Below, one piece after another: positions 1 to 64,000 of a DNA stretch of 64,000 bases. Made by a program: the position numbers and the translations under genes. The DNA is from an uncultured Alphaproteobacteria bacterium (GTDB lineage: Bacteria; Pseudomonadota; Alphaproteobacteria; Rhizobiales; Beijerinckiaceae). The stretch spans positions 64,539-128,538 of the forward strand of contig CAWKBT010000001.1 of NCBI GenBank assembly GCA_963847915.1, given 5' to 3'. The first letter of the stretch is position 1; each line of letters starts with the position of its first letter. The notes below the pieces were generated by a model. The model was not told the DNA's origin, ran no database searches, and saw only the letters and a program-made list of their open reading frames with translations.

Positions 1-1458
1 CCGTGCCGCCGCGAGACGCGACAGGTCCGGCACGGGACGGCCGAGGACGGGGTCGTTCGCCAGCGCCGCTTCGAGCGCCGCCGCGACGCCCAGCACCAGC
101 GCGTCGCCCCCGCGCGGCCCGACGATCTGCAGGCCGAAGGGCAGGCCCGCCTCGTCGCGCCCCACCGGCAGGCTGAGGGCCGGGTGCCCGGCCAACGTCA
201 CCGCATAGGCTAGCGCGAGCCAGTGGTAGTAGGAGCGGGTCGGCACGCCGTCGATCGCGGTCGGCGCCATCTCGGCCCAGGGGCGGGGGCTCAGCGTCAC
301 GGCGGGGCTCACCAGCACGTCGTAGCGGCGGAACAGGTCCTGGTAGGATCGGTAGATCCGCGTCTGCGCGGCGGCGGCGCGGCTGTAGTCCGCGAGGTCG
401 TAGCCCAAGCCCTCCTCGACGTTGGCGCGGACGTTGGCGCCCAGCATGGCGGGCCGCTCCCGGTAGGTGGCGCCGTGCTGGGCCAGGAAATGGGAGGCAC
501 GCAGCACCGCGAAGGCGTCGTCGGCCCCCGAGCAATCGGGTGCCGCCTCGTCGAGCGTGCCGACGAGCGGCGCCAGCGCGGCGAGCCGGGCGCGGAAGAC
601 GCGCCGCACATGCGCCTCCGTCGGGGCGAAGCCGAAGTCCTCGGTGGCGGCCACGCGCAGCCGCGCCAGCGCCGCCGGCCGGGGCGGGAAGAAGCGCCCC
701 GGCCGGGCGCGCGGTGCTTCGCCGGGCAGCGTGTAGGCGAGCGGATCGGCCCCGTCGTCGCTCGCCAGGGCCTGCAGCATCAGGGCGGCGTCGGCGACGG
801 TGCGGCCCATGGGACCGTCGGTCGGCAGCGCCGACCAGCCGAGGCCGCGCGTCTCGCTGGCGACGAGGCCGGGCGAGGGGCGCAGGCCGACGATGCCCCC
901 ATAGGCGGCGGGGTTGCGCAAACTGCCCCCCGTATCCGACCCCGACGCGAGCGGGACCATGCCGCAGGCCAGCGCCACCGCCGAGCCGCCGGACGAGCCC
1001 GCCGCCGAGCGCGACGGGTCGAAGGCGTTGCCGGTGGCACCGTAGACGGTGTTGCGGGTGTTGGCGCCGGCCGCGAACTCGGGCGTGTTGGTCTTGCCGA
1101 TCACGATCGCGCCCGCGGCGCGCAGGCGCGCCACGCAGGCGTCGTCGGACGCCGGGACATGGTCGGCGAAGAGCGGGCTGCCATAGGTCGTGACGAGGCC
1201 GGCCGTGTCCTGCGTGTCCTTGATGCCCACCGGCAGCCCGTGCAGCGCGCCGATCGCGTCGCCGCGCATCACCGCGGCCTCCGCCGCACGGGCCGCCGCG
1301 CGGGCGCGGTCGGCGTCGAGCGCCACGACGGCGTTGACGGCCGGGTTCACGGCCGCGATCCGGGCCAGGCAGGCGTCCAGCACCTCGACGGGCGAGACGG
1401 TCTTCGCCGCGATCGCGGCCGTGAGCTCGCAGGCCGTCATGGCGCAGAGGTCGGTCAT
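1..1458 (-). CDS. amidase (amidase-signature family); 3' end runs off the left edge
   Basis: Reverse-strand ATG at 1458 gives MTDLCAMTACELTAAIAAKTVSPVEVLDACLARIAAVNPAVNAVV. Further in, the same frame reads AGSSGGSAVALACGMVPLASGSDTGGSLRNPAAYGG, the amidase signature (about 900-1010). It is absent from the ORF track because the ORF is open at position 1. ORF 223..1707 (+) is its Arg/Gly-rich antisense shadow. Confidence 0.85.
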   Translation of the reverse strand, partial: MTDLCAMTACELTAAIAAKTVSPVEVLDACLARIAAVNPAVNAVVALDADRARAAARAAEAAVMRGDAIGALHGLPVGIKDTQDTAGLVTTYGSPLFADHVPASDDACVARLRAAGAIVIGKTNTPEFAAGANTRNTVYGATGNAFDPSRSAAGSSGGSAVALACGMVPLASGSDTGGSLRNPAAYGGIVGLRPSPGLVASETRGLGWSALPTDGPMGRTVADAALMLQALASDDGADPLAYTLPGEAPRARPGRFFPPRPAALARLRVAATEDFGFAPTEAHVRRVFRARLAALAPLVGTLDEAAPDCSGADDAFAVLRASHFLAQHGATYRERPAMLGANVRANVEEGLGYDLADYSRAAAAQTRIYRSYQDLFRRYDVLVSPAVTLSPRPWAEMAPTAIDGVPTRSYYHWLALAYAVTLAGHPALSLPVGRDEAGLPFGLQIVGPRGGDALVLGVAAALEAALANDPVLGRPVPDLSRLAAAR

Positions 1459-1694
1459 GGGGCGGCTCCTTCGGTGTGGGGACGGTCTTCCCTAGAGCAG
1501 GTTCGGACCGGGGGGAAACGCCACCGGCGATTCCGGCCCGATGAATCCGCTCGGGTCGAGAGTGGAGCGACGCAGCTGAGGCGAAAGCGCTCCCGCAGGC
1601 TCCTCGGAGACATGGCATCGACCTTGCGAGATTGCATGCCATCATGGCGGGCCGCGGCCCAGCCGTGGGTGCCCGCTCACCGGAATCCGTCCTC

Positions 1695-2882
1695 ATGCCC
1701 ATCCTGAACCGTATCGCCGCTTTCGAAGCCGACATGACGGCGTGGCGCCACGATTTCCATCTCCACCCGGAACTCGCCTTCGCCGAGCACCGCACCAGCG
1801 CCGTCATCCAGGAGAAGCTCCGGGCCTTCGGGGTCGACGCGGTGATCACCGGCCTCGCCGGCACGGGCGTCGTCGGGGTGATCCGGGGCAGCGAACCGGG
1901 CCCCGACGCCATCGGGCTCCGGGCCGACATCGACGCGCTGCCGATTCACGAGGCGACGGGCCTGCCCTACGCGTCGCAGACCCCCGGCGTCATGCATGCC
2001 TGCGGGCACGACGGCCACACCGCCATGCTGCTCGGCGCCGCGCGCTACCTCGCCGAGACGCGCAATTTCGCCGGCACCGTCTATGTCGTGTTCCAGCCCG
2101 CCGAGGAGCAGGGCGGGGGCGGCGAGGTGATGGTGAAGGAGGGGCTGTTCGAGCGCTGCCCGATGGACCGGATCTTCGGGCTGCACAATTGGCCGAGCGA
2201 GCCGCCCGGCACCTTCAACTGGCGCGTCGGCCCCACCATGGCGGCCGTGGCGAACCTGTCCATCACGGTGCGGGGCGTGGGCGCCCACGGAGCGCAGCCC
2301 CACAACGGCGTCGACCCCATCGTGGTGTCGGGCGCCATCGTGTCGGCCCTCCAGTCGGTCGTGGCCCGCAACGTCCGCCCGACCGAGAGCGCCGTCGTGA
2401 CGATCGGCGAGATCAAGGGCGGCAACGCCTTCAACGTGATCCCGTCCGAAGTGACGATGCGGGGCACGGCGCGCTGGTTCTCGCCCGACATCGGCGACCT
2501 CCTCGAAGACGCGTTCGGGCGCATCGTGCGCTCCACCGCGGCGGCCTATGGCGCCGAGGCCGAGGCCGGCTTCCTGCGCACCTATCCGGTGCTGATCAAC
2601 GAGGCCGAATCCACGGCCCTGGCGCGCCGTGCCGCAGAAGCCGTGGCGGGCCGCGACAAGGTGGTGCCGATGGAGCACCCGACGATGGGCGGCGAGGACT
2701 TCTCCTTCATGCTCGACGCCAAGGCCGGCAACTACATCATGCTCGGGGCGGCGCGCGAGGGCGACAATCCCCAGGTCCATCACCCCGCCTATGACTTCAA
2801 CGATGCCGTGCTGACCACGGGCGCGAGTTACTGGGCGACGCTGGCCGAGCAGCTCCTGCCGCGGCGCGGCACGACGGCCTGA
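1695..2882 (+). CDS. M20D-family amidohydrolase (hippurate hydrolase / N-acyl-amino-acid amidohydrolase-like)
   Basis: MPILNRIAAFEADMTAWRHDFHLHPELAFAEHRTS..., HACGHDGHTAML and FQPAEEQGGGG are typical of M20D. I prefer the ATG at 1695 to the track start at 1632. Confidence 0.85.
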   Translation: MPILNRIAAFEADMTAWRHDFHLHPELAFAEHRTSAVIQEKLRAFGVDAVITGLAGTGVVGVIRGSEPGPDAIGLRADIDALPIHEATGLPYASQTPGVMHACGHDGHTAMLLGAARYLAETRNFAGTVYVVFQPAEEQGGGGEVMVKEGLFERCPMDRIFGLHNWPSEPPGTFNWRVGPTMAAVANLSITVRGVGAHGAQPHNGVDPIVVSGAIVSALQSVVARNVRPTESAVVTIGEIKGGNAFNVIPSEVTMRGTARWFSPDIGDLLEDAFGRIVRSTAAAYGAEAEAGFLRTYPVLINEAESTALARRAAEAVAGRDKVVPMEHPTMGGEDFSFMLDAKAGNYIMLGAAREGDNPQVHHPAYDFNDAVLTTGASYWATLAEQLLPRRGTTA

Positions 2883-2892
2883 GGCGGCCGCG

Positions 2893-4314
2893 TCAGCCGT
2901 GCGGCGTGCCGCGCCGCGCCCGCACGGCAACGCCGTCCCGGCCGAGGTCCCAGAACAGGCCCGCCATCACGGCGAGGCCTTCGCGGGCGATGGAGCCGAG
3001 CAGGTGTTCGTTCGGGGCGTGCTGGTTGCAGGCGCCGTGGGAGTGGGGCACCCACAGCGTCGGCAGGCCGAGCGTGTCGGCGAAGACGTCGTTGGGCAGG
3101 GAGCCGCCGAGGTTCGGCAGCAGTGCCGGCGCCCGGCCGGTGGTCTCCGTCATCGAGCCGAGCGCCCAGGCCACCCAGGGGTCGTCGGGGTCGAGCCGCG
3201 TCGCCCCCAGCACCTCGCCGCGGGCGGGCCGCACCGTCACCATGGCGAGGCCCAGCCCGTCGAGGTGGCGCCGCAACGCCGGGACCACGCCGCGCCAGTC
3301 CGTGCCGACCACGAAGCGCAGTTGCAGCGTCGCCGTCGCCCGGGCGGGAATGGCGTTCTGCGGCGCGTCCGGCGTGCCGGCCAGACAGGCCAGGACCTCG
3401 AGGCTGTTCCAGCCGAACACCCGCTCGGGCGCGGTGAGGCCGGGCTCGCCCCAGCCGGCATCGATGGCGGGGTCGTCCGGTCCGCCGCCGACGGCGAGGT
3501 CCTGCAGGGCGGCGCGCACGCTCGCCGGGATCGGCGGCGGCCGCAGGTCCGCGACGAGGATCCGGCCCCGCGCGTCGACCATCGAGGCGATGGCGGCCGC
3601 CAGCACCGTGCCGGGGTTGCGCAGCAGCCCGCCCCAGTTGCCCGAATGGTGGGCGCGGTCGCGCAGGTCGACCGAAAGGTCGATGTTGAAGGCGCCGCGC
3701 GAGCCGAGGAACAGCGTCGGCCGGTCGGCGGCGAGCCTCGGGCCGTCGGACGCGATGAGGACGTCGGCGGCGAGGTCCGCCGCCTGCGCCGCGCAGAAGG
3801 CGTCGAGGCCCGGCGAGCCCGCTTCCTCGCCCATCTCGATCAGGACCTTGGCGTTGAACCCGAGCCGGCCGCCGCGCGCCCGCGCCACGCAGGCGAGGGC
3901 GAGGAGGCCGATCGTGTGCTGGCCCTTGTTGTCGGCCGTGCCGCGCCCGTAGATCCGGTCGCCCTCGACCGTCACGGCCAGGGGGACGAGGCCGGCGCGC
4001 CAGGCTGCGTCCTGGCCCGGCACGGTGTCGCCATGGCCGTAGATCAGCACGGTGGGCAGATCCGCGCCTTCGTGGCGCTCCGCCACCAGGAAGGGCCCGA
4101 AGCCGTCGCGCGTGTTGGGGTGGATGGCGGAGGTGAAGCCGAGGTCGGCGAGGCTCGGTGCGAGCTCGTCGGCGAGGTAGGCGCGCAGGGCGCCGAGGTC
4201 CGCCTCGCCCTGGCTGACGGTCGGCATGGCGACGCGGCGGCGCAGGAGGGCGAGGAAGGTGCCGTCGTCATAGGCGGCGAGTGCCGCCGCGACGGCTTCG
4301 CCGCGGTCCGCCAC
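2893..4314 (-). CDS. M20-family peptidase/dipeptidase (ArgE/DapE/ACY1/CPG2 type)
   Basis: 473-aa ORF with LIYGHGDTVPG, GRGTADNKGQ and IEMGEEAGSPG metal-ligand motifs. Confidence 0.85.
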   Translation of the reverse strand: MADRGEAVAAALAAYDDGTFLALLRRRVAMPTVSQGEADLGALRAYLADELAPSLADLGFTSAIHPNTRDGFGPFLVAERHEGADLPTVLIYGHGDTVPGQDAAWRAGLVPLAVTVEGDRIYGRGTADNKGQHTIGLLALACVARARGGRLGFNAKVLIEMGEEAGSPGLDAFCAAQAADLAADVLIASDGPRLAADRPTLFLGSRGAFNIDLSVDLRDRAHHSGNWGGLLRNPGTVLAAAIASMVDARGRILVADLRPPPIPASVRAALQDLAVGGGPDDPAIDAGWGEPGLTAPERVFGWNSLEVLACLAGTPDAPQNAIPARATATLQLRFVVGTDWRGVVPALRRHLDGLGLAMVTVRPARGEVLGATRLDPDDPWVAWALGSMTETTGRAPALLPNLGGSLPNDVFADTLGLPTLWVPHSHGACNQHAPNEHLLGSIAREGLAVMAGLFWDLGRDGVAVRARRGTPHG

Positions 4315-4317
4315 GGC

Positions 4318-5736
4318 TCAGGCCACCGACATGCCGAGGGGCGGCTCGACCTCGGGCGGCAGCGGCGAGCGGTAGCCCTCCCGGCCGACGCGGGCCGCGA
4401 GGTCGGCCTTGGCGGCGGCCAGGAGGGCGGGGTCGGTCAGGAGCGCCGCGCCGGTGCCCGCCATGGCCTTGGCCACCTGGACCATGGCCTTGTGGGCGGC
4501 CGGCGCCTTGCCCTGGGCCACGACCTGCCAGGTGTGGAACGGCGTGCCGATCGCGACCGTCGGGGCATGGGCCTGGACGGTCGGCACCACCCAGCTCACG
4601 TCGCCGACGTCCGTCGAGCCGATCGCGGGGGAGCGCGGGGCGTCGAACGGCACGAGGAAGTCGGCGAGCGGCGCCTCGGTCGGGGCGAGGCCGATCGCCG
4701 CATAGGCCGCCGCGATCTCGCCCTCGCCGAAGGTCGCGCGGATCCGGCGCGCGAAGGCCCGGTCGTCGTCGTCGAAATGCGGCGGGCCGAGGTCCTCCAT
4801 GACGCCGTGCAGCGTCCGCTCGAGGGGCGTGTTGCCGACGAGGTTCGACACCGCGCTGACGATGCGGACCTCGAGCGCCGTCTCGGTCATCAGGGCGGCG
4901 CCTTCGGCGACCTTCTTCACGCGCGCGACGAGGTCGAGCATGCCGGGCAGGTCGCGCGCCCGGATGGAATAGCGCACGCGGGCATGGGCCTGCACGACGT
5001 TGGGGGCGATGCCGCCCGCATCGAGATAGGCGTAGTGGACGCGCGCGTCGCTCGGCATGTGCTCGCGCATGTAGTTGACGCCGACGTTCATGAGCTCGAC
5101 GGCATCGAGCGCCGAGCGGCCGAGGTGGGGCGCCGCGGCGGCATGGGCGGCGCGGCCCGTGAAGACGAAGTCGGCGCGCGTGTTGGCGAGCGCCACCGGC
5201 GGCGTCACCTCCCAGAAGCTCGACGGGTGCCAGGTGATGGCGGCATCGGCGTCCGCGAAGGCGCCCGCCCGCACCATGAAGGCCTTGGCGGCACCGCCCT
5301 CCTCGGCGGGGCAGCCGTAGTAGCGCACCCGGCCCGGCAGGCCGTTGGCGGCGAGCCAGTCCTTGGTGGCGGTGGCGGCCAGCAGCGCCGCCGAGCCGAG
5401 GAGGTTGTGGCCGCAGCCGTGGCCGTGGCCGCCCGCCTGCACGGGCCGGGCCTCGGCGATGCCGGCCTCCTGGCTCAGCCCCGGCAGGGCATCGTATTCG
5501 CCCAGGAAGGCGATCACCGGCCCGCCCTCGCCGGCCTCGCCCATGACCGCCGTGGGGATGCCGGCCAGACCCTCCGTGACGCGGAAGCCCTGGTGGCGCA
5601 GTTCGGCGGTGTGTTCGGCGCAGGACCGCGCCTCCGTGTAGCAGACCTCCGGCATGCCCCACACCCGGTCCGACAGGGCCACGAGCCGCGCGCCGTGGAG
5701 GTCGACGTGGCGCCAAAGGTCGTTGCGGTTGTCCAT
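4318..5736 (-). CDS. M20-family amidohydrolase, AbgB (aminobenzoyl-glutamate hydrolase subunit B)-like
   Basis: 472-aa ORF with IAFLGEYDALPGLSQ, GHGCGHNLLG and YYGCPAEEGG. It sits 3 nt downstream of the preceding M20 gene on the same strand. Confidence 0.8.
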   Translation of the reverse strand: MDNRNDLWRHVDLHGARLVALSDRVWGMPEVCYTEARSCAEHTAELRHQGFRVTEGLAGIPTAVMGEAGEGGPVIAFLGEYDALPGLSQEAGIAEARPVQAGGHGHGCGHNLLGSAALLAATATKDWLAANGLPGRVRYYGCPAEEGGAAKAFMVRAGAFADADAAITWHPSSFWEVTPPVALANTRADFVFTGRAAHAAAAPHLGRSALDAVELMNVGVNYMREHMPSDARVHYAYLDAGGIAPNVVQAHARVRYSIRARDLPGMLDLVARVKKVAEGAALMTETALEVRIVSAVSNLVGNTPLERTLHGVMEDLGPPHFDDDDRAFARRIRATFGEGEIAAAYAAIGLAPTEAPLADFLVPFDAPRSPAIGSTDVGDVSWVVPTVQAHAPTVAIGTPFHTWQVVAQGKAPAAHKAMVQVAKAMAGTGAALLTDPALLAAAKADLAARVGREGYRSPLPPEVEPPLGMSVA

Positions 5737-5951
5737 CGTCCGTCGAAGCTCCTCATCGGGTGCCGCATAGGAGCCGCAGCCCCGTGCCGTGTCCAGAGCG
5801 CTTCGCCCGCGGCGGATCCGCTCCGACCCGGCACCGCGCGGGGCTTCGGCGGCCTCGAAGCCCGGCCCGTCCGGCGCCGGTTGGCGCGGGATTTGCTGCC
5901 GTGGCGGCCGGGACTATGCTCGTCGGCGGTGCGAGCGGCTGGAGTTACCCC

Positions 5952-7742
5952 ATGGATGAGCAGGATCTGCGCGCCCTCGTTGCGGACGTGAAGGACGGGC
6001 GCCTGTCCCGCCGCGGCTTCGTCCAGCGGATGGTGGCTGTGGGGTTGTCGGCGCCATTGGCCGGCGTGATGCTGGCGGAGGGCGGCATCGCGCGCGCCGC
6101 CGACTTCCGCGACGCCTACAAGCCCACCAAGGCGGGCGGCGGCGGCCCATTGAAGCTGCTGTTCTGGCAGGGGCCGACGGTCCTCAACGGCCATTTCTCG
6201 ACCGGCACCAAGGACGTCGAGGGCGCCCGCATCTTCTACGAGCCGCTCGCGGCCTGGGACAACGACGGCAACCTCGTTCCGGTGCTCGCCACCGAGATCC
6301 CCTCGGCGCAGAACGGCCTGCTCGGCGCGGACGGCAAGTCCGTGACCTGGAGGATCAAGCCCGGCGTGAAGTGGCACGACGGCACGCCGCTGACGGCCGA
6401 CGACCTCGTCTTCACCTGGGAGTTCGTGAGGGATCCGGCCGCCGCCTGCGTCACCATCGCGACCTACCGCGACATCACGGTCGCGAAGCTCGATGACCTC
6501 ACGGTGAGGGTCGACTTCGCCGGCCCGACGCCGTTCTGGGCCGACGCCTTCGTGGGCCGCAACGGCATGATCCTGCCCCGGCACGTCTACGGCAGCTACA
6601 CGGGGGCGAAGTCGCGCGAGGCGCCCGCCAACCTCATGCCGGTCGGCACGGGCCCCTTCAAATGCGTGGAGTTCCGCCCCGGCGACATGGTGCGGGGCGA
6701 GCGCTTCGCCGACTACCACCTGCCGAACCGCCCGTTCTTCGACGTGCTGGAACTGAAGGGGGGCGGCGACGCCGTGTCGGCGGCCCGCGCGGTCCTGCAG
6801 ACCGGCGACTACGACTTCGGCTGGAACCTGCAGGTCGAGGACGAGGTGCTGAAACGCCTCGAGGACGGCGGCAAGGGCCGTATCAACACCGTCTTCGGCA
6901 ACTACAACGAGTTCCTGTTCCTCAACGCCACCGACCCCAACAAGGAGATCGACGGCGAGAAGTCCTCGCTCGCCACCAAGCACCCCGCCTTCTCGGACCC
7001 GGCGGTGCGCCAGGCCATGAACCTCCTGATCGACCGCAAGTCGATCGCCGGCTACATCTACGGCCGGACCGGCAAGCCCACCGCGAACGTGGTCAACGGG
7101 CCGCCGCGCTACGCGTCCAGCAACACCCGTTTCGCGTTCGACATCGCCGCGGCCAACAAGCTGCTCGACGACGCCGGCTGGGCGAAGGGCGCCGACGGCA
7201 TCCGCGCCAAGGACGGCTATCGGATGCACTTCCTGTACCAGACCTCCATCAACGGCCCGCGCCAGAAGACCCAGGCCATCATCAAGCAGGCCGCCGCCAA
7301 GGCCGGTATCGAAATCGAGCTGAAGGGCGTTCCGGCCGCGGTGTTCTTCTCCGGCGATGTCGGCAACACCGATACGGACGCTCACTTCTACGCCGACATG
7401 GAAGAATACGCCTTCCAGTCGACGACGCCCGATCCCGCCGACTGGATGCAGCAATACGCCTCCTGGCAGATCGCCCAGAAGGCCAACAAGTGGTCCGGGC
7501 AGAACTATTCCCGCTGGCACAGCCAGGAGTTCGACGATCTCTTCAACAACGCCAAGGTGGAGCTCGACCCGGTGAAGCGCGCCGCCATGTTCATCCGCAT
7601 GAACGACATCGTGGTGGCCGACAACGTCCTGCCCATCATCCAGCGCGGCTCCGTCGCTGGGACCGTCAACGGATTGCACGCCGTCCGCAGCGGCTGGGAC
7701 AACGACATGTGGGCCATCTCCGATTGGTGGAAGGACGCGTGA
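5952..7742 (+). CDS. ABC transporter substrate-binding protein, family 5 (peptide/opine type), Tat-type signal
   Basis: ATG at 5952 gives MDEQDLRALVADVKDGRLSRRGFVQRMVAVGLSAPLAG (twin-arginine SRRGF). The body looks like a DppA/OppA-type binding protein. The track start at 5760 adds an Arg/Pro-rich leader that looks non-coding. Confidence 0.85.
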   Translation: MDEQDLRALVADVKDGRLSRRGFVQRMVAVGLSAPLAGVMLAEGGIARAADFRDAYKPTKAGGGGPLKLLFWQGPTVLNGHFSTGTKDVEGARIFYEPLAAWDNDGNLVPVLATEIPSAQNGLLGADGKSVTWRIKPGVKWHDGTPLTADDLVFTWEFVRDPAAACVTIATYRDITVAKLDDLTVRVDFAGPTPFWADAFVGRNGMILPRHVYGSYTGAKSREAPANLMPVGTGPFKCVEFRPGDMVRGERFADYHLPNRPFFDVLELKGGGDAVSAARAVLQTGDYDFGWNLQVEDEVLKRLEDGGKGRINTVFGNYNEFLFLNATDPNKEIDGEKSSLATKHPAFSDPAVRQAMNLLIDRKSIAGYIYGRTGKPTANVVNGPPRYASSNTRFAFDIAAANKLLDDAGWAKGADGIRAKDGYRMHFLYQTSINGPRQKTQAIIKQAAAKAGIEIELKGVPAAVFFSGDVGNTDTDAHFYADMEEYAFQSTTPDPADWMQQYASWQIAQKANKWSGQNYSRWHSQEFDDLFNNAKVELDPVKRAAMFIRMNDIVVADNVLPIIQRGSVAGTVNGLHAVRSGWDNDMWAISDWWKDA

Positions 7743-7773
7743 GCCGTCCGCCGGCCGGCCGGGACGCCTAGCC

Positions 7774-8733
7774 GTGGGGGCCTATCTCGCCCGCCGTCTC
7801 CTCGTCGCGGTCCCGAGCCTGCTCGGGATCAGCCTCATCCTGTTCACCGTGCTGGCGCTGGCTCCGGGCGACCCGTTCAGCGACCTCGCCACCAACCCGA
7901 GCATCCCGCCCGAGGTCCGCCTGTCGCTGCGGGCCAAGTTCGGTCTCGATGACCCGGTGATGTTCCGCTACCTCCACTGGCTCGCCGCCATGGCGCGGGG
8001 CGACTGGGGCTTCTCGTTCCAGAGCCGGACCGACGTGGCCCGCCTCATCCTCGACCGCGTGCCCACGACGCTCTTCGTCGTCGGCTCGTCGCAGGTCCTG
8101 GCCCTGCTGGTCGCCGTGCCGGTCGGCATCGCGGCCGCGGTGCGGCCCTATTCGCTGTTCGACAAGGTCGCCAACACGCTGGCCTTCGCGGGTTTCTCGC
8201 TGCCGACCTTCTTCACCGGCATCCTGTTCATCCTGATCTTCTCGATCGACCTGCACTGGCTGCCCTTCGTCTACGACGCCGACATCCAGGCGAGCGGCCT
8301 CCAGTGGTACTGGGAGCACGTGCGCCAGGCGATCATGCCGGTCTGTGTCCTGGGCTTCTTCCAGGCCGCCTCCTACACGCGCTACGTCCGGTCCGCCGTG
8401 CTCGACGTCGCCCGGCTCGACTACGTGACGACGGCGCGCGCCAAGGGCCTGTCGGACCGCGTCGTGACGCTGCGCCACATCGCCCGCAACGGCCTGATCC
8501 CGGTCGTGACGCTGGTGGCGCTGCAGATGCCGGCCGTGTTCGGCGGCGCCATCGTGACCGAGCAGATCTTCCGCGTGCCGGGCATCGGGGCGCTGCTCAT
8601 CAACGCGATGCTCAGCAACGACACGCCCGTCATCATGGCGGTCACCTTCGTCTTCGCCTGCCTGGTCGTCCTGTTCAACCTCATCGCGGACCTGCTCTAT
8701 GGCTGGCTCGACCCCCGCATCTCCTTCGGCTGA
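7774..8733 (+). CDS. ABC transporter permease (DppB/OppB-like)
   Basis: GTG start. MGAYLARRLLVAVPSLLGISLILFTVLALAPGDPF is the canonical N-terminus of this permease family. Six predicted hydrophobic spans. Confidence 0.9.
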   Translation: MGAYLARRLLVAVPSLLGISLILFTVLALAPGDPFSDLATNPSIPPEVRLSLRAKFGLDDPVMFRYLHWLAAMARGDWGFSFQSRTDVARLILDRVPTTLFVVGSSQVLALLVAVPVGIAAAVRPYSLFDKVANTLAFAGFSLPTFFTGILFILIFSIDLHWLPFVYDADIQASGLQWYWEHVRQAIMPVCVLGFFQAASYTRYVRSAVLDVARLDYVTTARAKGLSDRVVTLRHIARNGLIPVVTLVALQMPAVFGGAIVTEQIFRVPGIGALLINAMLSNDTPVIMAVTFVFACLVVLFNLIADLLYGWLDPRISFG

Positions 8734-9712
8734 CGTCGCTTCGCCCCGGGACGCCGCCGCGGGCCTCGATCCCCGGCCCGCCGCGCTCGGTGCCGCCGCG
8801 CCGGCGCTGGCCGGGGCGGAGCCGCCACCCGCCCGCCGCCGTTCGGGGCCGGGCGAGGTCTGGTACCGGTTCGGCCGGCACCGCCTGGCCCTGGTCAGCG
8901 TCGGCATGCTGTCGCTGCTCGTCCTCGCGGTGCTGTTCGGGCCGCTGCTGTGGCCGACCGCCATCGACGACATCGACTTCTCGGCCATGCTGCAGGGACC
9001 CACCGCCGCCCATCCCTTCGGAACCGACGACCTCGGGCAGGACCTCCTCGCCCGCATGATCTCCGGCGGCCGCATCTCGCTCGCCGTGGGCCTCGCCGCC
9101 ATGCTGGTGGCCACCGTCATCGGCGTCACGGTCGGCAGCCTCGCCGGCGTCTCGCGCGGTGTCCTCGGGCCGGTGCTGATGTGGGTGACGGACCTGTTCC
9201 TGGCGCTGCCGCAGCTGCCGCTGCTGCTCCTGCTGATCTACCTCTTCCGCGACACGCTGAAGCGCATCTTCGGCGTCGAGGGCGGCGTCTTCGTGATGAT
9301 CGTCCTCGTCATCGGCGGGCTCGGCTGGATGCCGGTGGCGCGGCTGGTGCGGGCGCAGTTCCTGTCCCTGCGCGAGAAGGAATTCGTCGAGGCGGCGCGC
9401 TCGCAGGGCGCCACGACGCTCCACCTGGTGCTGCGCCACATCCTGCCCAACGCGCTCGGGCCCGTCATCGTGGCCGGCACCATCGAGGTGTCGTCCGCCA
9501 TCATCGCCGAATCGACCCTGTCGTTCCTCGGCCTCGGCTTCCCGCCCGACATCCCGACCTGGGGCCGCATCCTGTTCGACGCCAAGGACCACCTCGACGT
9601 CGCCCCCCACTGGGCGCTCTTCCCGGGGGCGGCGATCTTCCTCACGGTCCTGTCGATCAACTTCATCGGCGACGGGCTGCGCGACGCGCTCGACGCGCGC
9701 CGCGTCCTGTGA
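8699..9712 (+). CDS. ABC transporter permease (DppC/OppC-like)
   Basis: [24 protein letters not shown] motif and a C-terminal [11 protein letters not shown]. The only in-frame start is the ATG at 8699, which overlaps the upstream permease by 35 nt. The N-terminal 60 aa are low-complexity. Confidence 0.8.
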
Positions 9713-9723
9713 GGCGAACCCGC

Positions 9724-11568
<1,845 letters not shown>

Positions 11569-11582
11569 CGCCACCCCCGCGC

Positions 11583-12785
11583 TCAGGCCACCGAGCGGCG
11601 GACGGTGAGGTCGGAGCGCTCGAAGACCGCCGGCAGCAGCTCCGTGCCGAGCCCGGGGCCTTCCATGGGCAGCACGGCACCGTCCTCGATCACCGGCATC
11701 ACGGTCACGAGCTCGCGGTACCAGCCGGTGTAGAAGGCCCGCACGCTCTCCTGGATCAGCGTGTTGGGCTGGCTGAACGCCATGTGGATGCCGGCGATGA
11801 AACCCACGGGGCCGATGCAGTCGTGCGGCGCGAAGGGCCGGTGGTAGGTGTCGGCCAGGGCGGCGATCTTGCGCCCTTCCGTCAGGCCGCCGGTCCAGCA
11901 CAGGTCCGCCATCACGACGTGGATGGCGTCGCGGTCGAGCATGTCCTTGTAGGGGAAACGCGAGCCCAGCGTCTCGCTGGCGCAGATCCACACGTCGGTC
12001 GAGCCCGCGAGCTCGGCCAGCGCCTGGGGCGAGGTCATGCGGATCGGGTCCTCGTACCAGGTCGGCTCGTAGGGTTCGAGCCAGCGGGCGAGCTTCTTCG
12101 CCATGGGCAGGTTCCACAAGGCGTGGAACTCGACCATGATCTCCATCCGGTCGCCGACGGCCCTGCGGATCTTCTCGAAGGGGTCGAGCGCGACCTTCAG
12201 CTCGTCCTTGGTGATCGCCATGCCGTCGTTGCGGATCGCCGCGGGGTCGAAGGGCCAGATCTTCATGGCCGTGATGCCGGAGTCGAGCAGGCTCTCCGCC
12301 ACGGCGTCGGCACGGCTCATGAAGCCGGCGAGGTCCTCGTAGGGGCCGGCCGCGGCGGAATCGCGGTTCCAGTTCGATACCGGCTTGATGTCGTTCGAGC
12401 GCACGTAGCCGTAGCCCGCGCAGGTGTTGTAGATGCGCTGCCTCGGCCGGCACAGGCCGCCCAGCATCTGGTGGACCGGCTGGCCGCAGACCTTGCCCAG
12501 CGTGTCCCACAGCGCGATGTCGATGGCCGAGGCGGCGCGGCTCTCGACCCCGGTGCTGGCCTGCGCCATGGGCAGGTTCAGCATCTCGCGGTTCAGCGCC
12601 TCGATGTGCAGCGGGTTGCGGCCGAGCAGCCGGCCCGCCAGCGTGTCGTGGATGTGGCTCTCGACGGCGCCCGCCCCGTAGAAGGTCTCGCCCAGGCCCA
12701 CCACACCGGCATCGGTATGGATCCGCACCCAGAGGACGTTGGCGAACTCGGCCGTCCGCAGCGTCTCGACGGCGGTGATCCTCAT
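11583..12785 (-). CDS. enolase-superfamily enzyme (mandelate racemase/muconate lactonizing family, acid-sugar-dehydratase-like)
   Basis: ATG at 12785 gives MRITAVETLRTAEFANVLWVRIHTDAGVVGLGETF. AIDIALWD, KIWPFD and YEDP segments fit the MR/MLE fold. The track start at 12878 adds 31 unlikely residues. Confidence 0.85.
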   Translation of the reverse strand: MRITAVETLRTAEFANVLWVRIHTDAGVVGLGETFYGAGAVESHIHDTLAGRLLGRNPLHIEALNREMLNLPMAQASTGVESRAASAIDIALWDTLGKVCGQPVHQMLGGLCRPRQRIYNTCAGYGYVRSNDIKPVSNWNRDSAAAGPYEDLAGFMSRADAVAESLLDSGITAMKIWPFDPAAIRNDGMAITKDELKVALDPFEKIRRAVGDRMEIMVEFHALWNLPMAKKLARWLEPYEPTWYEDPIRMTSPQALAELAGSTDVWICASETLGSRFPYKDMLDRDAIHVVMADLCWTGGLTEGRKIAALADTYHRPFAPHDCIGPVGFIAGIHMAFSQPNTLIQESVRAFYTGWYRELVTVMPVIEDGAVLPMEGPGLGTELLPAVFERSDLTVRRSVA

Positions 12786-13030
12786 GGCATGCCTCCCGTT
12801 GGGGCCGTTCTCCGGCCGATCCCTCCCGAGCCGGCCGGCGGCCCGGGAGCCGAGCCGGTTCGATTCCATGTCGAACACGCCGGATCAATGGCGGTCTTCG
12901 CCGGGCGCGGCGGCTCGACCGAGCGTGCGGGCCGGCAGAAAGCGCAGGCGGCGGGGCATCGTCCCGTGCCAGAATGGCGGCGCCGGCACGCCCGCGGCGG
13001 CCCGGCGCCCGAGACCCGGAGCGACCCCAC

Positions 13031-13861
13031 GTGACATCGACCGATTGGCTTGAGATCCGGCGCGGCGCGGCGCCGCTCCTGGTCAGCCTGCCCCACACCG
13101 GCACCGACCTGCCGCCCGCGATCGAGAACCGCCTCGTCTCGCCCTGGCTCGCCCGCAAGGACGCCGATTGGTGGATCGACCAGCTCTATGGGTTCGCCGG
13201 CGACCTCGACGCCACGGTGGTGCGCACGGCGGTGTCGCGCACCGCGATCGACGTGAACCGCGATCCGTCCGGCGTGTCGCTCTATCCGGGCCAGGCCACG
13301 ACCGAGCTCTGCCCCACCACGACCTTCGACGGCGAGCCGCTCTACCGGCCCGGGCAGGAGCTCGCGGCCGACGAGGTCGCGACACGGCGGGCGCTCTGGT
13401 TCGATCCCTATCACGCGGCGCTCGATGCCGAAGTGGCCCGCCTCAAGGCCGCGCACGGGCGCGTCGTCGTCTACGACTGCCACTCGATCCGCTCCGTGAT
13501 CCCGCGGCTCTTCGCGGGACGGTTGCCGGCCTTCAACATCGGCACCAACGGCGGCACGAGCTGCGCAGCCGCGCTGGAGCAGAGCATCGCCGAGCTCTGC
13601 CGCGCCTCCGGACGCAGCACGGTGGTCAACGGCCGCTTCCGGGGCGGGTTCATCACGCGGCGCCTCGGCCGGCCGGCCGAGGACGTCCATGCCATCCAGA
13701 TGGAACTCGCCTGCCGGGCCTATCTGCGCGAGCCCGAGGGTCCCGTGTCCGAGGCCGATTGGCCGGTGCCCTACGACCCTGCCGTCGCGGCGCCGGTGCG
13801 CGAGACGCTGGTCGGGGTGCTGCGCCAGTGTCTCGCGGTGGCACGCGGATCGGCCGCGTGA
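13031..13861 (+). CDS. hutG: N-formylglutamate amidohydrolase-family protein
   Basis: WLEIRRGAAPLLVSLPHTGTDLPP, TAIDVNRDPSG and VVYDCHSIRS match the FGase family. The start is uncertain: GTG 13031 or ATG 12974. Confidence 0.75.
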   Translation: MTSTDWLEIRRGAAPLLVSLPHTGTDLPPAIENRLVSPWLARKDADWWIDQLYGFAGDLDATVVRTAVSRTAIDVNRDPSGVSLYPGQATTELCPTTTFDGEPLYRPGQELAADEVATRRALWFDPYHAALDAEVARLKAAHGRVVVYDCHSIRSVIPRLFAGRLPAFNIGTNGGTSCAAALEQSIAELCRASGRSTVVNGRFRGGFITRRLGRPAEDVHAIQMELACRAYLREPEGPVSEADWPVPYDPAVAAPVRETLVGVLRQCLAVARGSAA

Positions 13862-14478
13862 GCCCGCCACGTCTCGTCCGGGCCGCGGATGCTCGGCCGA
13901 TGCCCTGGAAGAACGGCGGGGGCGAGACGGTCGAGATCCTGGTCCATCCCCCGGATGCCGGTCTCGACGCCTTCGACTGGCGGATCAGCATGGCGTGCGT
14001 CGCGGTGGACGGACCCTTCTCGGCCTTCCCCGGCGTCGACCGGACCCTAACGGTCCTCGATGGCGATGGGCTGGTGCTGGAGATCGCGGGCCGCGCGCCC
14101 GTCCACCTGGCGCCCGGCTCGGCGCCCTTCGCGTTTCCGGCGGATGCGCCCTGCCTGGGTCGCCTGTCGGGTGGCCCGGTGCGCGACCTCAACGTCATGA
14201 CGCGGCGCGGCGTCCATGCCCATGGCGTCGCGGCGGTGCCGATCCGCGACCGCGCCCGGGTCGCCGCCGAGGGGAACGTCATGGTGGTGATCGGCCGCCA
14301 CGGCGCTCTGTCTTGGACCGGTGCGGACGGGGCGTCTGGGACGCTCGACCCCGGCGACGCGCTGGTGCTGGAGGACGGCGAGGCGGTGGACCTGTCCCCG
14401 CGCGACAACTCCGCCGCCGTGCTGCTCGTCACGGTCCGGAGTCTCGCTGGCGAGAGCGGCAGCGGCGGCGGCGGATAG
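13858..14478 (+). CDS. hutD: HutD/Ves-family protein
   Basis: GTG 13858 overlaps the hutG-like stop (GTGA). The N-terminus LVRAADARPMPWKNGGGETVEI is the HutD hallmark. Confidence 0.75.
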   Translation: MSPPRLVRAADARPMPWKNGGGETVEILVHPPDAGLDAFDWRISMACVAVDGPFSAFPGVDRTLTVLDGDGLVLEIAGRAPVHLAPGSAPFAFPADAPCLGRLSGGPVRDLNVMTRRGVHAHGVAAVPIRDRARVAAEGNVMVVIGRHGALSWTGADGASGTLDPGDALVLEDGEAVDLSPRDNSAAVLLVTVRSLAGESGSGGGG

Positions 14479-14555
14479 GGCCGGCGCTCGCCCGCGGCGG
14501 CGAGGGGCGGTCACCCGCCACTGCCATCCGGGGGCTGCGTCGTCCGCCGCAGGTC

Positions 14556-14747
14556 CTACATGGCCTTCTTGTGCTTGGCCGCATGCTTGACGCGGCGGGA
14601 GCTCACGGTCGAGTCGCTCGGGTTCTGGGACGGGCCCAGGGCGCCGGCCTGCGAGTTGTGAGCGGAAGCGGCGCTCGCGGGAGGCGAGACGAAGGCCAGC
14701 GGCAGGGTCAGCAACGCGGCCGCGGCGGCCAGTTTCATCGACGTCAT
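14556..14747 (-). CDS. small secreted protein (hypothetical)
   Basis: 63 aa with a clear signal peptide (MTSMKLAAAAALLTLPLAFVSPPASA) and a Lys-rich C-terminus. No recognised family. Confidence 0.45.
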   Translation of the reverse strand: MTSMKLAAAAALLTLPLAFVSPPASAASAHNSQAGALGPSQNPSDSTVSSRRVKHAAKHKKAM

Positions 14748-14951
14748 GGTGTGTTCCTTGATGGAAGGATAGCTCTAGTACGGTCCAGGCGCCTTCATGG
14801 TTGCGTCACCTTGCGACGAACGCTGCGTCAATGGGGCGGGAGAGGCGGCTGCGGCCATGCGGCATCGCTCCATCCGGGCTCATGGTGCGGCGCACCCGCG
14901 ATCGTGCTACAACGCGGCCGGCCGGGCTCGTCCATCCGGGAGATCGCCATC

Positions 14952-16157
14952 ATGACGCACGAGGATTTCGCGAGCGTCGACACCGGCCACTGGCCGGCGC
15001 GGCGGACGGCGGTGCTGGATTGGCTGGTCAACGACACGCGTCAGGAACGTTTCCTCGACAACGTCTTCGTCGCCCTGTGCCGCCACTTGGAAGAGGCCGG
15101 GATCGCCCTGGCGCGGGCCGGCATGTTTCTCGAGACCCACAATCCGCAATGGCTCGGCGTTCGCGTGATCTGGCGGCGCGGCTTCGAGCAGGCGGAACTG
15201 CGCCCCTCCGACTACAACACCCGCGAGACGGACGCTTTCCGGTTCAGCCCCGCGGCCGCCATCCGGTCGGGAGCCGCGGAGATCCGTGCCCGCCTGGGCG
15301 CGACATCGCCGGCCGACGACGCCTATCCCCTGTTCGACGAACTGCGGCAGGAGGGGATCACCGACTACGTCGCCTGGCCCTTCGAGTTCACGCTCGGCAA
15401 GCGCCACTTCATCACCTTCGCGACCGACCGGCCGTCGGGCTTCGCGGAGGCCGAGATCGCGCTGCTGCGCGACCTCTTGCCCGTCCTCGCCAGCATCACC
15501 GACGTGCGGCTGAAGAACCGCTTGGCCCGCACGCTCCTCGACACATATGTCGGGCCGCACGCCGGCGAGGCCATCCTGGCGGGCGCCACGCAGCGCGGCA
15601 GCGGCTTCACCGTCGAGGCCGCGATCGTCATCGTCGACCTCAGGGACTTCACGACGATCTCGGACCTGTGGCCGCGCGACGACGTGATCGCCCTGCTCAA
15701 CGACTACTTCGACGCGCTGTCGGACCCGATCGAACGGCACGGCGGCGAGATCCTGAAGTTCATGGGGGACGGGCTCCTGGCCATCTTCCCCAACGACGCC
15801 GCGAGTGCCGTCGGTGCCGTCGCCGATATCTGCCGCTCCATGGCGGCGCTGAACCAGCGGCGCGTCGCGGACGGCCGGGACGCGCTCGGCTACGGCGTCG
15901 GGGTGAATTACGGCGACGTGATGTACGGCAACATCGGTTCGCGCACCCGGCTCGACTTCACCGTCATCGGCCCCGCCGTCAACGTGGCGTCGCGGCTCGA
16001 GACGCTGACCAAGGAAGTGGGCAACACGGCGCTGTTCTCGGGCGCCTTCGTCGAGCGGGCGCGCTGCGCCGCAGCCCTGAAGCTGCTCGGCGCCTTCCCG
16101 CTGCGCGGCGTCGGCCGGCCGCTCGACGTCTACACCTTCGTCGAGACGCCGGGCTGA
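14952..16157 (+). CDS. class III adenylate/guanylate cyclase with an unassigned N-terminal domain
   Basis: C-terminal VIVDLRDFTTISD, LKFMGDGLLAIF, GVNYGDVMYGNIGS and FTVIGPAVNVASRLE motifs. The ATG at 14952 is in frame with the long 13689..16157 track ORF, whose upstream part is Arg-rich noise. Confidence 0.85.
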   Translation: MTHEDFASVDTGHWPARRTAVLDWLVNDTRQERFLDNVFVALCRHLEEAGIALARAGMFLETHNPQWLGVRVIWRRGFEQAELRPSDYNTRETDAFRFSPAAAIRSGAAEIRARLGATSPADDAYPLFDELRQEGITDYVAWPFEFTLGKRHFITFATDRPSGFAEAEIALLRDLLPVLASITDVRLKNRLARTLLDTYVGPHAGEAILAGATQRGSGFTVEAAIVIVDLRDFTTISDLWPRDDVIALLNDYFDALSDPIERHGGEILKFMGDGLLAIFPNDAASAVGAVADICRSMAALNQRRVADGRDALGYGVGVNYGDVMYGNIGSRTRLDFTVIGPAVNVASRLETLTKEVGNTALFSGAFVERARCAAALKLLGAFPLRGVGRPLDVYTFVETPG

Positions 16158-16194
16158 ACCCTCCGGCCCGGCGCGGCGAACGGCGCCCGCCGCG

Positions 16195-16650
16195 TCAGAA
16201 CTTCGAGATGAGGACGATCCCCGAGATCAGCAGCGCCGCCCCGATCGATCGGCCCGTGTTCATCGAATGCTGTTCGACGCCGAACAGGCCGAAATGGTCG
16301 ATGGCCAGGGACATGAGGATGTTGGCCGTAATGGTGAGGCCCGCGAAGGCGCCGGCCCCGACCTTGTCGACGAACATCAGACCGGCGATGACCGCGAAGG
16401 CGCCCACGAGGCCGCCGAGCGGCGCCCACCAAGGCATGGTGGAGACGCCCTCGGCGGTCGGCATGGGCCTCGGCAGGCAGAACCAGACCACCATCAGCAC
16501 CGCGATGATAGGCAGGAACGACACGATGCTGGACAGCCAGGGATTTCCCAGCGACTGCCGGAGCGCGCCGTTCATCGGCGGTCCCCAGGCCTGGAGCACG
16601 CCAGCGACGATGATGATGGGATAGAGCCAGGCGGAGCTGATGCCGTCCAT
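16195..16650 (-). CDS. DMT-superfamily membrane protein, DUF606/YdcZ-like (single module)
   Basis: ATG at 16650 gives MDGISSAWLYPIIIVAGVLQAWGPPMNGALRQSLGNPWLSS. About 150 aa with 5 hydrophobic spans. Confidence 0.8.
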   Translation of the reverse strand: MDGISSAWLYPIIIVAGVLQAWGPPMNGALRQSLGNPWLSSIVSFLPIIAVLMVVWFCLPRPMPTAEGVSTMPWWAPLGGLVGAFAVIAGLMFVDKVGAGAFAGLTITANILMSLAIDHFGLFGVEQHSMNTGRSIGAALLISGIVLISKF

Positions 16651-16664
16651 GGAACGTCGTCCTT

Positions 16665-18134
16665 TCAGGTGGTCGGGGTGCGGGAGGGCGGTTCCACCCG
16701 CAACGGTCCATCGTGGGAACGGCGGAGCGGTGGCGGGGGTATGACCGCCGGCAGCATCCTGGCCGAGGTCGCGGCCCGCGCCGCGCCGACCGCGATGGCG
16801 ACGGCCGTCATGGCCTGGTCGGGCAGTTCGCGTTCGCGGGCGCACCGCACCGCGTCGGCGGCGAGCCCGTCGATCTCCCGGTCGAGCAGCGCGGCTGCGG
16901 CGGGGTCGGACCCGGCATCGGCCTCGGCCACGATCTCGAGCAGGCGGTCGGTGATCTCGTCGATCCGCTCACGCCGCAGCCGCGACAACCGCTGGCGCAG
17001 CCAGGCCCAGACCGAGCCCGCACCGCCGCACAGCAGCGCCACGAAGTAGGCGAAGTCGCCGTAGCGGTCGATGAAGCCGCGCTGCTCGCGCTCGTAATAG
17101 TCGATGGCGCCGGGGTGGTTCGGCAGGCGGGCGCTCGTCGCCGCCACCGTGGTGTCGTAGCTCGGCGCCGCGACGTAGTCGGCCGCCACCGTGGCCCTGG
17201 CGAGGTCCGAACGCATCTCGAAGAGGTGCTGGGTCACGCTCGCCGCCACCGTGCGATTCAGCGAATCGCGGGCCATCAGGCGGTACGAGGCCCCGATGGT
17301 CTTGATGTCGTCCTCGGGCACCTTGGGGCGCCCGCCGAAGAGGCCGCTCTGCACCGTCACGGCCTGCAGCAGCGGGAAGCGTTCGATGATGGCATCGTCG
17401 TCCTCCACCGCCGCGAAGGCGAGCTTGCCGCTGCGCGAGGTCGACTGCACGGCCGCCACCAGCGCGATGGCCCGGGGCGCCGAGGGTGCGATGATGCTGA
17501 CGACGGCGTCGATCCGGCGCGCCTTGATGGCGGCCGCCACCTCGCCCTCGCCGACCTCGACGAGGCGCACCGCGTCGCGCGGCACCGGTCCGGCGGCGTC
17601 CGCCGCCTGCAGGACCAGGGCGTAATAGCCCAGCAGCGTCTTCAGCAGCGATACGTCGTCGGCGTGGCGGGCCAGGATGCCGAGCCGCTTGCCGGCGAGA
17701 TCCGGGAAGGTCTTGATGCCGGCCGCGGCGGGCGAGGCCACGATCATGGCCTGGTCGCGCAGCACGGCCAGCGTCAGGCCGTTGCCCGGCAGGGCCACGT
17801 CGGGCCTCACCACCGCCATGTCGACCCGCCCGTCCTGCAGGGCCGCGGCACTGTCGCGGACATCGTCGAAGAGCTGGATCTTGAGCCGAACGTCCTTGCC
17901 GGTCGTCGCCAGCGCGGTCGCGAAGGCCTCGAACAGGGCCGGTTCCGTCCCGTCCCGTGGCGCTACCGCCACGGTGACCACGGTCGGCTGCAGGCCGTAG
18001 ACGCCGGCGCAGACCGCCATCACGAAGACGGCCAGGGCGGCGAGCGACAGGGTATCGCGCCTGAAGAGCCAAGCGCTCGACGCGCCGGCCGCCGGTCTGG
18101 CGGCCGGGATGGCCTCAGGCCGCCGCGCCGGCAC
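16665..18134 (-). CDS. TAXI-family (TRAP-type) solute-binding-like protein with N- and C-terminal membrane segments
   Basis: The periplasmic-binding-like core (GKRLGILARHADDVSLLKTLLGYY, NHPGAIDYYERE) is followed by a hydrophobic span (FAYFVALLCGGAGSVWAWL) and a helical tail. The family call is from memory. Confidence 0.65.
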   Translation of the reverse strand: MPARRPEAIPAARPAAGASSAWLFRRDTLSLAALAVFVMAVCAGVYGLQPTVVTVAVAPRDGTEPALFEAFATALATTGKDVRLKIQLFDDVRDSAAALQDGRVDMAVVRPDVALPGNGLTLAVLRDQAMIVASPAAAGIKTFPDLAGKRLGILARHADDVSLLKTLLGYYALVLQAADAAGPVPRDAVRLVEVGEGEVAAAIKARRIDAVVSIIAPSAPRAIALVAAVQSTSRSGKLAFAAVEDDDAIIERFPLLQAVTVQSGLFGGRPKVPEDDIKTIGASYRLMARDSLNRTVAASVTQHLFEMRSDLARATVAADYVAAPSYDTTVAATSARLPNHPGAIDYYEREQRGFIDRYGDFAYFVALLCGGAGSVWAWLRQRLSRLRRERIDEITDRLLEIVAEADAGSDPAAAALLDREIDGLAADAVRCARERELPDQAMTAVAIAVGAARAATSARMLPAVIPPPPLRRSHDGPLRVEPPSRTPTT

Positions 18135-18167
18135 CGGCGGTTCCGCCCCGAACTGCCGCCCGTCGCA

Positions 18168-19094
18168 TCAGAAGACCGAGATCAGGATGATGCCGACGGC
18201 CATCAGCGCGGCGCCGCCCAGGCGCTCCGGACCGGCCTTGACGCGCTTCATGTCGAGCCAGCCGAAATGGTCGAGGGCGATCGAGGTGAAGAGGTTGGCG
18301 GTGATGAGGAGGCCGTTGAAGGCGCCGGCTCCCACGGTATCGACGAAGAGCAGGCCGCCCAGGACCGCCACGGCCCCGGCGATGCCGGCGAGCGGCATCC
18401 ACCAGCGCACCTTGGCGACGTCGGCGCGGTCGGGCAGGGGGCTCGGCCGGGTGAAGAGCATCACGGCGAACACGAAGACCACGGGCAGGAACGACACCGT
18501 GGCGGTGAGCCAGGGGTTGACGAGGGCGTGGCGCAGCTGGGCGTTCCACACGACGCCGATCGCCTGGAGCGAGCCCGCCACCAGGATGAACGGGTAGAGC
18601 AGCTTGCCGGCCGTCCCGCCCTCCTCCTTCTCCTCCTTGTCCGAGCCGCTGGTGCGGGCGATGAGCACGATGCCGCCCACCATGAGCAGTCCGCCCAGCC
18701 AGGGGAGCGGCTTGAAGCCCGAACCCTGCAGACCGAACAGCCCGAAGGCGTCGAGCGCCAGCGAGGTCAGGATATTGCCCGTGATGGTGAGGCCGTTGAA
18801 CGGCCCGGCACCGACCTTGTCGACGAGGGCGAGCCCGCCGAACACCGCGACCGCGCCGGCGACGCCGCCGAGCGGGGCGTACCACGGCATCTTGCCGAGC
18901 GTGTCCAGCGTCGGCAGCGGCGTCGGCATCAGGATGAACAGCGTGGCGAAGACGAAGACGATGGGCAGGAACGACACCGTGGCGGCCAGCCACGGGTTCA
19001 CCAGCCGCGACCGGAGCTGGGCGTTCAGGGAATTGCCGAGCGCCTGGAGCACGCCGGCCACGATGATGAAGGGGTAGAGGAGCACTGCCGTCAT
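18168..19094 (-). CDS. DMT-superfamily membrane protein, tandem fusion of two DUF606/YdcZ modules
   Basis: Two homologous halves (LLYPFIIVAGVLQALGNSLNAQLRSRLVNPWLAATVSFLP and LLYPFILVAGSLQAIGVVWNAQLRHALVNPWLTATVSFLP) are joined by an SGSDKEEKEEGG linker. Confidence 0.8.
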   Translation of the reverse strand: MTAVLLYPFIIVAGVLQALGNSLNAQLRSRLVNPWLAATVSFLPIVFVFATLFILMPTPLPTLDTLGKMPWYAPLGGVAGAVAVFGGLALVDKVGAGPFNGLTITGNILTSLALDAFGLFGLQGSGFKPLPWLGGLLMVGGIVLIARTSGSDKEEKEEGGTAGKLLYPFILVAGSLQAIGVVWNAQLRHALVNPWLTATVSFLPVVFVFAVMLFTRPSPLPDRADVAKVRWWMPLAGIAGAVAVLGGLLFVDTVGAGAFNGLLITANLFTSIALDHFGWLDMKRVKAGPERLGGAALMAVGIILISVF

Positions 19095-19110
19095 GATCGT
19101 CGCTCCGGGG

Positions 19111-20355
19111 TCAGTGCAGCAGGATCAGGCCGGCGAGGGCCAGGACCAGAGCGGGCGGCATGACGAGCGCGCCGAGCTTCAGGAACTGGCCCGCGCTGAC
19201 GCTGAGACTCTCGCGCTTGAGCGCCGTGAGCCACAGGATGGTGGCGAGCGAGCCCGTCACCGACAGGTTGGGGCCGATGTCGATGCCGACCAGGATCGCG
19301 CTCGTGACCTGGTCCGACACGTGGGCGCCCTGCACGGAGCTGCCCGCGATGAGACCGGCCGGCAGGTTGTTCATGATGTTGCAGACGAAGGCGACCAGCA
19401 GGCCGGCGCCCCAGGCCGTTTCAGTGGCGGAGGCCTCGGCGGTGCGGTGCAGCACGTCGCCGATCATCCTGATGAGGCCCGTCTTGTCGAGGGCCTCGAC
19501 CATGACGAAGAGCCCCGCCACCAGCGGCAGCACCGCCCAGGAGATGTCCTTGACGGTGGACCAGGGGCTGGCGCGCTTGACGACCAGCACCACCGCCGCC
19601 GTCACGACGCCGCAGATGGCCGTCGGCAGGCCGAGCTGGATGTCGAGACCCGACGAGATCAGGAGGGCCACCGCGGTCAGCACGATGCCGGCCCCGGCGA
19701 GCGTGCCGGTCCGGCCGAGCTCGGGCACCTCGACCTCGCTCTCGATCGTGTCGGACTTCAGCGTCTTCGCCTGGGTCAGGCGCAGGACCGCGTAGGTGGC
19801 GAGGATCGACAGGACCGATGGGATGGCGAAGCGCGGCAGCCACTGCAGCAGCGGCGGCATGTGGGAGCCGTAGATCACGAGGTTGGCGGGGTTCGAGATC
19901 GGCAGCACGAAAGAGGCCGCGTTGGCGATGAAGGCGCAGATGAACAGGTAAGGGAGCGGGTCCTTGGCCTTCGCGGTCTTGACGGCGGCGGCGACCGCGG
20001 GCGTCAGCACCACGGCCGCGGCGTCGTTGGACAGGAACACCGTCACGACCGTGCCGACGAGGTAGATCAGCAGGAACAGCCGGGTCGGCGATCCCTTGGC
20101 ACGCTTGGTGGCGTGCGCGGCGAGCCAGTCGAACAGCCCCTCCTGCCGGGAGATCTCCGAGAGCAGCATCATGCCGGTGAGGAACAGGTAGACGTCGGTC
20201 CCCTTGCCGACGCCCGTCAGGGCGTCGCCCCAGGGCAACAGCCCGGCGACCACCAGGATCAGGGCGCCCGCCACGGCCCAGATCGCTTCGGGCCAGCCGA
20301 AGGGCCGGATGATGACACCGGCGGTGGCCAGGGCGGAAATGCCCCAGGTCCACAT
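19111..20355 (-). CDS. ArsB/NhaD-superfamily anion permease
   Basis: ATG at 20355 gives MWTWGISALATAGVIIRPFGWPEAIWAVAGALILVVAG. It is polytopic throughout, with LFLLIYLVGTVVTVFLSNDAAAVVLTP typical of arsenite-pump-like permeases. An alternative GTG start lies at 20370. Confidence 0.8.
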   Translation of the reverse strand: MWTWGISALATAGVIIRPFGWPEAIWAVAGALILVVAGLLPWGDALTGVGKGTDVYLFLTGMMLLSEISRQEGLFDWLAAHATKRAKGSPTRLFLLIYLVGTVVTVFLSNDAAAVVLTPAVAAAVKTAKAKDPLPYLFICAFIANAASFVLPISNPANLVIYGSHMPPLLQWLPRFAIPSVLSILATYAVLRLTQAKTLKSDTIESEVEVPELGRTGTLAGAGIVLTAVALLISSGLDIQLGLPTAICGVVTAAVVLVVKRASPWSTVKDISWAVLPLVAGLFVMVEALDKTGLIRMIGDVLHRTAEASATETAWGAGLLVAFVCNIMNNLPAGLIAGSSVQGAHVSDQVTSAILVGIDIGPNLSVTGSLATILWLTALKRESLSVSAGQFLKLGALVMPPALVLALAGLILLH

Positions 20356-20413
20356 CTGTATCTGCGTCACGTGCACGCCTCGGCTCGGGGAAGAAGGACG
20401 GGTCGGGGCGGCC

Positions 20414-21559
20414 TCAGGACGAGGCGACGCCGTTCCGGTTGGGGCCGAGCTGCGTGCCCGGGATGCCGTTCTCCGGCCAGGCGCCGACGGCATCGGCGTC
20501 GCTGCCGCGGCCGGCACGGGCCGGGGGGACGTAGCTCGCCCCGGCGGCCCGGATGGCATGGAGGCCGGGGCGGCCGAGGCCGTCGACGGCCCGGACCATG
20601 ATGGTCACGAGCCGGTCCGCGGGCAGGTCGAGATCCGCCGTCCAGGTCCGCTGCCCGGGCCGGCGCGTCATCGGCACCCACGCGCCGTCCTCGACCTGGC
20701 AGGCGACCTCCGCGGGCGCCGCGGCGCCGAAGACCAGCGCCCGGACGGTGCAGCGCTCGGACACGCGCTGGTCGGCCCTGCGCATCAGGCGATGATCGGC
20801 CGGCGACGTGACGACGACGAACGGGAAAGCGTCGTCGAGCGGCTTGAAACGCCAGCTCACGACGCCGCCGTCGAGCGTCGCCACCGAGTAGCCCACCGGC
20901 CCTTCCTCGATCTGGCCCGTCGAGCGCGTCGCCGCGAAAACCGTCCGGCCGTCGTTGGCGAGCTCGTTATAGTGGGTGTGGCCCATGTCGACGAGGGCGA
21001 CGTCATGGCTGCGGAGCAGGCCGTTCATGGCCTCCGTCTCGCCCTCGCCCCGCAGGTCTTCGGGGTAGGTGTGGGTGAAGACGAGGCTCGGCAGGCCGAG
21101 CCGTCGCGCTTCGCCGAGCTCGCGCTCCAGCCAGCCCGTCTGGTCGACGCCGAGGCGGAAGTCCGGCCCGCCCTGGCCCGGCCCGCTGATGTCGAGGAAG
21201 AGGCAGCGCGCGCCCCGCACCGTCTCGGCCTTGGGCAGCGGCTCCGCCTTGAGAACGCGGTAGAAATTGGCGAGCCCGCCCTGTTCCATGTCGTGGTCGC
21301 CCGGGATGACGTGGACGGGCACGCTCAGCATCTTCAGGGCCGTCGCGGCGAGCGCGTACTGGCCGGGCAGGCCGTTGTCGGCGTTGTCGCCGGGCAGGAC
21401 CACGAAGTCGATCGCGCCGGCGTACTGGATCTCGATCTGCGCCACGATGGCGAGGAAGTCGGTGAAGTTCCGCTGCTTGGCGTCGGTGAGGTGGAGGTCG
21501 CCGATATGGACGAAGGCGAGCACGTCGTCGGGCGCTGCGGTCCGGTCCTGCCCGGTCAC
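20414..21559 (-). CDS. metallophosphoesterase (calcineurin-like)
   Basis: FVHIGDLHLTD, VVLPGDNADNG, VIPGDHD and DMGHTHYNE motifs. The start (GTG 21559) is tentative; the track start at 21832 adds an Arg/Pro-rich region. Confidence 0.8.
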   Translation of the reverse strand: MTGQDRTAAPDDVLAFVHIGDLHLTDAKQRNFTDFLAIVAQIEIQYAGAIDFVVLPGDNADNGLPGQYALAATALKMLSVPVHVIPGDHDMEQGGLANFYRVLKAEPLPKAETVRGARCLFLDISGPGQGGPDFRLGVDQTGWLERELGEARRLGLPSLVFTHTYPEDLRGEGETEAMNGLLRSHDVALVDMGHTHYNELANDGRTVFAATRSTGQIEEGPVGYSVATLDGGVVSWRFKPLDDAFPFVVVTSPADHRLMRRADQRVSERCTVRALVFGAAAPAEVACQVEDGAWVPMTRRPGQRTWTADLDLPADRLVTIMVRAVDGLGRPGLHAIRAAGASYVPPARAGRGSDADAVGAWPENGIPGTQLGPNRNGVASS

Positions 21560-21864
21560 GACGCGGCTCCCGGGCGCCGGGCAGCGGTGGCGTGCGGGGG
21601 TTCGCGCCGCGGGTACGAGGCGAGGGCGAGGCGCGGCGTGGGAATCGTCATGAAGGTCGTCCGGAGCAACCGTTGTCGAGGACGGTGTTGCAGAGGTCGT
21701 GCCAAAGCTCAACCCTGTGGAGCAGCGGCGAGTCGACGGTCGCCGGGCCGCCCCCGTGTCGCCAAGGCGGACACGCCCTGTCCGCACGGCGGACGGCGTC
21801 CCTCTCGCACGATGCGGCACCCGCGATCGCACTCACGCGTTGGAGCTTCCGAGGAGGCGCCACC

Positions 21865-22050
21865 ATGACCCAGCCCAAGCCCCGGACCGAGCACGACTTC
21901 GACCGGCCCATCTCCGACGGGCCCAATGCCCGTCCGCGCGACGAGCCGATCGGCCAGACCGACCACGGCCTTCCGGACGACACAAGCCGCGCCGTGGAGA
22001 TCACGCCGGAGGAGGAGGCCGAGATCGCCCGCAAGCTTCTCGAGCGCTGA
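21865..22050 (+). CDS. small hypothetical protein (61 aa)
   Basis: The ATG is preceded by GAGGAGG (21851-21857). An acidic, ordinary-composition peptide (MTQPKPRTEHDFDRPISDG...EEEAEIARKLLER). Confidence 0.45.
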   Translation: MTQPKPRTEHDFDRPISDGPNARPRDEPIGQTDHGLPDDTSRAVEITPEEEAEIARKLLER

Positions 22051-22256
22051 GGCCGGTCCCGCATCGGGCGACGGCCCTGTTCACAAGGTGAGATCGACGC
22101 GCCGCTTCAACGACGGCCGCGCCGGCTTTAGGGTACCCTGGCCTTCGGCGGATCAGCGGCCGGGCGCGACCGCCCGATGGCGCCGAGGCCGACAGGACCC
22201 GGCGAGGCCCGTCGGCCGGCGCGGCATCGACCGGTCCCGCGCGAGAGGAGGCGAAC

Positions 22257-22475
22257 ATGGGCTACGAGGTCGCACAGATCGGGGACGACAGGCTCGAGGT
22301 CACGGCGCCCGACGGCCGGCGCTTCACCTTTCCCATCGTCGAACTGCAGGCGACGCGGCGCAAGCCGCGCTTCGGCAACAGCGCCCGCGACTTGCCCGTG
22401 AGCACGCCGCTCCAGATCCTGGCGGAGGCGCGCCGCGCCGCCGAGGATTACGCGATCGACAACGACCTGATCTGA
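22257..22475 (+). CDS. small hypothetical protein (72 aa)
   Basis: The ATG is preceded by GAGAGGAGG. The composition is non-biased (MGYEVAQIGDDRLEVTAPDGRRFTFPIVELQ...). Confidence 0.5.
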   Translation: MGYEVAQIGDDRLEVTAPDGRRFTFPIVELQATRRKPRFGNSARDLPVSTPLQILAEARRAAEDYAIDNDLI

Positions 22476-22545
22476 CAGCCTCGGCGGCCCTCTTCGACCC
22501 GTTCGGTCGGCCTTGGCGTTTCCGGGCGCGGCGGCGGACCTTGCC

Positions 22546-22980
22546 TCACTCCGCGCGGCGGCTCGCCAGCGCGTCGAGGTCGGGCAGCAGCACGACGCTC
22601 TCCTGCTCGTTCGGGTCGGTCCGGGCGATCACGGCCACGACCTCGTCGGTCTCGCTCGGGTTATAGGGCAGGTGCGGCACGTCGGCCGGGATGTAGAAGA
22701 ACGAGCCCGGCGGGACCACGCTGTGATGGGCGAGACCTTCCCCGTGCCACACGTGGGACGTCCCGCTCAAGGCGTAGATGGCGGTCTCGTGATGCGCGTG
22801 CTTGTGGGCCTTGGCGCGCCCGCCCGGCGGGATCCGCACGAGCTGCATGTGGATCGCCCGCGACCCCACCGTCTCGGCCGAGATCCCGACCGCGTAGGTG
22901 AGCGCCTGGCGGCCCACGACGTCGGAGCCCGGCGCGACCACGCGGCAGACGGACTCCTCGGCCTTCCGATGGTCCTGCAT
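22546..22980 (-). CDS. cupin-domain protein
   Basis: The ATG at 22980 is preceded by AAGGAGGAG. GGRAKAHKHAHHETAIYALSG...PPGSFFYIPADVPH forms the two cupin motifs. Confidence 0.8.
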   Translation of the reverse strand: MQDHRKAEESVCRVVAPGSDVVGRQALTYAVGISAETVGSRAIHMQLVRIPPGGRAKAHKHAHHETAIYALSGTSHVWHGEGLAHHSVVPPGSFFYIPADVPHLPYNPSETDEVVAVIARTDPNEQESVVLLPDLDALASRRAE

Positions 22981-23106
22981 GGCACTCCTCCTTGAGGCCG
23001 CCCCCCATGACGGATCCGCCCGTCCCCGACCAGGAGAGCGCCGGCGCGGCGGGGCGTCAAGCGCACGGCCGGCGGCCGAGCACGGCACCCCCGGCCGCGC
23101 GGACCC

Positions 23107-23949
23107 TCAGCCCTTGACGGCTCCGGCGGTGAGGCCCTGGACGAGGTAGCGCTGGATGACGAAGAACAGCGCGCAGACCGGGACCAGGGCCAGGACGCCG
23201 GCCGCCATCATCTGCCCGAAATCCACCGAGAACTTCGACACGAAGGCCAGGAGCCCGACCGGGAAGGTGCTGGCGGCGGAGGATGAGTTGAGCATCAGGG
23301 CGAAGAGCAGTTCGCTCCAGGCGGCCGTGAAGACGAAGCCCAGCGTGGCGGCGAGGCCGGGCAGCGTCAGCGGCAGCACGACGAGGCGCAGCGCCTGGAA
23401 CCGCTTGGCGCCGTCGATCATGGCGGCCTCCTCGAGGTCCTTGGGAATACCGTCGAAGAAAGACTGCATCAGAAAGGTCGCGAAGGGCACGTTGAAGGCC
23501 GTGTAGACGATCACCAGCCCCGTCAGGCTGTCGGTCAGGCCGAGGGGCGAGAGGAGGCGGAAGATCGGCGCCACGATCATGACGAGGGGGAACATCTGGC
23601 TGACCAGCATCAACCCCACGATGGCGGCCCGCCCCCGGAACGCGAAGCGCGAGAAGCCGTAGCCGGCGCCCGACGCCACCACCGTCGACAGCAGCGCGGT
23701 CGCGCCCGCCACGACGGTGCTGTTGCGGAAGAACAGCGGGAACTGCGTGTGGGCCACCACCGAACCATAGTGGGCGAAGGTGATCCGCGAAGGCCACAGC
23801 CGCACGCCCTCCGAATAGAGCAGGTCGTTCGGCGTTACCGACACCTTCAGCAGCCAGAACAGCGGGAACAGCGCGAAGACCAGGAAGGCGCCGAGCAGGC
23901 CCGCATGCATCACGCGGAACAGCCGGCGGCGGAGGATGTGGACCCGCAT
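23107..23949 (-). CDS. carbohydrate (CUT1-type) ABC transporter permease
   Basis: 280 aa with the EAA loop EEAAMIDGAKRFQALRLVVLPL and six hydrophobic spans. Confidence 0.9.
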   Translation of the reverse strand: MRVHILRRRLFRVMHAGLLGAFLVFALFPLFWLLKVSVTPNDLLYSEGVRLWPSRITFAHYGSVVAHTQFPLFFRNSTVVAGATALLSTVVASGAGYGFSRFAFRGRAAIVGLMLVSQMFPLVMIVAPIFRLLSPLGLTDSLTGLVIVYTAFNVPFATFLMQSFFDGIPKDLEEAAMIDGAKRFQALRLVVLPLTLPGLAATLGFVFTAAWSELLFALMLNSSSAASTFPVGLLAFVSKFSVDFGQMMAAGVLALVPVCALFFVIQRYLVQGLTAGAVKG

Positions 23950-23950
23950 G

Positions 23951-24883
23951 TCAGCGCACCGCGAGGAGGGTCTGGCGCAGCGTCACCAGCACGGCCGCAT
24001 AGGCGAGGAGCAGCAGGAGCAGAACCGCCGCGACGGCGGAGGCGTAGCCGAAATCGAGCCGCCCGAAGGCCAGGGTGAAGATGTAGCTCGACAGGATCTG
24101 GGTGGAATCGGCCGGTCCTCCTTTGGTCATGACCACGATGAGGTCGGCGAAATTGGCGATCCACACCGTGCGCAGCATCACCGTGATGGCGATGGTGGGG
24201 GCCAGGAACGGCAGGGTGATGGCGCGGAACCGCCGCACCGCGCCCGCCCCGTCCATGGCGGCGGCCTCGTAGAGGTCGGCGGGGATCGACTGGAGCGCCG
24301 CCAGGAGTGTGATGGCGAAGAAGGGCACGCCCCACCACACGTTGGCGGCGATCGGCCCCCAGATGGCGTGGTCGGGCGAGGACAGGATGTTGTCCGGCGC
24401 CGCCATGAGGCCGAGCGAGACGAACCAGTGGGGCAGGGGTCCCACGACTGGGTTGAACAGCCAGGCCCAGTTCAGACCGGACAGGAACGAGGGCACCGCC
24501 CAGGGCAGGAACACGAGGGCCTGCACGAGGCCGCGGCCCTTGAACGGCACGTCGAGCAGCAGGGCCAGCACGAGGCCGAGCCCGAACTGCAGGACGACCG
24601 ACGACACCGTCCAGGTGACGGTGTTGCGCAGCGCGTTCCAGAACGCCGGGTCGGCGGCGAGCTGGCGGAAGTTGTCGAGCCCCACGAAGCCGCCGCTGTC
24701 CGGATCGAGCAGCACGAGATCGCGGAACGCGTAGGACAGGCCGACCACGAGGGGCACCAGCATGATCAGCGCGATGAGGAACACGGATGGCACCGTGTAG
24801 AGGTAGGGCTCCAGGACCAGCGCGAGCCGCCGCCGGGCCGAGCGCCGGCCGGGCGCCCGAACCGGGACCGCGGCGGCGCTCAT
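23951..24883 (-). CDS. carbohydrate (CUT1-type) ABC transporter permease
   Basis: 310 aa with the EAA loop YEAAAMDGAGAVRRFRAITLPFL. It lies 1 nt upstream of the next permease. Confidence 0.9.
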   Translation of the reverse strand: MSAAAVPVRAPGRRSARRRLALVLEPYLYTVPSVFLIALIMLVPLVVGLSYAFRDLVLLDPDSGGFVGLDNFRQLAADPAFWNALRNTVTWTVSSVVLQFGLGLVLALLLDVPFKGRGLVQALVFLPWAVPSFLSGLNWAWLFNPVVGPLPHWFVSLGLMAAPDNILSSPDHAIWGPIAANVWWGVPFFAITLLAALQSIPADLYEAAAMDGAGAVRRFRAITLPFLAPTIAITVMLRTVWIANFADLIVVMTKGGPADSTQILSSYIFTLAFGRLDFGYASAVAAVLLLLLLAYAAVLVTLRQTLLAVR

Positions 24884-24908
24884 GACGATGGTCCTGCGGC
24901 GGCGCGCT

Positions 24909-26174
24909 TCATGGCTTGTTGGAGGCCTTCTGCTTGTCCTTGGTCAGCACGGCGGCCCATTGCTTGTTCATGGCCTCCGGCGTGATCTGGCCGAGCAGCG
25001 CCTGCTGGCTCGACTTCACGGCGATCGAATCGGCGAAATAGCCGAAGCCCGGCAGGTAGGTCGGCATGATCAGCGGCACGACGTCCTTGTCGGAAAGTTC
25101 GGCGAACCAACCCTTGAACTGGTCACCCTTGTAGAACGGGTCCTGCTCGGCGGCCTTGTAGATCGGCAGCGCCCCGGTGCGCTGGTTCCAGGCGATGTTG
25201 CCCTCCGGGCCGTCGAGCGCCGTGATCAGCTCCCAGTCGAGGTCCTTGTGCTGGCTCGCCTTGAACATGGACCAGCCGGCATAGCCGAGCGTCGGATAGG
25301 CGCGCCCGGAAGGGCCCTTGGGCATGGAGGTGACGCCGAATTCCTCGGGCTTCATGCGCTGCGCGATGGCGATCAGCGCGTCCGGGTCCTGGTCCAGCAT
25401 GGCGCAGGTGCCGGAGTAGAAGCCCGCCACGATCTCGTTGAAACCCCAGTTGACGCTGTCCTTGGGAGCACCGCCGCTGGTGTAGAGGTCGACGAGGAAC
25501 TGCGATCCCTTGATCCAGGCGGGGTCGGAGAGCGTGGAGGTGCCGTCGGCCTTGAAGAACTCGGGCGAGCCGGCCGTCGTGGCGTCGAACATCATCCAGC
25601 CGTTGAGGCCGCCGGGGCCGCCCCGCAGGCAATAGCCGGACTTGCCGGGCAGGGCCGAGATCGCCTTGGCGTCGGCGGCGAACTCCTCCAGCGTCTTCGG
25701 CGGCGCGTCGATGCCGGCCTGCTTGAACAGCACCTTGTTGAAGAAGAGGGCCCGCAGGTAGAAGCCGTAGGGCAGCATGTAGGCGGTCTTGTCGACGTAG
25801 CGCCCGAGCTCCAGCGTGCGGGCGTTGAGCGCCGCCGTCTGGTCCCACTTGGCGAGATAGGGCTCGAGGCTCTCGAGCCGCCCGCTGTTGGCGTAGAGCG
25901 ACAGCCAGCGGTCCGGCATCTCGACGACGTCGGGCGTGTCGCCGGCCGACACCATGGTGGCGAACTTCTCGAAGGCCGAACCCCAGGCCAGCGAGGTGAT
26001 CTCGACGTGGACGCCCGGGTGGCTCTTCTCGAAGCCGGCCACGATGGTCTTCAGCGTGTCGGTCCGCTCGGGGCTGGTGATGACTTCCACGAGCTTCAGG
26101 ACCGTGTCGGCCCGCGCCTCGGCTCCGAAGAGCAGGAGGCCGGCGGTGGCGCTCAGGAGCAGGCGTTTCAGCAT
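24909..26174 (-). CDS. carbohydrate-type ABC transporter substrate-binding protein
   Basis: Signal peptide MLKRLLLSATAGLLLFGAEARA. The family-1 extracellular solute-binding pattern runs throughout. Confidence 0.9.
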   Translation of the reverse strand: MLKRLLLSATAGLLLFGAEARADTVLKLVEVITSPERTDTLKTIVAGFEKSHPGVHVEITSLAWGSAFEKFATMVSAGDTPDVVEMPDRWLSLYANSGRLESLEPYLAKWDQTAALNARTLELGRYVDKTAYMLPYGFYLRALFFNKVLFKQAGIDAPPKTLEEFAADAKAISALPGKSGYCLRGGPGGLNGWMMFDATTAGSPEFFKADGTSTLSDPAWIKGSQFLVDLYTSGGAPKDSVNWGFNEIVAGFYSGTCAMLDQDPDALIAIAQRMKPEEFGVTSMPKGPSGRAYPTLGYAGWSMFKASQHKDLDWELITALDGPEGNIAWNQRTGALPIYKAAEQDPFYKGDQFKGWFAELSDKDVVPLIMPTYLPGFGYFADSIAVKSSQQALLGQITPEAMNKQWAAVLTKDKQKASNKP

Positions 26175-26198
26175 GTGCGGGTTCCTCCGGAAGGTTTG

Positions 26199-27371
26199 TT
26201 ATCGCTGCGTCGCGGCCGCGAGGGCCGCGGCGAGATCGGTCCAGAGCGCCTCGACCCCTTCGAGGCCGACGTGCAGCCGGACCATGCGCTCGGGCACGCC
26301 GAAATCGACGGCCGAGTTGGGGCCGGCCGCCTGGACACGCGTCACGAGGGCCGGGACGACCAGGCTCTCGTGACCGCCCCAGCTCACGCCCAGCTTGAAC
26401 AGCGTCAGCGCATCGCAGAAGGCAGGGATGTCGACGCGCTCGTCCATCACGAGCGAGAAGAGCCCGCTGGTGCCGTGAAGGCCGGGCGGCAGCGCACCGC
26501 GCAGCGCCGGATGGAAGACCGCGGCGACGCCGGGCGCCTCGGCGAGGCGCCGCGCCAGCGTCAGGGCCGCGGCTTCGTGCTGGCGCAGGCGCGCCGGCAG
26601 CGTCCGCAGGCCGCGCAGCAGCAGCCACGCCTCGAAAGGCGCGAGCTTGGCCCCGATGTAGGGGCAGATCGCGCGGCGGATCTCGGACACGAGTTCGGCG
26701 CGCCCCGCCGCGACGCCCGCCACCACGTCCGAATGGCCGCCGATGTATTTCGACGCCGAATGGACCACGAGGTCGACGCCCAGCGCCAGCGGGCGCTGGA
26801 AGACCGGCGTCGCCCAGGAATTGTCGATCATGCTGAGAGCCCCGTGGCGTCGCGCCAGGGCGGCGAGCGCGCCGACGTCGTGCGCCTCCATGGTCCAGCT
26901 CGTCGGGCTTTCGAGGTAGAGCAGCCGGGCGCCCGGCAGCGCCGCCGCGACGGCGCCGAGGTCGCCGCCGTCGACGTAGTCGACCGTGATGCCGAGCCGC
27001 CGCAACAGCGTCTCGAACAGCCGGTAGGCGTCGGGATAGACGTGGCGGACGCAGACGATCCGGTCGCCGGGCGACACGAAAGCGAGGACGGTGCCCGAGA
27101 TGGCCGCCATGCCGGAGGGGAAGCCGATCGCGTCCTCGGCGCCCTCGAGCGCCGCCATCTTGGCCTCGAACAGCGACACCGTCGGATTGGTGGTGCGGGA
27201 ATAGACGTCGCGCCGGATCCGCCCCGCGTAGGTCCCCGCCATGTCGGCGACGGTGGCGAAGGTGAAGAGCGACGTCTGCACGATGGGCGGCACCACGGCC
27301 TCGAAGGCGTGCGAACCGTCATGGGCGACGATGCGCTCGGCTTCGGCGAAACGGTCGTCGTGAAGCGTCAT
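26199..27371 (-). CDS. Cys/Met-metabolism PLP-dependent enzyme (cystathionine gamma-synthase / beta- or gamma-lyase family)
   Basis: The SASKYIGGHSDVVAG PLP-lysine motif plus NPTVSLFE and DNSWATP segments. It overlaps the upstream GntR gene by 4 nt. Confidence 0.85.
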   Translation of the reverse strand: MTLHDDRFAEAERIVAHDGSHAFEAVVPPIVQTSLFTFATVADMAGTYAGRIRRDVYSRTTNPTVSLFEAKMAALEGAEDAIGFPSGMAAISGTVLAFVSPGDRIVCVRHVYPDAYRLFETLLRRLGITVDYVDGGDLGAVAAALPGARLLYLESPTSWTMEAHDVGALAALARRHGALSMIDNSWATPVFQRPLALGVDLVVHSASKYIGGHSDVVAGVAAGRAELVSEIRRAICPYIGAKLAPFEAWLLLRGLRTLPARLRQHEAAALTLARRLAEAPGVAAVFHPALRGALPPGLHGTSGLFSLVMDERVDIPAFCDALTLFKLGVSWGGHESLVVPALVTRVQAAGPNSAVDFGVPERMVRLHVGLEGVEALWTDLAAALAAATQR

Positions 27372-28087
27372 GCCGACATGGCCTCGATGTCCTCCTCGAC
27401 GACGGCCAGGATCGCGTAGGTGCGGTCCCGCGCGCGCGACGGGTCGCGGTGCCGGATGGCGTCGAAGAGTTCGCGGTGGAAGGGAAAGGAGCGGCGGGCG
27501 AAGTCCGGCCGGTCGAACGGCTTCTCGAAGAAGCCCTCGAAGGCGCCGCGGATCTGCTCCAGCAGCTGGCGGAACAGCGGATTGTGGGTGGCGTCGTAGA
27601 TCGACAGGTGGAACGCCAGATCCTCGGGACCCGCCGTGCCCTTCTCGATATGGACGGCTTCCATGGCGTCGAGCTTTTCGGCCACCCGGGCGAGATCGGC
27701 CGGCTCGGCCCGCAGCGCCGCGACCGCGCTCGCCTCGACCTCGAGGCCGCGGCGCACCGCGAGCGTCTGCAGCAGGCGGTCGCGCAGCGCGCCGGGGTCG
27801 ATGGTGAGCGGCACGTGGATGGTGTCGGCCGACAGGGGGCGGAGCAGGAACGTGCCGCTGCCGACGCGCGTCTCCACGACGCCCCGGGCCTGGAACTGCC
27901 GCAGCACCTCGCGGACGGTGGAGCGACCGACCGCGAGCGAGCGCATCAGCTCCCGTTCGGTCGGCAGCCGGTCGCCCGGCTTGAGCGCGGCGCTCTCGAT
28001 GAACCCGGCCAGGGCACGGGTGACCGCGGCCGACCGGTCCGTCGCCGGCAGCGGCGCGAGCGCGGCGCGGTCCGTCACGGCAGGCAC
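27368..28087 (-). CDS. GntR-family transcriptional regulator (FadR/FCD subfamily)
   Basis: N-terminal wHTH LPTERELMRSLAVGRSTVREVLRQFQARGVVETRVGSGTFL and a helical FCD-like C-terminal domain. Confidence 0.85.
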   Translation of the reverse strand: MPAVTDRAALAPLPATDRSAAVTRALAGFIESAALKPGDRLPTERELMRSLAVGRSTVREVLRQFQARGVVETRVGSGTFLLRPLSADTIHVPLTIDPGALRDRLLQTLAVRRGLEVEASAVAALRAEPADLARVAEKLDAMEAVHIEKGTAGPEDLAFHLSIYDATHNPLFRQLLEQIRGAFEGFFEKPFDRPDFARRSFPFHRELFDAIRHRDPSRARDRTYAILAVVEEDIEAMSA

Positions 28088-28225
28088 GGTCCGGTCACGG
28101 ATCCAGGGCGCATGGCGAGTCCGATCGTCGACCCGAATTGGTCTGACATCCGATCATTGACCGGCGCCTTGCCGGCGTCAAGTCGTCGCGGGGTGCCTCG
28201 GAAGGAGCCGGAGGCGGGGCGCCGG

Positions 28226-28936
28226 TCAGAGTTCGGCCATCAGTCGCTGGTGCTCCCGCTCGCCGACCTGGTAGCTGTCGCCCGCGAGGTCCATCAGCTT
28301 GTCGCGGTCCCTCACCTCGATGCGGCCGCGCCGGGCCCTGATGGCGCCCGTGCCTTCGAGCACATGCGTGGCGATCGTGACGCCGGGGCGCCGCACACCC
28401 AGCATGGCGGCGAGGTAATCGTGGGTGATGGGCATGTCGGGCGAGCCGAGCCTGTCCTGCATGATGAGCAGCCAGCGGGCCAGCCGCGCCTCGATGTCGA
28501 ACGAGACGTTGACGAAGGCGGTCTGGGAGATCTGGATCATGAGCGACTGCACGTAGAGGCCCAGCGGCTTGAACGCCGAGGGATGGCGGGCGAGGACGTC
28601 GACGAGGTCGTCGCTCGTGATCCGCAGGCCCTCGCCCGGGACCTGGACGACGGAGCGGTGCGGCGTCCGGCGGGTGCCCAGCACCACGGGCGCGCCGACG
28701 AAGCCCTCGCGGCCGATGACCCCGATCTCGATCCGGCCTTCCTCCGCATCGGCGACGCTCGACACGATGCCGCTCTCGGGAAAGATCACATGCGTGATGG
28801 GCTGGTGGGGGGCGATCAGCGTCGCCTGGAACGTCAGCGGAACACGCTCCAGCTTCGGCGCCAGCGCGGCGGCGTCCTCGCGTGACAGGGCGGCGAGCAG
28901 GCGGTTGCGGACCGGCAAGTCGGCACAGGTGATCAT
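28226..28936 (-). CDS. Crp/Fnr-family transcriptional regulator
   Basis: A cNMP-binding-like N-terminal domain and the C-terminal HTH THDYLAAMLGVRRPGVTIATHVLE. Confidence 0.85.
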   Translation of the reverse strand: MITCADLPVRNRLLAALSREDAAALAPKLERVPLTFQATLIAPHQPITHVIFPESGIVSSVADAEEGRIEIGVIGREGFVGAPVVLGTRRTPHRSVVQVPGEGLRITSDDLVDVLARHPSAFKPLGLYVQSLMIQISQTAFVNVSFDIEARLARWLLIMQDRLGSPDMPITHDYLAAMLGVRRPGVTIATHVLEGTGAIRARRGRIEVRDRDKLMDLAGDSYQVGEREHQRLMAEL

Positions 28937-29098
28937 GGCCCCGTTCCCCCCTGTCCGCGGAGGCGTCGCTCCGGCTGCCGCCTCCGCCCCTCCATCGACC
29001 CGGGAAGGCTACGCCGGTCCCACCGGGGCCGCTCTCTCATAAGTTGGTGTCCGTGTCCGGCCGGCTCGGCGCCGCCCGTCCGCGCGGGCGCGAAACCC

Positions 29099-30016
29099 TC
29101 ACGCGAGGTCGGTGAAACGCAGCGGCAGCGCGGCGGCCCGGAAGACCACGCGGCGCGGCAGGAAACGCCATAAGCGTTCGGCGCCGGTATGCCTGGCGAT
29201 CTCGGGTCCGTCCAGCACGACCTCGCCTCGCCCCGTCATCTGCAGGAGGTCGCCGGTGCCGCCATCGAGCACCGCGATGCCGACGCGCGGATCGACCAGC
29301 ATGTTGCCCAGCGTGTTGAAGAAGAGGTTCCCGGCATAGTCCGGCACCGTCGCGGCGCCGTCCCGCCCGACCGAGACGAACCCCGGCGCGCCGCCGCGGT
29401 GCGAGACGTCGACCTGCCGCCGCCCGTCCTCGCGCGTCACCGCGGTGGCGACGAACAGGGTATCGGCGGTGGCCAGGAGGGCGCGGGCCCGCCCGTCCAG
29501 TGTCTCCGAGACTTCGGGCGGGGCGGGCGGGCGCAGCGCCAACGGCGGTCCGGCGATGCGGCGATGGATGTAGCGCGGGCAGTTGCCGAAGCTTTCGGCG
29601 ACCCCGACCGAGAAGCCGTCTCCGCCCGAACGCCGCACCGTCCCGTTGAGGCGGTTCCGCCGCCGCGTGGCGGGATCGATGCCGAGGACCGCGACCGCGT
29701 CGCCGTCCTCGAGGCCCGTCTCGGCCGGGTCCCAAGCATCGCGGGCGATGTCGATGCGCAGTTCGGCCGGGTCGGGCGCCGAGACGAAGCCGGGTGCCCC
29801 GGCCCGCAGCGTGGCCCAGGGATCGCCCCCCGGGTCCACCGCGCCCAGGACCACGAAGGGCAGCAGCGGGAAGAAGAGCCGGTGCTGCTCCGGCATGTGG
29901 TCGCGGATGGCCCGCCGGCCCGTCTCCTCCATGCGCGTCTCGACGCCCATGCGCCTGTGCAGCGCGACCTCGCCCGCATGCCAGGGGGAGGCCGCTTCGG
30001 TGTCCCACGAGTCCAT
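29099..30016 (-). CDS. pyridoxamine 5'-phosphate oxidase-related FMN-binding protein
   Basis: 305 aa. HMPEQHRLFFPLLPFVVLGAVDPGGDPWAT and GNLFFNTLGNMLVDPR resemble PNPOx-like split-barrel proteins. The assignment is by recollection only. Confidence 0.65.
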   Translation of the reverse strand: MDSWDTEAASPWHAGEVALHRRMGVETRMEETGRRAIRDHMPEQHRLFFPLLPFVVLGAVDPGGDPWATLRAGAPGFVSAPDPAELRIDIARDAWDPAETGLEDGDAVAVLGIDPATRRRNRLNGTVRRSGGDGFSVGVAESFGNCPRYIHRRIAGPPLALRPPAPPEVSETLDGRARALLATADTLFVATAVTREDGRRQVDVSHRGGAPGFVSVGRDGAATVPDYAGNLFFNTLGNMLVDPRVGIAVLDGGTGDLLQMTGRGEVVLDGPEIARHTGAERLWRFLPRRVVFRAAALPLRFTDLA

Positions 30017-30254
30017 CGTCCGTCTCCGTCAAGCGCGCGATCCGGCGCCGTGAGGGAGACATGGACGTCGAGCGATGCGGCGAGAATGGGCGCTAGCGGC
30101 AATGGATCCCGCTGCAAGATGGAACGGTCCCGGTGCGGGCGCCGGGGGCCTTGGGCTCCGCCCTGCGGCGCCTTGACGTGAAACATTCCCGCCGACGGCG
30201 ACTTGAGGCTGGAGCGCCGCCGCCAGCGCGCGGCCTATCCACCAGGAGGTTCCG

Positions 30255-30590
30255 ATGCCCCAGTTCGACGCGACCATCAAGCACATCAAGGACGGCGTGA
30301 AGGGCTTCACCGTCAAGGCCGCCGTCACCAACATCGAGGGGTGGGAGGCCACGCTCGCGAGCTCGGAGACGCCCGGTGTCAAGACATTGGTCAAGGACCT
30401 CGAGAGCCTGAAGAAGCACATCCAGGCCGAGACGCCGAACGGCGAGCAGATCCAGAAGATCCTGGCCAAGCTCGGCAAGGAGACGGTGGCCTTCGCGGGT
30501 CGCTCCGAGGGCAAGAACGCCGAGAAGGCCAAGGCGCTCGGCGAAGCGCTGACCCACATGGTCGAGACGTCCGGCGCCAAGGCCGGCTAG
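30255..30590 (+). CDS. hypothetical protein (111 aa)
   Basis: The ATG is preceded by CCAGGAGG. A Lys/Glu-rich helical peptide with unbiased codon usage. Confidence 0.6.
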   Translation: MPQFDATIKHIKDGVKGFTVKAAVTNIEGWEATLASSETPGVKTLVKDLESLKKHIQAETPNGEQIQKILAKLGKETVAFAGRSEGKNAEKAKALGEALTHMVETSGAKAG

Positions 30591-30719
30591 AACGTCTTCG
30601 CCCGCGGCGGAGCGGCCCTTCGGCCGAGGCTCGCAAGCAGCCGCGGGGGCGTAGCCGCGAAGGCCGCCCCGGCCGACCGGCGCCGCAACCGGAACGCCGG
30701 ACCGGTGGGCTTCGCCGCG

Positions 30720-31493
30720 TCAGGCCGCCGTGCAGGCCGGGCCGCCGGGGGCCGGTCCGCCGTCGGGGGCGAAGACGTAGCGGTGGTCGCAGACGGCGAC
30801 CTGGGGCGGGCGGGCGGTGGCCGTGAAGGCGTCGCTCCCGGCCTTCAGCATGGCCCAGAAGGGCGCGTTGGGGTCGTCGCGGTGCTGGTCGAGGTTGGTG
30901 TCGGTCATGCGGAACGGGAAGGCTTGGAGCGGGATCGCGGTCTGGCCGCCCGCGAAAGCCTCGTGGGCGAGACCGTAGATCTCCTCGATCTGGGCGTTGG
31001 TCATGGCGTAGCAGCCGACCGAGCGGCAGCCGCCGTGCACCATCAGGGAATCGCCGGTGCGGCCGAGGGACCTGTCGTAGGCATTGGGATAGCCCGTGTT
31101 GAACGACAGATACTCGCGGCTGTGCGGGTTCATCTGGTTCGGCGTGACGGTGTAGAAACCCTCCGGCGCCTGGTGGTCTCCCTCGACCTTCTTGGGACCG
31201 AGCCCACCCGAGAAGCGGCAGATGGCGTAGGTCTTGAGCGGGCGGTAGCGGCCCCGGCGGTCCTCCTTGAACACTTCGAGGGTCGAGTCCTCCTTCGTGA
31301 TGCGGATCAGGATCGGGGCGCCCCGGTCCATGTCCTTGGCGTCCATCAGCGCCACCGTGTCGGGATAGACGGTGCCGATCTTCACCTGCTCGGCGAGGTC
31401 GCCGGCGCAACCCGACAGGACCAGTGCCGCGGCGAGGGCGGCGAGGAGCGCCGGGGGAAGCCGGTGCCCGCGGGAGAACGGAAGACGCATCAC
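30720..31493 (-). CDS. L,D-transpeptidase-family protein (YafK-like)
   Basis: Lipoprotein-like signal (LAALAAALVLSGC). ICRFSGGLGPKKVEGDHQAPEGFY and MVHGGCRSVGCYAMT match the YkuD catalytic His/Cys region. Confidence 0.8.
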   Translation of the reverse strand: MMRLPFSRGHRLPPALLAALAAALVLSGCAGDLAEQVKIGTVYPDTVALMDAKDMDRGAPILIRITKEDSTLEVFKEDRRGRYRPLKTYAICRFSGGLGPKKVEGDHQAPEGFYTVTPNQMNPHSREYLSFNTGYPNAYDRSLGRTGDSLMVHGGCRSVGCYAMTNAQIEEIYGLAHEAFAGGQTAIPLQAFPFRMTDTNLDQHRDDPNAPFWAMLKAGSDAFTATARPPQVAVCDHRYVFAPDGGPAPGGPACTAA

Positions 31494-31635
31494 GGTTCGA
31501 CCAAACCCTCACCCGGACCAGGGACAGTTCCGCCATCCTGCCCGCCCGAGACGGAAGGATTGTGGCGTCGACCGGCGACAGCCGGCGCGGACGCTCATGG
31601 TGGGCCGGGATGGTGAACGGACCGTATGCGGGCCT

Positions 31636-32040
31636 TCAGCCGCCGGGCGAGGGCGCTTCGGCCAGGATGTCCGCCACGCGGGCGACGAAGCGGGCGGCGT
31701 CGTCGATCATGGCCTCGGCATCGGCGGCCGTGACGATGCGGTCCGGTCCGGTGCTGTAGTCGGCGAGGTCCTTGTAGCCGTATCCCTTGCTCAGGACCTT
31801 GCCCAGAGCTGCGTCGGTGCCGGTCGCCCCGAGCATGATCCTCGAAAACTCGCTCCGGATGCCGGAATGGGTCTTCACCACCTTGCCGGCCCGCTCGAAG
31901 ACGAGGGCCTGGGCGGCATGGAACGCCGCGATATAGGCGGACCGGGCCGCAATCCTGGTCAGGGGGATCGCGACGATCACGCGGGCCTCGCGCAGATGGT
32001 CGTGCGCCGTCGCCAGGTAGGCGGCGGTCTCGGGCTTCAC
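31636..32040 (-). CDS. HEPN-domain protein (partner of the upstream nucleotidyltransferase)
   Basis: GTG 32040 overlaps the MNT stop (GTGA). ARSAYIAAFHAAQALVFERAGKVVKTHSGIRSEF is a typical HEPN helix pair. Confidence 0.75.
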   Translation of the reverse strand: MKPETAAYLATAHDHLREARVIVAIPLTRIAARSAYIAAFHAAQALVFERAGKVVKTHSGIRSEFSRIMLGATGTDAALGKVLSKGYGYKDLADYSTGPDRIVTAADAEAMIDDAARFVARVADILAEAPSPGG

Positions 32041-32354
32041 AGGTCGATGCCTTCCCGCCGCATCTCGTGCATCAACCCGGTCCGCTCGTCGTACATGCTC
32101 TCCGGCATGGGAAGAGCGCTGATCAGGGCCCCGGTATCGTCCAGGATCTCGGTCTCGATCGCGGCCAGGGGTTCGATCTCTCGGCCGAAGCTGCTGAACC
32201 CCTTGAGGAAGATGGCCACGTCGTAATCCGAATCGGGCCGGTGATCGCCCCGTGCGCGCGAGCCGAACAGAACCACCCGCGCGATGCGCTCGCCATAGGC
32301 GGCATCGAGGGCGGCGCGGAAGCGGGTCAGGACGGGGTCGTCGGTCGCGGCCAT
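32037..32354 (-). CDS. minimal nucleotidyltransferase (MNT), HEPN/MNT module
   Basis: 105 aa with VVLFGSRARGDHRPDSDYDVAIFL, the GS...DxD pol-beta-type NTase motif. Confidence 0.85.
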   Translation of the reverse strand: MAATDDPVLTRFRAALDAAYGERIARVVLFGSRARGDHRPDSDYDVAIFLKGFSSFGREIEPLAAIETEILDDTGALISALPMPESMYDERTGLMHEMRREGIDL

Positions 32355-32600
32355 CGGAGATGTTTAGCACGGCGCCACGCCGCGATCCATCGTTGCACGC
32401 GGTGCCGCTTGGGCGGAACTCCGGCTGCCTCTCCATGCCGTGTGATGGCGCTTGTTCACGGGGCCGATTCCTGGCTAGACCTGAGTCATGGCGCGCGATC
32501 CCGGCCTCTCCGGATGCAACCCGGCCTCCGTCGTGTTCCGCCGGCTCCTGACGATCGCCGCCTCGGGCGGACCGCGGGTCCGATCGCTTCGGGGCGCCTG

Positions 32601-33068
32601 ATGACCTATCTCGTGCTGAAATACCTGCACGTCCTCGGCGCCACGGTGATCCTCGGCACCGGCACGGGCATCGCCTTCTTCATGCTGATGGCGCATCTCA
32701 GCCGCGATGCCGGTTTCGTGGCCCGGACCGCAGGGGTGGTGGTGATCGCCGATGCCCTGTTCACCGCCACTGCCGTCATCGCCCAGCCGCTCACCGGATA
32801 TCTGCTCTCGCGTGAACTCGGCCTGACGCTGGCAGAACCCTGGCTCGTCGCGTCCCTCGGACTCTATGCGGTGGCCGGGCTGTTCTGGCTGCCCGTGGTG
32901 TGGATGCAGGCCCGCATGCGCGACCTCGCGCACGAAGCCGCGGCGACGGATGCGGCGCTGCCGGCTGCCTACCACCGGCTGTTTCGCCTGTGGTTCGCCT
33001 TCGGCGTTCCCGGCTTCGGCTCGGTCATGGCGATCGTCTGGCTCATGATCGCCCAGCCCTCCCCGTGA
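32601..33068 (+). CDS. DUF2269-like integral membrane protein
   Basis: ATG 32601 gives MTYLVLKYLHVLGATVILGTGTGIAFFML. Four hydrophobic spans. Confidence 0.7.
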   Translation: MTYLVLKYLHVLGATVILGTGTGIAFFMLMAHLSRDAGFVARTAGVVVIADALFTATAVIAQPLTGYLLSRELGLTLAEPWLVASLGLYAVAGLFWLPVVWMQARMRDLAHEAAATDAALPAAYHRLFRLWFAFGVPGFGSVMAIVWLMIAQPSP

Positions 33069-33075
33069 GCCGCCG

Positions 33076-34404
33076 ATGACCGACGCGCCCGTCACGATCG
33101 CCGTCCTCGGCGCCTCCGGCCTGATCGGCGCCGCGATCGCGGAGCATCTGCTCGGGCAGGGGGTTCGCACCGTTCCCGTGGCGCGGCGCTTCACGGGCGC
33201 TCAGACCATGCTGTTCGGCGAGGCCGCGGTCACGCATCCTGTCGGGGAGGCCTCGGCCAAGGATCTCGCCGGCCTCTTGCGCGGCCTCGGCATCGACGTC
33301 GTCGTGAACTGCCTGGGGGTGCTCCAGGATGGGCCGCAGGGTCGCGCCGCCGACATCCACGAGGCTTTCGTCTCGCGGCTCCTCGATGCGATCCGGATGC
33401 AGTCGAAGCCCGTGCTCCTCGTCCATCTCTCGGTCCCGGGTCGCGCCGCCGAGGACGCGACGGCGTTCAGCCGCACCAAACGCGCGGGCGAGCGGTCGAT
33501 CGCGGCCGCGGAGGTGCCATCGGTCGTGCTGCGTCCCGGCTTCGTTGTGGCGCCCGCCGCCTATGGCGGCAGCGCCCTGGTGCGGGCCCTGGCGGCACTC
33601 CCAGTCGCCCTGCCTCCGTGCGTGGGCACCCGGCCCTTCGCGACGACGGCGGTCGATGATGTCGCCGGGACGGTGGAATTCCTTGCCCGGCGCTGGGCTG
33701 CGGGCGAGCGGCATTGGAAGGCGGTCTGGGACCTGTGCGAGCGCCGGCCCGCGACGGTGGCAGACACCGTTGAGGCGTTCCGCGCGCGGATCGGCGGGCC
33801 TCGGCCGCGAGTCCGCTTGCCGGACTGGCTGCTTCAGGTGGGAGCGCGGGCGGGCGACGCTGTGGCGTGGCTCGGCTGGGTGCCGCCGATCCGCACCACG
33901 GCGCTGCGCGAGATGCGACGCGGCGTCGATGGCTGTCCGGACGCGTGGATCGCCGCCACGGGCCTCGAACCCAAGGGGCTCGACGCGGCCTTGCGGTGCC
34001 TCCCGTCGAGCGTGCAGGAGCGATGGTTCGCGCGGCTCTTCCTTCTGAAGCCGCTGATCGTCGGCGTGCTCGCGACGTTCTGGGTGGCCTCGGGGGCAGT
34101 CGCCCTCACCGTAGCCTTTCGGGCGGCCTCCGCCATCCTGACGGCGCATGGCTTCGCGGGCGGACCGGCAGACCTGATCACCGTGGTCAGCAGCCTCCTC
34201 GACATCGCCGTGGGCCTCGCCATCGCGGTGCGCCGCACCTGCCGGGCGGGACTTCTCGCCGGCATCGTGGTGTCGGTGACCTACATGGCGGGCGCGGCTG
34301 TCCTCACGCCCGAGATGTGGGCCGAGCCTTTGGGAGCCCTGGTGAAGACTGGCCCCGCGATCGTGCTCATGATGGTCGCGCTGGCGATCCTGGAGGCCCG
34401 GTAG
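33076..34404 (+). CDS. NAD(P)-binding SDR/epimerase-like domain fused to a C-terminal DoxX-like membrane domain
   Basis: A Rossmann-type N-terminus (IAVLGASGLIGAAIAEHL). The C-terminal 130 aa or so contain four hydrophobic spans. Confidence 0.75.
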   Translation: MTDAPVTIAVLGASGLIGAAIAEHLLGQGVRTVPVARRFTGAQTMLFGEAAVTHPVGEASAKDLAGLLRGLGIDVVVNCLGVLQDGPQGRAADIHEAFVSRLLDAIRMQSKPVLLVHLSVPGRAAEDATAFSRTKRAGERSIAAAEVPSVVLRPGFVVAPAAYGGSALVRALAALPVALPPCVGTRPFATTAVDDVAGTVEFLARRWAAGERHWKAVWDLCERRPATVADTVEAFRARIGGPRPRVRLPDWLLQVGARAGDAVAWLGWVPPIRTTALREMRRGVDGCPDAWIAATGLEPKGLDAALRCLPSSVQERWFARLFLLKPLIVGVLATFWVASGAVALTVAFRAASAILTAHGFAGGPADLITVVSSLLDIAVGLAIAVRRTCRAGLLAGIVVSVTYMAGAAVLTPEMWAEPLGALVKTGPAIVLMMVALAILEAR

Positions 34405-34464
34405 GGTCACCGCGCTGGTTCACCTCGGGGGACGGACGAGGGCGGCGAGGCGGCATGGCGCCTC

Positions 34465-35075
34465 TCACCGCGCCCCCCGGCCTCCGAGCCGCCGGTCGAA
34501 CCAGACCAGCCCCAGGCCGGCCGCCAGGAAGCCGGCGGCGATCAGCACGGCATCCACCAGCGTCGCCGCCCAGCCGATGCGGCCGACGTCGATGAACGGA
34601 TAGGGATAGAGACCGTCGGCGGCGCCCCGCGCCAGCGCATAGGCGAAGTAGAGCAGCGGCACGGCCGCCCAGGGAAGGACGTCGCGGGCCTGCAGGGCGC
34701 CGCGCTTCACCCGCGTCAGCCAGAACACCAGGACCAGCGCCGGGGTGACGCTGTGGAGGAAGAGGTCGGCAAGGCGCTCCTGTCCCGTCTGCACCAGCGT
34801 GCCGGCGAGGAGCAGGCGGTACACGATGGCGACGAGCAGGATGTTCAGCGTGAGGCCGCCGAGCAGCGCCGGAGACGCGGCCTCACGCCCCCGCAGGGCG
34901 ATCCGCGCGAAGGCCAGCGCGGCGGCGAGGTTCATGAGGATGGTGAAGTAGCGCAGCAGCACCCAGAGGGCCGCCGCCGCCGAGCCGGTGGTGCCGAGCG
35001 TCGCGCCGAGCTGGACGGCGAGGCCGAACGCCGCCGAGGCCGCGACGAGGGCCGCGAGGAACCGCGCGCCGGACC

Positions 35076-35079
<4 letters not shown>
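34465..35079 (-). CDS. Pr6Pr-family membrane protein (start tentative)
   Basis: [15 protein letters not shown] and six hydrophobic spans. The only plausible start is TTG 35079, which overlaps the ureC stop. The 853-aa track ORF 34465..37026 is this gene plus an out-of-frame read-through of ureC. Confidence 0.6.
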
Positions 35080-36788
<1,709 letters not shown>

Positions 36789-37024
36789 GGCGGGGCTCCT
36801 TCGACGCCGCGAGATTAGAAGCAGAGCCGCGGTTTTGGAAACCGGGATCGGCGGCGGGGCCCCGCAGCACCCTTGCGCCGGCCCGGCGTCGCATGCTCGA
36901 CATGGGCCCGGCCCAGTCTGCGTCGGCCCGGACCATCGTCGGCCAGGAACATTTCCGGGGCGCGACAGTCTCCCCGGGGGACGGCCCGGCCCCGAAGCTC
37001 CGGGCGCGAGGACGACGGACCGAC

Positions 37025-38974
37025 ATGGCGCTCGACGGGACGATCCCCGATGTTGCCCAGGCGCAGGACGCCGCCGAGTGGCTGGAAGCCGACGGGCTCG
37101 GCGGCTACGCGTCGGGCGCCGCCGATGGCGTGCGGACGCGGCGCCACCACGCGCTGCTGCTGACCGCCCTCGCTCCGCCTACCCGACGCTTCCTCCTCGT
37201 CAACGGGGTTGAGGTCGAGGTCGAGACCGGCGGCGGGCGCCACGGCCTGTCCTCGCAGCGCTACCTGCCGGACGTGCTCCACCCCGACGGCGCGCGCCGC
37301 ATCCTGTCGTTCTACCGTGAGCCCTGGCCGACCTGGCTCTTCGGCCTGCCGGACGGCAGCGTGGTGGCGCACGAGGTCTTCGTCGAGCCGCACGGCGGCG
37401 AAACGGTGCTGACGTGGCGGCGGACGTTCGGGCCGCACGGCCCGTGCCGGCTCACGGTGCGGCCGCTTCTCACGGGCCGGGACCACGGCGCGCTCCACCG
37501 CGCCAACGCCGTGTTCCGCTTCGCCGCCGAGGTCACGGGCGGGACCGTGTCGTGGCGGCCCTACGCCGGCCTGCCGGCCGTGACGGCGCTGACCAACGGC
37601 ACCTACCGCCACGCCCCGGTCTGGCTGCGCGACGTGCTCTACACCGTCGAGCGCGAACGCGGCCTCGACCATGTCGAGGACGTGGCCGCGCCCGGCGTCT
37701 TCACCTTCGACCTGTCGGCCGGGCCCGCCACGATGGTGCTGCGCGCCGGAGACGGCCGGGCCGGCGACGCGGTCCGCCACGCGGCCGACCTTGCCGCCGC
37801 CGAACGGGCCCGCCGCGCGGGCTTCACGTCGGACCTTCGCCGCTCGGCCGCCGCCTACGCGGTGGCGCGCGGCGCCGGCCGCACCATCGTGGCGGGCTTC
37901 CCGTGGTTCACCGACTGGGGCCGCGACACGTTCATCGCGCTGCGCGGCCTGCTGCTCGCGACCGGGCGCTTGGAGGAGGCCCGCGCCGTCCTGCTCGGAT
38001 GGGCCGCGACGGTCGACGGCGGCATGCTGCCGAACCGCTTTCCCGACGGGGGCGAGGCCCCCGAGTTCAACGCCGTCGACGCGTCGCTCTGGTTCATCGT
38101 GGCGGTCCATGACACGTTCGAGGCCTGCGCGGCCGCCGGCGCGCCGGTGCCGGAGGTCGAGGCCGCCCGGCTGCGCACCGCGGCCGAAGCCATCCTCGAC
38201 AGCTACAGCCGCGGCACCCGCTTCGGCATCCGGGCCGATACGGACGGGTTGCTGCGGGCCGGCCAGGCGGGCGTGCAACTGACCTGGATGGACGCCATCA
38301 CGGACGGGCATGTCGTGACGCCGCGGCGCGGCAAGCCCGTGGAAGTCCAGGCGCTGTGGTTCAACGCGCTCGAGATCGCGGCGCGGCGCTGGTCGCCCCG
38401 CTGGGCCGGGCCCGCTGCGGCGGCGCGCGCGGCCTTCGCCGAGCGCTTCCCCAATCCGGACGGCGGCCTCTACGATGTGGTCGACGTCGACGGAGTCGCG
38501 GGCACCCGGGATGCCCGGCTGCGGCCCAACCAGATCTTCGCCGTCGGCGGGCTGCCGTTCCCGCTGCTCGCGGACGACGCGGCCCGCGGGGTGGTGGACC
38601 TCGTCGAAGCGAGGCTGCTGACACCGCTCGGCCTGCGCACCCTGTCGCCCGACGATCCCGCCTACGTGCCGCGCTACCGCGGCGACCTCACGGCGCGCGA
38701 CGCCGCCTACCACCAGGGGACCGCCTGGCCCTGGCTGCTCGGACCCTTCGTCGACGCCTGGCTGTCCGTGCGGGGCCGCACGGCCGCCGCGAAGGCCGAG
38801 GCGGCGGACCGGTTCCTGCAACCTCTGATGCGGCACCGCGACGAGGCCGGCCTCGGCCACGTGTCCGAGGTGGTCGACGGGGCACCGCCGCACCATCCGG
38901 GCGGATGCCCATGGCAGGCCTGGTCGCTGGGCGAACTCGTCCGGATCCGCCGCATGCTCGACCTCGACGTCTGA
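37025..38974 (+). CDS. glycogen-debranching-enzyme-type glycosidase (amylo-alpha-1,6-glucosidase family)
   Basis: ATG 37025. [37 protein letters not shown] and [14 protein letters not shown] are hallmarks of the bacterial GDE family. Confidence 0.85.
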
Positions 38975-38988
38975 ACCAAGGACCTCCG

Positions 38989-41723
<2,735 letters not shown>

Positions 41724-41727
<4 letters not shown>

Positions 41728-42308
41728 CGCCCGCCCGCGCCGCCGCCGCGGCCCTGCTGCTCGCCGCCGGCCCGGCTCGGGCGGCCCCGGCCGACCCGGC
41801 CGAGCCGCGCCTGCAGGACGTGCTCTCGGCCGTCACGCTCGCGTTCGGCGAGGGCGGCGGCTTCGATCGCGCGGTGCTGACCCAGGGCGAGGAGGGTGCC
41901 GACCTCGCCATCTACCGCGACGTGCCGGCACCGGGCCGCGACGCGGCGATGCTGAGGCCCGCTTTCGCCAAAGCCGACGTCGCCTGGTCCGGCCAGTCCT
42001 GGGGCACCCTGGCGTCGCTGTCCGTCAACGGGCGCGGCGCGCTGGTGATCACGTCCGAGAACGACGCCATCGGCCGGAACCGCTGGCACATGGCGCTGAC
42101 CGTGGTGTCGCGCGGGGGCCGGTACCTCGTCGTCGGCATCACCCGCGACGAGCGCGACACGCTCGACCCGACGCTCGCCGCGGCCTGCGACCTCAACCTG
42201 TCGACCGGCAAGGGAACGGTCGGCGGCAGGCCGGTGACGATGCCGCCGGGCCCCGTTCCGCTGGCCGACTGGTCCGACGGGCGCATCCCCAAGGGGTGCG
42301 GCGGCTGA
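41724..42308 (+). CDS. secreted hypothetical protein
   Basis: The GTG start overlaps the GH63 stop (GTGA). Signal peptide MTPARAAAAALLLAAGPARAAP. No recognised domain. Confidence 0.6.
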
Positions 42309-42408
42309 CCCCCGCGCGGGCCCGCCGGCGGCTACGCGACGTCACAGGGCGGGCGCCTTCACGCCCCAGTTTGGAGACGCTATAAAGTCCGACAACGGAG
42401 GCGCTGCC

Positions 42409-42906
42409 ATGAGCATACCCATCATCCTGACCATCAACGGGACACGACGGGAGATCGCCCTCGACGATCCGCGGGTCACCCTCCTCGACCTCCTGCGCGA
42501 GCGGCTCGACCTCACCGGCACCAAGAAGGGCTGCGACCGCGGCCAGTGCGGCGCCTGCACGGTGCTGGTGGATGGTCGCCGCATCAACGCCTGCCTGGCG
42601 CTCGCCGTCAGCCACGACGGCGCCGACATCCTCACCATCGAGGGCCTGTCTGAGGGCGGCGAACTCCATCCCGTTCAGGCCGCCTTCATCGCCCATGACG
42701 GGTTCCAGTGCGGCTTCTGCACGCCGGGCCAGATCATGAGCGCCGTCGGCCTCATCGCCGAGGCCCAGGCCGGCAACGATCCCGAGCGCGTCCGCGAGGC
42801 CATGAGCGGCAACATCTGCCGCTGCGGCGCCTATGCGGGCATCACCGAGGCGGTGCTCGACGCCCAGGCCCGCATGGCGGGCGAGACCCGGGAGAAGGCG
42901 GCGTGA
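42409..42906 (+). CDS. (2Fe-2S)-binding subunit of a xanthine-dehydrogenase-family molybdo-hydroxylase
   Basis: CDRGQCGACTV, CGFCTPG and CRCGAY cluster ligands. A GGAGG sequence lies upstream. Confidence 0.9.
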   Translation: MSIPIILTINGTRREIALDDPRVTLLDLLRERLDLTGTKKGCDRGQCGACTVLVDGRRINACLALAVSHDGADILTIEGLSEGGELHPVQAAFIAHDGFQCGFCTPGQIMSAVGLIAEAQAGNDPERVREAMSGNICRCGAYAGITEAVLDAQARMAGETREKAA

Positions 42907-43961
42907 AACGCTTCGACTATATCCGCGCCGGCAGCCCGGCCGAGGCCGTCGCGGCCGCCTCGCGCGAGGGCGCCGTCTACCTCGGGGGCGGCACCAACCT
43001 GCTCGACCTCATGAAGGGCAACGTGCTGCGCCCCGACGCACTCGTGGACGTGACCCGGCTGCCGGGCCTCGACCGGATCGAGCTGCAGGCGGACGGCTCC
43101 ACCCGCATCGGCACGCTCGTGCGCAACGGCGACCTCGCCCACGACGCGGCCTTCGCGGCCCGCTACCCCGCCGTCGCCGAAGCGCTGCTGTCGGGCGCCT
43201 CGGCACAGCTGCGCAACGCCGCCACGACGGGCGGCAACCTGCTGCAGCGGACCCGCTGTCCCTATTTCGCCGAGCCCGCCAGCGCCTGCAACAAGCGGCA
43301 GCCGGGTTCGGGATGTTCCGCGGTCGGCGGCGAGACTCGGCTCCATGCCGTGCTCGGCTGGGACGAGTCCTGCATCGCCGTGAACCCGTCCGACCTGTGC
43401 GTGCCGCTCGCGGCGCTCGACGCCGTGGTGGAGATCGAGGGCCGGAGCGGGCCCCGGAGCGTGCCGCTGGTCGACTTCCACCGCCTGCCCGAGGGCGAGC
43501 CCTGGCGCGAGACCGCGCTCGAGCCCGGCGACCTCATCACCGGCGTGGTGCTGCCGGCCGCGGCCGCGGGTTTCGCCGCCAACAGCCGCTACCTCAAGGT
43601 CCGCGACCGCACCTCCTATGCTTTCGCGGTCGTATCGGCGACGGCGGCGCTGAAGCTCGACGGGCACCGCATCGTCGATGCGCGGCTGGCGCTGGGCGGC
43701 GTCGCCCTCAAGCCCTGGCGCGCCCGCAAGGCCGAGGCCGTGCTGGCGGGCGAGACCGCCAGCGTCGCGGTCTTCCGCCGTGCCGCCGAGGCGGCCCTGT
43801 CCGAGGCCCGGCCTTCCGGCGACAATGCCTACAAGATCGAGCTCGCCCGGCGCGTCGCCGTGCGGGCCCTCACGCTGGCGCTCGCCGGCACGCCCTCGCG
43901 CGTGCCCGCCCTGCCGGCCTCCCCGTTCTCCTCGCCCCTGGGTGTCGCCGCACATGCCTGA
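42903..43961 (+). CDS. FAD-binding subunit of a xanthine-dehydrogenase-family molybdo-hydroxylase
   Basis: GTG 42903 overlaps the upstream stop. YLGGGTNLLDLMK and LRNAATTGGNLLQRTRC motifs. Confidence 0.9.
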   Translation: MKRFDYIRAGSPAEAVAAASREGAVYLGGGTNLLDLMKGNVLRPDALVDVTRLPGLDRIELQADGSTRIGTLVRNGDLAHDAAFAARYPAVAEALLSGASAQLRNAATTGGNLLQRTRCPYFAEPASACNKRQPGSGCSAVGGETRLHAVLGWDESCIAVNPSDLCVPLAALDAVVEIEGRSGPRSVPLVDFHRLPEGEPWRETALEPGDLITGVVLPAAAAGFAANSRYLKVRDRTSYAFAVVSATAALKLDGHRIVDARLALGGVALKPWRARKAEAVLAGETASVAVFRRAAEAALSEARPSGDNAYKIELARRVAVRALTLALAGTPSRVPALPASPFSSPLGVAAHA

Positions 43962-46217
43962 GCAGACCCATACCCGCCACGGCTCGAACGTCGGCCAGCC
44001 GCTGACCCGGCGCGAAGGCGTTCTCAAGGTCACCGGCTCGGCCCGCTTCGCGGCCGACAACCATCCCGAAGGCCTGCTCTACGCGGCCATCTGTTCGAGC
44101 ACGATCGCGCGCGGCCGCGTGACGTCGCTCGACGTCGCGGCCGCCAAGGCGCATCCCGGCGTCGTCGACGTCATGGTGCCGGGCAACGCCCCGGCGCTCG
44201 CCTTCGACCCGGACGAGAAGGACAGCCCCTTCACGTTCCGCATGGACGTGCTGCAGAACGATCGCGTCCGCTACGCCAACCAGTCGATCGCGGTGGTGAT
44301 CGCCGAGACGCTGGAGGCCGCCACCGAGGGCGTGGCGCTGCTCGCCCCCCAATACGAGGTCGAGCCGGCCCGCATCGGCCTCGACGGCAACGAGAGCTTC
44401 GTGCCGCCGGCCGTCGGCGTCGGCGAGCCGCCGGACATCGACAACGGCGGCGACGTCGAGGCCGGCCTCGCGGGCGCATCGAAGCGCCTCGACGCCACCT
44501 ACGAGACGCCGGCCCAGTACCATAACGCCATGGAGCCGCACGCCATCGTGGCGCAGTGGGACGGCGACAAGCTCGTCGTCGACACGCCCAGCCAGGCCCT
44601 CACCATGGGCCAGGGCCGCATCGCGCAGCTGTTCGGCCTGGACCCCGCCAACATCCTGATCCGCTCGCCCTTCCTGGGCGGCGGCTTCGGCTCGAAGGCG
44701 CTGATGAAGGGCCCGCAGATCCTCGGCATCATGGCGGCCCGGATGACGGGCCGGCCGGTGAAGCTGGTGCTGCGGCGCGACCAGATGTTCGGTCCCGTCG
44801 GCCATCGCGCCCCGACCCGCCAGACGGTGCGGCTCGGCACCGACGACGAGGGCCAGCTCCAGGCCATCCATCACCACAACCATACCGCGACATCGAGCCT
44901 TCGACGACTTCTTCGAGCCCGCCGCCAACCTGTCGCACACGCTCTACGCGGCGCCGGCGCTCAAGACCTCGCACTACGGCCGTGCGGCTCGACACCGGCA
45001 CGCCGCTGTTCATGCGGGCGCCCGGCGAGGCTTCGGGTTCGATCGCGCTGGAGAGCGCCATCGACGAGATGGCGGAGGTCTGCGGCATGGACCCGCTGGC
45101 CTTCCGGCTCAAGAACTACGCCGAGGTCGAGCCCATCTCGGGCAAGCCCTTCTCGTCCAAGAACCTGCGTCAGTGCTACGAGCGGGGTGCCGAGGCCTTC
45201 GGCTGGTCGCGGCGGGCGGCGAGGCCGCGCGCCATGCGCGACGAGGCCGGTCTGCTGGTCGGCTGGGGCATGGGCACGGCGACCTTCCCGGCGCTGATCT
45301 TCGCCGCCGAAGCGCGCGCCACCCTCAAGGCCGACGGGACGGGGCTCGTCGAGATCGGCGCCGAGGACATGGGGCAGGGCGCCTGGACGGCCCTGGCACA
45401 GATCGCCGCCGACGGGCTCGGGCTCGACATCGACCAGGTCGAGTTCCGCATGGGCACGTCCGACCTGCCGAGCGGCGGCATCGCGGGCGGTTCGGGCCAT
45501 ACCGCGACGGCCGGCAATGCCGTCCACGCGGCGGGCGGCGACGTCATCGCCAAGCTGGCCCGCCTCGCCACCGACGACCAGCGCTCGCCGCTGTTCGGCG
45601 CCGGCAATGCCGGCGTGGTGGCCCGCGACGGGCGCCTCGTGCGGCGCGACGACGAGAGCCGCGGCGAGAGCTACGCCGAGATCCTGGCGCGTGCCGGCCT
45701 GCCGGCGATCGAGGGCACCGGCAGCGCCGGGGCCGACCCCGACGCCCAGAAGCGCTACGCCATGCATGCCCATGGCGCGGTCTTCGCCGAGGTGAAGGTC
45801 GATCCCGACCTCGGCCAGATCCGCTGCACGCGCCTCGTCGGGGCCTTCGCGGCGGGCCGGGTGATCAACCCGCGCCTCGTGCAGAGCCAGCTCTTCGGCG
45901 GCATGATCTGGGGCGTGGGCTTCGCCCTCACCGAGGAAGCCGTGATGGACCCCCGCTCGGGTCGGCCGCTCAACGCCAACCTCGGCGAATACCACGTGCC
46001 GGTGAACGCCGACGTGCCCTCGCTCGAAGCCATCATGGTCGACGAGACCGACACGGTCATCAACGCCCTCGGCATCAAGGGCGTCGGCGAGATCGGCATC
46101 ACGGGCACGGCCGGCGCCATCGCCAACGCGGTCTACCACGCGACCGGCGTGCGGGTCCGCCAGGCGCCGATCCGGCTGGACCACCTGCTCGGCGCCCTGC
46201 CGCTGGCGGCCGAATAG
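43954..46217 (+). pseudogene. molybdopterin-binding large subunit of the hydroxylase, with two +1 frameshifts as given
   Basis: MPEQTHTRHGSNVGQPLTRREGVLKVTGSARFAAD... reads cleanly to ...AIHHHNHTATS. The frame changes at the extra C at 44898-44899 (giving SFDDFFEPAANLSHTLYAAPALKTSHY) and again at 44980-44981 (giving VRLDTGTPLFMRAPGE... through to 46217). The length is 3n+2. Confidence 0.85.
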
Positions 46218-46293
46218 CGGGCGGCGGCGGGCGCCTCACTTCGGCCCGGGGTGGCGCCCGCTCCGCCGCGCGCGAGACGGCGGCGGAGCGGCC

Positions 46294-47161
46294 TCACGCC
46301 CCGTCCGGCGTCTCCCAGGCCGGCACGCTGCGCCGCAGGCCATGCGCGCCCTTGTAGGCCGCGTTGGCCGGAAGCGGCGGAGACCAGCCGGCCAGCACGC
46401 CGTCGGCGAGGCGGAAGACCTCGACCCGCAGCGGGCGGCACACCGAAAGCGGGTCCCGCGCGTCGGGACCCCAGAGCGGCACCGACAGGTCGCCGCCCGG
46501 ACAGGTCGAGAGGGCGCAGAGCAGGTCGATCTCGGCGAAGAACTCGATGAAGTCGCCGGGCTTCGCCGGGCAGTCCCGCATGAAGTACTTGTCCTCGGCG
46601 TTGAGCCCCGTGCACTGGAAGACGTTGAGCACGTCGTGCACGTCGGCCTCGTCGAGCCCGTGCGGCAGCACCGCGCGGGTGAGGTTCGAGTGGCAGCAAT
46701 AGTCGAAGTCCTCGCCCGTCAGCATGCGGTTGACGTAAGGGTCGCAGCGCGTGCCCCAGCAGGTCGTGGATCCGCCCGCCATAGGCGTCGACGCCGTAGT
46801 CGGCGAGGCTGTCGGCCGTGATGGTCACCAGCGGCCGCAGGTAGGGCAGGGTGGACCAGAGCCGGTCGAAGGTCGTGACATGGGCGGCCTGGAGCTGGCG
46901 CGTGCGCGAGGCCCAGAGCCGCTCCCGCGGGTTGTCGCGGTTCCAGATGTTGAGGTCGCCCACCTGCGGCCCCTCGGGCGCCACGATGCGGAAGACGTGG
47001 CCGGCCGGCACCGTCCAGGCCCGGCCGGTGCGGATCGGCACCTCCACGGTCTCGACGAGGGTGCGGCCGGCGGGGTCGGCCGCGACCCGGCCGTAGAAGG
47101 CCCGGTCGGGGTCGAGCGGCGAGCCTGCGGTGGCCTGGTAGGCGGCGGGGAAGTTCAGCAC
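46294..47161 (-). pseudogene. DUF1989 (urea-carboxylase-associated) family protein, with one frameshift as given
   Basis: N-terminal ORF 46133..47161 is sensible to ...YGGRIHDLLG. It continues as GTRCDPYVNRMLTGEDFDYCCHSNLTRAV... in ORF 46294..46782. The switch is at the CCCC run at 46754-46757. Confidence 0.75.
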
Positions 47162-47211
47162 GCGCTTGTCTCCTCAAGAAGCGGCGGGGCCCGGGACGCG
47201 CCGGGGCCCGG

Positions 47212-48354
47212 TCAGGCCGCCGCGTGCCCGCCGATCCAGCTGCGGGTGACGCCGAGCTCGGCGCTGAGTAGCACGAGGTCCGCCGCATATCCCGCCGCGA
47301 TCCGACCCCGCGTGTCGTCCATCCCCAGCATCCCGGCCGGGTAGAGGCTCGCCATGCGCAGGGCCTCGTCGAGCGGCTGGTCGAGCGCCGCGACGGCGAA
47401 GCGCAGCGCGGCATCCATGGTGAGGTCGGCGCCCGCCAGCGTGCCGTCGTCGAAGGTCAGGGCGCCGCCGCGGCGCGTCACCGTCCGGCCGCTCAGCGTG
47501 AACGTGTCGCCCGGCGCGCCGGCCGGCGGCATGGCGTCCGAGACCAGGACCAGCCGTGCCGGCCCGCGCTTGGCCCGCAGCGCCGCCCGCAGCGCCGCCG
47601 GCGCGACGTGGACGCCGTCGGCGATGATGCCGCCCCACAGGCCGCCGTGGTCGAGCGCCGCGCCGACGACGCCCGGGCGCGCGGTGGCCGAGCGGCGACA
47701 TGGCATTGAAGAGATGCGTCACGCAGCGCGCGCCGGCCTCCGCGGCCGCCATCACGGCCTCGTAGGGGGCGTCGCTGTGGCCGATGCTGACGATGACGCC
47801 GCCGCCGTCAGGCGCCGGATCTGGGCCGGCGTCACGGTCTCGGCCGCCACCGTGACCAGCAGGGTGTCGAGGCCGGTCGACAGCAGCGCGGCGAGGTCGG
47901 CCTCCGTCATGGGCCGGATCAGCGCGGGATCGTGGGCGCCCTTGCGGGCCACCGACAGGTGCGGGCCCTCGAGGTGGAGGCCGAGCACCCCGGGCCGCCG
48001 CTCGGCGATGGCGTCGCGGACCGCCGCCACGGCCTCGGCCTGCCGCTCCGGCCGGTCGGTGATGAAGGTCGGCAGGCAGCCCGTGGTGCCGAAGCGGCGG
48101 TGGGCGGCGGCGACCGCGGCGGCGCCGTCGGCCGTCGGGGACGCGTTGAACAGCACGCCGCCGCCCCCGTTCACCTGCGCGTCGATGAAGCCCGGCGCCA
48201 GCAGGCCGCCGCCGAGGTCCTCGGCCGGCACGCCGGACGGCAGGGCCGCCGCCGGCACGACGCCCGCGATGCGGCGCCGTCGAGCAGCACCGCATGGCCG
48301 TCGAGGAAGGTCTCGCCCGTGAAGATCCGGGCGCCGGCGAGGGCTCTGCGCCAT
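47212..48354 (-). pseudogene. nagA: N-acetylglucosamine-6-phosphate deacetylase, about 4 frame switches as given
   Basis: The pieces sit in three frames. They read MAQ / [23 protein letters not shown] / IAGVVP...[16 protein letters not shown]...[20 protein letters not shown] / [43 protein letters not shown] / [22 protein letters not shown]...SWIGG. One switch is at about 47672-47677 (CCCGGG). Confidence 0.8.
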
Positions 48355-49366
48355 CAGACCGTCTCCGTGACCTTGCGCAGGTGGCTCGGCCGGTCGGGGT
48401 CGTGGCCGCGGGCGCGCGCGCAGCCGCTCGGCGAAGCCGTAGAAGCCGAGCAGCATCGGCAGCGGATCGAGCAGCGGGATGGCCGGTCGGCGGCCGCGGC
48501 GAGGTCGGCGCCGCGCCCGATGCGGCGGCCGTCGAAGACGCGGCCCCCCGCGGCGGCGAGCCGGGCCGCGCTCGCCCGCATGGCGTCGCGCGAGGCGTCC
48601 GCCTGGGCGAAGGCGATGACGGGAAAGCCCGGCTCGAGCAGCTGCAGCGGGCCGTGCATGACCTCGGCGCCCGAGAAGGCCTCGGCGTGGAGCACGGCGG
48701 TCTCCTTCAGCTTCAGCGCCGCCTCGGCGGCGACCGGCAGGGCCGGCCCGCGGCCCACCAGATAGGCGGAGCTCGCGCGCCGCGAAGACCGGCAGGGCCG
48801 GCGACCAGTCGTGGTGCGAGCGCGGCCTCCAGGGCCTCGGGCAGGCGCGCCACGGCCGCCCGCAGCGCCGCGTCGTCGGCCCATTCGGCGACCAGCGCGG
48901 CGAGCGCGGCCGCCGAAGCGATACAGGTCTTGGTGGCGGCGACGCTGCGCTCGAGCCCCGCGCCGAGCGGCACCACGGCATCGGCGCCCTCCGCCAGGGG
49001 CGAGTCTTCCTGGTTGACGATCGCGATCGAGAAGGCGCCGGCGTCGCGCGCCGCCTTCTGCAACGCCACGATGTCGGGGCTCTGTCCGGACTGCGACACC
49101 GACACGACGGCGGCGCCCCTGAGGCGCAGCGGCGCGCCGTAGAGCGACGCCACCGAGGGGCCGACCGAGGCGACGGGCACGCCCAGCAGGATCTCGCACA
49201 GGTACTTGAAGAAGGCCGCGGCATTGTCGGACGAGCCGCGGGCCGAGGTCACCACCACGGCGGGGTCGCGCTCGCCGAGGCGCCGCCCCAGCGCCCGCAG
49301 GGCGGAGCCCTGGTCGGCGAGGAGCCGCGCCACGGCGGCCGGCGTGTCGCGGATCTCGGCTGCCAT
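48354..49366 (-). pseudogene. SIS-domain sugar-phosphate isomerase/deaminase (GlmS C-terminal / AgaS-like), about 4 frame switches as given
   Basis: MAAEIRDTPAAVARLL...VVTSARGSSDNAA...VSVSQSGQSPDIV... continues in other frames as HHDWSPALPVFAAR / [41 protein letters not shown] / [22 protein letters not shown] / [21 protein letters not shown]. The length is 3n+2. Confidence 0.75.
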
Positions 49367-49386
49367 GAACGGTGTCGGGCATGGGT

Positions 49387-50157
49387 CTATCCCAGGGTGA
49401 GTTCGGCGACGAAATCGTAGATGTCGCCACGGTAGAAGCTGCGGGTGAATTCGACGGGCTGGCCGTTCGGCAGATAGGCCACGCGCTCGATGGCGAGTGC
49501 GGCGCTGCCGACCGGCACGGCCATCAGCTGCGCCTCCTCGCGGCCGAGGTTGGCGGCCGACAGGCGCTGGAGCGCGCGCACCGGCTTGAAGCCGCGCGCG
49601 TCGAGCGCGTCGTAGAGCGAGGCCTCGACGGCGGCCGGGTCGTCGAGGTAGCGCTGCGGGATCGCGGCCCGCTCGATCGCCATGGGGACGCCGTCGGCGA
49701 ACCGCAGCCGGCTCAGGCGCGAGACGCGCTGTCCTGGGGCGAGAGCGCGAGGTGGATCGCCTCGCGGGTCGACGTCACCGACACCGTCGCGGTCGAGCCA
49801 GCGCGACGTCGTCGGCGAGGCCGCGCTGGCGCATGTCCTCGCTGAAGGAGGTCAGCCGCGACAGGGGCTGTTCGAGCGCGGGCGCTGGCGCGCCACATAG
49901 GTGCCCGAGCCCTGCCGCTGTTCGAGGAGCCCGGCGCCGACCAGGCCCGACAGGGCCTTGCGCACCGTGACGCGGGAGATGGACAGCGTCTGGGCGATCT
50001 CGCGCTCGCCCGGCAGCGCGTCGGACGGCTTCAGGCTGCCGCTCGCGATGGCGCCCTTGATGGCCTCCTGGAGGCGCAGGTAGAGCGGCGTCGCCGCTCC
50101 CGAGCCGCCGCGGGCGAGAGCCGCCGCCCGCGAAGCGGGAAAGGCTCGGCCATTCAC
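49387..50157 (-). pseudogene. GntR-family regulator, HutC/NagQ-like (wHTH plus UTRA), about 3 frame switches as given
   Basis: The wHTH LPGEREIAQTLSISRVTVRKALSGLVGAGLLEQRQGSGTYV is in ORF 49852..50157. PALEQPLSRLTSFSEDMRQRGL, TVSVTSTREAIHLALSP and GQRVSRLSRLRFADGVPMAIERAAIP...FYRGDIYDFVAELTLG are in other frames. Confidence 0.75.
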
Positions 50158-50458
50158 GGGCCGCGCGGCCCCGTCGGGCCGCGGCGCCCGCGCCTTCCTC
50201 CGTCACGACTCTCGTCATCCACGGGCACCTCGGCCGTCAACGATCCCGCTCTAATACCACACCAGACCAGTTGCGCCAGCCCCGGGACGCCCGCACGGTC
50301 CGGCGCGGCACCGTCATGTTGCAGAGCAGCATGAACTTTCAGCAGTCTGCACCCGATCCGAGCCGCGGCTGTGCAAGCTTTGCGCGGCGAGGTGGATTGA
50401 CGACAGGTATGGGATTGGTATCAATTCCTCCCGCAACCGGCACGGATGGTACGAGGCG

Positions 50459-51352
50459 ATGGCACTGGCGACGACCGAGCGCACCGACACGGCCTACGAC
50501 GACCTCGACCTGTGGTCGGACGACACGCTCGTCGACGCCATGGCGCGCTCGCAGCGCGAGGCCCTGTCCGCCGTCGCGGCCGCGCATGGTGCCATGGCGG
50601 AGGCGATCGCGGCCCTTTCGGCGGTGCTGCGCTCCGGCGGCCGCATGGCCTATGCGGGCGCCGGCTCCTCCGGGCCTCATCGCCCAGCTCGACCGGCTGG
50701 AACTGCCCGGCACCTTCGGGATCTGCCGCTGGAGCGCCTGCCGCTGATCCTGGCCGGCGGGCCCGACGCGCTCCAGGCCCTGGCGGGCGAGGCCGAGGAC
50801 GATGTCGAGGCCGGCGCGGCGGCCGTCGCCGGCGCCGCGCTCGGCGCGGGCGACGCGCTGGTGGCGCTGTCGGCCAGCGGCATCGACACCCTTCACGGTC
50901 GCGGCCCAAAAGGCGGCGGCCCAGCGCGGCGCCGTCACGGTCGGGCATCGCCTGCGTGGCGGGGTCGCCGCTGCTGGCGGCGAGCCGCCATCCGATCGCC
51001 ATCCCGACGCCGCCCGAGGTGCTGGCGGGGTCGACGCGGCTCGCCGCCGGCACGGCGCAGAAATGCGCCCTCAACATCCTGTCGACCGGCGTCGCGCTGC
51101 GGCTCGGCCATGCCTACCGCGGCCTGATGGTCAACATGGTGCCGGACAACGCCAAGCTGAAGCGGCGCGCCGTCTCGATCGTGGCGCGGGCCGCCGGGAT
51201 CGCGCCGGAGCGGGCCGAGGCGGCGCTCGAAGCGGCCGGCTGGTCCATCAAGGTCGCCGTCACGCTGGCGCGGCGCCGGCGTCGATGCCGACGAGGCGCG
51301 CGATCGCCTGACGCGCCACGGCGGCGATATCCGGGCGGCGCTGCGGACGTGA
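50459..51352 (+). pseudogene. murQ: N-acetylmuramic acid 6-phosphate etherase, about 5 frame switches as given
   Basis: MALATTERTDTAYDDLDLWSDDTLVDAM...RMAYAGAGSSG / LIAQLDRLELPGTFGI / ERLPLILAGGPDALQ...ALSASG / TPFTVAAQKAAAQRGAVTVG / IACVAGSPLL...STRLAAGTAQKCALNILSTGV...GLMVNMVPDNAKLKRRA / AGVDADEARDRLTRHGGDIRAALRT. The first switch is at GGG 50672-50674. Confidence 0.8.
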
Positions 51353-51391
51353 CGTCCCGGCGCGGCCCAGGGTCGGAAACTCGGCACGGGT

Positions 51392-52685
51392 GTGCCGCAA
51401 TGGAGGAAGACGCGATGGGCATCGAGAGTCGTGACATCCTGGGCGCTGGCCGGCGCCACGCTCGCGGCGGCGGCGCTTCCCGGCACGGGCCGCCGACGCC
51501 ACGCTGACGATCGAGAGCTGGCGCAACGACGACCTGCCGATCTGGCAGGAGAAGATCATCCCGGCCTTCGAGAAGAGCCATCCGGGCATCAAGCTGAACT
51601 TCCAGCCGACGGCCCCCAAGGAATACAATGCCGCGCTCAACTCGAAGCTCGACGCCGGCACGGCCGGCGACATCATCGCCTGCCGGCCCTTCGACGCCTC
51701 GCTCGACCTCTACAAGAAGAAAGAGCTGACCAGCGTCAACGACATCCCGGGCATGGCCAATTTCGGCCCCGTCGCCAAGGCCGGCTGGTCGACCGACGAC
51801 GGCGCGACCACCTTCTGCGTGCCGGTCGCGGCCGTGCTGCACGGCTTCATCTACAACAAGGACGCCTTCAAGAAGGTCGGCATCGCGACCCCGCCGGCGA
51901 CCGTCGACGAGTTCTTCGCCGACCTCGACAAGATCAAGAAGGACGGCACCTACGTGCCGCTCGCCATGGGCACGCCCGACCAGTGGGAAGCCGCCACCAT
52001 GGGCTACCAGGTGATCGGGCCCAACTACTGGCATGGCGAGGACGGCCGCAAGGCGCTGATCGCCGGCAAGGAGAAGCTGACCGATCCCGACTGGGTCGAG
52101 CCCTTCAAGCAGCTCGCCAAATGGGGCCCCTACATGGGCGACGGCTACAAGGCGCAGTCCTATCCCGACAGCCAGAACATGTTCACGCTCGGCCGCGCCG
52201 CCATCTACCCGGCGGGCTCGTGGGAGATCGCCCAGTTCGAGAGCCAGGCGCAGTTCCCGATGGGCGCCTTCCCGGCACCCGTGCCCAAGGCCGGCGACCC
52301 GTGCTACCTGTCGGACCACGTCGACATCGCCTTCGGCATGAACCCCAAGACCAAGAGCCCCGAGGCCGCCAAGACCTTCCTGACCTGGGTGGCGTCGCCC
52401 GACTTCGCCAAGCTCTATTCCAACGCGCTGCCGGGCTTCTTCTGCGCTCCAGACCCAGCCGATCGCGGTCGACGAACCCGCTGGCCAAGGAGTTCGTGGC
52501 CTTCCGCAAGGACTGCAAGTCGACCATCCGCTCGACCTACCAGATCCTGTCGCGCGGCACGCCCAACCTCGAGAACGAGACCTGGGTCGAATCCGCCAAC
52601 GTGATCAACGGCACCGACACGCCGGACCAGGCCGCCGCCAAGCTGCAGAAGGGTCTCGACAGCTGGTACAAGCCCGGCCAAGTGA
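51392..52685 (+). pseudogene. carbohydrate-type ABC substrate-binding protein, about 3 frame switches as given
   Basis: A signal-like N-terminus (RVVTSWALAGATLAAAALPGTG) comes first. ADATLTIESWRNDDLPIWQEKIIPAFEKSHPGIKLNF...ALPGFF follows in frame 0 (the ORF 51753..52604 frame). PLAKEFVAFRKDCKSTIRSTYQILSRGTPNLENETW...DSWYKP then returns to the first frame. The probable stop at 52683-52685 is reached only after a CCC (52673-52675) shift. Both ends are tentative. Confidence 0.65.
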
Positions 52686-52831
52686 GCGCGCGGCGGCGCC
52701 TTCCTTCGCCTCGCGAGGAGAAGGCGCCGGCACGCAGTGACGACGGATGGGGGGAGCCCCACCGTCGCACGTCCCCTCATCCGCCCTGCCGGGCACCTTC
52801 TCCCGCCAGCGCGGGCGACGGGGAGACCCCG

Positions 52832-53813
52832 ATGACCGACGTCGACCACCTCGCCCTCGACGCGCCCCTGCCGGCGCTGGCCGCGGCCCGGCGCCGCGCC
52901 GGCGCGGCGACGGCGCGCTGCACATCGCGGTGTTCCTGGCGCCGGCGCTGCTCGTCTACACCGCCATCATGATCGTGCCGCTCTTCGACACGCTGCGGCT
53001 GGCCCTCTATTCGCGCGTCGACGGCGTCTCGACCTTCGTGGGCCTCGCCAATTTCCGCGCCCTCTTCGGCGAGCCGCGCTGGTCCGAGCACCTGTGGTCG
53101 GCGCTCGGCAACAATCTCGTCTTCTTCCTCATCCACATGGTCCTGCAGAACCCGATCGGCGTGGCTCTGGCGGCGATGCTGTCGCTGCCGCGCCTGCGGG
53201 GGCGGCGCCTTCTACCGGACGGCCTTCTTCCTGCCCACGATGCTGTCCTTCGTCATCGTGGGCTTCACCTGGAAGCTGATCCTCTCGCCCGCTGTGGGGC
53301 GTCACGCCCATGCTGCTCGGGCTCGTGGGGCTCAAGAGCTGGTTCCATCCCTGGCTGGGGCAGGAATCCACGGCGCTCGTCACCCTCGCGCTGATCTCGG
53401 TCTGGCAATACGTCGGCATCCCCATGATGCTGATCTACGCGGCCCTGCTGGGCATCCCGGACGAGGTGATCGAGGCCGCCGAACTCGACGGCATCACCGG
53501 CTTCGCCCAGTTCCTCAAGATCAAGCTGCCGCTGATCTGGCCCACGATCGGGATCTGCTCGATCCTGACCTTCGTGGGCAATTTCAATGCCTTCGACCTC
53601 ATCTACACCGTGCAGGGCGCGCTGGCGGGCCCGAACTTCTCGACCGACATCCTCGGCACCTTCCTGTTCCGCACCTTCTTCGGCAACCAGCTGCAGCTCG
53701 GCGACCCCAACATGGGCGCCGCCATCGCGGCCGTGATGTTCGCCATCATCCTCGCCGGCGTCTCGGTCTACCTGTTCGGCATCCAGCGGCGCATGCGCCG
53801 CTACCAGTTCTGA
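52832..53813 (+). pseudogene. carbohydrate ABC transporter permease, about 3 frame switches as given
   Basis: MTDVDHLALDAPLPALAAARRRAG / ALHIAVFLAPALLVYTAIMIVPLFDTLRLALYS...AMLSLPRLRG / AFYRTAFFLPTMLSFVIVGFTWKLILSP / LWGVTPMLLGLVG...EAAELDGITGFAQFLKIKLPL...RRYQF. One switch is in the GGGGG run at 53198-53202. Confidence 0.75.
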
Positions 53814-53820
53814 GGCGGCC

Positions 53821-54663
53821 ATGAACCGCTCGCGCTCCTCCCCGCTTCGGCCGCGGCCTCGTCCACCTGGCGCTGCTCGCCTATACGGCCCTGTGCCTCG
53901 CGCCCGTGCTGCTCGTCGTGGTCAATTCGTTCAAGAGCCGCGCGAGCCATCTTCGCGGCGCCGCTGACCCTGCCGGACGCGTCGAGCTTCGACCTCATCG
54001 GCTACCGGACGGTGCTGGGGCAGGGCGTGTTCCTGAACTATTTCGTCAACAGCCTCATCGTCACCATCGGCTCCATCGCGGCGGTGCTGCTGTTCGGCGC
54101 CATGGCGGCCTTCGCGCTCAGCGAATACCGGTTCAGGCTCAACACCGCGCTCGGCCTCTTCCTCGCCCTCGGCATCATGGTGCCGATCCGGCTCGGCACG
54201 GTCGTCGATCCTGCAGATGATGGTGGCGACCCACCTCGTCGACACGCATCTCGCCCTGATCCTCATCTACACGGCGCAGGGCCTGCCGGTGGCGGTGTTC
54301 ATCCTGTCGGAGTTCATGCAGGGCGTGTCCAAGGACCTGAAGGACGCCGGGCGCATCGACGGGCTCGGCGAATACACGATCTTCTTCCGGCTGGTGCTGC
54401 CGCTGGTGCGCCCGGCCCTCGCCACCGTGGCGGTCTTCACCATGGTGCCGATCTGGAACGACCTGTGGTTCCCGCTGATCGTGGCGCCCGGCGAGGCGAC
54501 CCGGACCGTGACGCTCGGCGCGCAGAGCTTCATCGGCCAGTTCGTCACCAACTGGAACGCCGTGCTGGCGGCCCTCACCCTCGCGATCCTGCCCGTGCTG
54601 GTCCTCTACCTCGCCTTCTCGCGCCAGCTGATCCGCGGCATCACCGCCGGAGCCGTCAAATGA
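53821..54663 (+). pseudogene. carbohydrate ABC transporter permease, about 3 frame switches as given
   Basis: MNRSRSS / [29 protein letters not shown] / [33 protein letters not shown]...IRLGTVV / [25 protein letters not shown]...[21 protein letters not shown]...TAGAVK. Confidence 0.75.
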
Positions 54664-55713
54664 ACCCGATCCGTACCCTCGTCGTCGGCCTCGGCCAGAT
54701 GGGTCGCTGCGCACGCCCTGGCCTATGCGGCCGACCCGGCCTTCGCCATCGTCGGCCTCGTCAACCGCTCGCCCGTCGACCTGCCCGAAGCGCTCGCCGG
54801 GTTCCCGCGGCTCGACAGCGTTCGCCGAAGGCCTGGCCCTGCGGCCCGACCTCGTCTGCATCGCCTCCTATACGGACAGCCACGCCGATTACGCCGTCGC
54901 CGCCATGGAGGCCGGCGCCCATGTCTTCGTCGAGAAGCCGCTGGCCGCCACGGTCGAGGATGCCGAACGCGTCGTCGCGGTGGCCGCGCGCGACGGGACG
55001 CAAGCTCGTCGTCGGCTACATCCTGCGCCACCACCCGAGCTGGATCCGCTTCATCGCCGAGGCGCGCGAGGTCGGGCCGCCCTTCGTGATGCGCATGAAC
55101 CTCAACCAGCAATCCTCCGGCGCCGCGTGGGAGATCCACCGCCGGCTGATGGAGAGCACCAGCCCGGTGGTGGATTGCGGCGTGCACTACCTCGACGTCA
55201 TGCTGCAGATCACCGATGCCCGCCCCGTGCAGGTGCGCGGCATGGGGGTGCGGCTTCAGCGACGAGATCGCGCCCGGCCAGGTGAACTACGGCCACCTGC
55301 AGGTCATCTTCGCCGACGGGTCCGTCGGCTGGTACGAGGCCGGCTGGGGGCCGATGATCTCCGAAACGGCCTTCTTCGTGAAGGACGTCATGGGTCCGCG
55401 CGGCGCCGTGTCGATCGTCATGGACGAGGGGGCCGCCTCGGCCGACGTCGAGACCCATACGAAGACGTCGCGCATCCGCATCCACCGCGCCGAGACGGGC
55501 CCGGGCGGCGCCTTCCTGGCGCCCGACGCCATGATCTCCATGGCGGACGAGCCCGGCCACGACGCGCTCTGCGCCCGCGAGCAGGCCTTCATGCGCGACG
55601 CGATCCTCGAGGACCGCGACCTCGGCCGCCACATGGACGACGCCGTGCGCTCGCTCGCCGTGGTCCTGGCGGCCGACCGTTCCATGCGCGAAAACCGCGC
55701 GATCGACCTGTGA
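54660..55713 (+). pseudogene. Gfo/Idh/MocA-family oxidoreductase, four +1 frame switches as given
   Basis: [16 protein letters not shown] / [37 protein letters not shown] / [42 protein letters not shown]...ARDG / [17 protein letters not shown]...[11 protein letters not shown]...VRGMG / [30 protein letters not shown]...RAIDL. The length is 3n+1. Confidence 0.75.
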
Positions 55714-55724
55714 GGACCGACGGC

Positions 55725-56727
<1,003 letters not shown>

Positions 56728-57401
56728 GACGGGCTCCGGCGCCCGCGTCGGAGCGGGCCGTGGTGCGGATCGGCACATGCGGTCTGGTCGCAGTCCAAGG
56801 TCTGCCTGGAAACGACACGGGGCCGACCGGAAACGTGGGCGGACCGGAAGGTGGGCGTCAATCGCTGTCCGGCCGGTCGGCTCGCATTCGTCGCTCCGGC
56901 TTGAAAACCGTCAGCAGTGGAGGCGGCACACAGAATGAAGCTGCGCCGCCACGCTCGGCATCGAACAGGCGACCTCGTCGATGTCCGTGGTCCGTCGTCG
57001 ACCACGAGACGTCCAACGGCTCCCAGCGCCTCGATACCACCGTGAACCGTGGAAGGACCCCGGCCCAACGTGCGCGCCAGGGGCCCCAGACCGGACGCTG
57101 GAGCTTTGCGGAGATGCGAGGGCAGTTCGCGGCGCCTTGGCGTCACGATACTGGCGTATACGTCGTACGCTAGGAAGACCACCTCGTAGAGCGGCTCGAA
57201 AGTTTCTGAGCGCTCGGCGGCTTGCCAAGCCTGCGCGCCTTCCGACGAGGTTGCACGCAGACAGCGTCAGGTTTCAATCTGGACCATGTTCCGATCTCCA
57301 TCGTTCCACCGCTTCGGCGAAGTCGTCGATCGACGCGTCGACGCTGGTGAACGTGTAGGCAGTCTTATGTAGCTGCCTCACCAACCCGTAAAATCAGGCA
57401 C

Positions 57402-58052
57402 TTAGGCTAAGGCATCGGGATGGGGCGACTCCGTGCCAGAGAACCCCGATTTGAGACGGCAGCCAGTGTGCGCTTGTACGTGTTCAAAGTGCGCGCGCTG
57501 TCCGGTTGTCCCTTCCTTGTGGGTTTTCACCGGCCCATGACAGGCAGGACAACGCATCGTCTCGCCGCGCCGCGATAGCGCATCGGTGATGCTGATCCGC
57601 TCCCATCCAGCCGCCATCCTGATCTCGCACGAGTCGAGGTCAGCCTCGATCTCGTCCAACTCGTCGATGCGTTCAACAATGTCGGCCTCGGTATCGGTGA
57701 AGCCTTTCCGCCGCTGGTCGTCGACATGGCACTCGTGATGGACGAGGCGGGTATTCTCGGCCGTGTAGCCTTTCCACGCGACGAAGCGGTCAAGCTCCGA
57801 ACCCTTCTGCGGCATGTTTTTATCGCACATGGCGCAGATGCCGCCCTGCGCCTTCCACTTCTCCGCCTTGAGCTTTGTCCGGTGGGCCGGCGTCCCGCGC
57901 TCAAGGTGCATGAGGCGGGTGTAAAGCCGGCGCCGAAGGGCGAACAGCAGCTCGGGGTCTTCGCCGGCCAGTTTGGCGAGGGCATCGACTGTCTGGGCCT
58001 GCAAGCTGTTGAGGCTGGCGATCTCGGACGGGGTGAGTCGGCGGTTCGGCAT
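57402..58052 (-). CDS. HNH-like (His-Me finger) protein with a C-terminal CoiA-type zinc ribbon
   Basis: 216 aa. GGICAMCDKNMPQKGSELDRFVAWKGYTAENTRLVHHECH has the CxxC...N...HxxCH layout of HNH nucleases. RCPACHGPVKTHKEGTTGQRAHFEHVQAHTGC has the CPxC...HFxH...C layout seen at CoiA-like N-termini. Confidence 0.6.
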   Translation of the reverse strand: MPNRRLTPSEIASLNSLQAQTVDALAKLAGEDPELLFALRRRLYTRLMHLERGTPAHRTKLKAEKWKAQGGICAMCDKNMPQKGSELDRFVAWKGYTAENTRLVHHECHVDDQRRKGFTDTEADIVERIDELDEIEADLDSCEIRMAAGWERISITDALSRRGETMRCPACHGPVKTHKEGTTGQRAHFEHVQAHTGCRLKSGFSGTESPHPDALA

Positions 58053-58138
58053 GAGCGGAGGCTAGCACGGTCGGGGGCAGCTGTTGCGTCTGCTACGTAA
58101 GCCCGGAGAAGCGGATCACTGCGCGGTCTGTGCGCTGG

Positions 58139-58167
58139 TTGACAAAACCGTTTGATTTTCGTATTTG
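58139..58167 (+). promoter_or_regulatory. candidate sigma70-type promoter for the 58200 gene pair
   Basis: TTGACA (58139-58144), a 17-nt spacer, then TATTTG (58162-58167), about 30 nt upstream of the ATG at 58200. Pattern match only. Confidence 0.3.
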
Positions 58168-58190
58168 GTTGCCTAGCGTCGTCGGCAACC
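58167..58190. promoter_or_regulatory. 7-bp perfect inverted repeat (candidate operator)
   Basis: GGTTGCC (58167-58173), 10 nt, then GGCAACC (58184-58190), lying between the candidate -10 element and the start codon. It is flanked by AACCGTTTG / AACCGGTTTG direct repeats (58146-58154, 58187-58196). Confidence 0.3.
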
Positions 58191-58199
58191 GGTTTGGCC

Positions 58200-58847
58200 A
58201 TGGATACCGTCTCAGCAGAGAGTTTCCTTCTCGATCAACTGCCGCTCGCGGCGCGGTCGGTGATCCCGGCGACACTGAAGACGGCCTATGCGGCTGTTAA
58301 GCTTATGGTCGATCAAGAGCCCATCCTGCAGGTTGCCTCTGCCGTTGACGGACGCGGAAGGCTCATCAGCTGGGCGGTTGACCATGCCTTTGAGAAGGCG
58401 ATCCTCACGCGGCAATGGCCATTCGAGTACGAGTGGAAGGATTGGGCGCATCCGACGGGGCGATATCTAGCTATTCGACTCCCGCACTCGATACTAAGCA
58501 TCAGTCAGATCGCTAATTCGAAGAAACAGCCGAGAAACGTTGTTTTTCGTGAGAACGCAAGGCTTAACAATGCTCCATGCTTCGACTTTGAACAGTTTGT
58601 TGAGGAGCGAAAAGTAAAAGGCCTCCCTCATTTTTTAATGATCCATGGATATCAAAATCTGAATTTCGCTCACTTGGCAGTGCCTCACGCCGTCCATGGC
58701 CAGGGATGGATTCATAAATCACCTAATCTGATGAAAATGCCCCACGCTGTTGCTCAGGATGTACCGGCGGTGGAATCCACAGAATTTGAAGAGACCATGG
58801 TGCTCAAGGGTGAAATCGAAAAATGGCGCAGAGACAATGGCGCCTAA
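58200..58847 (+). CDS. hypothetical protein (215 aa), upstream partner of the XRE-ImmA gene
   Basis: ATG 58200 (MDTVSAESFLLDQLPLAARS...). Unbiased, AT-richer coding sequence. The 3' end overlaps the next gene by 11 nt. I recognise no motif. Confidence 0.6.
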   Translation: MDTVSAESFLLDQLPLAARSVIPATLKTAYAAVKLMVDQEPILQVASAVDGRGRLISWAVDHAFEKAILTRQWPFEYEWKDWAHPTGRYLAIRLPHSILSISQIANSKKQPRNVVFRENARLNNAPCFDFEQFVEERKVKGLPHFLMIHGYQNLNFAHLAVPHAVHGQGWIHKSPNLMKMPHAVAQDVPAVESTEFEETMVLKGEIEKWRRDNGA

Positions 58848-60000
58848 CGTCCTCACGTTTCCAAGCAAGTTTCCGCATCGCGGTCTCGTGCCCGCGCGGT
58901 TGAAGGATGCACGCATAGCGGCAAGCCTCAATCAGACGGAGCTGGCGACAGCGGTCGATGTGAGCCGCCAAGCGATATCGGCTTTCGAGGCGGGCGAGAA
59001 AAATCCTGAGCCCGCTACGATGCAAAGGATTGCTGACGTCCTCAATCAACCTATCTCGTTCTTCTCGTCTCAGGATGCAGACACGTTCGGCGAGTTCGGG
59101 ACGCGCTATTTCCGCGCCTTCGGGGCAGACACGAAGCGTCGCAACCTTATGTCCGACGTTCTGAGCAAGTGGTTCGTACAGGTCGCACGATACCTTTTCG
59201 ATCTAGTGAGCTTTCCAGACTCCAATTTGCCGAACGCCTCCCCTAAGGACGGCAATCGGTACGCCGATGAGGAAATTGAGGAGATAGCCGAGGAATGTCG
59301 GCGGAGATGGGGGCTGGGTACAGGTCCAATTTCCAACGTCATCGGGCTGCTAGAGAACAATGGCGTTGTCGTTTGTCGATATGAGATGACCGGCCAAAAG
59401 GTTGAAGCCTTTTCGTTCTGGAACGGACCTCGTCCTTTTGTTTTCCTTTCTTCGGAAAAGCAGTCTGCAGTAAGGGCACGCTTTGATGCTGCGCACGAGC
59501 TAGGCCACCTCGTCCTACATAGGTGGTTAGGTTCGGAAGAAATTGAGGATCCGAAAGCCTTGAAGCTGATTGAGGCGGAAGCAAACAGATTTGCAGGTGC
59601 CTTGTTGCTTCCGCGCGTGTCATTTCCGAACGAAATATATTCACCGAGGTTGGACGCTTTTGTTGACCTAAAACGTCGATGGAAAGTCGCTATATCGGCT
59701 ATGGTTTATAGGTGTAAGAATCTGGGAATTTTCGACGAGGTTCAGGTCACAAATCTGTATAAGCAAATCTCGTTTCGCAAATGGCGTACAAGCGAGCCAC
59801 TTGACGATCAGATTAAGTTTGAAGAGCCGAAACTGCTTCGGAAGGCTGTCGAAATCATCGTTCATTCGGAGCGCAAAATGCGGGACGAGATTGCCTCGGA
59901 CCTTCGAATTTCGCGGCGGTTCATAGCGGCGTTTTGCGGCTTGCCGCCAGAATATTTCGAGCAGCGCAGCGGTGCCGAATTTGTCCCGATACTCAAATGA
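58837..60000 (+). CDS. XRE-family HTH fused to an ImmA/IrrE-type (COG2856, M78) zinc metallopeptidase
   Basis: ATG 58837 (MAPNVLTF...). The HTH is LNQTELATAVDVSRQAISAFEAGEKNP. The HEXXH site is RFDAAHELGHLVLH, followed by EAEANRFAGALLLP. Confidence 0.85.
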   Translation: MAPNVLTFPSKFPHRGLVPARLKDARIAASLNQTELATAVDVSRQAISAFEAGEKNPEPATMQRIADVLNQPISFFSSQDADTFGEFGTRYFRAFGADTKRRNLMSDVLSKWFVQVARYLFDLVSFPDSNLPNASPKDGNRYADEEIEEIAEECRRRWGLGTGPISNVIGLLENNGVVVCRYEMTGQKVEAFSFWNGPRPFVFLSSEKQSAVRARFDAAHELGHLVLHRWLGSEEIEDPKALKLIEAEANRFAGALLLPRVSFPNEIYSPRLDAFVDLKRRWKVAISAMVYRCKNLGIFDEVQVTNLYKQISFRKWRTSEPLDDQIKFEEPKLLRKAVEIIVHSERKMRDEIASDLRISRRFIAAFCGLPPEYFEQRSGAEFVPILK

Positions 60001-60002
60001 AA

Positions 60003-60032
60003 ACGGCTCAGAGGCGTGAACCTCTGAGCCGT
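60003..60032. terminator. 12-bp perfect stem-loop between convergent genes (possible bidirectional terminator)
   Basis: ACGGCTCAGAGG (60003-60014), loop CGTGAA, then CCTCTGAGCCGT (60021-60032). On the minus strand it is followed by TTTTCATTT. On the plus strand there is no T-tract. Confidence 0.5.
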
Positions 60033-60113
60033 CTGTGGGGGCAGCAAGCGCAGGGCGGGACCGTCCAAGCCATTCCCTACGGGTGCAACTCCCGTTGCCT
60101 CCAGCCTACCATT

Positions 60114-60365
60114 TCAGCCCGCAGCGGGTCTACCGCTGGGCTTCGGTCCGGTGACCCCCAATGTCGTTTCGCCTTGAACGAACGCGATCCCTTGCCCTTC
60201 TAGGGCAGCTCGCATTGCCCCTAGATTATTCGAGATCGGAACCCGTCGTCCCTTCTCGAAATCCCGAACGGTCGACAGAGACACGTTCGCGGCGGCGGCA
60301 AGCTCTGCCTGCCCCCAGTCCAACCATCCACGCGCAGCGCGGCTCTGTTCCGGCGTTATCGTCAT
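60114..60365 (-). CDS. XRE-family HTH transcriptional regulator (small)
   Basis: MTITPEQSRAARGWLDWGQAELAAAANVSLSTVRDFEKGRRVP is a standard Cro/C1-type HTH. ATG 60365 has no obvious SD, and the upstream TTG at 60428 is an alternative start. Confidence 0.75.
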   Translation of the reverse strand: MTITPEQSRAARGWLDWGQAELAAAANVSLSTVRDFEKGRRVPISNNLGAMRAALEGQGIAFVQGETTLGVTGPKPSGRPAAG

Positions 60366-60409
60366 GGGGAGGTGATACGAAAGAGCGGCGCCCACGTCAA
60401 CGATTTCTG

Positions 60410-60438
60410 TTGACACCAACGTTTTCAATGCTTATCAC
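60410..60438 (+). promoter_or_regulatory. candidate sigma70-type promoter upstream of the transposase gene
   Basis: TTGACA (60410-60415), a 17-nt spacer, then TATCAC (60433-60438). It is followed by an imperfect palindrome, CTGAGGTCAACG-GAAAA-CGTTGGACCTCAG (60438-60467). Confidence 0.3.
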
Positions 60439-60470
60439 TGAGGTCAACGGAAAACGTTGGACCTCAGCCC

Positions 60471-61424
60471 TTGTCGCAGCACTTCCTTCTCTCCAAAGCC
60501 GCAAGGAGCCTGAGCCTCGCTCGGGTTGCCCGGCTTTCGGATGAGGAAGCGCATGACGCCTTCCGGCTGATCCGCTGGACGGAGACGAAGGGCGAGGCGG
60601 TTTGTCCCCGCTGCGCTTGCGCCGCCACCTACACCTACAAGGCCCGTAAGCTCTGGAAGTGCAAGGCGTGCTCGCATCAGTTCAGCGTCACGAGCGGGAC
60701 GATTTTCGCTAGCCGTAAGATGCCGATCCGCGACATCCTGCTCGCCATCGCGATCTTCGTGAACGGCGCCAAGGGCCATAGCGCCCTGCAGCTCTCCCGC
60801 GATCTGGATTGCCAGTACAAGACGGCCTTCGTCCTCGCCCACAAGATCCGCGAGGCCATCACGGCCGACGCCGACGAGCGTACCCTGTCGGGCGACGTGG
60901 AAGTCGACGGCGCCTATTTCGGCGGCTACGTGAAGCCGGCCAATGAGAAAGAGAACCGCGTCGATCGCCGCAAGGCCGAAAACCAGACCGGCAAGCGCAA
61001 GGTCGTCGTCGTGATGCGCGAGCGTGGCGGCGAGACGCTGCCCTTCGTGTTCCGTTCCGAGGCCGCGTCGGTTTCGACGATCGGCGCTAAGGTGGCGCTC
61101 GGCTCCACGATCTATGCCGACGAAGCGGCCTCCTGGGATCGCCTGCATGATCGCTTCCTGACGAAGCGCATCAATCATCAGGAGGCCTACTCGACGGCCG
61201 AGGCCTGCACCAACGGCGCCGAGTCATTCTTCTCCCGCATCCGCCGGGCCGAGATCGGCATCCATCACCATATCGCCGGCCCCTACCTCCAGGCCTACAG
61301 CCAGGAGATGGCGCGGCGCGAGGATCACCGCCGCGTGTCGAACGGCGAGCAGTACCTTATGATGACGGAAGCGGCGCTCCGTCATCCGGTGTCACGGGTG
61401 TGGAAGGGGTACTGGCAGAGGTGA
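60471..61424 (+). mobile_element. IS1595-family transposase gene (element ends not defined)
   Basis: TTG start. An N-terminal zinc ribbon (CPRCACAATYTYKARKLWKCKACSHQFSVTSGTIF) and an ISXO2-like DDE domain (VEVDGAYFGGY...VVVVMRERGG...IYADEAASWD...INHQE). Confidence 0.85.
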
Positions 61425-61446
61425 GTTGACCACCAAACTGGTTATC

Positions 61447-61839
61447 TCAGGCCACTTCGCGCAGAGGATGAGGATCTACCAACTCGCGGAGATATCGCTC
61501 CGAACCTGCTAGGCTTCTTTGATGCAGGCCCTGTCCCACTAATCGTTTATCGGTGTCAGACATCGTTTCAAGATGTGTTTCAACACTGCGCCGTAGGGCG
61601 TCCATCTCAGCCGCATGCGCTTCGAAACTAGCTGCATATGCCTTAGCAACTAGCTCTCGAAAAGCTGCCTCTCGCATCATGGCTTGCTGCATGTAGTGCC
61701 GCGCTCGCCGCTTAGCACGAAGCCCCAAAGCGATGTCCCTCAACATTGCACCAATAGCGCCAGTCACGGTCGCAGTGGCTAGAATGGCGACAGCAGGGGC
61801 ACCGACATCGTGCAAAACCTGACCGACAAACGAAATCAT
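61447..61839 (-). CDS. hypothetical protein with an N-terminal membrane anchor and a helical tail
   Basis: ATG 61839 is preceded by GAGG and lies 7 nt after the upstream stop. The sequence is MISFVGQVLHDVGAPAVAILATATVTGAIGAML, then a charged helical region. Confidence 0.45.
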   Translation of the reverse strand: MISFVGQVLHDVGAPAVAILATATVTGAIGAMLRDIALGLRAKRRARHYMQQAMMREAAFRELVAKAYAASFEAHAAEMDALRRSVETHLETMSDTDKRLVGQGLHQRSLAGSERYLRELVDPHPLREVA

Positions 61840-61846
61840 GTTCGCC

Positions 61847-62305
61847 TCAGGGTTGATGCTTCTTGCGAAAAAGCAATCCATCGGGAAAGGGACGTGCGAG
61901 CATTACGTGCCATATAAACCGCTCGATAGCATGCACCAATCCCACGGCGATGAGCAAGGTTCCACTCCAATGTTCAACGCTGATCGGCGAAGCTGAGCCA
62001 GCGCTTCCCCCGAGCAGGAGCCCGGCTAGGAACAGCAGCACGTGAGCGCACAACGTAAGAGGGTGCTCAGCCGTGAAAATGAACCCAGATGCCATCACCG
62101 CCGCTGTCAGAGTGATGTTTTCTGGTTCCATCTTGCTTTTGTGAAGGTATTCCACGGCGAGAGGAAGGCATGGCAAAACCAACGTGGCAATAAGACTTAA
62201 AGCCCACACCCCAAGGTTGTTAAGTGCTGATTTTCCGATCTCGTAAATTGCGACCGATGCGCGTCTGCAAAATGCGCCCGTTGCGACCATGGATGGAACG
62301 GGCAC
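61847..62305 (-). CDS. hypothetical integral membrane protein (about 4 spans)
   Basis: 152-aa ORF in AT-richer DNA, hydrophobic throughout (GVWALSLIATLVLPCLPLAV, LTAAVMASGFIF, HVLLFLAGLLLGG, TLLIAVGLVHAI). Confidence 0.5.
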   Translation of the reverse strand: MPVPSMVATGAFCRRASVAIYEIGKSALNNLGVWALSLIATLVLPCLPLAVEYLHKSKMEPENITLTAAVMASGFIFTAEHPLTLCAHVLLFLAGLLLGGSAGSASPISVEHWSGTLLIAVGLVHAIERFIWHVMLARPFPDGLLFRKKHQP

Positions 62306-62374
62306 AGATTGGACATTCCGCCAGAGGAGAATGCGACAGCATTATAACATTCGCTGCTTGTGGCAAGCGAATGG

Positions 62375-62830
62375 TCACTGCCTAGCCGATACCTTCCTGT
62401 CGGTAATGGTGGCCCACACCCTCACCCCGCCCCGAATCCCCTCCGACCCAATCCCACCACGCTTCCACTGCAGCGTGAGCGCTTGCACGATGCGGTACGC
62501 CAGGGCCTTCCTGAGGACCGGATCAGCCGCGTCGAGGCCCTTGGCCTCGGCAACGCGCCTTGCGAGCTCCCGCGTGTCCTGAGGGCCGTGAGAAGCCAGC
62601 GCAGCCTTGCACAGCCCTGACAGCTCGCCGCGTCGGAACAGCCGGCTCGTGTCCATGTAGGCGCGAACCTCGCTGAGCTCAGCCTCTCCGACCGCGAACA
62701 GGGTCAGGGTGGCGTTTACATGTGTCAGATCCCGGCGGCACTGGTCAGCCTTGCCTTCGTAGGCCTTGAGAGCGGCTTCGATCTCGCTGCGCTTCGCCTC
62801 AAGCGTGTGGATGATTTGGGAATCGGCCAT
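62375..62830 (-). CDS. hypothetical cytoplasmic protein (151 aa)
   Basis: MADSQIIHTLEAKRSEIEAALKAYEGKADQCRRDLTHVNATLTLF... has ordinary composition. It is the first gene of a same-strand trio. Confidence 0.55.
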   Translation of the reverse strand: MADSQIIHTLEAKRSEIEAALKAYEGKADQCRRDLTHVNATLTLFAVGEAELSEVRAYMDTSRLFRRGELSGLCKAALASHGPQDTRELARRVAEAKGLDAADPVLRKALAYRIVQALTLQWKRGGIGSEGIRGGVRVWATITDRKVSARQ

Positions 62831-63226
62831 GGCCCGCCTTGATGGGGTGCTGGCCTGCCCCGGCAGCTTGCGGAGAGCCGAGTCGTAACCAAAACCGCGA
62901 ACGGGGACAGTCCAAGGCTCTCACCAGCTCTGGCAGCTTACCGAGACGATCGCCGTTCGGGGAGGGGCGGCTTGGTGAGTTTGCTACCTAACACTGCGTG
63001 TAGGCGGCTTCGGTGTCGCCGATGTGCAGGTATTCGCCCTGTCCTCGCTCACTGTCGAAGCCCACGACGCGCAGACCAGCCCCGATATAGGCGAGCCGGT
63101 CCTTGAACCGGTTCGTGCTTGGAATCGATCGCCGGCGAGCCGTCGGCCGCCCCCGTCGAGCCCACGACGGAGGTGAGGCCCGCCGCTGCGCCCAGGGACG
63201 CGCGCGGCCGGAGAGCCTGCCCGCGC

Positions 63227-63535
63227 TTATCGGGCGAGGAAGAACACGACGACCACCACCGCGATCACCACGATCGTGCCGACGATCGCCAGCACGGGGC
63301 CGTTTGTGTTGGGCTTGTCGTTGGCGGTGGCGATGCGGCCGATCGTCTGCTCCTGCTGGCGGGCGAGGGCGATCTCGGCGGGCGTCGCCGGGTTGCCGCC
63401 CGCTTCCTCGCAGGTGCCGAGCGAGGCCATGCCGGGATCAGCCGTCGCGGTCTTGTCGCCGGTGCGGCCGGAATCGATGTCGTCCTTGAGCTGCAGGACG
63501 GTGTCTCCCTCACGGGGGCGAAGGGGCTGGTCCAT
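63227..63535 (-). CDS. small tail-anchored membrane protein (hypothetical)
   Basis: 102 aa with a hydrophilic N-terminus and the C-terminal span GPVLAIVGTIVVIAVVVVVFFLAR. Confidence 0.55.
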   Translation of the reverse strand: MDQPLRPREGDTVLQLKDDIDSGRTGDKTATADPGMASLGTCEEAGGNPATPAEIALARQQEQTIGRIATANDKPNTNGPVLAIVGTIVVIAVVVVVFFLAR

Positions 63536-63653
63536 GATCGGGGCTCCGATGGGGGTTCACTGGACCTCGAACGCCCGCCCGTAACGGAAAGGTGCCGGCC
63601 TTGACGTCGCGGCTCCCCGCGGCATCTCCCGGGCGGAACGGGAGGCCGCCGCG

Positions 63654-63881
63654 ATGTTCGAATGCTGGGTCTACAAGGACGAGCCGCATGTGCGGCTGGT
63701 GGTGAAGGCGGGTGCCATGCTGCCGACGGAACTCGGCCACAAGGACTGGACGCTGCTCGGCCCCTGGGAGCCGACGCCCGAGACGGCGCACGAGGTGGAG
63801 CACCGCGGCTTCCACTTCTTCAAGGTGGCCGAGGCCGTGGATGCCTCCCACTTCAAAAATGCCGCGGCGTCGGGCAATTGA
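63654..63881 (+). CDS. small hypothetical protein (75 aa)
   Basis: MFECWVYKDEPHVRLVVKAGAMLPTELGHKDWTLLGPWEP... has an unbiased, globular-looking composition. Confidence 0.5.
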   Translation: MFECWVYKDEPHVRLVVKAGAMLPTELGHKDWTLLGPWEPTPETAHEVEHRGFHFFKVAEAVDASHFKNAAASGN

Positions 63882-64000
63882 GCCGCGCGGCGTCGTGAGG
63901 CCCGCAGGCTTGCCGCCGCTCCGCGCCGTGCGATATCCGGGGCACGGCCCGGGCACCTCCGGGCTCGCGGAGTGCGACCCATGACTACCCAGCCCGACGT

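What the first reader, a model, noticed from the sequence alone, without database searches (positions are those of the whole stretch)
58200..60000. Overlapping gene pair: unknown 215-aa protein plus an XRE-HTH/ImmA-IrrE peptidase fusion, a candidate new toxin-antitoxin or defence switch
Seen in the sequence: the two ORFs overlap by 11 nt (58837-58847), which suggests translational coupling. They share the lowest-GC DNA in the window and sit behind a candidate promoter and operator. The second protein combines a Cro/C1 HTH with an intact HEXXH (HELGH) COG2856/M78 peptidase domain. Established knowledge: ImmA/IrrE-type peptidases control HTH repressors in ICEs, phages and Deinococcus. Xre-COG2856 modules have also been predicted by comparative genomics to partner with diverse toxins. 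Inference: the unrecognisable upstream 215-aa protein is the effector or toxin in a reverse-order (toxin-first) module.
Basis: partly seen in the sequence, partly recalled or inferred. Interest (0 to 1): 0.65.

Follow-up and report, generated by a model that had tools for sequence, protein, structure and literature searches.

The report
RosmerTA toxin-antitoxin phage-defence gene pair
The overlapping gene pair is real, but it belongs to the already described RosmerTA toxin-antitoxin anti-phage defence family and sits on a small horizontally acquired island; what remains unknown is how its toxin, from an untested subfamily, works.

Summary
ORF A (58200-58847, 215 aa) and ORF B (58837-60000, 387 aa) overlap by 11 nt in the lowest-GC DNA of the window (0.51-0.55 against 0.70).

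ORF B is an XRE-HTH / M78 peptidase fusion with an invariant HEXXH motif. Pfam and NCBIfam do not recognise ORF A. PADLOC-DB does: ORF A matches RmrT (PDLC03938, E 1e-92, full length) and ORF B matches RmrA (PDLC03952, E 1e-175). The pair is therefore RosmerTA (Millman et al. 2022).

ORF B is 35% identical over 341 aa to the verified E. coli OLC-716 RmrA. ORF A is not detectably related to the verified RmrT.

- **Co-occurrence:** all 45 related genome loci have rmrA immediately downstream of rmrT, nearly always overlapping.
- **Selection:** dN/dS is about 0.02 for both genes.
- **Regulation:** a conserved promoter (TTGACA, 17 nt, TATTTG) abuts a conserved palindrome, GGTTGC-N12-GCAACC. This is a probable RmrA operator.
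- **Toxin:** RmrT is soluble, with no significant fold match and no conserved acidic residues. Its mechanism is unknown.

It is a new member of a known kind. Interest is modest.

The parts
58139..58144 (+). -35 box, TTGACA (within the invariant GGTTGACAAA)
   Evidence: Invariant in 18 aligned upstream regions and present in 41 of 41 related loci, 51-81 nt before the rmrT start. The generic sigma-70 scan missed it because the -10 box is weak.
58162..58167 (+). Candidate -10 box, TATTTG, 17 nt after the -35 box
   Evidence: Read from the sequence. The aligned position is TAT-rich in most loci. This is inferred; it was not mapped.
58167..58190 (.). Inverted repeat GGTTGC-N12-GCAACC, the probable operator for the RmrA HTH. 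It abuts the -10 box and covers the predicted transcription start.
   Evidence: One match in the window against 0.01 expected. It sits at the same offset (+28 from the start of TTGACA) in 17 of 41 loci strictly and 27 of 41 relaxed, with a variable spacer, and occurs nowhere else in 454 kb.
58200..58847 (+). rmrT, the 215-aa putative toxin. It is soluble, with no Pfam or NCBIfam family.
   Evidence: PADLOC RmrT PDLC03938, E 1e-92, residues 4-214 of 215. 324 homologues. dN/dS 0.024. No transmembrane segment, maximum KD19 0.99.
58837..58847 (+). 11-nt overlap, ATGGCGCCTAA (rmrA start inside the end of rmrT), consistent with translational coupling
   Evidence: Overlaps of 8-20 nt, all in the same relative frame, are kept in 41 of 45 loci.
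58837..60000 (+). rmrA, the 387-aa antitoxin/regulator: XRE HTH (22-75), helical linker, M78 ImmA/IrrE Zn-peptidase (173-294, HELGH 220-224, E248) and a helical C-terminal region
   Evidence: PADLOC RmrA PDLC03952, E 1e-175. Pfam. 35% identity over 341 aa, E 7e-46, to the verified E. coli OLC-716 RmrA. AF2 pLDDT 89.7, with CapP 7t5t as the best PDB fold match.
60003..60032 (.). 12-bp GC-rich hairpin between the convergent rmrA (+) and the XRE gene (-). It is a probable terminator and marks the right edge of the conserved cassette.
   Evidence: dG -26.4 kcal/mol, z -5.0. The - strand terminator scan hits it. Nucleotide homology to L001 ends at 60002; the more distant L002, L003 and L040 lose it inside rmrA, at 59808-59962.

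Best explanation
This is a RosmerTA (RmrT/RmrA) two-gene toxin-antitoxin anti-phage defence cassette, carried on a low-GC, IS-associated island in a high-GC alphaproteobacterium. The proposed working model has four steps. (1) Supported by comparative sequence only: the operon is transcribed from a conserved TTGACA-N17-TATTTG promoter, and an RmrA dimer binds the GGTTGC-N12-GCAACC palindrome at the -10 box and transcription start through its XRE HTH, autorepressing the operon. (2) Inferred from sequence: rmrA is translationally coupled to rmrT through the conserved overlap, so toxin is never made without antitoxin. (3) Shown for other Rosmer systems, inferred here: RmrA keeps RmrT harmless, and this neutralisation probably needs the host ClpXP protease. 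(4) Inferred: phage infection disturbs RmrA or ClpXP control. The intact HEXXH peptidase is the likely switch, by analogy with ImmA and CapP. Free RmrT then arrests or kills the cell and aborts the infection. RmrT is a soluble 24-kDa alpha/beta protein of unknown activity. Its conserved P-R...F-R-x-N...H-G residues and the absence of conserved acidic residues point to a cytoplasmic target or a metal-independent enzyme rather than a membrane pore.
For: Full-length PADLOC hits: RmrT E 1e-92 and RmrA E 1e-175. RmrA is 35% identical over 341 aa to the verified E. coli OLC-716 RmrA, and that verified system has the same toxin-first order. All 45 loci keep rmrA directly after rmrT, with a conserved overlap. 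dN/dS is about 0.02 for both genes. The peptidase ligands are invariant. The promoter and palindrome are conserved at a fixed offset and occur nowhere else. The cassette boundaries are sharp (58137-60002) and its contexts differ between genomes. It occurs on plasmids and in 3 viral contigs. Literature: Rosmer defends against phage and an rmrA deletion could not be transformed. RmrA-type antitoxins pair with diverse toxins, 58% toxin-first. rmrA is essential in Tn-seq, and ClpX or ClpP is essential only where Rosmer is present.
Against: Nothing has been tested for this RmrT subfamily. It is not homologous to the verified E. coli RmrT (hhalign probability 0.1%; they hit different PADLOC models). 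Its toxicity and defence role therefore rest on guilt by association and on its inclusion in the Rosmer HMM set. The strict operator palindrome is present in only 17 of 41 loci (27 of 41 relaxed). The -10 box is weak, and the generic promoter scan found nothing. No expression data were found. The RmrT fold gave no significant match.
Confidence: 0.8

Rival explanations
1. The pair is mainly an addiction (post-segregational killing) module that stabilises the island, plasmid or IS-linked cassette, with no significant anti-phage role.
For: Homologous pairs lie on plasmids of Hoeflea, Zymomonas mobilis and Roseomonas mucosa. In the four closest contexts the cassette travels with an IS1595 transposase. 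No other PADLOC defence gene is adjacent in the window.
Against: Two Rosmer systems with unrelated toxins did protect against phage when tested. The two roles are not exclusive.
Confidence: 0.12
2. The pair is an ImmR/ImmA-like regulatory switch of a mobile element. The fused HTH-peptidase controls element genes, and the 215-aa protein is a co-regulator, sensor or substrate rather than a toxin.
For: The HTH plus M78 combination is the ImmR/ImmA, CapH/CapP and DdrO/IrrE logic. There is a conserved operator, and an IS and a second XRE gene lie next door.
Against: No integrase, excisionase, conjugation or phage genes are nearby. Across 45 loci only the two genes are conserved and the flanks differ. 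The only conserved operator sits in the pair's own promoter.
Confidence: 0.05
3. RmrT is the phage sensor or an adaptor, and the lethal activity is RmrA's peptidase released onto host proteins.
For: The peptidase site is invariant. The most conserved RmrT motif lies in a segment that AlphaFold cannot place, as expected of a binding or cleavage segment.
Against: In every studied Rosmer system the upstream gene is the toxic one and rmrA is the essential, protective one.
Confidence: 0.03

Closest known systems
RosmerTA (RmrT/RmrA), verified system of E. coli OLC-716 (Millman et al. 2022, bioRxiv 10.1101/2022.05.11.491447)
   Same: A two-gene operon with the toxin first. RmrA has the same full-length architecture (HTH, linker, M78 HEXXH, C-terminal region) and is 35% identical over 341 aa, E 7e-46. 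Both proteins hit PADLOC Rosmer models.
   Different: The toxins are unrelated in sequence (hhalign probability 0.1%). The window's toxin hits PDLC03938/03933/03940; the E. coli toxin hits PDLC03935/03932. The host is an alphaproteobacterium. Nothing has been tested here.
RipAB (Spr1630/Spr1629) of Streptococcus pneumoniae, a Rosmer-family TA (bioRxiv 10.1101/2025.09.02.673660)
   Same: The toxin gene lies upstream of an essential XRE-HTH/ImmA-like antitoxin. NCBIfam antitox_spr1629 matches ORF B over residues 21-376, E 4e-60.
   Different: The score of 204 bits is below the equivalog cut-off of 335, so ORF B is not an orthologue. RipA targets the DnaN sliding clamp. No NCBIfam toxin model matches ORF A, and its target is unknown.
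Gordonia phage Kita RmrTA (NetFlax D5/D25; PMC10440598)
   Same: An ImmA-type RmrA antitoxin with a toxin of unknown family. Anti-phage defence was shown for that system.
   Different: The Kita toxin is a membrane-depolarising protein with a transmembrane region, and the order there is antitoxin first. The window's RmrT has no hydrophobic segment and comes first.
CapH/CapP regulators of CBASS, ImmR/ImmA of ICEBs1, and DdrO/IrrE of Deinococcus
   Same: An XRE HTH repressor combined with an M78 metallopeptidase. CapP (7t5t) is the best solved-structure match to the peptidase domain.
   Different: In those systems the HTH and the peptidase are separate proteins, and they regulate a neighbouring CBASS operon, ICE or regulon. 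Here the two are fused and the only conserved partner is rmrT.

Membership tests
RosmerTA | RmrA: an antitoxin with an M78 (ImmA/IrrE) Zn-peptidase domain and an intact HEXXH, usually with an N-terminal XRE HTH | tested here: met
   Pfam HTH_3 plus Peptidase_M78. PADLOC RmrA PDLC03952, E 1e-175, residues 3-386. H220, E221, H224 and E248 invariant. 35% identity, E 7e-46, to the verified RmrA.
RosmerTA | RmrT: an adjacent protein that matches one of the RmrT models | tested here: met
   PADLOC RmrT PDLC03938, E 1e-92, full length, plus PDLC03933 and PDLC03940. However, it is not homologous to the experimentally verified RmrT.
RosmerTA | The two genes are adjacent on one strand as an operon, and the pairing is conserved | tested here: met
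   11-nt overlap. 45 of 45 loci have rmrA directly downstream. The overlap is kept in 41 of 45.
RosmerTA | RmrT is toxic and RmrA neutralises it | not testable with these tools
   Shown only for other Rosmer systems.
RosmerTA | The pair protects against phage infection | not testable with these tools
   Shown for the E. coli OLC-716 and Gordonia phage Kita systems. No data for this toxin subfamily.
ImmR/ImmA-type mobile-element switch | Separate repressor and anti-repressor protease genes next to integrase, excision or transfer genes of an ICE or prophage | tested here: not met
   The HTH and peptidase are fused in one ORF. No integrase, ICE or phage genes are in the flanks, and the flanks are not conserved across loci.
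CapH/CapP (CBASS regulation) | A separate CapH HTH and CapP protease adjacent to a CD-NTase/effector operon | tested here: not met
   There are only domain-level hits to capP (E 7e-20) and capH (E 2e-7), far below the RmrA hits. No CBASS genes are among the neighbours.
PD-(D/E)xK nuclease (considered for RmrT) | A significant fold match and a conserved acidic/lysine catalytic motif | tested here: not met
   The best Foldseek E-values are 0.2 (PDB) and 0.047 (BFVD), with TM-scores of 0.29 or less. No acidic residue is conserved across the superfamily; only P111, R112, R117, N124, H149, G150 and P162 are.

The most novel reading that the evidence does not exclude
The alphaproteobacterial RmrT subfamily may be a toxin with a previously undescribed fold and activity, for example a metal-independent enzyme acting on a cytoplasmic target. 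Its invariant but structurally unplaceable loop (QPRNVxFRxNxRLNN, residues 110-124) would be the segment that the RmrA peptidase recognises or cleaves, coupling toxin control to ClpXP. The GGTTGC-N12-GCAACC operator would be the first defined DNA site for a Rosmer antitoxin.
Probability: 0.2. Interest if true: 0.6.

Novelty: new member of a known kind. Interest (0 to 1): 0.3.

Why it matters
As an annotation, this replaces 'hypothetical protein + XRE family regulator' with a named defence system. Public records annotate homologues that way. It also marks window 57-63 kb as horizontally acquired DNA.

Scientifically, how Rosmer senses phage and how its toxins act is still largely open. This subfamily offers three things:

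- a soluble, well-conserved toxin with about 274 clusters at 50% identity;
- a sharply defined promoter and operator;
- a confident RmrA model.

These make RmrA-DNA binding, the role of the peptidase and the toxin's target directly testable. None of this is surprising to a specialist.

Tried and rejected
- **Family scans of ORF A:** Pfam, NCBIfam and PHROGs gave nothing. Only PADLOC recognised it.
- **Solved structures for RmrT:** a PDB sequence profile search gave nothing.
- **RmrT fold search:** the AF2 model (pLDDT 76) searched with Foldseek against PDB and BFVD gave no significant match. Weak, recurring PD-(D/E)xK and endonuclease-like hits were rejected as evidence because TM-scores were 0.29 or less and no acidic residues are conserved.
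- **Exhaustive profile search of 1.84 billion representatives:** it found only single-domain proteins of about 215 aa, with no informative fusions.
- **Profile comparison with the verified E. coli RmrT:** no homology.
- **Generic sigma-70 scan:** no promoter found. The promoter was found by phylogenetic footprinting instead.
- **tRNA and Rfam scans of 50-64 kb:** nothing, so no tRNA-linked integration site.
- **Terminal inverted repeats enclosing the cassette and the IS1595 element:** none convincing.
- **Neighbours as system components:** the upstream 216-aa HNH/Zn-ribbon-like ORF, the downstream XRE-104 gene and the IS1595 transposase were considered. They are absent from all but the closest loci.
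- **Sequencing runs:** the search returned DNA or unclassified runs and none labelled RNA, so there is no expression evidence.
- **Millman Table S11:** it was truncated in storage, so I could not check whether these genomes are listed there.

Full report
**Observation**

The window is about 70% GC, but 57-63 kb drops to 51-63%. The minimum is at 58-60 kb: 0.553 and 0.512.

Two + strand ORFs lie there:
- ORF A, ATG 58200 to TAA 58847, 215 aa.
- ORF B, ATG 58837 to TGA 60000, 387 aa.
- They share ATGGCGCCTAA, 11 nt.

ORF B carries HTH_3 (residues 22-75) and Peptidase_M78 (173-294), with HELGH at 220-224.

**Identity**

Pfam, NCBIfam and PHROGs have nothing for ORF A. PADLOC-DB does:
- ORF A matches RmrT model PDLC03938 over its full length, E 1e-92. 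It also hits two weaker RmrT models.
- ORF B matches RmrA model PDLC03952 over residues 3-386, E 1e-175. It also hits 13 other RmrA models.

RmrT/RmrA is RosmerTA. Millman et al. [quoted passage not shown]

That paper's supplement gives the verified E. coli OLC-716 proteins.
- ORF B is 35% identical to that RmrA over 341 aa, E 7e-46, spanning the HTH, linker, peptidase and C-terminal region.
- ORF A is not detectably related to that RmrT (hhalign probability 0.1%). The two toxins hit different PADLOC RmrT models.

This fits the published picture of one conserved ImmA-type antitoxin hub paired with many unrelated toxins, 58% of them toxin-first.

**Evidence that the pair is a functional, conserved unit**

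- ORF A has 324 homologues in the 5.8-billion-protein set, nearly all about 215 aa and named 'hypothetical'. It has 274 clusters at 50% identity in the exhaustive search, all single-domain.
- A scan of one genome per species found 45 loci. They are almost all Alphaproteobacteria, with one Salinicola and one Rhodanobacteraceae.
- In all 45 loci an RmrA homologue (45-98% identity) lies immediately downstream on the same strand.
- In 41 of 45 loci the rmrA ATG lies 8-20 nt inside the end of rmrT, always in the same relative frame. Translational coupling is therefore a family trait. The conserved C-terminal W-R-R/K-D-N/H-G of RmrT partly reflects this dual coding.
- Against the closest relative (L001, a Lichenihabitans MAG) the DNA is 90.6% identical while the proteins are 98% identical. 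dN/dS is 0.024 for RmrT and 0.022 for RmrA, at dS of about 0.5.
- RmrA keeps H220, E221, H224, H228, E246 and E248 invariant.

**Promoter and operator**

Nucleotide homology to L001, L002, L003 and L040 begins abruptly at 58137, 63 nt before the rmrT start. It ends at 60002 in the closest relative L001 and fades inside rmrA (59808-59962) in the more distant three.

Aligning upstream regions from loci whose RmrT is only 45-98% identical shows three features:
- an invariant GGTTGACAAA (the -35 box, 58139-58144);
- a T/A-rich hexamer 17 nt later (TATTTG, 58162-58167);
- an inverted repeat, GGTTGC-N12-GCAACC (58167-58190), with a non-conserved spacer.

TTGACA is present in 41 of 41 loci. The palindrome starts exactly 28 nt after the start of TTGACA in 17 of 41 loci (27 of 41 if one change per half-site is allowed). 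It occurs nowhere else in 454 kb of locus DNA. In the window it occurs once, against 0.01 expected.

Conserved half-site sequence with a free spacer is the signature of a dimeric HTH operator. Its position over the -10 box and transcription start implies autorepression by RmrA. This is inferred, not shown. A 12-bp hairpin at 60003-60032 (dG -26.4, z -5) closes the cassette.

**Structures**

RmrA models confidently (pLDDT 89.7, pTM 0.88). The best solved-structure match for the peptidase domain is CapP of CBASS (7t5t). The HTH resembles 434 Cro, C-proteins, CapH and DdrO.

RmrT models moderately (pLDDT 76, pTM 0.68). Its layout is:
- an N-terminal helical bundle (6-69);
- three strands (76-104);
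- an unplaced segment (105-143);
- three more strands (144-173);
- a C-terminal helix (196-212).

It has no hydrophobic segment (maximum KD19 0.99) and a pI of 7.2. This distinguishes it from the membrane-depolarising Kita phage RmrT.

Foldseek finds nothing significant in PDB or BFVD. The weak hits recur among PD-(D/E)xK and endonuclease-like folds. However, across 53 diverse family members only P111, R112, R117, N124, H149, G150 and P162 are at least 90% conserved, and no acidic residue is. I therefore do not call it a nuclease.

The most conserved motif, QPRNVxFRxNxRLNN, lies in the segment AlphaFold cannot place. That would fit a partner-binding or peptidase-recognition loop. This is speculation.

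**Mechanism from the literature**

- A Rosmer-type module makes clpP essential in E. coli E101.
- S. pneumoniae RipAB is a Rosmer TA whose toxin hits the DnaN clamp and whose antitoxin needs ClpX.
- In Pectobacteriaceae, rmrA is essential, and clpX is essential only in strains that carry Rosmer.
- The Kita phage system defends E. coli against some BASEL phages.

The best-supported model is therefore an autorepressed, translationally coupled operon. RmrA, probably together with ClpXP, keeps RmrT inactive, and infection releases RmrT and aborts the infection. How the HEXXH site contributes is unknown for any Rosmer system I could find.

**Context**

The cassette sits in a roughly 6-kb low-GC island with these neighbours:
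- a divergent 216-aa Zn-ribbon/HNH-like ORF (57402-58052, -);
- a convergent 104-aa XRE gene (60114-60428, -);
- an IS1595 transposase (60471-61424, +);
- three small unknown ORFs.

There is no tRNA or Rfam hit in 50-64 kb.

The three closest relatives (L001, L003, L049) also carry XRE-104 and a transposase that is 86-96% identical after rmrA. Where their upstream flanks could be read they differ from the window's: KaiBC plus a histidine kinase in L001 and ruvCA in L049, against an ABC transporter in the window. The other 40 or so loci lack these neighbours, so they are not part of the system, though the IS may mobilise it.

Homologous pairs also lie on plasmids of Hoeflea, Zymomonas mobilis and Roseomonas mucosa, annotated only as 'hypothetical protein' and 'XRE family transcriptional regulator'. 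They also occur in three IMG/VR contigs.

**Verdict**

It is a new, untested member whose toxin subfamily is uncharacterised. Interest is modest.

Noticed in passing
window 60114-61424; L001 10663-12090; L003 2828-4123; L049 9918-11222: In the window and its three closest relatives, the Rosmer cassette is followed by the same convergent 104-aa XRE gene (PADLOC 'Control_protein', E 5e-11) and an IS1595-family transposase (86-96% aa identity). The upstream flanks of L001 and L049 are unrelated to the window's. This suggests co-mobilisation with the IS. The IS ends were not mapped.
   Followed up: partly
window 57402-58052 (-): A 216-aa ORF divergent from rmrT. It has an HHECH-type motif and a C-terminal CxxC...H/C Zn-ribbon. 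Hits are sub-threshold only: DUF7830, DUF7828, CoiA_N and the retron-associated HNH family TIGR02646. It is absent from all other Rosmer loci.
   Followed up: partly
window 57000-63000: A low-GC island of about 6 kb (0.51-0.63 against about 0.71) within high-GC chromosome. There is no tRNA, integrase or Rfam hit. It includes three small - strand ORFs (61447-61881, 61847-62305, 62375-62830) with no curated family match. One hits phrog_22626. The 151-aa ORF has 36-38% identical homologues in L003 and L049.
   Followed up: partly
window 57362-57404 and L001 5133-5175: A 43-nt stretch, 91% identical between the window and the Lichenihabitans MAG. In both it lies about 730-760 nt upstream of the Rosmer cassette, with unrelated DNA in between. 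It could be an element end or a shared terminator.
   Followed up: no
window 60417-60460: An inverted repeat, CCAACGTTTTC ... GAAAACGTTGG, with a TTGACA just upstream, in the gap between the XRE-104 gene and the IS1595 transposase gene. It could be an operator or the left end of the IS.
   Followed up: no
L001 7868-10181: The Lichenihabitans MAG has an extra 2.9 kb inserted between rmrA and the XRE/IS1595 block. It holds a second, divergent IS1595 transposase, an unknown 275-aa ORF and a PIN-domain protein, possibly another TA module.
   Followed up: partly
window 54012-56730: The high-GC flank just upstream of the island appears to encode sugar ABC-transporter components and an oxidoreductase, judged by eye from the ORF translations (for example a Walker [10 protein letters not shown] motif). 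This is ordinary core-genome context. The long 888-aa 'ORF' in the list is a high-GC artefact that spans several frames.
   Followed up: no
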